The notes under the pieces are model-generated. The model worked only from the letters and a program-made list of their open reading frames with translations, did not search any database and was not told where the DNA came from. DNA of 27,140 bases, taken from NCBI GenBank assembly GCA_046570105.1, contig JBKHVI010000014.1:23780-50919 (forward strand), in the 5' to 3' direction. This document shows, piece after piece, positions 1 to 27,140 of this stretch; within the stretch, counting starts at the first letter, position 1, and each line of letters opens with the position of its first letter. Source of the DNA: Bacteriovoracia bacterium. GTDB taxonomy: Bacteria; Bdellovibrionota; Bacteriovoracia; Bacteriovoracales; Bacteriovoracaceae. The translations under genes were made by a program, and so were the position numbers.

Positions 1-1955
1 AGTGGCGTGAACATGAAACGCTCCACCGCCACAAACGTCAGAGTAAATTCCATACCAGCAAAGGCGGTGATAAAAAAGAAATAGGCCAAGTTGGTTTTAT
101 TCACACCCGGAAACGGTAATCCTTGGAAGAGCTTAAAGGGATTAGCTGTGCGATGCAGACCCTCACCACGCCCACGCTTCTCTGGCGGCAGTGTCTCTGG
201 AAATTTCGTCAGCACCAAAATGAAATTCAAAAGCCCCAAGACTCCGGCAATGAGAGCGGCCACTGAGAAGGGATTCACTCCGTACTGAATAAGCTCAGGG
301 TAATAAACCGTCAGATCAAAGAGAGCAGAAATACCACCAAGAGCAGGTCCGATAATAAACCCAAGCGCAAAAGCGATACCAATGACTGCCATCCCTTTTG
401 AGCGATTTTTCTGATCAGTCACATCGGCAACAACCGCTGAAGCAATCGAGAGATTTCCACTCATCAAACCACCAATAGCTCGGCCAAGGATCAAAAGCGT
501 GAATGAACCGGCAAAAAACCACAGGCCATAACTTAAAAACAAACCCAGAATAGAAATGACGAGCACCGGTTTGCGACCCACTTTATCTGAGATCGCGCCC
601 CACATGGGAGCAGCGACAAATTGCAAGAGTGAATAGAGCGCGCCGAGGATGCCACCAAAGAGCACGATCGAGCTGGCGGAATTAGCGAGCGCGCCTTCAC
701 CACCGAAAGTTTGCAGATCACCCACCAAAGAGAAAATCGCTTTCAAAAAAACGTTATCAGCATCTGTCGCCAGATAATGTTTTGCCAGCGCGGGGAACAT
801 CGGGAAAATTATTGAGAAGCCGATGAGATCCAGGAGCATAGTAAGAAACATCAGCTTCAATACACCCTTGGATTCTTTACTCATGGGTTCAGGGCGCTGA
901 GTTTTTAAATCTTCCATATGAATTTCCAAATCCTTCTTGATATCGATCGTGTGATAGAGCGCTTCTCGCTCCTCACTATTTCCGTTCGCAGTTACATTGA
1001 TAAAATTCGCATAGTCTTTGATCCAAGCGGGTTCCGCATTGAGACACGGAATCGCCGTGAGTTTACCACCGTGCTCTTCCACCATCTCTTTGAGCTCATG
1101 ACCGATTTCATCGGTGGTCTCCAAGCAATCCACCACAAAACTTGGGCAATAAACCGCGATGTGTTTTTTGCCTTCCACTTTTACCATGTGTTCAACCGTT
1201 TCATCGGTATAGGGCCCGAGCCATATCTCAGACCCAAAGCGCGATTGAAAGAGCATACGCATGGGGTAATTTCTCTCTTCCAGCCCCTTTTCAATCAGCT
1301 TATAAGTTTCCAAGCAGTGGCGGAAATAAAGATCACCCTTATCCAACACACGTCGCAAGGGGATGCCGTGAAAAGAAATCACCAACATGTCGGGTTGATT
1401 GTTTTTAAGACTCTCTTGTATGAGTCTCACCGAGTGATCAATAAAACATTTGGCGCGATGATAAGAATCAATAACCGTGAATCCGGGAATGTTCACGCGG
1501 TTTTTAAATTCATGGCCGAGCCCATCCACCACCGAGGCAATCGTCGATTCGGCGTACTGAGGAAATTGGGGAAAGACGATGACTTTTTGTGCTCGTGTCT
1601 CCACTGGCTCTTTTTCCCAATCGTCTAAGATTTTTCCTGGGCGCGGATCGGCCAATAAAAAACAGTGGTTAATTTCCAGATTTGGCGCCAAGTGCGGGCG
1701 AATGCCATCAGCGACAAGTTTGGTGGTTTTAACCAAAGGGAAACCGGAACCATCCCAGATTCGTGAGTAGAGTTTGGCCGAGCGCTTGGGGCGAAATGGT
1801 AAAATAAAAAGGTTCAAAATGAGAAACCATAACCAGCGTGGGACATCCACTACCCGGGGGTCAGCGAGAAATTCCCTCAAGAAAGCACGCACATCCGAGG
1901 TAGATGGGCTTTTGGGTGAGCCTAATTGGCCAATGATTATCTTGGTCTTGGTCAT
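1..1955 (-). CDS. hemH: Ferrochelatase fused in frame to a TetA/DHA1-like MFS transporter (3' end runs off the window; >650 aa)
   Basis: Manual translation from ATG 1955 (SD AGGA) shows no stop down to base 1. aa 1-~320 carry ferrochelatase motifs QLGSP, FLADPRVVD, PQYA, SFHGIP (H196), FQSRFG..WLGPYT, CPSFVVDCLET (E279), PCLN. After a polar linker come MFS motifs LDLIGFSIIFP, motif A WGAISDKVGRKPV, motif B LILGRAIGG and motif C GFIIGPALGG. Confidence 0.9.
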   Translation of the reverse strand, partial: MTKTKIIIGQLGSPKSPSTSDVRAFLREFLADPRVVDVPRWLWFLILNLFILPFRPKRSAKLYSRIWDGSGFPLVKTTKLVADGIRPHLAPNLEINHCFLLADPRPGKILDDWEKEPVETRAQKVIVFPQFPQYAESTIASVVDGLGHEFKNRVNIPGFTVIDSYHRAKCFIDHSVRLIQESLKNNQPDMLVISFHGIPLRRVLDKGDLYFRHCLETYKLIEKGLEERNYPMRMLFQSRFGSEIWLGPYTDETVEHMVKVEGKKHIAVYCPSFVVDCLETTDEIGHELKEMVEEHGGKLTAIPCLNAEPAWIKDYANFINVTANGNSEEREALYHTIDIKKDLEIHMEDLKTQRPEPMSKESKGVLKLMFLTMLLDLIGFSIIFPMFPALAKHYLATDADNVFLKAIFSLVGDLQTFGGEGALANSASSIVLFGGILGALYSLLQFVAAPMWGAISDKVGRKPVLVISILGLFLSYGLWFFAGSFTLLILGRAIGGLMSGNLSIASAVVADVTDQKNRSKGMAVIGIAFALGFIIGPALGGISALFDLTVYYPELIQYGVNPFSVAALIAGVLGLLNFILVLTKFPETLPPEKRGRGEGLHRTANPFKLFQGLPFPGVNKTNLAYFFFITAFAGMEFTLTFVAVERFMFTP

Positions 1956-2033
1956 GATTTTCCTAAAGCATTGAAACTTCCTACTATTTCTGCCATAAAA
2001 GCCTCATAAGTGGCCATTAGACATGAGGTGTAT

Positions 2034-2546
2034 ATGAAGAAAAAAGCGCGCAGTGAGAAAGAACTCAAAGGAGTGACACTCTTAGGCCAAACGCATACCG
2101 ACTATCCCTCGACTTATGCCCCAGAGGTCCTTGAGTCTTTTCCTAACAAGCACCCGAGCATGGATAATTGGACAACTTTTGTCTGTACCGAATTCACCAG
2201 TTTGTGTCCCAAAACTGGCCAACCGGACTTTGCGCGCATCTATATCAACTACATCGCCGATAAGCTGATGGTGGAATCGAAATCTTTGAAGCTCTATCTC
2301 TTTAGCTTCAGAAACCATGGCGATTTTCATGAGGATTGTGTCGCTAAAATGTGCCATGACCTAAATTCGCTGATGAAGCCCCGTTATCTTGAGGTTATCG
2401 GCGAGTTCACTCCTCGCGGCGGGATTGCTATTTATCCTTATGCCCAGGCCAGCAACGGACAAAAAACCTATGATAACTTACGCTTAACGCGAATGGCGGA
2501 ATATGCCCCCGGGAAGTACACCCTTCCTTTGCAGCGCGTATACTGA
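2034..2546 (+). CDS. queF: NADPH-dependent 7-cyano-7-deazaguanine reductase (unimodular QueF)
   Basis: Motifs [36 protein letters not shown] and FTPRGGI. Start placed at ATG 2034 after SD GAGGTG. Confidence 0.95.
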
Positions 2547-2573
2547 TAAAATCGAGGAAACAAAGGAAGCCCC

Positions 2574-2738
2574 ATGTTTGGACTAGGTATTGGCGAGTTA
2601 CTGATTATTCTTTTAGTCGTTTTAGTCTTCTTTGGAGGCTCACGTTTGCCGAAGCTTGGTAGCTCTCTCGGTGAGGCGATCAATAACTTCAAAAAGGGCA
2701 TGAAAGAGTCTGATAAGAAAGACGAGACTAAACCTTAA
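2574..2738 (+). CDS. tatA: Twin-arginine translocase TatA/E subunit (54 aa, absent from ORF track)
   Basis: MFGLGIGELLIILLVVLVFFGGSRLPKLGSSLGEAINNFKKGMKE...: TM helix, FG hinge, amphipathic helix with FK. SD AAAGGA. Overlaps the 3' end of the convergent gene by 11 nt. Confidence 0.93.
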   Translation: MFGLGIGELLIILLVVLVFFGGSRLPKLGSSLGEAINNFKKGMKESDKKDETKP

Positions 2739-4221
2739 TTTTTAAGTTCTCCAGGACTCGGATAACGACGGGTCCTGGTATATTTCGCTCCATCTCTTCA
2801 ATCACAAGTTTCACTCCATCTTCATAATTAACCGACACTCCTCGACGAAGTGCGAGAGTTTGCACGTAGCGAGTCGCTCGGTCCACCAGTTTATTATTCG
2901 ATGGTTTCACCCAGCTCATGATGTTATCCAAATAAAATCCTCGTCGCCCCATCATGAGAGTTGAAAGTATATTGAGCGCCATTTTGAGATTGAGATGCAG
3001 CCACAAAGGATGAAGGCCCCACACTTCTTGCGACCATTGCAACTCTTCACTCTCCCACAGGATGCGGCCTTGCTTGACGTGAAAACTCACCACTTCTCCA
3101 CCCCGACGGGCCAAGGACATTTCAGAGATATCAAACCCCATTAAAACATCATGAGTTATTTTTTGCGTCAGTTCTGGCCAGGCGAGACAACGTGGAGTTC
3201 TGCCTAACAGAGAATTCCAGGCGGCCTCAGAGTTCTTAGCACCATCCACCACTAAAAATATGGGTGCTTTAGGTGTTTGATCCAATAAATTTTCAAAGGC
3301 CGGTTGAGTGAATGTCGGCGAGCGCTCGGTGGTGTCAGTTAAGAGTGAAATAGCTAATTGTGGATCAGCGAGATAAGTTGTGAACTCACCACGTTCATGA
3401 GTGGCCGCTTCTTTTTCAATAAAAGGAAGCATCCCTTGATAGCTCTGGACGCCACACCACTCACGCCACTTAGTCAGGGTTTCATAAAAATGTGAGCGAT
3501 CTTTCCAATCAAATAACAGGGCAAAACCGGCCGCCGCCATTTGCACTGTGGAGGCCTGCATGCGTGTACTGCCTGTGAGGGCCATCGCTCCACAAGTGAG
3601 ATTTAATTTTTGCACGTGGGGATTATGCAAGACCGCTTGGCAGCGTCTTAAAAACAGGAGCTCTTGATCTGGATTACAGTATATAAACCAGGGTGCCTCG
3701 TGAGAAATACGAGCAGCTTCCAAACAAGCGCCTATCACAAAGGGGGTCTCTCCCCCTTCCGTAATGGCCATTAAGAGATCGCCATTTTTAAACCCCAAAT
3801 CATGGAGCTGTCGTTCACCATAGGGAGTGCGGTCTTCAAAACTTTCGACTGATTTAATGAGGGCGTAATCACCGCCGGCCATGAACGCACGAATGCGTCC
3901 TGGATAGCGCTGCATTTGCAGACTGAGTGTTTCGAGTACGAGACTTAATCGTCCCGTCGCTCCACAGCCGACTAATAAAATATCATTGCCGCGCTTGAGA
4001 GTGGCTTCCACTCTTTGAAAGAGAGACCATATTCCCTCACGATTGCGCTCGAGAGTGAGGAGTGCCAGTTGATCTACTTGCTTTAGAGTCTCTGTAGCTA
4101 CTAACAAATTATTGACACTTAATTGAGAGAGATCTTTGGTGAGATGATGCGAGCCTTCAGTCGTTAAATGACCGAGACGAAACTGATCCGCAATCGCCAG
4201 AAAGTCCTGCACCTTATTCAT
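2728..4221 (-). CDS. MurQ/glucokinase regulatory protein (GKRP)-like double-SIS protein, 497 aa
   Basis: MurQ-like motifs GCGATGRL, AGGDYALIKSVESFED, EGGETPFV, LTGSTRMQ, KMALNILST and PSNNKLVDRA, with a ~185-aa insert containing DTTERSPTF. Confidence 0.8.
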   Translation of the reverse strand: MNKVQDFLAIADQFRLGHLTTEGSHHLTKDLSQLSVNNLLVATETLKQVDQLALLTLERNREGIWSLFQRVEATLKRGNDILLVGCGATGRLSLVLETLSLQMQRYPGRIRAFMAGGDYALIKSVESFEDRTPYGERQLHDLGFKNGDLLMAITEGGETPFVIGACLEAARISHEAPWFIYCNPDQELLFLRRCQAVLHNPHVQKLNLTCGAMALTGSTRMQASTVQMAAAGFALLFDWKDRSHFYETLTKWREWCGVQSYQGMLPFIEKEAATHERGEFTTYLADPQLAISLLTDTTERSPTFTQPAFENLLDQTPKAPIFLVVDGAKNSEAAWNSLLGRTPRCLAWPELTQKITHDVLMGFDISEMSLARRGGEVVSFHVKQGRILWESEELQWSQEVWGLHPLWLHLNLKMALNILSTLMMGRRGFYLDNIMSWVKPSNNKLVDRATRYVQTLALRRGVSVNYEDGVKLVIEEMERNIPGPVVIRVLENLKIKV

Positions 4222-4227
4222 GGCGCC

Positions 4228-4233
4228 ATTGTA
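4228..4233 (-). promoter_or_regulatory. Putative -10 box (TACAAT) 6 nt upstream of ATG 4221; candidate leaderless promoter
   Basis: Minus strand reads TACAAT-GGCGCC-ATG, with no SD upstream. Confidence 0.45.
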
Positions 4234-4265
4234 TTAAAATCGTGGTGGAGATGTATATGGAAGGT

Positions 4266-4296
4266 AAAAAAAAAGGGAGCCCCTGCATGGCTCCCT
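4266..4296 (-). terminator. Rho-independent terminator
   Basis: GGGAGCC/GGCTCCC stem with a 7-nt loop, followed by 9 T on the minus strand (A-run 4266-4274). Confidence 0.8.
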
Positions 4297-4340
4297 CTTT
4301 TCGGCATCCTGCCTCTCGAAGCAACATCCTGTCACTTCAT
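4266..4340 (-). ncRNA. Candidate CsrA/RsmA-binding small RNA (~75 nt)
   Basis: Minus strand has TATAAT at 4347-4352, hairpin GAAGUGACA-GGA-UGUUGCUUC (4318-4338), hairpin GGCA-GGA-UGCC (4303-4313), then a terminator with U9. It lies between divergent genes. Confidence 0.55.
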
Positions 4341-4346
4341 ACTATG

Positions 4347-4373
4347 ATTATACCCATGAACGCACAGGTTCAA
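4347..4373 (-). promoter_or_regulatory. Sigma70-like promoter for the candidate sRNA
   Basis: Perfect TATAAT (4347-4352). TTGAAC lies 15 nt upstream (short spacer); CTTTGA lies at 17 nt. Confidence 0.5.
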
Positions 4374-4511
4374 AGCGGAAATTTCGATGGGCAATCTTTT
4401 CCAAAGTCCTATTGTTTAGCCACCGTCTTTTTCTCGCCTCGGCGAGAGATGTTCGGATAGAATAATCACAACTGAAATGAATCAAGCCCCCGTAAACGCT
4501 GGAGAGAGGTC

Positions 4512-4838
4512 ATGAAGAAGTCAACTAAGACTAAACCGACAAAATCGTCCCAGTATTCGGACATTAAGACCTTCACCTACTTTATCGCCTCCCCTCCAAA
4601 GCGAAAGACCGGGTATCGCGAGCGGGAATTCGACAAGATCATGCATGGAATTTTGAGTGAAGGGCACGAAGTTTTGGATTGGAAGATGCAATCGGTGAGT
4701 GACGGTGTGTATGTCATCTTTATGTTGAAGGGTACTAAAAAAGAAAACCGTGGTGCGGGCCTTGACCTCCATGAGAAATATGGTCTCGCCGATCGCCATA
4801 GCGACTCGAGCTTGGAATTATTGGATGATGAAAATTAA
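4512..4838 (+). CDS. Hypothetical protein, 108 aa
   Basis: Strong SD GGAGAGAGG before ATG. First of three overlapping + strand genes. Confidence 0.75.
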   Translation: MKKSTKTKPTKSSQYSDIKTFTYFIASPPKRKTGYREREFDKIMHGILSEGHEVLDWKMQSVSDGVYVIFMLKGTKKENRGAGLDLHEKYGLADRHSDSSLELLDDEN

Positions 4839-6084
4839 ATTTCTCACTCTCTTATTAGTGATCGCAGGATGCAGCCAAGTACTGCAGCGCTTAGAGCTTG
4901 AGTCGGAGATTCCTCGCTCGCCTATTCAAACTGCCAGTGAACTAACCGCCTGTGCTCGCCCCTCTTTACGCTTACCTCAACTCGTTGGCTCTAATCCCAA
5001 AGCTCAGCGTGGCTTCACTGACTTTCTAAAAGAATTAGAAGACCTCAAATTAGATTTCATTGAAAAAACTGTGCTGTGGTCACTCTTACAAATGAACATT
5101 CGACCGGATCTTGCCTCACCCACGGCACGTTTTCAATTTCTTGTCCGGCAAAATGAGCAAAGTCTCTATCGGGACTTCTCTATGAGTGAGAAAGGTGGCT
5201 ACCCTTTCTTTACCGGACTCAATGATCTTTTGAAAAATCATCCTAAGAAACGTGGACTTCATTGGTATGCCAAGCTTTTGGATGACAAATTCAAAACTGA
5301 AATTGTAGCTGGAAAAACGCTTGAACTAAGATTGCGTGAAATGAAAGCTGTCTTGGGCCCTGAGCCCATTTTGCGACGCCATTTTTTTCGCGGCGATGAA
5401 CTCATTCGCGAAAGCGAGCGCCTCTCGAAAGTAAACTTCCAAAAACTCGTCAAAGCGGCTCAAGAAAAGAGTGTTCCTACACCCATGAACGAAACGCTCT
5501 TCTCATATCGAAAAACACCTCAGCTCGATGTTCGCTGTAATTATGATTTCACGCTCTACGACAACTCTATTTTCTTAATTGATAAAGACGAGAACGTCGG
5601 CCACCTCTTTGGACTCACCCAAGGTAAAGATGCCTTCTTAGCAGTCGTAGCTCAAAAAACTAACGAGCCCAAGGCGCTCTTTGGTGAAGCCGTCATTGAA
5701 GGGACGGCTAAAGTTCGCTCGAGCGCATTTTGTCTGATTAAGTCCCAAGCCGAAGAAATTTGGGTCACCTCCAATCAAAGCCGTGATCCCGGCCAGCATG
5801 TCTATCACCTTTTCCGTTATGGGCTCACTAAAGCGCATACCCCTGAAGATATTCAGCGCCTGCTTCGTCACTCACGCCATATGTTCCTCTCCGACCCTCT
5901 GCGCTTGGTGATTGAGAGTTCCCGCAGTCGTGACAATCAAATCCAAGAACTCTTGAAACTCAATGTTCCCATCTATAATGCAGAGTCTATGGGCAATATT
6001 TGGGCCTGGAGTGATTTAGCGAATGAAGGTGGCCGCTTCTTTATTGATGATCGCAACCCTGGAGCACTGTTTTGCGCTCCATGA
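4828..6084 (+). CDS. Hypothetical lipoprotein (~418 aa)
   Basis: Start re-placed at ATG 4828 (or 4825): MKIKFLTLLLVIAG|C lipobox. No recognisable catalytic motif. Confidence 0.75.
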   Translation: MKIKFLTLLLVIAGCSQVLQRLELESEIPRSPIQTASELTACARPSLRLPQLVGSNPKAQRGFTDFLKELEDLKLDFIEKTVLWSLLQMNIRPDLASPTARFQFLVRQNEQSLYRDFSMSEKGGYPFFTGLNDLLKNHPKKRGLHWYAKLLDDKFKTEIVAGKTLELRLREMKAVLGPEPILRRHFFRGDELIRESERLSKVNFQKLVKAAQEKSVPTPMNETLFSYRKTPQLDVRCNYDFTLYDNSIFLIDKDENVGHLFGLTQGKDAFLAVVAQKTNEPKALFGEAVIEGTAKVRSSAFCLIKSQAEEIWVTSNQSRDPGQHVYHLFRYGLTKAHTPEDIQRLLRHSRHMFLSDPLRLVIESSRSRDNQIQELLKLNVPIYNAESMGNIWAWSDLANEGGRFFIDDRNPGALFCAP

Positions 6085-6302
6085 TCGAAGTCTATGGTAG
6101 GGCCTCGGGAAAGTTAGTGGGCACTTTTGAAGTGACTGATCCTGAAGAAATTCTGATGTTTTTTCTGATGCGCCATAATCTTCCCATCGCCTCAAGTTGC
6201 GCCGGCGATGGAGTCTGCAAAAAGTGTCGTATGAGTAATGACGAACTCTCCTGCCAAAAACGCGTGGGAGATGTCACACGCGTTGAATTCGATTATCTCT
6301 AA
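6081..6302 (+). CDS. Small 2Fe-2S ferredoxin-like protein (73 aa)
   Basis: IASSCAGDGVCKKC...LSCQ (C40, C46, C49, C58). ATGA overlap with the upstream stop. Confidence 0.75.
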   Translation: MIEVYGRASGKLVGTFEVTDPEEILMFFLMRHNLPIASSCAGDGVCKKCRMSNDELSCQKRVGDVTRVEFDYL

Positions 6303-6303
6303 G

Positions 6304-7614
6304 CTACTCCCACTCCGATGGCATTGGCAGGACTGTCAATTCTGCTAAGTTCGGGATCTCTTTTGATTTAGGATAAACCACATCAGTGACTTGAACATGG
6401 GCCATCTCGATCGACTCTTTCAAAGATAAGAGATGAGAATTCTCAGCTGCCGCAATAGCGCGTGGGCCATTCACCATACCACCTGACTTCACACGAATTT
6501 TCAAAAAAACTTTCTTATCTACTGTCGCCATCAAGATTTCTTTGATCTGCGCTGGAGTGAGTGCTGGATTAGCATCCTTCATCTGGCCGGCGATGTTAGA
6601 TACAAAGGGAGCAGCTTGCGAAGTACCTGAAACTGGCAATGAGCCACCGCCCGGAATCGCCGAGCGAATATAGAGTCCAGGTGCCGCCAGATCGACTGTG
6701 CCTGTTCCCCAATTTGAGAATGGAGCGAAGAATTCATCTTTATAAGTGGCCGCTACAGAAATGGTGTTAACAGCTTTAATATTCGCAGGAGAAAAACCAA
6801 CTTCATCATTATTGAGAGAATCATTACCTGCGGCAAAAACAAAAAGTGTTTTTGGTGCCAGCACGACATAAGACTTTCCATGCTTCACAACGGCATCAAG
6901 AAACAACTTAGCGGTGCGATTCTTTTCTTCCGTAGTGGGCTTACGTTTAAAGAGCAGATCAAATACCACGTCTGCATAATTCATGGCCTGAGACTTGCCG
7001 GTTCCAAACGAACAATTAGCAATGTCGGCGCCATGAGAATGGATGAATTGCGCAATCTCCTTCATGCCTTGTACCTGACGAACAGCAGCTTGCTCAATAA
7101 ACGCTTCGACGGCCGGCCAGATATCCGTTGGTTCATTTTTTGGATTGTTCTTAAAGTTCGCCGAAAGACTTGTTCTTAGAAGCGTGATTCCCATGGCCTT
7201 ATTGTCAGAATCTTTAATGGCGATACCAGCGACATGAGTTCCATGAATGAAAGTTCCAAAAGAGTTCGCCAGACGTTTAAAAAGAGGATCTTTCAATTGC
7301 TCACGTGCCCACTCTCTTTCTTCTGGAGTGGTACTAAAGAGAAAGGACTTCCCTTGAATCTCATAAAATTTGCGCAATTTTTCATCAGCGAAAAGCGGCA
7401 AAAAGTTGGTATCTATCACTTGATTGTTGTTATTCACAAAATTCCAGCCATGCTGGACGTTCTTATATCGGCCAGTAAACTGCGGTTTTTCGTTAGTCCA
7501 TAAATTGGGAACAATCATTTCATGCTTTGGATCCATCCCCGAATCAATCACGGCAATCGTGGCGGCCACAACCGGTTGGGCCAGAAGAAGGATGAGCGGT
7601 GCTAGTAATTTCAT
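6304..7614 (-). CDS. Secreted subtilisin-like S8 serine protease
   Basis: Signal peptide; catalytic motifs VIDSG, HGTHVAG, AAGND and SGTSQAAP. Confidence 0.92.
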   Translation of the reverse strand: MKLLAPLILLLAQPVVAATIAVIDSGMDPKHEMIVPNLWTNEKPQFTGRYKNVQHGWNFVNNNNQVIDTNFLPLFADEKLRKFYEIQGKSFLFSTTPEEREWAREQLKDPLFKRLANSFGTFIHGTHVAGIAIKDSDNKAMGITLLRTSLSANFKNNPKNEPTDIWPAVEAFIEQAAVRQVQGMKEIAQFIHSHGADIANCSFGTGKSQAMNYADVVFDLLFKRKPTTEEKNRTAKLFLDAVVKHGKSYVVLAPKTLFVFAAGNDSLNNDEVGFSPANIKAVNTISVAATYKDEFFAPFSNWGTGTVDLAAPGLYIRSAIPGGGSLPVSGTSQAAPFVSNIAGQMKDANPALTPAQIKEILMATVDKKVFLKIRVKSGGMVNGPRAIAAAENSHLLSLKESIEMAHVQVTDVVYPKSKEIPNLAELTVLPMPSEWE

Positions 7615-7713
7615 GAATGTCCCTTTGATTGGACTGTTATGCCTAGAAGCGCCGGTGAATGTGAGAGCGATTGTAAAAAGGACAGATTGGTGTCAGACGA
7701 TGTTAGGACTGGC

Positions 7714-7743
7714 AAAAAAAAGGGCCCTCAAACGAGGGCCCTT
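7714..7743 (-). terminator. Rho-independent terminator after the 7768..8508 gene
   Basis: AAGGGCCCTC-4 nt loop-GAGGGCCCTT, followed by a T-run on the minus strand (A-run 7714-7721). Confidence 0.85.
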
Positions 7744-7767
7744 CAACTTAGACAAACTTTCGAAGAA

Positions 7768-8508
7768 CTAGAGCTGAACGAGCTGACCTTTACCCGTGAT
7801 GTGGTAAGTGTCGTGTGTATCGATTGTGCTCAAAACTGATTCCACTTTGTAATTGACCGACATCACCATACCAGCGACAGGATCTTTACGAGTTCCATGA
7901 TTCTGTAATCCCACCATTCTCATGCTGGCATTGAAATCAAAGCCCCAAGAAACTTTCACGTCACTTGGAATGATCTGTGCAGCGGTGATGTAAGCACCTT
8001 TACCGTCATAAGATCCTGAGTGAGCGAATACCACTGTGTAAGTGAACTTAACGACTGAAGAACCATAAAGATTCTTGTAGTTCATTGTCACTTTTCGAGC
8101 AGTCGGGAGCGACCATCCTTCCGTATCCATAATGTCGACTGGCTCACCTGCTTCATTCTTAGGAAGCACTGACAACGGAGCATAGCTGGTGTTGACGACT
8201 GGCTTACCTTTCTTAACGATTTCATAAATGCGCTCGCCCAATGCAATCACGTCATTGGCGATTTGAATAACCTGGCCGATATTGGCCTTCTGCCCTGGAT
8301 GACCATCTACACTTGGCATGCCAGGAAGCTCCTGAGCATTAAGTGTGGTCACTTCTTCTTCTAGAACCGAAGTGAATGTCCCTGCCTCTGTTACTGTCTC
8401 TACTTCTAGCTGCACCGAGTTGATCGTGAGATACTTATCGAGATCTGTGGACGCTGACGCTGACATCATACCTAAAGCGACTGACAGAACTGCCATACTC
8501 TTAACCAT
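7768..8508 (-). CDS. Secreted hypothetical protein (246 aa), beta-rich C-terminal domain
   Basis: Start at ATG 8508 after SD GAGGGGG. Signal peptide MVKSMAVLSVALGMMSASA. Has its own terminator. Confidence 0.8.
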   Translation of the reverse strand: MVKSMAVLSVALGMMSASASTDLDKYLTINSVQLEVETVTEAGTFTSVLEEEVTTLNAQELPGMPSVDGHPGQKANIGQVIQIANDVIALGERIYEIVKKGKPVVNTSYAPLSVLPKNEAGEPVDIMDTEGWSLPTARKVTMNYKNLYGSSVVKFTYTVVFAHSGSYDGKGAYITAAQIIPSDVKVSWGFDFNASMRMVGLQNHGTRKDPVAGMVMSVNYKVESVLSTIDTHDTYHITGKGQLVQL

Positions 8509-8773
8509 GAAATCCCCCTCAAAACTCGCTGCCTCCAATGGCATTGATTAGGGCATGTTTACCGATAGGTGACTGGATAAGTCAAAAAAGAAATTCCTAA
8601 CTCTTTCTGACACTCAAAAGACAAATCAAGGGGGCCCTGAAAAACTTACTTAACCCAATTTTAACAAACCCTTGGGGTTGCCAAGGGGCCCCAAGACGCG
8701 GTTAAATAGTGGACATTACATATAAGGTTTTCTAATAAGTACTAGTGGCCCGGCTAATTCTAAAGGATTCTGG

Positions 8774-9664
8774 ATGAAGTCTCTTCTCGCCTTGTCTTTA
8801 ATGTTAAGTCTTTCGGCGTGGGCCGGACTTAAGGTCGGCACTTATAATATCCGTAATTTTGATTACGACGTCCGCGAAGATATCCAAACCAACAAACCAG
8901 AATTAGCGCAAATTCTACTCTCACTTAAATTTGATCTATTAGGTGTGAATGAAATTAACAATGGCGAAGAGCTCGCAAGCTTCATCAAATCAAAAATGCC
9001 CAGCTACCAGGTTGTATTATCTAATTGTGGTGGCCGTGGTGGGCAGTCGTTAGGCTTTATCTATAATAGCAAAAAAATTCGTCTCATTGAATTTACTGAA
9101 GAGCTTGGTATTACTAATCCGGAAGGTCAGCCCACTTGCAATGGCAGTTCACGACCAATGGGTGTCGGGAAATTTGAAAACCTTGAAACAAAAGAAGTGT
9201 TTTATTCTTACCAAGTACACTTAAAGGCCGGTGATAATGCTGAAGCTCAAGAGAAGCGTGCCCTACAGTACGAATTCATAAAAAATTATCTTAAAAGCGC
9301 AGAAGCTGCTGGTAAGAAAAACTATGTAGTAATGGGTGATTTCAATACCACTGGTTACTTAAGTCGTGACCAAGATTACAAGAAATTCACTGCCATGCTT
9401 AACGCTAACAAGCTGACTAATTTAACCGCACCATTGGGCTGCTCGGCTTATTGGTGGGGCGCCACAGACGACAATACCGAAATTCCCTCTCAGCTTGATC
9501 ATATTGTGATGTCGGCCGGCTATCTTTCCTTAAAGGAATCAACTCCTAAGGCCCAACTGCATGGCCACTGCAAGAAAGTGACCTGCAGGCCCGCTTCTAG
9601 TGACTCCCTCGGTGTGAGTTACCAGGAAGTTTCTGATCATTGCCCAATGACTGTTGAAATTTAA
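8774..9664 (+). CDS. Secreted endonuclease/exonuclease/phosphatase (EEP, DNase I-like) protein
   Basis: Signal peptide (SAWA|G). Motifs TYNIRNF, GVNEI, HLKAG, MGDFN, LDHI and SDHCP. SD AAGGA. Confidence 0.9.
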   Translation: MKSLLALSLMLSLSAWAGLKVGTYNIRNFDYDVREDIQTNKPELAQILLSLKFDLLGVNEINNGEELASFIKSKMPSYQVVLSNCGGRGGQSLGFIYNSKKIRLIEFTEELGITNPEGQPTCNGSSRPMGVGKFENLETKEVFYSYQVHLKAGDNAEAQEKRALQYEFIKNYLKSAEAAGKKNYVVMGDFNTTGYLSRDQDYKKFTAMLNANKLTNLTAPLGCSAYWWGATDDNTEIPSQLDHIVMSAGYLSLKESTPKAQLHGHCKKVTCRPASSDSLGVSYQEVSDHCPMTVEI

Positions 9665-9665
9665 T

Positions 9666-10250
9666 ATGCGCTATCTCAGTATTGATATTGAGGCCACTGG
9701 TCTTGCCCAAGATTGCTTGATGATTGAATTTGCCATGATTCCCTTTGATGCCTCAACTGGCACCATGGAAGAGAGTCTTGCAAAATCGGTTTATATCCAA
9801 TGCCCAGATTTTGAAACTCTTAAACCCAAGCTTGATCCTTGGGTGATTGAGCACAATGAGACTCTTATCCGTAAGGCCCACGCTGAAGGCATGCCGATGG
9901 AAAAGTTTAAAGAGATGATGACAAGTTATCTCGAATCAGCGGAAGTGAAGAGCTACTTTAATAATCAGAAAATTACTTTATTTGGAAAATCAATGTCGGC
10001 GATTGATCTTCCCTTTCTCAACCGAGATCTTGGCTGGGAATTTATGCGCAAATACTTTCAGCATCGCCAGCTCGATCTTTCGGGCACCGCCTATGCTTTA
10101 ATGGATATCGGCCTACTTCCTCAAGGGATGGAATCGGGTTCTGCGCTGATGCGCTATCTGGGATTTGGTGCGGTAGCACACACTGCACTGGAAGATGCTC
10201 GTAATACCGCTTTGATGTATCTAAAAATTATCGAGAAGATTAAAAACTAA
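9666..10250 (+). CDS. DEDDh 3'-5' exonuclease (DnaQ/oligoribonuclease-like)
   Basis: ExoI SIDIEATG, ExoII SAIDLPFL, ExoIII HTALEDA. Start at ATG 9666, one base after the upstream stop. Confidence 0.88.
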   Translation: MRYLSIDIEATGLAQDCLMIEFAMIPFDASTGTMEESLAKSVYIQCPDFETLKPKLDPWVIEHNETLIRKAHAEGMPMEKFKEMMTSYLESAEVKSYFNNQKITLFGKSMSAIDLPFLNRDLGWEFMRKYFQHRQLDLSGTAYALMDIGLLPQGMESGSALMRYLGFGAVAHTALEDARNTALMYLKIIEKIKN

Positions 10251-10894
10251 GGCTTCTTGGCCATCCCCAAATATTGCGCCGGATCCCGCGCTTTATCATG
10301 CACTCGAATTTCAAAATGCAGATGCGGTCCAGTTGATCTGCCTGTATTTCCGGTGTGGGCAATCACTTCACCACGCTTCACTCGATCACCCTTATCGACC
10401 ATCATCTTGTCGAGGTGAGCATAGACTGAGAACACTTTATTCGCATGCTCGATGACAATCATATTTCCATAACCACTAATCTTATCATCTGCGTATTTCA
10501 CATATCCATCCTGGACGGCCACTGTTGGAGTTCCAATGGGTGCCGGGATATCAATCCCTTCATGTTTTTTGCCCCAGCGATTACCAAAGCCTGAAGAAAT
10601 ACGTTTAACTTTTGGTACCGGCCATGCAAATTCGCCAGTGCCGAGAGAATCATAATTTTCAACCGCGCGCGTCCCTTGCAGGAATGGCAAAATGCCAATT
10701 TTGTTGGGAACAAAAACCCACTGCCCCGCCATTAGTTTTGGATTGAGATCTTTCAATTGCTCTACCGTCGTGCCATTTTCACGCGCCAACTTTTCTAAGG
10801 GTTGACCGGGTTTCCAGTAAACATGCTGACCACTGCGCATGTGAGAGCAAGAGGCCAATAAGAGAAAGACAAAACTAATTAAAGCGTGCTGCAT
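10247..10894 (-). CDS. LysM + M23 peptidase lipoprotein (NlpD-like)
   Basis: Lipobox LLAS|C, LysM-like segment, M23 Zn motifs HEGID and HLHFE. SD GGAGG before ATG 10894. Follows surE, as nlpD commonly does. Confidence 0.88.
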   Translation of the reverse strand: MQHALISFVFLLLASCSHMRSGQHVYWKPGQPLEKLARENGTTVEQLKDLNPKLMAGQWVFVPNKIGILPFLQGTRAVENYDSLGTGEFAWPVPKVKRISSGFGNRWGKKHEGIDIPAPIGTPTVAVQDGYVKYADDKISGYGNMIVIEHANKVFSVYAHLDKMMVDKGDRVKRGEVIAHTGNTGRSTGPHLHFEIRVHDKARDPAQYLGMAKKP

Positions 10895-11654
10895 GAAGTG
10901 CCTCCACTGCATTTTTCACTGGACTCCAATCAATCGGCGCTCCAGGAATGAGCACATGAGCTGTGAGGGCCGCAAAACCATGTTCCACGGCATGACAGTC
11001 TGATTGATCATCAGAGCGATAACCCTGATAGTGTCCCGCAATCCAGAAATACTCTCTTCCTCGTGCGTCTTCACGATGATGGATCTCTTCTGAATAGTTT
11101 CTAAAACCAACGGTGGTAAAGCGCAGGCCTTTGACATCTTTGAGTTCCACATCAGGCACATTTAAATTTAAGAGAGTCATGGGTGGAAGCAGTTTTAAAA
11201 TTCCTGCTTCGACAATCATGGCGGCAATTTCCGCGGCCGTCGCATAATGATGGCCTTGAGCTTGTAGCTGTTTGAACACGAGGCTTGTGGCCAGCGCCGG
11301 TACTCCATGAAAAACGGCTTCGCGAGCTGCTGCGACTGTTCCAGAGTAATAGAGATCTTGACCAAGGTTGGCGCCACGATTAATTCCCGTCACGACGAAG
11401 TCTGGACGATCGTTTTTGCAAACATGTCCGAGTCCCATCAAAGTACAGTCGGCCGGAAAGCCACTGCAGCCCCATACGCCTTCAGAGATTTTTTCTAAAC
11501 GAAGTGGTTTATCTAAAGTGAGAGAGTGTCCTGTGGTTGATCGCTCTTCTAGAGGTGCAACCATAGTTGTGCGGGCCATTTTACTTAAACGGTCATTGAG
11601 CGTTTTGATACCAATCGCAAAAACACCATCGTCATTGGAGATGAGAATATGCAT
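10875..11654 (-). CDS. surE: 5'/3'-nucleotidase SurE
   Basis: Motifs ILISNDDG, GFPADC and GINRGANLG..YYSGTVAAARE. Confidence 0.96.
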   Translation of the reverse strand: MHILISNDDGVFAIGIKTLNDRLSKMARTTMVAPLEERSTTGHSLTLDKPLRLEKISEGVWGCSGFPADCTLMGLGHVCKNDRPDFVVTGINRGANLGQDLYYSGTVAAAREAVFHGVPALATSLVFKQLQAQGHHYATAAEIAAMIVEAGILKLLPPMTLLNLNVPDVELKDVKGLRFTTVGFRNYSEEIHHREDARGREYFWIAGHYQGYRSDDQSDCHAVEHGFAALTAHVLIPGAPIDWSPVKNAVEALHAARFN

Positions 11655-11661
11655 ACAAGTA

Positions 11662-12222
11662 TTATAAGGCCAAGCGACATAGGGGCAGAATGAAGGCCTC
11701 TGGGCAAGATGTTCCCACTGATTCTGGATGAAATTGGTAAGTCAGAGCACGCTTATGGGAGAGCATCACCCACTCACCACCCTCCTCCCAGCCACTCCAC
11801 TCTCGCGGCAATGTACGTGCTGGAACTCCTAGTGAATTATAGCGCTGAACTTCCACTTGTTTGGGCCATTGGAATTTTTTCTGCCACATCGGCGGCACCT
11901 TCCATACAAATGATTCACCATGAGCAGGCCTGTTTGATCGTTCAACAGCAAGTCCTAAAAAGCGGGCAATAAATTGATGACCTAAGCAGATGCCCGCCAT
12001 AGGAATTCCCGTCTTCCACCACGCCATGATTTTTTCTTCGATACGATAATCATCGGGGTGACCGGGACCTGGTCCTAAGACTAATAAACTTGGCGATCGT
12101 GTGGTAGGCAGTGTCCATTCACGCCAAGGGATAATGCGACATTCAACGCCTTGTCGCAAAAACTCAGCAGCGATGTTGTAGGTAAAACTATCATCAAAAT
12201 CAACTAACCAAACTTGTGCCAT
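11662..12222 (-). CDS. Class I glutamine amidotransferase, PabA/TrpG-like
   Basis: Motifs DFDDSFTYNI, GPGPGHP, GICLGHQ (nucleophile Cys), RYNSL and FHPES. TAATG overlap with the lptD stop places the start at 12222. Confidence 0.88.
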   Translation of the reverse strand: MAQVWLVDFDDSFTYNIAAEFLRQGVECRIIPWREWTLPTTRSPSLLVLGPGPGHPDDYRIEEKIMAWWKTGIPMAGICLGHQFIARFLGLAVERSNRPAHGESFVWKVPPMWQKKFQWPKQVEVQRYNSLGVPARTLPREWSGWEEGGEWVMLSHKRALTYQFHPESVGTSCPEAFILPLCRLAL

Positions 12223-14642
12223 TACTGCATCCGTTGCATACGAAACCAATCACGTCGATAGCTCGCAAAACGTTCATCACCAAAGTTAAATAAGACGTTA
12301 AAGCCGTAACGGAATCCAACCAGTGATTCTTGGTAATTGAGACTTAAAATCCAGCAATTATTATGAGGCATGATATCCAGCGCGTAGACCGTGCGAATAT
12401 CGTCACGTGCTTCAAGGTCTACTTGGCGAACATAGGAGAGCCCAATGGTATCCGTTGGTCGAACCTGAATACCTGCGGAAAGAGTATTCAAGCGACGTTC
12501 TTCGAGAGAGTTATAATTATAGGCCGTTAAGAGATTTAAAAAATCGAACTCACGTTGCCACGCCATTTGAAACAAGTGTTGGCTGTTGCGATGGAAAAAA
12601 TACTCCGAAAAAGACAACGACCATTTGGCCGCCAGATACCCGGCCTTAACCGCAAGACGAGTAAGCTTATCGCGTAAATCATCAAACTCTTGGTCAAATA
12701 AATAACCTTGCGAGACATTAAAATATCCCTTCTTTTGATAGGAGAAATTATCACGAAGATAGCGCTGATCGGTGCGCCAGTCGGTGGCCTTGGGTGATTT
12801 ACGAATCAAAACATTGTTCCACTGAAACTCAAGCGTGTTGGAAGGCGGAATAACCGTTCGAGTAATGTTGGCACCGAGCAAGTATTCTTGCGAACGAACC
12901 GCATCGGTATAATCAAACCACCCACTGTTTTCTTGAATCTGATTTAAGAATACGGGGTTCCCTGATTCCGTCTCAGAAGTGATGAAGTGATGAATGAATT
13001 TATATTCTTGTGAGTAACGATAGGCCTGTCTCGCCACCATCACACCGTCGTTTGTTAAACTCGATTCAAACGGAGGAAGTTTACCTACCAGTTTTGTTTT
13101 CTTCTGAGCACGAGTTAAGGGCTTAGGACCTGAGCGCTCTTTTTCGCGCATTCTTTTGAGGTAGGCCTTTGGTAAGTTTTGTGCCGGAATTTTTTCTTCA
13201 AAAGCTAAACCAAATATTTTATCAACCGTAAATGAGGCTTCTGTTCGTAAGAGAGTGGCACTCTTCTCAGCACCAAACTCACTAGAAGCTTCTGGAAAGC
13301 GGTATTTTTGATAATCAAACGTCGCCTCAGTTTTTACCCCGAGCGGTCCCCAATTAAATAAATGCCAGCCCAAATAAGGTTTGGCGGTAAAACGATCAGC
13401 GTCACGGATAGGATTTGACTCTCGATTCTCCACACGTCTAAAACGCGTAAAACTACCATCCACACCGGCGTAGATATGTCGCAAGAAAGGCATATCACTT
13501 TGAATCAGCGTAAAAGGTGTAGTCCCAAGACTCACGCGTGGAAGCGTTTGCACATAGTCGCGATCAAATTCTTCGGGATCTGCAAAGAGTTGGTTGCGCG
13601 AGTATTCACTTTGTAGGCTTAGGGCCCAACGCTCTCCTCGCCCATCCACAAAACCATTAAAGCCAAAATCACTCGAGTTCACTCGATTATCTGTATACAG
13701 TGGATGGTCACGCACGATATCGAGGTCTCGTGTATCGGTGAAGCGCATATGGTGCGACCAGTTGGGATTCCAATACCAATGATTTTCTACATCGCCAAAA
13801 TAACGAGTGTAATTACGGCCGGACTCGCTTAAATCATTCTTACCTGGCAGATAAATCGTGTCGTTCAAAAATCGGCCATTACCTTCGAACCAACGTTGAG
13901 GCGCAAAACGTTGGCGATATTCGAGATCTGTTCCATAACCTCGCTTCGCCCAAAAGGTCGGAGTGATAGTGGCGTCTTTGTCTTCATCAATCGCCCAGAA
14001 GACTGGTTGCTCAAGCGAAAGACCGACTCCGTTTTGTGAAGAGATGCGAGGAAAGAGAAGACCCGATTTTCTTTGCGAGAGCGGCACCACCATATAGGGC
14101 AAGTAGAGAACGCTCACGCCTTTTATTTTGGCCAGGCCGTGATAAATCTCGGCGCGCTCTTTGAGATAAATCAAAATTTTTCGGCCATAGACTGACCAAG
14201 ATTCCGTACAATCACGACAAGTGGTAAATTCAGCATCACGAGCTTCAATCAACCCGCCAGGGCGACGATACAATTCACGAGAGACAACATTAAACTGTGG
14301 GTGAACAATGCGTGCATTCTTTACTTGGGCATAACCCGAGGCCGCATGATACTCAAGCTGAGAACCATAAAGTGTTAAGTCTTGAGTAATGAAGCGAACA
14401 TTTCCATCCACCTTAAAGATCATCGTGCGTCGATCAAAAGTGGCAGACTCTCCGTAGAGAGTGTCTTTCTCATTGACTACAACGACGTTACCGACGGCTT
14501 CAAAAACGTCCCCTCCTTCCTTACGGAAAGCACGATCAGAAAAAATGGAAAGGGTATCACCGAGTTGAAACTGAGGAGTGGCCGCTTGCAGTTGATTGAT
14601 GAGTAGGAGCGTGACGCAAATGATCTTGCAGCATGCCCACAA
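12222..14642 (-). CDS. lptD: LPS-assembly outer membrane protein LptD (start uncertain)
   Basis: N-terminal OstA-like jellyroll (AVGNVVV, FTTC..C), RKSGLLFP, YRQRF, C-terminal NNCW and beta-strands. A TTG at 14642 gives a plausible signal peptide. Confidence 0.88.
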   Translation of the reverse strand: MWACCKIICVTLLLINQLQAATPQFQLGDTLSIFSDRAFRKEGGDVFEAVGNVVVVNEKDTLYGESATFDRRTMIFKVDGNVRFITQDLTLYGSQLEYHAASGYAQVKNARIVHPQFNVVSRELYRRPGGLIEARDAEFTTCRDCTESWSVYGRKILIYLKERAEIYHGLAKIKGVSVLYLPYMVVPLSQRKSGLLFPRISSQNGVGLSLEQPVFWAIDEDKDATITPTFWAKRGYGTDLEYRQRFAPQRWFEGNGRFLNDTIYLPGKNDLSESGRNYTRYFGDVENHWYWNPNWSHHMRFTDTRDLDIVRDHPLYTDNRVNSSDFGFNGFVDGRGERWALSLQSEYSRNQLFADPEEFDRDYVQTLPRVSLGTTPFTLIQSDMPFLRHIYAGVDGSFTRFRRVENRESNPIRDADRFTAKPYLGWHLFNWGPLGVKTEATFDYQKYRFPEASSEFGAEKSATLLRTEASFTVDKIFGLAFEEKIPAQNLPKAYLKRMREKERSGPKPLTRAQKKTKLVGKLPPFESSLTNDGVMVARQAYRYSQEYKFIHHFITSETESGNPVFLNQIQENSGWFDYTDAVRSQEYLLGANITRTVIPPSNTLEFQWNNVLIRKSPKATDWRTDQRYLRDNFSYQKKGYFNVSQGYLFDQEFDDLRDKLTRLAVKAGYLAAKWSLSFSEYFFHRNSQHLFQMAWQREFDFLNLLTAYNYNSLEERRLNTLSAGIQVRPTDTIGLSYVRQVDLEARDDIRTVYALDIMPHNNCWILSLNYQESLVGFRYGFNVLFNFGDERFASYRRDWFRMQRMQ

Positions 14643-15807
14643 AATAGTATGACCCCACCACCAAGATGGATTGCGAAGTACCGCCTGCGAGTTGTTGAAT
14701 AAGCTCATTCCATTCATGGACATACTTGGTATGCACTCCTTCGTCATACCCCCACCAGCCTGAAGGCGCTGCCGCCTTCAAATGCGAAAAGCGTGTGATG
14801 TTGAGCTGAGTTGACTCATTACTAAGTCTTTTCAGCATCCGAACCATTGCCTTTAAATCGGCAACTGGCCGCTCGGAAAAAGCACCCCACACCTGATGGA
14901 AAAACTCCTTCCCTTGATTGTAGGAACTCGACTGCAGAAAATGAACCAATTTCCTCACTCCGTCAGGATTATGTGAGCCGTAAAATGTGAAGCGATGGCC
15001 CTGCCACTCCATCACCTCCCCTCGACCGGGGAAAGTTTGTGACGAACATTCAACCTCTGTTTGAAAAAGTGACCGCCACAACTCTCCTGCGAGCCTGCGA
15101 TTGCGCTCAGAAAAGCCGGTATGACAGCTGATAAGCCCCTCATGAAACAGATCCTGCCACTTGATAGCGAGAGGCTTTATATTTATCGCTGTTTGCTCTC
15201 GTAGGTAGACCGATTCCAAGGCCGAGACAAGAGTGCAATTTGGTCGGGTAACTCCCAACTTCTCGCGCAAAATCTGATCAAACCGAGAACCCAGGAATTC
15301 TTGATGATCTCGCGAAATTGAGGTCAATCCCACCACCTGAGCGTCACAGAGGCTCACTGCATCAAAGCGGCCACCCAGGCCCACTTCTAAAATCCAAAGT
15401 TGAGCTTTTTTGGAAAGCCCCCATCGCAGAAATGTGGCCCACAGTGCTTCGTAGTAACTCAATCCGACTTGCTGATGCGCGCGCTTTTCTTCTCCGGCCA
15501 GCAACAATGTTTCCAATTCCTGCAAACTGATCTCACCCTCATTGGTTTGAAAACGTTCACACACTGAGTGAAGATGAGGCGAAGTCCAGAGGACAAAAGA
15601 GATTCCCTGTTCACGCGCTAGCTGCGCCAAGGTAAAAGCTGTTTCACCTTTACCGTTAGTTCCGGCAATGGTGACAATTTTAGGATTAAGATTTTTGAGT
15701 TGAGCTAACTCATCCCGGAGAAACCCACCGACTCGCTCAAGACCTGGACGAAATTTTTCCGCCCCGTATAGCTGCATAAGCCAGTGCTGTAACTCTTGAG
15801 CGGTCAT
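14557..15807 (-). CDS. folC: Dihydrofolate synthase/folylpolyglutamate synthase
   Basis: Motifs IAGTNGKG, TSPHL, EVGLGGRFDA, SRDHQEFLG, SHNPDG and GSYY. Follows accD. Confidence 0.92.
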   Translation of the reverse strand: MTAQELQHWLMQLYGAEKFRPGLERVGGFLRDELAQLKNLNPKIVTIAGTNGKGETAFTLAQLAREQGISFVLWTSPHLHSVCERFQTNEGEISLQELETLLLAGEEKRAHQQVGLSYYEALWATFLRWGLSKKAQLWILEVGLGGRFDAVSLCDAQVVGLTSISRDHQEFLGSRFDQILREKLGVTRPNCTLVSALESVYLREQTAINIKPLAIKWQDLFHEGLISCHTGFSERNRRLAGELWRSLFQTEVECSSQTFPGRGEVMEWQGHRFTFYGSHNPDGVRKLVHFLQSSSYNQGKEFFHQVWGAFSERPVADLKAMVRMLKRLSNESTQLNITRFSHLKAAAPSGWWGYDEGVHTKYVHEWNELIQQLAGGTSQSILVVGSYYFVGMLQDHLRHAPTHQSTASGHSSVSTR

Positions 15808-16664
15808 GTCCCGGCGACGGGGGCCAATAGACGCAAGAAGAATGAGAGTTCTTTCTTAAGTTCTTTGCGATCACAGATACGATCTATAAAACCATGATCA
15901 CGTAAAAACTCTGAACGCTGGAATCCATCCGGCAAAGTTTGGCGAATTGATTGCTCGATCACTCGCGGTCCGGCGAACCCAATGAGTGCCTTGGGCTCAG
16001 CGATATTCAAATCACCCAACATGGCATAGCTAGCAGCACAGCCACCGGTGGTGGGATCAGTCAGTACAGAGATATAAGGAATTTTGGCTTCTTTCAAACG
16101 AGCACGAGAGGCCGAAGTTTTTGCCATTTGCATGAGCGAGAGAATTCCCTCTTGCATGCGGGCACCACCCGAACAACTCACTACCACACAGGGGATTTTT
16201 TTCTCAAAAGCTAGATCCATTGCCAAAGCAACTTTCTCACCGGTCACCACGCCCATCGATCCACCCATAAAACGAAAATCCATCAGCGCCATGGCCACAG
16301 GTTGACCTTCGATCAGACCCGTTCCACAGATCGTCCCATCAGTGGTACCGGTACTTTTATAGGCCTGCTGCAAACGAGCAGCATAATCAATCTTGTCTTT
16401 AAATTTGAGTGGGTCACTGCTCGCCAAATCAGCAGCGTATTCATGAAAGCTGCCTTCATCACATAGCAGTTCAATACGTTCAATCGCCCCTAAGCGATAA
16501 TGATGAGAACAATAGGGACACACCTGGAAGTTCTCCTCCAGCTTGTCGGTCTGAATAATCTCGCCACAGGAAACACATTTTTTCCAAAGGCCCGTGGGAG
16601 TGGTGCTGACACCCTTCTTGAGGTTTTTAAGCTTAGGATTTTTAATGTCGTGAAAATGGCCCAT
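15804..16664 (-). CDS. accD: Acetyl-CoA carboxylase carboxyltransferase beta subunit
   Basis: C4 zinc finger (CVSC...CPYC), FMGGSMG, SGGARMQEG, PTTGG, GFAGPRVIEQ. SD GAGGAGG. Confidence 0.97.
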   Translation of the reverse strand: MGHFHDIKNPKLKNLKKGVSTTPTGLWKKCVSCGEIIQTDKLEENFQVCPYCSHHYRLGAIERIELLCDEGSFHEYAADLASSDPLKFKDKIDYAARLQQAYKSTGTTDGTICGTGLIEGQPVAMALMDFRFMGGSMGVVTGEKVALAMDLAFEKKIPCVVVSCSGGARMQEGILSLMQMAKTSASRARLKEAKIPYISVLTDPTTGGCAASYAMLGDLNIAEPKALIGFAGPRVIEQSIRQTLPDGFQRSEFLRDHGFIDRICDRKELKKELSFFLRLLAPVAGT

Positions 16665-16822
16665 GGGCCCTCCTCGTTTCCTGCCCCAAATTATCGTCGC
16701 CCTTAAGGAAAGGACACTGATCCGGGAGCAGATTTAAGTAGCCGAAACTTAATACCATGACCGGAATTAGGCCGGAAAGTGCTGATTTTAGAGTATCCGC
16801 CTAAATAACTCCGTTAAACTAT

Positions 16823-16849
16823 TAAGAAATGGCCATTTAAAACCGATAG
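16823..16849 (+). promoter_or_regulatory. Sigma28 (FliA)-like promoter
   Basis: TAAG-N15-ACCGATAG versus consensus TAAA-N15-GCCGATAA, ending 18 nt upstream of ATG 16868. Confidence 0.6.
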
Positions 16850-16867
16850 GCCCTTGAGGTGGTTTGT

Positions 16868-19249
16868 ATGCGGGGATTCATATCCTTTCTTTTGACAATG
16901 TTTATTGGGATGCCCAGTTTTGCCTTCGCGCAAAACGAAGCACTAGGTTTTGATGTCATTGACTACCACTCCTTTCAAGAACTCCCCCGTGAAAGTCAAC
17001 GTGAGTACCTCGTGCTCATTATGGATACTGTTGTTGAGATGGAACAAGCTCTGATTAAAAAACCAGCTGCCGACGAAAAACGTCGAGTTGAAATCCTTAA
17101 AAAACTTCTTAATGAACTGATGATCGATTCAGCTTATGCTTCTTATCCATCCGGCAGCTCGAAGAGCTGTTTGTATGCCGGTTGGTTTTCAACTTACGTC
17201 AACACAAGTGCAACGACTGGCTATTGTAATCGTCCGCAGAATTCAAGCGACGCCAATGTTAAGAGCAATTACCGTCCAGTAAGCGCAAAATGCAGCTCCT
17301 CTCAACAGGCCTGTAATCCGGATATCTTTGGAACAAGTGCCGATGGTAAACCTTATTGTATCAATATCAATAAAGTTAAAGACGTGAATGCATCACTTTC
17401 TTGTCTGATCGCTTTTGAAGACGATGCCGATAAGCTTGGGCGTCTCGATCGTATTATTGATCGTCTTGGTAAAGATGCAGCAGCGGCAGATCGTTTCAAC
17501 AAAGTCGTACAAACTATTTTTAATACTTGTGTATGCCAAGATAATGCTAAGGATGACGGGAACAATGTTCAAATTGCCCAAGAATATTTTAATTATATGC
17601 AAGGACATAGAACTTGTTATTCCCTAGTGGCGCAAACTCAGCATATCGCCGAAAGACTTAAAACGAATAAACCTAATGCTTGTTTGGTGATAGATCCAAA
17701 TAACGTCGATATTTTGGCCAAAGATTTGAAAGTACTTTCTCATTATACTTTACGTCTCAGAGACGTAGCGAATCTTAACAATATGACCACTGAAGCCATC
17801 ATGATCAGAGGTCATAGCTCTGATCCACGTAAAACGATCAAAGTACCAGGCGGTGGCTCCGGTGGATTTGTTTTAAAATCTGGAGCAACGGCTGTTGATT
17901 ACGATAAAGACTCGGCGATTGATAATTGTTTGGCCAAGATGCGTGATCCATCGAGCCCAATAACATGTACCCTTCCCACTGGCGGCAGCTTGTCAGATAA
18001 AAAGCATTGCCCCTTCGAGCTTCCACCAGTCACAAATCATACCTGTAAAGTAAAAGTCACTCCCGGTGTTATCGCCGACGGAAAAATGAATTTCGATGCT
18101 GTTTTAGAAATAGCTCCCAATGGCGCTGCCTTAGATAATATTGATGTCCATTGGAAACTGGGAGAAGAAGCTCCCAAAACATCAAAGGGTGGCAAATACT
18201 CAGGCAGTGTTGCTGTCACAGGGACGACTGCCAAAATTCCACTTAGCGCAAAACTCACGATTGCCGGTAAAGAGATTCCCTGCGCAGCACCTGTGGAAGA
18301 TTTCCAAGGTGTCGTTGATGATAAAATCAAGTCCTGTGAAATCGGTGAGGCCAGTGCCACAATTAAAGATGGAAAACTTGTCATTACCACGACCGTCAAA
18401 GCTCTTCCTCCAGGAGCGAAAGCACCTGCTCCTAAGTGGAAGGTCGGAGAAGAGACAAAAGATAGCTTAGAATTTGCTCTACCTAAAGATGATGTCAATG
18501 AAGTCGAACTCACAGCACTCTATGCAGTCGAGGAAGTGGGTAAACCGGCCATTGAGTGTAAAAAAATGGTACCGATCATACGCGCTGAAACTCGCAAGTG
18601 TGTCGTCGCAGAACCAAAACTTGCTCGTGTAGATGGTAAGCCTAAGGCCCGTAAAATCACTGCCACTATCAAAATGGCAGAAGACGCGATGGTGCTAAAA
18701 GAAGGCGAAGTATTCAAGTACCAAATTGCTCCTGACCTCACCAATCATGAAGGTGCAGCTGTAAGCCAAGAAAAAGAATTTGATACGGAAAATCCTGAAG
18801 TCAAAATTATTGGTATGTTGGTCAAAGGTCAACAGACTTTGGCCACTTGTGATGCCTCAGTAAAAGACGAAGCTCCTCAAGCGCCAGGGAGCTGTACGCT
18901 CACGCCGATTTTGGCCTTAAATGATAAAGGCGAAGATATTATCGAAGTGTCACTCACCTCGTCTGGTGCCGGTAATGAACCTAAGGGTGATGTGGTCTTC
19001 ACAGGATTTGAATTTAAAAACTCAAAACCAAAAGTGGCCTCTGTTGTGATCAAAAAAACACCTGCCGCCCAGAAGAAGAAAATTAATGCCACTTATAAAA
19101 ATGAAGCTGGCCGAGAGTTTAAATGTGAAGTGGGCGTTGAGATTCCTGCCGCTGAAGCGCCAGCTGCTCCAGTGGGACCGATGCCTGGTCAACAGCAGCT
19201 ACCACCTTCTATGCCTGTACCGGATATTTTCCTTCAGGGCGTAAACTAG
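16868..19249 (+). CDS. Large secreted Cys-rich protein with four C-terminal Ig-like repeats (~793 aa)
   Basis: SD GAGGTGG; signal peptide (AFA|Q); Cys-rich N-domain; four ~90-aa beta-rich units each bracketed by a Cys pair; Pro-rich tail. Confidence 0.85.
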   Translation: MRGFISFLLTMFIGMPSFAFAQNEALGFDVIDYHSFQELPRESQREYLVLIMDTVVEMEQALIKKPAADEKRRVEILKKLLNELMIDSAYASYPSGSSKSCLYAGWFSTYVNTSATTGYCNRPQNSSDANVKSNYRPVSAKCSSSQQACNPDIFGTSADGKPYCININKVKDVNASLSCLIAFEDDADKLGRLDRIIDRLGKDAAAADRFNKVVQTIFNTCVCQDNAKDDGNNVQIAQEYFNYMQGHRTCYSLVAQTQHIAERLKTNKPNACLVIDPNNVDILAKDLKVLSHYTLRLRDVANLNNMTTEAIMIRGHSSDPRKTIKVPGGGSGGFVLKSGATAVDYDKDSAIDNCLAKMRDPSSPITCTLPTGGSLSDKKHCPFELPPVTNHTCKVKVTPGVIADGKMNFDAVLEIAPNGAALDNIDVHWKLGEEAPKTSKGGKYSGSVAVTGTTAKIPLSAKLTIAGKEIPCAAPVEDFQGVVDDKIKSCEIGEASATIKDGKLVITTTVKALPPGAKAPAPKWKVGEETKDSLEFALPKDDVNEVELTALYAVEEVGKPAIECKKMVPIIRAETRKCVVAEPKLARVDGKPKARKITATIKMAEDAMVLKEGEVFKYQIAPDLTNHEGAAVSQEKEFDTENPEVKIIGMLVKGQQTLATCDASVKDEAPQAPGSCTLTPILALNDKGEDIIEVSLTSSGAGNEPKGDVVFTGFEFKNSKPKVASVVIKKTPAAQKKKINATYKNEAGREFKCEVGVEIPAAEAPAAPVGPMPGQQQLPPSMPVPDIFLQGVN

Positions 19250-20010
19250 AAATTGAATTCCATGCCATCTTTCTGCAAAATCTGAACGCGGGGCTCATCG
19301 AGCTCCGCGATCTCTTGCTCTAATTCTCCACGAAAATTAGGCTTCAAATGCGTCAGAATAATAGGTACACCCGGTGGCATCTTTTTGATTTCTTCGGCCA
19401 ACGTCTGTGGAGTGTGATGATCGCTGGCATCAGCGACTTTTTGTAGTTTATTGGGAAAACTGACTTCGGTAAAAATCGCTTTGAGCGCTGGAAACTCGCG
19501 CGCCTTCTCCCAAATTCGACTGGTGGCCGCAGTATCGAGCGTAAAGAGAATCGCCTTCCCTTCTTTCTCAATGATGTATCCCATGGCATCACTTGGATGC
19601 TTTACGGCAACAGGTGTGACTCGATAGCCACCAATCTCCGTCATTATTTCTGGAGTAAGAGAATTGAAGTGAATCGTTGGATTTTGTGACGTTGGCAGAA
19701 TTGAAAAATCTGGCCAGATGGTATCGTTAAACAAGTGATGCTTAATGAGTCCTAACACTGTGTTGTGTGTCCAAACTTCAAACGGCTTTGGGCGCATTCC
19801 GAAACAGTTGTCACACAAGAAAGCTAAGTCTTTAATATGATCAAGATGCGGATGAGAAATTAAAATATTATCGATACGGCTTTGTTTCTCAATAGATAAC
19901 GTCGAGGCGACTGAGCCTGCATCTATAAGCAATACATCATCAATTAAAAATGAAGTCGCTTGAAAACCGATGGTGACGCCGCCATGGCCGCCTAAAATTT
20001 TAACTTTCAT
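19246..20010 (-). CDS. Metallo-beta-lactamase-fold class II cyclic-nucleotide phosphodiesterase-like protein
   Basis: Motifs LIDAG, ISHPHLDH, FNDTIWPDF, EVSFPN, HHTP and THLKP. Confidence 0.8.
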   Translation of the reverse strand: MKVKILGGHGGVTIGFQATSFLIDDVLLIDAGSVASTLSIEKQSRIDNILISHPHLDHIKDLAFLCDNCFGMRPKPFEVWTHNTVLGLIKHHLFNDTIWPDFSILPTSQNPTIHFNSLTPEIMTEIGGYRVTPVAVKHPSDAMGYIIEKEGKAILFTLDTAATSRIWEKAREFPALKAIFTEVSFPNKLQKVADASDHHTPQTLAEEIKKMPPGVPIILTHLKPNFRGELEQEIAELDEPRVQILQKDGMEFNF

Positions 20011-20043
20011 TAATTAAATTCTAAGCGGTTACCAGAAAACTTC

Positions 20044-20874
20044 CTAGTCTTTTGCGCCCTTCATCAGTTCGGCATAAATTTCCTTAGAGGGACGCTCGAG
20101 TATCTCCCCTAAGAGACGAGATAAATCTTTTTTACCCGCACCTTCAGCAAGAATATCCAACGCCTGCTGTAGGACATTAGGCGGAACTCTCGGACGTGGG
20201 TCTTTAGGGATATGAACTAACCAGACAAACTCTCCACGCTCCATCATTTCATCAAGAGCGACCAGCCCTTCGGGCCCTTGAAAGCGACGCACTTTCTGAT
20301 AGGTCTTGCCCATCTCTTTCACGATAGCAAATTCACTCTCTGCCCACACTTCCACCGCCATCGCCAACGTTTGACGAATGCGTCCCGGAGCTTCAAAAAA
20401 AATATGAGTGCCGGCACCAAGAGAAGAAAAATAAGAACGAATCTTTCCTTCATCGCGCGATAAAAATCCATGAAAGCTAAAAGGCAATGGTGGTAAACCT
20501 GAGAGTTCAAGAGCAGCAATGACACTCGAGATTCCCGAAAAAGTTTCCACCTCAACGCCTTTCTCATAGGCCAATCGCACTAAGGGAAAAGCTGGATCTG
20601 ACAGAATGGGACTCCCCGCTTCAGAAGCGACATAAAGATCATGCCCCTGCCAAACCACTTCTAGTAAACGCTCAAACTTGGCATCAGAGCTTTGGTCGTG
20701 CAGCGATAAAAGATGTTTATTTTGTGAGTTGATGCCATTGCGATGAAGAAATTCACGAAATGAGCGTGTGTCTTCCACCGCAAAATAGCTGCCATTCTCC
20801 AATGCATCTTTCACCCGAGCGGTCATGTCGGCCATGTTGCCGATGGGCATATTAAGCAAAATGAGACGGGCCAT
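20044..20874 (-). CDS. rsmI: 16S rRNA (cytidine1402-2'-O)-methyltransferase
   Basis: Motifs PIGNMADMT.R, EDTR, SEAGSPILSDP, FHGFL, FEAPGR and KEMGK.YQ. Confidence 0.9.
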   Translation of the reverse strand: MARLILLNMPIGNMADMTARVKDALENGSYFAVEDTRSFREFLHRNGINSQNKHLLSLHDQSSDAKFERLLEVVWQGHDLYVASEAGSPILSDPAFPLVRLAYEKGVEVETFSGISSVIAALELSGLPPLPFSFHGFLSRDEGKIRSYFSSLGAGTHIFFEAPGRIRQTLAMAVEVWAESEFAIVKEMGKTYQKVRRFQGPEGLVALDEMMERGEFVWLVHIPKDPRPRVPPNVLQQALDILAEGAGKKDLSRLLGEILERPSKEIYAELMKGAKD

Positions 20875-20923
20875 GAGAGATCCTTATGCAAATTTTTCCC
20901 TCTCAAGAGCGAGGGAAGATTAG

Positions 20924-20971
20924 TGATATCATACCAAGATGAACCCGTCAGGATGACGGAAAAGGAAAAAA
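20924..20971 (+). promoter_or_regulatory. Extended -10 promoter and leader with a CsrA-type GGA hairpin
   Basis: TGaTATCAT (20924-20932), hairpin CCGTCA-GGA-TGACGG (20945-20959), SD AAGGA (20962-20966). Confidence 0.55.
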
Positions 20972-21364
20972 ATGAGTATGAACGCCAAAGTTTCTCGCTG
21001 TGCCCAAGGTAATATAGTAATTCACATGCAAGGTGACCTTAATTACGAGCACAGTATTCCTTTTCGCCAAGAGCTGCAGACTCTTGCAGTGAAGCATCCT
21101 AACGCTCGTATCACAATTGACCTCGGTGCCATCGACTTCGTCGGCTCATCGGGCATTTGTCATTTTGTAGAAACGTTGAAGCTCTTGAAAGACACTAACA
21201 ATCGTATAGTGGCGCTGGATAATGTGAAGCTAGAGTTTGTGAAGGTCTTCCGTCTCTACGGACTCGATGAAACTCAGCATATCGCTGACCATATGAACTT
21301 CGACACGGATGAAACCGAGTCGATGAATCGCTTCCAAGGTCGCACACGCACCTTTGAAAACTAG
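20972..21364 (+). CDS. STAS-domain protein (anti-sigma factor antagonist-like)
   Basis: MQGDL, IDLGAIDFVGSSGI (SpoIIAA/RsbV-like Ser motif), KVFRLYGL. Confidence 0.85.
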   Translation: MSMNAKVSRCAQGNIVIHMQGDLNYEHSIPFRQELQTLAVKHPNARITIDLGAIDFVGSSGICHFVETLKLLKDTNNRIVALDNVKLEFVKVFRLYGLDETQHIADHMNFDTDETESMNRFQGRTRTFEN

Positions 21365-21870
21365 AAACTGTAACTGAATACGTTGATTTGTAAGGGGGGC
21401 ATCGTGCTCCCCTTTTTTGTTTCCATCAGACGATAATCCACCGCTGTAGCAAGCGTCTCACCCATTTTGATTTGCTGATAAGACGAATCGAAAAAACCAC
21501 CCTTGGTATCTGGTGAATCACCTTCGCCGTAGTCTTTATACTCATCCACTGAATCATTATAGGGGGAAGATTGATCGTAACCTTGATTAGCGCCACGTTG
21601 ATGATGAGAAACAATCACGTAAGTACCAAACAACAAACCAGCATAAAGACCCAGCGACGCTCCCTGAGCAATCGCACGCGGCGAAGTACCAAAGGCCATC
21701 GACGCCAAACCTAAGAGCGCACCACCGGCAGCACCGTAACCGGTGACCAGCATAAAGGCCTTAATGCGTGGAGGAATACCACCTGTCGTTTGTGCCTGAG
21801 CGAATGAGCGCGAAGGCAACAACGTAAGAGAAATAAGAAGAACAAAAAGCATCATGCGATATGTTTTCAT
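21361..21870 (-). CDS. Exported glycine-zipper membrane protein, hypothetical
   Basis: Signal peptide (SFA|Q), GYGAAGGALLG and GASLGLYAGLLFG helices, C-terminus INVFSYSF. Confidence 0.8.
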   Translation of the reverse strand: MKTYRMMLFVLLISLTLLPSRSFAQAQTTGGIPPRIKAFMLVTGYGAAGGALLGLASMAFGTSPRAIAQGASLGLYAGLLFGTYVIVSHHQRGANQGYDQSSPYNDSVDEYKDYGEGDSPDTKGGFFDSSYQQIKMGETLATAVDYRLMETKKGSTMPPLQINVFSYSF

Positions 21871-21876
21871 ATTAAA

Positions 21877-21905
21877 AGGTTAATGGAGTTTCGCATCCTT
21901 GGCAA
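21877..21905 (-). promoter_or_regulatory. Sigma70 promoter, probably leaderless
   Basis: TTGCCA-N17-TAACCT-N6-ATG(21870), with no SD. Confidence 0.6.
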
Positions 21906-21906
21906 A

Positions 21907-22200
21907 CTACAAGTGCTCAGAACTCATCTCTAGTCGAACATTGGCACCCAACATTTTACCCAAAAACTTACCTGCCTCTAATAATCTGCGACGCTGACCA
22001 AAGCTCAGATGACCGTGCTGCCCTTTCACTTCTCTGATCTCAATAAGTTTCTTATTTTTCGAAAACCTGACTAGATCGCACTGCCCGAGTCCCCAGCTAC
22101 GCAAAACTACCGGCGCCACCAATACTGGAATTTCTGTTTGATGGAACTTATACGACTCCAGCCTCTCGCGCTGTTTACCGCGAGAGATATTCGCGGACAC
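21907..22200 (-). CDS. Divergent YraN/UPF0102-like PD-(D/E)XK protein (start uncertain, GTG 22200)
   Basis: RGKQRE..., GQCDLV...IEIREVK motif, and position directly after rnhB where yraN is commonly found. Confidence 0.55.
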   Translation of the reverse strand: MSANISRGKQRERLESYKFHQTEIPVLVAPVVLRSWGLGQCDLVRFSKNKKLIEIREVKGQHGHLSFGQRRRLLEAGKFLGKMLGANVRLEMSSEHL

Positions 22201-22822
22201 CTTTGAAGGTTTTGCGATGGATGGGCGACGGACCGTGGGTGACGATAGAGTCACGATGGGTTTGGGTGGGATAACCGGCGTGACGATCGAATCCGTAGAC
22301 TGGATATTGTTGATGGAATCGTTGCATGAGTTCATCGCGATAAACCTTGGCGTGAATACTAGCAAGGCCAATCAAGGCACTCTTAGCATCCCCTTTCACT
22401 ATCGGGTGAATAGACCAAGTGGAATTAGCGTCTTTCGGCGCGCGATGACCATCAATTAACCATACAACCGGCAGTTTTTTATTTTTTGAAACAAGTTTCT
22501 CCGCAGAAAGTTTCATCGCCTTAAGTGAGGCGGCGAGAATATTGATTTCATCAATTTCTTGTGCCGAAATTTCTACCGTGGCAACCGTCCAGTCGCCAGC
22601 GAGCTTTTGTAATTCTTCGCGCGCCGAAGACGTGAGCTTCTTAGAATCATTCACGCCACTTTTGAGTAGCACTTGAACAATTTTTTTCAACTGCTCTCGA
22701 CTCTCCACCAAGACCGCTGCACTACTTGCGACCACGGGACCAGCGAGTGGACCACGTCCAGCTTCGTCGCTCGCGACGAGCCAACATGGGAGTGTGTTAA
22801 TAAATTGTGCCTCGAACATCAT
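22175..22822 (-). CDS. rnhB: Ribonuclease HII
   Basis: Motifs DEAGRGPLAGPV, DSKKL, LIDG, KGD, ASIHAKVYRD and GYPT..H. Confidence 0.96.
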   Translation of the reverse strand: MMFEAQFINTLPCWLVASDEAGRGPLAGPVVASSAAVLVESREQLKKIVQVLLKSGVNDSKKLTSSAREELQKLAGDWTVATVEISAQEIDEINILAASLKAMKLSAEKLVSKNKKLPVVWLIDGHRAPKDANSTWSIHPIVKGDAKSALIGLASIHAKVYRDELMQRFHQQYPVYGFDRHAGYPTQTHRDSIVTHGPSPIHRKTFKGVREYLSR

Positions 22823-22845
22823 GCCGAGATGCTAGCTCGTTGAGC

Positions 22846-22873
22846 AAAAAAAAACCACACCCGAAGGTGTGGT
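22846..22873 (-). terminator. Rho-independent terminator after rplS
   Basis: Minus strand CCACACC-TTCG-GGTGTGG followed by T9 (UUCG tetraloop). Confidence 0.9.
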
Positions 22874-22900
22874 CTCATAAAAGAAAAACTAAAGTTTTGC

Positions 22901-23263
22901 TTATTCGCGATTGTAATCAACCGAGATACGAGCAGCTTTACCAACGCGGTCGCGAAGATAGTAGTGCTTCGAGCGACGTGACTTACCTTTCATGATGACT
23001 TCAATTGATTCAACAACTGGAGAATGGAAAGGGAATACACGCTCAACACCCACGCCGTCAGAAATCTTACGAACGCGGAAGTGACCGTGGAAGCTTCCTG
23101 GGGCCTTCATTGCAATGCAAGTGCCTTGGAAATACTGCGTACGAGTCTTCTCGCCTTCTTTTACTTTCACACCCACGTTAACCGTGTCACCAGTGCGGAA
23201 ATCAACTTTCTCTGCGCCAGCTTTTAAGTGCTTACTCTCAACCAACTTAACTAGATTCGACAT
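22901..23263 (-). CDS. rplS: 50S ribosomal protein L19
   Basis: Motifs FRTGDTV, EGEKTRTQYFQG, VRKISDGVGVERVFP and YYLR. SD GAGG before ATG 23263. Confidence 0.97.
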   Translation of the reverse strand: MSNLVKLVESKHLKAGAEKVDFRTGDTVNVGVKVKEGEKTRTQYFQGTCIAMKAPGSFHGHFRVRKISDGVGVERVFPFHSPVVESIEVIMKGKSRRSKHYYLRDRVGKAARISVDYNRE

Positions 23264-23333
23264 ACAAACCTCTTCTACAGATCTTCCATAAATTGAGCGT
23301 TCACGACTTACCAATCAGAGGGAAGGAAAATTG

Positions 23334-23921
23334 TTAGGGGGAACAGAGGCTTCGTGCCAAACGATCACTATAAATAGCAACCGCAGAGCGAACCGACAGA
23401 TGGTTGTAACCGTCTACTGCCCTACTTAAAATAGGGAGCAAGCGGAAATCCGCTTGATCAGTCATCGAGGCGAGTAATCCCCAGCCGGTACCAAATAACA
23501 GGAGGATGGGCGTTTGGTCAAGGATGGCGCGCTGAGCAAGTGCATTTTCATCTCCATCGCCTGCTAAATTCGCCCCGGTCACTACTGTGAGTGGCTTTTT
23601 TCCCTCGCGTTCAGTGATGACTCTCTGCGCATCTTCTACTGTGTTTAACAGCTGAGTTTGCGCCAAGGCCTCGGTGCGATCGGGATTATAAAGTGAGCCT
23701 TTATCGCTCTCCCAATGCCCCAGGATGCGATTCACTAGCTCATGCTGAATCTGTAGTGGCGTGATGATGAAATACCCGGAGAAGCCAAAGGTGCGTGCTG
23801 CACGTGAGATGTCGTGAATATCTAAATTGGTCACCGAGGTGGTGACGGTTGAGCCGGCCTTGTCTTTCACCGGGCCATGCACAAGTCCTAGATAGACCGG
23901 AACTTTTAGTGCTTCTTCCAT
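23334..23921 (-). CDS. SPOUT-class RNA methyltransferase (Methyltrn_RNA_4/DUF2168 type)
   Basis: Motifs LVHGPV, TTSVTNLDIHDISR, LLFGTGWGL and YNHLSVRSA. Follows trmD. Confidence 0.85.
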   Translation of the reverse strand: MEEALKVPVYLGLVHGPVKDKAGSTVTTSVTNLDIHDISRAARTFGFSGYFIITPLQIQHELVNRILGHWESDKGSLYNPDRTEALAQTQLLNTVEDAQRVITEREGKKPLTVVTGANLAGDGDENALAQRAILDQTPILLLFGTGWGLLASMTDQADFRLLPILSRAVDGYNHLSVRSAVAIYSDRLARSLCSP

Positions 23922-24640
23922 AAATCAGGTCTCATTTTTTTTGTCATGACTTCTTTTTGCTCTTGTTGCCACTCTTTAATTTTGGCGTGATTTCCATTCG
24001 CCAAAACTTCCGGAACCTCAAGTCCTTCAAACTCGCGCGGCTTGGTGTACTGCGGGCACTCTAATAAACCATCTTCAAATGAGTCTTCATTGGCAGAAGA
24101 TTTATTTCCGAGGATTCCAGGCACAAAGCGCACGGATGAATCCAAGAGTGTCATCACGGCGAGCTCTCCCCCGGTCAAAACGTAATCACCAATTGAATAA
24201 ATCTGATCAACGTAGTTTTCAACAAAGCGCTCATCGATGCCTTCATAGCGGCCACAAATCAGCACAATATCTTTTTGAGCTAAGATTTTTTCTCCAAACT
24301 CACGCGCCACTAAGTTATTCCATACCACTCCGCGAGGTGAAGTGTAGATGACCGTCAGTTCATTTTTATTTTGATAGCCACCGGGAATCATCACACCTTC
24401 GTGAAATGCCTTCGCTAGTACATCCGCCCGCATAATCATGCCAGGACCACCACCATAAGGCGTATCATCGACGGCACCGTAATTTCCCAGACCCCAGTCA
24501 CGAATATTAACCGTTTTGAGCGAGAGCTTCATATCGACGGCGCGCTCGCCACGAAGTGCTTGGCCCGCGATCCCACAGGCGAGGAGCGGTTGAAAAAATT
24601 CTGGAAAGAGAGTCATGACCCAGATACGACGCTCAATCAT
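23906..24640 (-). CDS. trmD: tRNA (guanine37-N1)-methyltransferase
   Basis: Motifs TLFPEFF, VDDTPYGGGPGM, CGRYEGIDER, SIGDYVLTGGE and PQYTKP. Confidence 0.97.
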   Translation of the reverse strand: MIERRIWVMTLFPEFFQPLLACGIAGQALRGERAVDMKLSLKTVNIRDWGLGNYGAVDDTPYGGGPGMIMRADVLAKAFHEGVMIPGGYQNKNELTVIYTSPRGVVWNNLVAREFGEKILAQKDIVLICGRYEGIDERFVENYVDQIYSIGDYVLTGGELAVMTLLDSSVRFVPGILGNKSSANEDSFEDGLLECPQYTKPREFEGLEVPEVLANGNHAKIKEWQQEQKEVMTKKMRPDLWKKH

Positions 24641-25161
24641 TCGATGTCCTCAGGCAACACCACTTGAATCGTGCCTTGAATGAGATCGACATTGGGGAAG
24701 AAATGTTTCACGTAAGGAATATCCACTTCACCGCCCTTTTTTAGGCGAATAGTGAAAACCAAATGGCCGGGTGTCTCATACCAATCGGCGACCTTACCCA
24801 CTTCTTCGCCGCTTTCATCAATCGCTTTAAGTCCCAAGAGATCAGAGACATAGTGCTGGCCTTGTGGGAGGGCGGGAAATTGCGAGCGGTCACAAAAAAT
24901 CTCAAAGGGCAGAATTTTTTCCAAAGCGGTGCGATCGACAATGCCCATGAGCTTCACGCGCACGTCGTTGCCTTTCTGAATATCTTCAATCTCATACTCC
25001 TGGCCCTCTAGTGGTAGCTCAGAAGATGGGCCCGGCTTAAGCCACAGCTTATGGCCTTTCTTGAGATGAGTTTGTTTACCGGAAGTTAAAAAAAACAACG
25101 CATGGCCTTTGAGGCCATGGGGCTTTGTTGCAGATCCGAGTAAGACGAGGCTTGGTTTCAT
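24637..25161 (-). CDS. rimM: Ribosome maturation factor RimM
   Basis: KPHGLKG, YVSDLLGL and IPYV (PRC barrel). Located between khpA and trmD. Confidence 0.93.
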   Translation of the reverse strand: MKPSLVLLGSATKPHGLKGHALFFLTSGKQTHLKKGHKLWLKPGPSSELPLEGQEYEIEDIQKGNDVRVKLMGIVDRTALEKILPFEIFCDRSQFPALPQGQHYVSDLLGLKAIDESGEEVGKVADWYETPGHLVFTIRLKKGGEVDIPYVKHFFPNVDLIQGTIQVVLPEDIE

Positions 25162-25202
25162 AAAAAAAATCCTGACCACTCTTTATCAGAGGGGCCAGGA
25201 TT
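25162..25202 (-). terminator. Terminator/attenuator between khpA and rimM containing the rimM SD
   Basis: Minus strand AATCCTGGCC-C-CTCT-GATAA-AGAG-T-GGTCAGGATT-TTTTTT-ATG. Confidence 0.75.
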
Positions 25203-25229
25203 CTTAAATCTAAAAGGTATAAGCGTTTG

Positions 25230-25469
25230 TTATTCGATAATTTCGAGAACAGAGCGCTTGCGAAGCTTGGTCGAGGCAGCGTTTAGAATGGTTCGAAGGG
25301 CACGTGCTGTGCGACCTTGCTTACCGATCACTTTTCCTAAGTCCGTTTTATCGACCTTAAGTTCAATCACCGTCGTTTGTTCGCCGGAAATTTCTGTGAC
25401 CACTACGTTCTCAGGCATATCGACCAAAGCTTTGGAGACATACTCGATCAGTTCTTTTAGCTCACTCAT
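25230..25469 (-). CDS. khpA: KH-domain RNA-binding protein KhpA (UPF0109)
   Basis: [17 protein letters not shown] (GxxG KH loop). Follows rpsP. Confidence 0.93.
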
Positions 25470-25503
25470 AACAACATCCTAGGTTAGGCTTACCGCCCAC
25501 CTA

Positions 25504-25746
25504 TTATAGCTTGATGTTGTTCTTCTTAAGCAAAGTTCTCACAGTATCAGAGAGTTGAGCGCCTTTGCTCAACCATGCCTTAATTCCTTCAACATTGATG
25601 CTATTCAATGTTTCCGGTGCTTTAGGATTATACTGACCCAATTTCTCTAGGAATTGGCCGTCACGTGGTGAGCGTGAGTCAGTCGCCACGATTGAGAAAA
25701 TAGGAAGGCCCTTGCGCCCCAAACGTGTCATACGAATCTTAACCAT
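25504..25746 (-). CDS. rpsP: 30S ribosomal protein S16
   Basis: Motifs MVKIRMTRLG, DSRSPRDG and GAQLSDTV. SD GAGGAG. Confidence 0.97.
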   Translation of the reverse strand: MVKIRMTRLGRKGLPIFSIVATDSRSPRDGQFLEKLGQYNPKAPETLNSINVEGIKAWLSKGAQLSDTVRTLLKKNNIKL

Positions 25747-25818
25747 GAAAATGCTCCTCAAATTTATAAGCGCCATTTTTAACGCTTCCCCTAGGGGGAA
25801 GTCAAACATTTCGCTTTA

Positions 25819-27140
25819 TTAGAAATACTTCTTACCAAAAGGACTCTTCTTTCCGCCGGTATTCTTCTCTGACGCAAACGGCTGTGCGTCTTTTGGCGCT
25901 TGGCGAAACCCTTTTACAGGTCCCATACCCGGAATATTGGGCATCGCGCCGCCCTTCATCATTCCCATCATCCCCACCATCATTTTTTCCATCTGCTCAA
26001 ATTTTTGGATGAAATCTTTCACGTCGTTTTCAGTTTTTCCTGAACCACGAGCAATACGTGCCAGACGTGTGGGTTGTTTTAAGAGCTTGGTGTCTTCACG
26101 CTCTTTAACGGTCATGGAGTTAATCATGACTCGCATTTTTTTCATTTCAGCTTCTGCGGGAGAGAGATCACCCAGCTGTCTCATCATGCCGCCCATGCCT
26201 GGAATCATTTTGAGAATAGAACCCATCGAACCGAGCTTGTTGATGGTTTCCATTTGGCGCACGAAATCGGCAATGGTGAAGCGACCTTTCTCAAGGTTCT
26301 TCATCATGCCCATCATGTCGTCTTCATTGATGGCGTCTTGGGCTTTCTCAACCAAAGTCAGCACATCACCCATATCAAGAATGCGTTTGGCGAGACGATC
26401 CGGATGGAATGGCTCGAGATCTTTCATCTTCTCGCCAGTCGAGACAAACTTAAGCGGCACACCGGTCGCATGACGAATCGAAAGTGCAGCACCACCGCGC
26501 GCATCCGAATCCATTTTTGAGAGCACCACACCCGTGAGTTGCACTTTCTCGTGGAAGACTTTGGCGACGTTAACGGCTTCTTGGCCGGTCATGGCATCAG
26601 CTACAAGCAGAACTTCGGCAGCATTGATAGAATTTTTCAAATCAACCAGTTGGCCCATCAATTCTTCATCGACTTGCAGGCGACCAGCAGTATCAATGAT
26701 GACGACGTCTTTACGAAGTTTTTTGGCTTCTTCGATCGCAGCCTTGGCAATCTGAGCAGGTGTCATCGAGAGATCACTGTCAAAGTAATCAATGCTCAAA
26801 TTGCGGGCGTGCGTGAGAAGTTGGTCTTTAGCCGCCGGACGGAAATTATCCGCTGGCACCAAATAGGGATCTTTTTTTAGTTTGCCACGAAGATGAAGCG
26901 CGAGTTTGCCTGAGAATGTGGTTTTACCGGCACCGTTCAAACCCACAATCAAAATGACTGCAGGACTTGGCACATTGAGATTTAATTCTTGATGAGTGTC
27001 CCCCATCAAGGCAGTTAATTGATCATGAACAATTTTGATAAATTGCTGGCCGGGCTCAACACCTTTGAGAACTTTCTCCCCTAGCGCCTCTACTTTTACT
27101 TTTTCAATGAAGTCTTTAACGACTTTGAAATTGACGTCAG
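25819..27140 (-). CDS. ffh: Signal recognition particle protein Ffh (5' end outside window)
   Basis: Frame is open to the window edge (ADVNFKVVKDF...). Motifs GLNGAGKTT, DTAGR, SKMD and Met-rich M domain with RIARGSG. Confidence 0.97.
   Translation of the reverse strand, partial: DVNFKVVKDFIEKVKVEALGEKVLKGVEPGQQFIKIVHDQLTALMGDTHQELNLNVPSPAVILIVGLNGAGKTTFSGKLALHLRGKLKKDPYLVPADNFRPAAKDQLLTHARNLSIDYFDSDLSMTPAQIAKAAIEEAKKLRKDVVIIDTAGRLQVDEELMGQLVDLKNSINAAEVLLVADAMTGQEAVNVAKVFHEKVQLTGVVLSKMDSDARGGAALSIRHATGVPLKFVSTGEKMKDLEPFHPDRLAKRILDMGDVLTLVEKAQDAINEDDMMGMMKNLEKGRFTIADFVRQMETINKLGSMGSILKMIPGMGGMMRQLGDLSPAEAEMKKMRVMINSMTVKEREDTKLLKQPTRLARIARGSGKTENDVKDFIQKFEQMEKMMVGMMGMMKGGAMPNIPGMGPVKGFRQAPKDAQPFASEKNTGGKKSPFGKKYF

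Follow-up and report, generated by a model that had tools for sequence, protein, structure and literature searches.

The window analysed here, a stretch of 27,140 nucleotides from a Bacteriovoracia bacterium, opens inside a gene that joins a ferrochelatase to an MFS transporter. On the minus strand, the frame 3..1955 is free of stops in translation for 651 codons from an ATG at 1955 and continues past window base 1, as an earlier note made from the sequence had read it. This stretch of the hemH::MFS fusion gene, its first 651 codons, encodes a ferrochelatase (HemH/PpfC) domain (residues 1-322; 990..1955, minus strand), a linker, ANGNSEEREALYHTIDIKKDLEIHMEDLKTQRPEPMSKES, which the earlier reading had put at about 40 residues and which the translation gives as exactly 40 (residues 323-362; 870..989, minus strand), and an MFSD10-like DHA1-type MFS domain, of which the window holds residues 363-651, from TM1 to about TM7 (3..869, minus strand), while TM8-TM12 fall outside it. 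A queF gene (PF14489; 2010..2546, plus strand) is divergent to the fusion gene. A shadow ORF at 918..1628 on the plus strand is the opposite strand to the ferrochelatase coding region. No heme-related neighbour of the fusion was found within the window. A weak TP_methylase match at 20044..20874 (E 5e-15) corresponds to what we take to be an rRNA methyltransferase-type protein.

Extension of the frame in the genome contig (G000:C14), a check proposed in the earlier note, located the stop outside the window at L001 966, past a run of 100 N (L001 1401-1500) that lies immediately before window base 1. The gene as it stands in the contig occupies L001 966..3455 and counts 829 codons, a figure that includes 34 X from the placeholder run; relatives have about 799 residues. 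One of these, P0002 (799 aa, 97% identical to the window protein), has a complete transporter and just four residues, LDNA, where the N-run sits; the frame is therefore kept and the true gap is of about 10 nt.

That two separate genes have been united by a misassembly, a frameshift or an overlooked stop is an explanation to which we leave next to no chance. The N-run within the MFS half of the assembly speaks for it, as does a TAA in the linker of one relative (G156), but the run is bridged in frame by P0002 and contigs of two other studies run through the junction free of indels: that of run X2 is an unbroken match to window 1-1955 that differs by 42 substitutions and lacks indels, that of run X3 spans window 1-1049 and thus includes the junction, and no insertion or deletion relative to the window is listed in any of the four sequencing runs compared. 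Among 187 genomes of the same order, each at least 85% complete, 150 yield a match that spans the junction, and the frame is uninterrupted in all of these except G156; seven of eight named Bdellovibrionota loci are likewise open from HemH to MFS. An assembly chimera at the junction was rejected because of these 149 genomes, the independent contigs and the open Bdellovibrionota loci taken together. Neither a stop or frameshift at the junction of this gene nor a set of relatives that all carry two genes, both named earlier as grounds for doubt, was encountered. Furthermore, the best 120 database matches all carry PF00762 and PF07690, and fused proteins make up ten representatives at the 50% identity level, down to 41% identity. 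The ferrochelatase-MFS fusion is a genuine gene, kept by most of its family.

The enzyme half matches PF00762 with residues 5-318 on profile positions 3-312 of 317 (E 1.3e-77; 261.3 bits for a cut-off of 27) and TIGR00109 at 218.4 bits (cut-off 124.6). In an alignment with human ferrochelatase chains, His196 (codon 1368..1370, minus strand) and Glu279 (codon 1119..1121, minus strand) fall on the catalytic His and Glu, numbered H263 and E343 in the human enzyme, and both are invariant, in the 49 aligned fused proteins as well as in all 16 sequences of alignment A2. Profiles and alignment agree with the earlier description of a full ferrochelatase that retains H196 and E279. The replacement of the usual AMRY motif by HCFLL was also read correctly: by alignment, HCFLL (1653..1667, minus strand) occupies the site of MRYG in canonical enzymes, and in alignment A2 F or Y followed by two aliphatic residues stands in place of MRYG throughout the subfamily, stand-alone members included. 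Cys277 aligns with human His341, and the best PDB sequence match is the human variant 2po7, a His341-to-Cys variant according to its Foldseek title. With the human and yeast structures (2po7, 1hrk, 1lbq), the enzyme half shares the catalytic His and Glu. A profile search of the source genome returned the fusion as its only PF00762 match; HemB and HemF are also present, and neither HemE nor HemJ turned up in this genome, which is 87.8% complete. We tentatively predict that the enzyme half is a working housekeeping protoporphyrin ferrochelatase, a prediction that shares its standing with the whole of the explanation developed below.

In the partial protein of the window, residues 369-645 match MFS_1 (PF07690, E 2.4e-29). 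The AlphaFold2 model of P0002 (mean pLDDT 86.2) supplies the helix count that the earlier note had wished for, with 12 TM helices, arranged as two bundles of six, at residues 360-381, 426-459, 461-480, 485-512, 518-543, 564-584, 616-647, 651-680, 682-701, 706-734, 737-769 and 771-790; these limits were taken from the model, and a crude hydropathy scan split the helices badly. Motif A (GAISDKVGRKP, residues 453-463; 567..599, minus strand) lies between TM2 and TM3; TM5 holds antiporter motif C (GFIIGPALGG, residues 532-541; 333..362, minus strand). Both motifs are invariant across all 49 fused proteins, including D457, G460 and R461 in the former and G532, G536, P537 and G540 in the latter, and the same holds for Asp376, Arg492 and Glu636, placed by the model in TM1, TM4 and TM7, respectively. 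As modelled, the MFS half is a complete 12-helix transporter of the DHA1 (proton antiporter) type, antiport being assigned by family resemblance. With Tet(A)/(B)/(C), NorA and MdfA, it shares both motifs and the 12-TM fold of the MFS. From the earlier assignment to a TetA/DHA1-like MFS with motif C, the DHA1 type and the motif stand, whereas the likeness to TetA is one of superfamily only: against NF012174, the partial protein of the window scores 113 bits and the complete orthologue of genome G021 164 bits, far below the equivalog cut-off of 475, and a Tet pump was rejected.

No solved structure comes closer to the transporter half than that of human MFSD10. Structure 6s4m is its best solved sequence relative (E 9.8e-63 with the G021 orthologue, the next chain following at 1.8e-11) and ranks first in Foldseek at E 5e-21, with 32% identity and a TM-score of 0.80 on the target. 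The 6s4m entry names MFSD10, or TETRAN, an 'organic anion transporter'; heme and protoporphyrin, being dicarboxylates, are anions as well, and we count the two together in favor of a tetrapyrrole cargo. In literature from 2019 on, judged by title or start of abstract, none of the matches listed links MFSD10 to heme.

The best explanation that we can offer is that of a single chain of about 799 residues in which a ferrochelatase would be followed, from N- to C-terminus, by a linker of some 40 residues and by a complete MFS transporter with 12 helices. MFS proteins begin in the cytoplasm, and this topology would therefore place the enzyme at the inner membrane, on its cytoplasmic side. The fusion would tether the enzyme to the membrane, into which protoporphyrin IX and heme partition, and the transporter half, functioning independently of the enzyme half, would extrude an amphipathic organic anion from the cytoplasm or the inner leaflet. 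A tetrapyrrole would be the best candidate for this cargo, either heme that is needed in the periplasm or an excess of heme or protoporphyrin, released as through a safety valve. We consider such a tetrapyrrole-handling role of the MFS half tentative, and plausible at most, because the two halves are separable and because the MFS of Verrucomicrobiota has no heme neighbours.

The linker measures 40 residues in 41 of the 49 fused proteins, and the P0002 model has a helix within it at 340-353. Median identity to P0002 amounts to 65.9% and 64.4% in the two halves and to 27.5% in the linker; by this measure, the two halves evolve at an equal rate. A complex prediction for HemH (1-325) and MFS (360-799) with 49-row alignments scored 0.00 in both runs, without controls, and weighs neither way. 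The MFS half could, alternatively, be an anchor only, carrying an unrelated housekeeping substrate after two overlapping neighbours were fused by stop loss, in which case the sole gain would be a membrane-tethered ferrochelatase made in step with the transporter. The weakly conserved sequence of the linker is consistent with this reading, which we find somewhat unlikely, and so is the precedent of cyanobacterial and plant ferrochelatases, which acquired a membrane helix when they were fused to a CAB domain. Conversely, the length of the linker is constrained, and the fusion is retained across most of the order and down to 41% identity. Moreover, a 2026 review on heme synthesis describes stand-alone protoporphyrin ferrochelatases as membrane-associated (PMC13564367); the membrane is therefore reached without the help of a 440-residue anchor.

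Split forms of the locus bear on both readings. Six relatives from six genera (G021, G080, G081, G141, G142 and G071; completeness 88-99%) match neither PF00762 nor PF00490 and keep the MFS gene alone, at 46-58% identity, with the conserved MFS residues in all six and queF beside it in five. They are part of a group of nine genomes in which neither HemH nor HemB was found, the other three of which lack the MFS too. Two further genomes (G018 and G093) rely on a different HemH, itself stand-alone, and have retained the MFS by itself, and another (G082) has HemH alone beside queF, at the same locus as the fusion; across the family, queF is a conserved neighbour whether the locus is fused, MFS-only or HemH-only. 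In the sister family f2 (G025), hemH and the MFS gene are separate and overlap by 4 nt. The two halves are therefore separable in evolution. A tree of the MFS domains implies 6 changes of the fused state, and well-supported branches force at least 4 of them. Read from these sequences, the history likely began with neighbouring, overlapping hemH and MFS genes, a state that the sister family would still preserve, followed by one fusion early in the family and later by several splits and losses of one half.

Further afield, 80 loci with stand-alone MFS relatives were taken, 72 of them outside Bdellovibrionota, in Verrucomicrobiota and Planctomycetota. No ferrochelatase lies beside the MFS in any of these 72 loci, a single weak match being located about 4.4 kb off, and a gene for a CoaD-like cytidylyltransferase is directly upstream of the MFS in 45 of them; the conserved residues are kept there as well. 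An obligate coupling of the two halves is weakened by these 72 loci, by the MFS-only relatives in which HemH and HemB were not found and by the enzyme-only G082. For the MFS as a mere anchor speak the conservation of all its residues when it stands alone, both in heme-less relatives and in the two other phyla, its position after a CoaD-like gene in so many loci, the HemH-only and MFS-only descendants of the fused locus, and the overlapping precursor state seen in G025, but the adjacency of hemH and MFS is older than the fusion.

The heme-less relatives also bring to mind a salvage system, in which the MFS would import protoporphyrin or heme derived from prey through the inner membrane, the fused enzyme would metallate it, and relatives without heme synthesis would import heme. 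The named relatives are Bacteriovoracaceae, which are predators, and the family carrying the fusion is probably predatory. Six of the nine heme-less genomes keep the MFS, and one of them, G021, retains a heme-copper oxidase (COX1) and therefore needs external heme; Haemophilus influenzae, which has kept only ferrochelatase, can grow on protoporphyrin. However, motif C and DHA1 features are typical of exporting proton antiporters, three heme-less genomes are without the MFS too, and Verrucomicrobiota possess the same MFS without a predatory lifestyle, all of which makes salvage quite improbable in our view. It is more improbable still that the MFS would supply metal, bringing ferrous iron to the enzyme as a one-chain analogue of the mitoferrin-ferrochelatase complex. 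Chen et al., in 2010, reportedly found ferrochelatase in a physical complex with the iron importer mitoferrin, and iron would still be needed by heme-less relatives, but the closest relatives of the MFS are an organic anion transporter and drug:proton antiporters, not known iron carriers, and a link between the family and metal is absent from all results of the analysis.

Returning to a tetrapyrrole cargo, a bolder version of this explanation, which we deem unlikely, would make MFSD10-type proteins translocators of tetrapyrroles (heme or protoporphyrin) and the Bacteriovoracaceae fusion a one-chain counterpart, in bacteria, of the mitochondrial ferrochelatase-transporter metabolon, with new heme passing directly to the exporter. 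If this were true, orphan human MFSD10 would gain a substrate and a missing bacterial inner-membrane heme translocator would be named. A tetrapyrrole link, if true, would open the way to a direct test of heme or porphyrin translocation. Should the MFS be an anchor only, the locus would be a clear case of neighbouring genes that have long stayed fused while sharing no substrate. The fusion bears on how heme leaves its site of synthesis and crosses membranes, and it singles out one defined transporter family whose human member has no settled substrate; heme trafficking figures among the new questions in the summary of the 2026 review (PMC13564367). Fused, split, enzyme-only and transporter-only versions of the locus, some in lineages where no genes for heme synthesis were found, constitute natural controls.

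The earlier note knew of no characterised protein with this architecture, and our search agrees: no characterised ferrochelatase-MFS fusion was found in the literature by title or start of abstract, and the terms 'MFS' and 'major facilitator' have no occurrence in the 2026 review (PMC13564367). From HemH/PpfC, the fusion differs by the 12-helix transporter at the C-terminus of the enzyme. A precedent is the CpfC-ChdC (HemH-HemQ) fusion of Cutibacterium acnes, in which a ferrochelatase is fused to a partner from its own pathway and which led to the discovery of the role of HemQ (PMC13564367), a ferrochelatase fusion having thus once revealed a pathway partner; that partner is a soluble enzyme catalysing the next step, whereas here it is a membrane transporter with an unsettled substrate. 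In the mitochondrial metabolon outlined in the same review (PMC13564367), ferrochelatase is similarly joined to inner-membrane transporters. For mitoferrin-1 and ABCB10, the association is non-covalent and the carriers are of the SLC25 and ABC types, while the fusion has an MFS in the same chain. MacAB-TolC, which reportedly exports surplus protoporphyrin in E. coli (PMC4263509), offers a precedent for bacterial protoporphyrin export, although it is a tripartite pump of the ABC type and, unlike the fusion, has no link with ferrochelatase. Finally, MFSD10 itself, the best solved match of the transporter half, is a stand-alone eukaryotic protein whose physiological substrate is unsettled, whereas its bacterial counterpart comes fused to a ferrochelatase.

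The hemH::MFS frame occupies 3..1955 of the window on the minus strand and stays open for 651 codons from the ATG at 1955. Pfam finds in the window protein a complete PF00762-type ferrochelatase (residues 5-318, E 1.3e-77), followed by an MFS_1 domain that begins at residue 369 and runs up to the window edge; the score with the NCBIfam hemH equivalog model is 218 bits (cut-off 124.6). With no stop and both domains matched, the in-frame ferrochelatase-MFS fusion proposed in the earlier note is borne out. Extension along contig C14 of the assembly (3.0 Mb, 131 contigs, 87.8% complete; the window is positions 23780-50919 of C14) reaches the stop of the frame, which the earlier note had left beyond the edge, at position 966 of locus L001. 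On its way the frame crosses exactly 100 N, the last of which adjoins the window start. P0002, a full-length fused relative of 799 aa, is 97% identical to the window protein and has 4 residues where the assembly gives 34 X; the frame is thus kept and the true protein is about 799 aa long. The domain junction, singled out earlier for a check of the sequence, is crossed by Logan contigs from sequencing runs of other studies, namely X2 (window 1-1955 in one piece) and X3 (window 1-1049), with no indels listed.

Elsewhere in the window, Pfam gives no match at E 1e-5 for ORFs of 444 aa (4750..6084, +), 841 aa (12222..14747, -), 416 aa (14557..15807, -) and 796 aa (16859..19249, +), and a PF09936 SAM-dependent RNA methyltransferase gene (23334..23921, -) sits between trmD and rplS in an rpsP-rimM-trmD-rplS cluster. 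The bin also contains, on a short contig, a COX1 fragment with six in-frame TGA codons (G000:C123:26-679), which looks like a foreign piece with TGA read as an amino acid.

Genome comparison shows the gene to be a real, old and widely kept fusion of a housekeeping ferrochelatase with a transporter, both of which appear to be working. When P0002 was searched against 187 genomes of the same order, each at least 85% complete, the best match (one per genome) spanned the junction in at least 150; relatives therefore do not carry two separate genes throughout, and the fusion withstands this comparison. Among those best 150 matches, 149 have no stop and G156 alone has a TAA in the linker. All 120 matches listed by a word-indexed search carry PF00762 and PF07690 over 668-813 aa, fused representatives at the 50%-identity level number 10 (down to 41% identity), and in 7 of the 8 named Bacteriovoracaceae or Bdellovibrionota loci no stop interrupts the frame between HemH and the end of the MFS. 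Source names such as 'ferrochelatase [Bacteriovoracaceae bacterium]' indicate that fused proteins are already deposited, but with only one half annotated.

Across the family, the divergent neighbour queF marks the hemH/MFS locus, which is fused in most genera. In the 0.9-Mb genome G025, from a sister family, the locus consists of two genes that overlap by 4 nt. In one species, adjacent hemH and MFS genes result from a linker TAA at codon 354 of the fused frame in L019 (G156:C80), and probably in L067 too; three other genomes of the G156 genus are fused, and the TAA marks a recent split or else a sequencing error. The MFS stands alone beside queF in G018, G021, G142, G080, G071, G081 and G093, and without queF within its locus in G141; in G082 queF is accompanied by HemH only, and a different gene follows downstream. 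When 96 MFS domains are placed on a quick maximum-likelihood tree, MFS-only proteins occur dispersed between fused ones within one supported clade (SH-aLRT 97), and the fused label takes six changes, at least four of them forced by well-supported branches. We interpret the pattern as a single fusion, later undone several times by splits or by loss of a domain. The alternative, in which the two subfamilies joined independently several times and always with the same linker, is less parsimonious, though the tree alone does not decide between them.

In the enzyme half, His196 and Glu279, invariant in 49/49 fused proteins, occupy the aligned positions of the two catalytic residues of human ferrochelatase, and Cys277 that of human His341. 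The replacement of AMRY by HCFLL, reported earlier, is seen in the alignment and is shared by the whole subfamily, including its stand-alone members; MRYG is kept in the canonical stand-alone HemH of G018 and in the HemY-HemH fusion P0254. The latter (784 aa; an amine-oxidase-fold, HemY/PgoX-like domain followed by a C-terminal ferrochelatase) is a different ferrochelatase fusion, joining two consecutive pathway steps. The fused gene is the only ferrochelatase found in its genome. HemB is present there, as is HemF, the oxygen-dependent coproporphyrinogen oxidase; searches of this 87.8% complete assembly found neither HemE nor HemJ, possibly because 12% of the genome is missing.

The AlphaFold2 model of P0002 (mean pLDDT 86.2, pTM 0.68) has 12 long helices beyond residue 360, which puts the transmembrane count of the completed protein at 12, and one more helix in the linker. 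Motifs A and C are invariant in fused proteins, as are the charged residues Asp376, Arg492 and Glu636, which the model places in transmembrane helices; the conserved MFS residues are identical in all forms of the locus, Verrucomicrobiota and Planctomycetota included. Enzyme and transporter halves are equally conserved and the linker is not (median identities to P0002 of 65.9%, 64.4% and 27.5%), although the linker measures 40 residues in 41 of 49 fused proteins despite its poor sequence conservation. The linker of one deep fused lineage, P0123, contains a Cys-rich insertion (columns ~400-425 of the alignment of fused proteins).

That the enzyme must hand its product over to the transporter is opposed first by the separability of the halves, and second by lineages that keep the MFS where heme-synthesis genes were not found. 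PF00762 is unmatched in 15 of the 187 genomes; the HemB search covered 11 of these, the other four being G087 (420 contigs), G088 (610 contigs), G188 and G023. Six of the 11 have no HemB and keep the MFS (G021, G080, G081, G141, G142, G071), and G130, G134 and G207 have neither HemB nor a P0002 match, hence no MFS of this kind. HemB is present in G005 and G107, so their fused gene probably lies within an assembly gap. HemE and HemF were also not found in G021, which carries a heme-copper oxidase. The HemH of G018 and G093 is of another kind, canonical and stand-alone. In genus g9, such a hemH overlaps an upstream amine-oxidase-fold gene (L012 2056..4220, G018:C4) on a contig also bearing hemE and hemB, and HemF was not found in G018, which hints at a late heme route differing from that of our genome.

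Obligate hand-over is opposed, third, by loci of other phyla, which show no heme context. With an alignment of 23 stand-alone representatives as query, 80 named loci were retrieved, 8 being the Bdellovibrionota fusion and the other 72 mostly Verrucomicrobiota (Opitutales, Puniceicoccaceae, Coraliomargarita) with some Planctomycetota, at ~46-59% identity to the query. A ferrochelatase adjoins the MFS in none of these 72, with one weak match 4.4 kb off. In 45 of them (among L026-L105) the MFSD10-like match is immediately preceded on the same strand by a CoaD-like cytidylyltransferase-fold gene of ~160 aa, ~200-800 bases upstream, and further up, on the other strand, are PgsA-like (26 loci) and PgpA-like (21 loci) genes; since the 72 loci are kin, the CoaD-like neighbourhood counts for little as evidence of function.

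All these observations would be accommodated by a role in heme trafficking, not synthesis, and they would equally fit an MFS half that merely tethers the ferrochelatase to the membrane, which we consider possible though rather unlikely. MFS proteins start inside, from which we infer a cytoplasmic position for the enzyme. Among possible substrates a tetrapyrrole is the strongest single candidate, given how long the fusion has been retained, the operon state that preceded it and the labelling of MFSD10 as an organic anion transporter; tetrapyrrole efflux or delivery by the MFS half is our tentative reading, held at somewhat less than even chances. The DHA1 motifs favour export as the putative direction; import or salvage is improbable, and metal supply more so still.

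The earlier note knew of no characterised protein with this architecture, and our literature search by title and abstract likewise found no paper on it. In a 2026 review of heme synthesis (PMC13564367), HemH-HemQ is the only fusion mentioned, and 'MFS' and 'major facilitator' do not occur. Of the TetA/DHA1-like assignment made earlier, motif C and the DHA1 motifs stand, and identity as a Tet pump falls, the Tet pump models scoring far under their cut-offs. The nearest solved relative of the transporter half, by both sequence and Foldseek fold, is human MFSD10, which the G021 orthologue matches at E 9.8e-63 (1.8e-11 for the second-best chain) and which ranks first in Foldseek at 32% identity.
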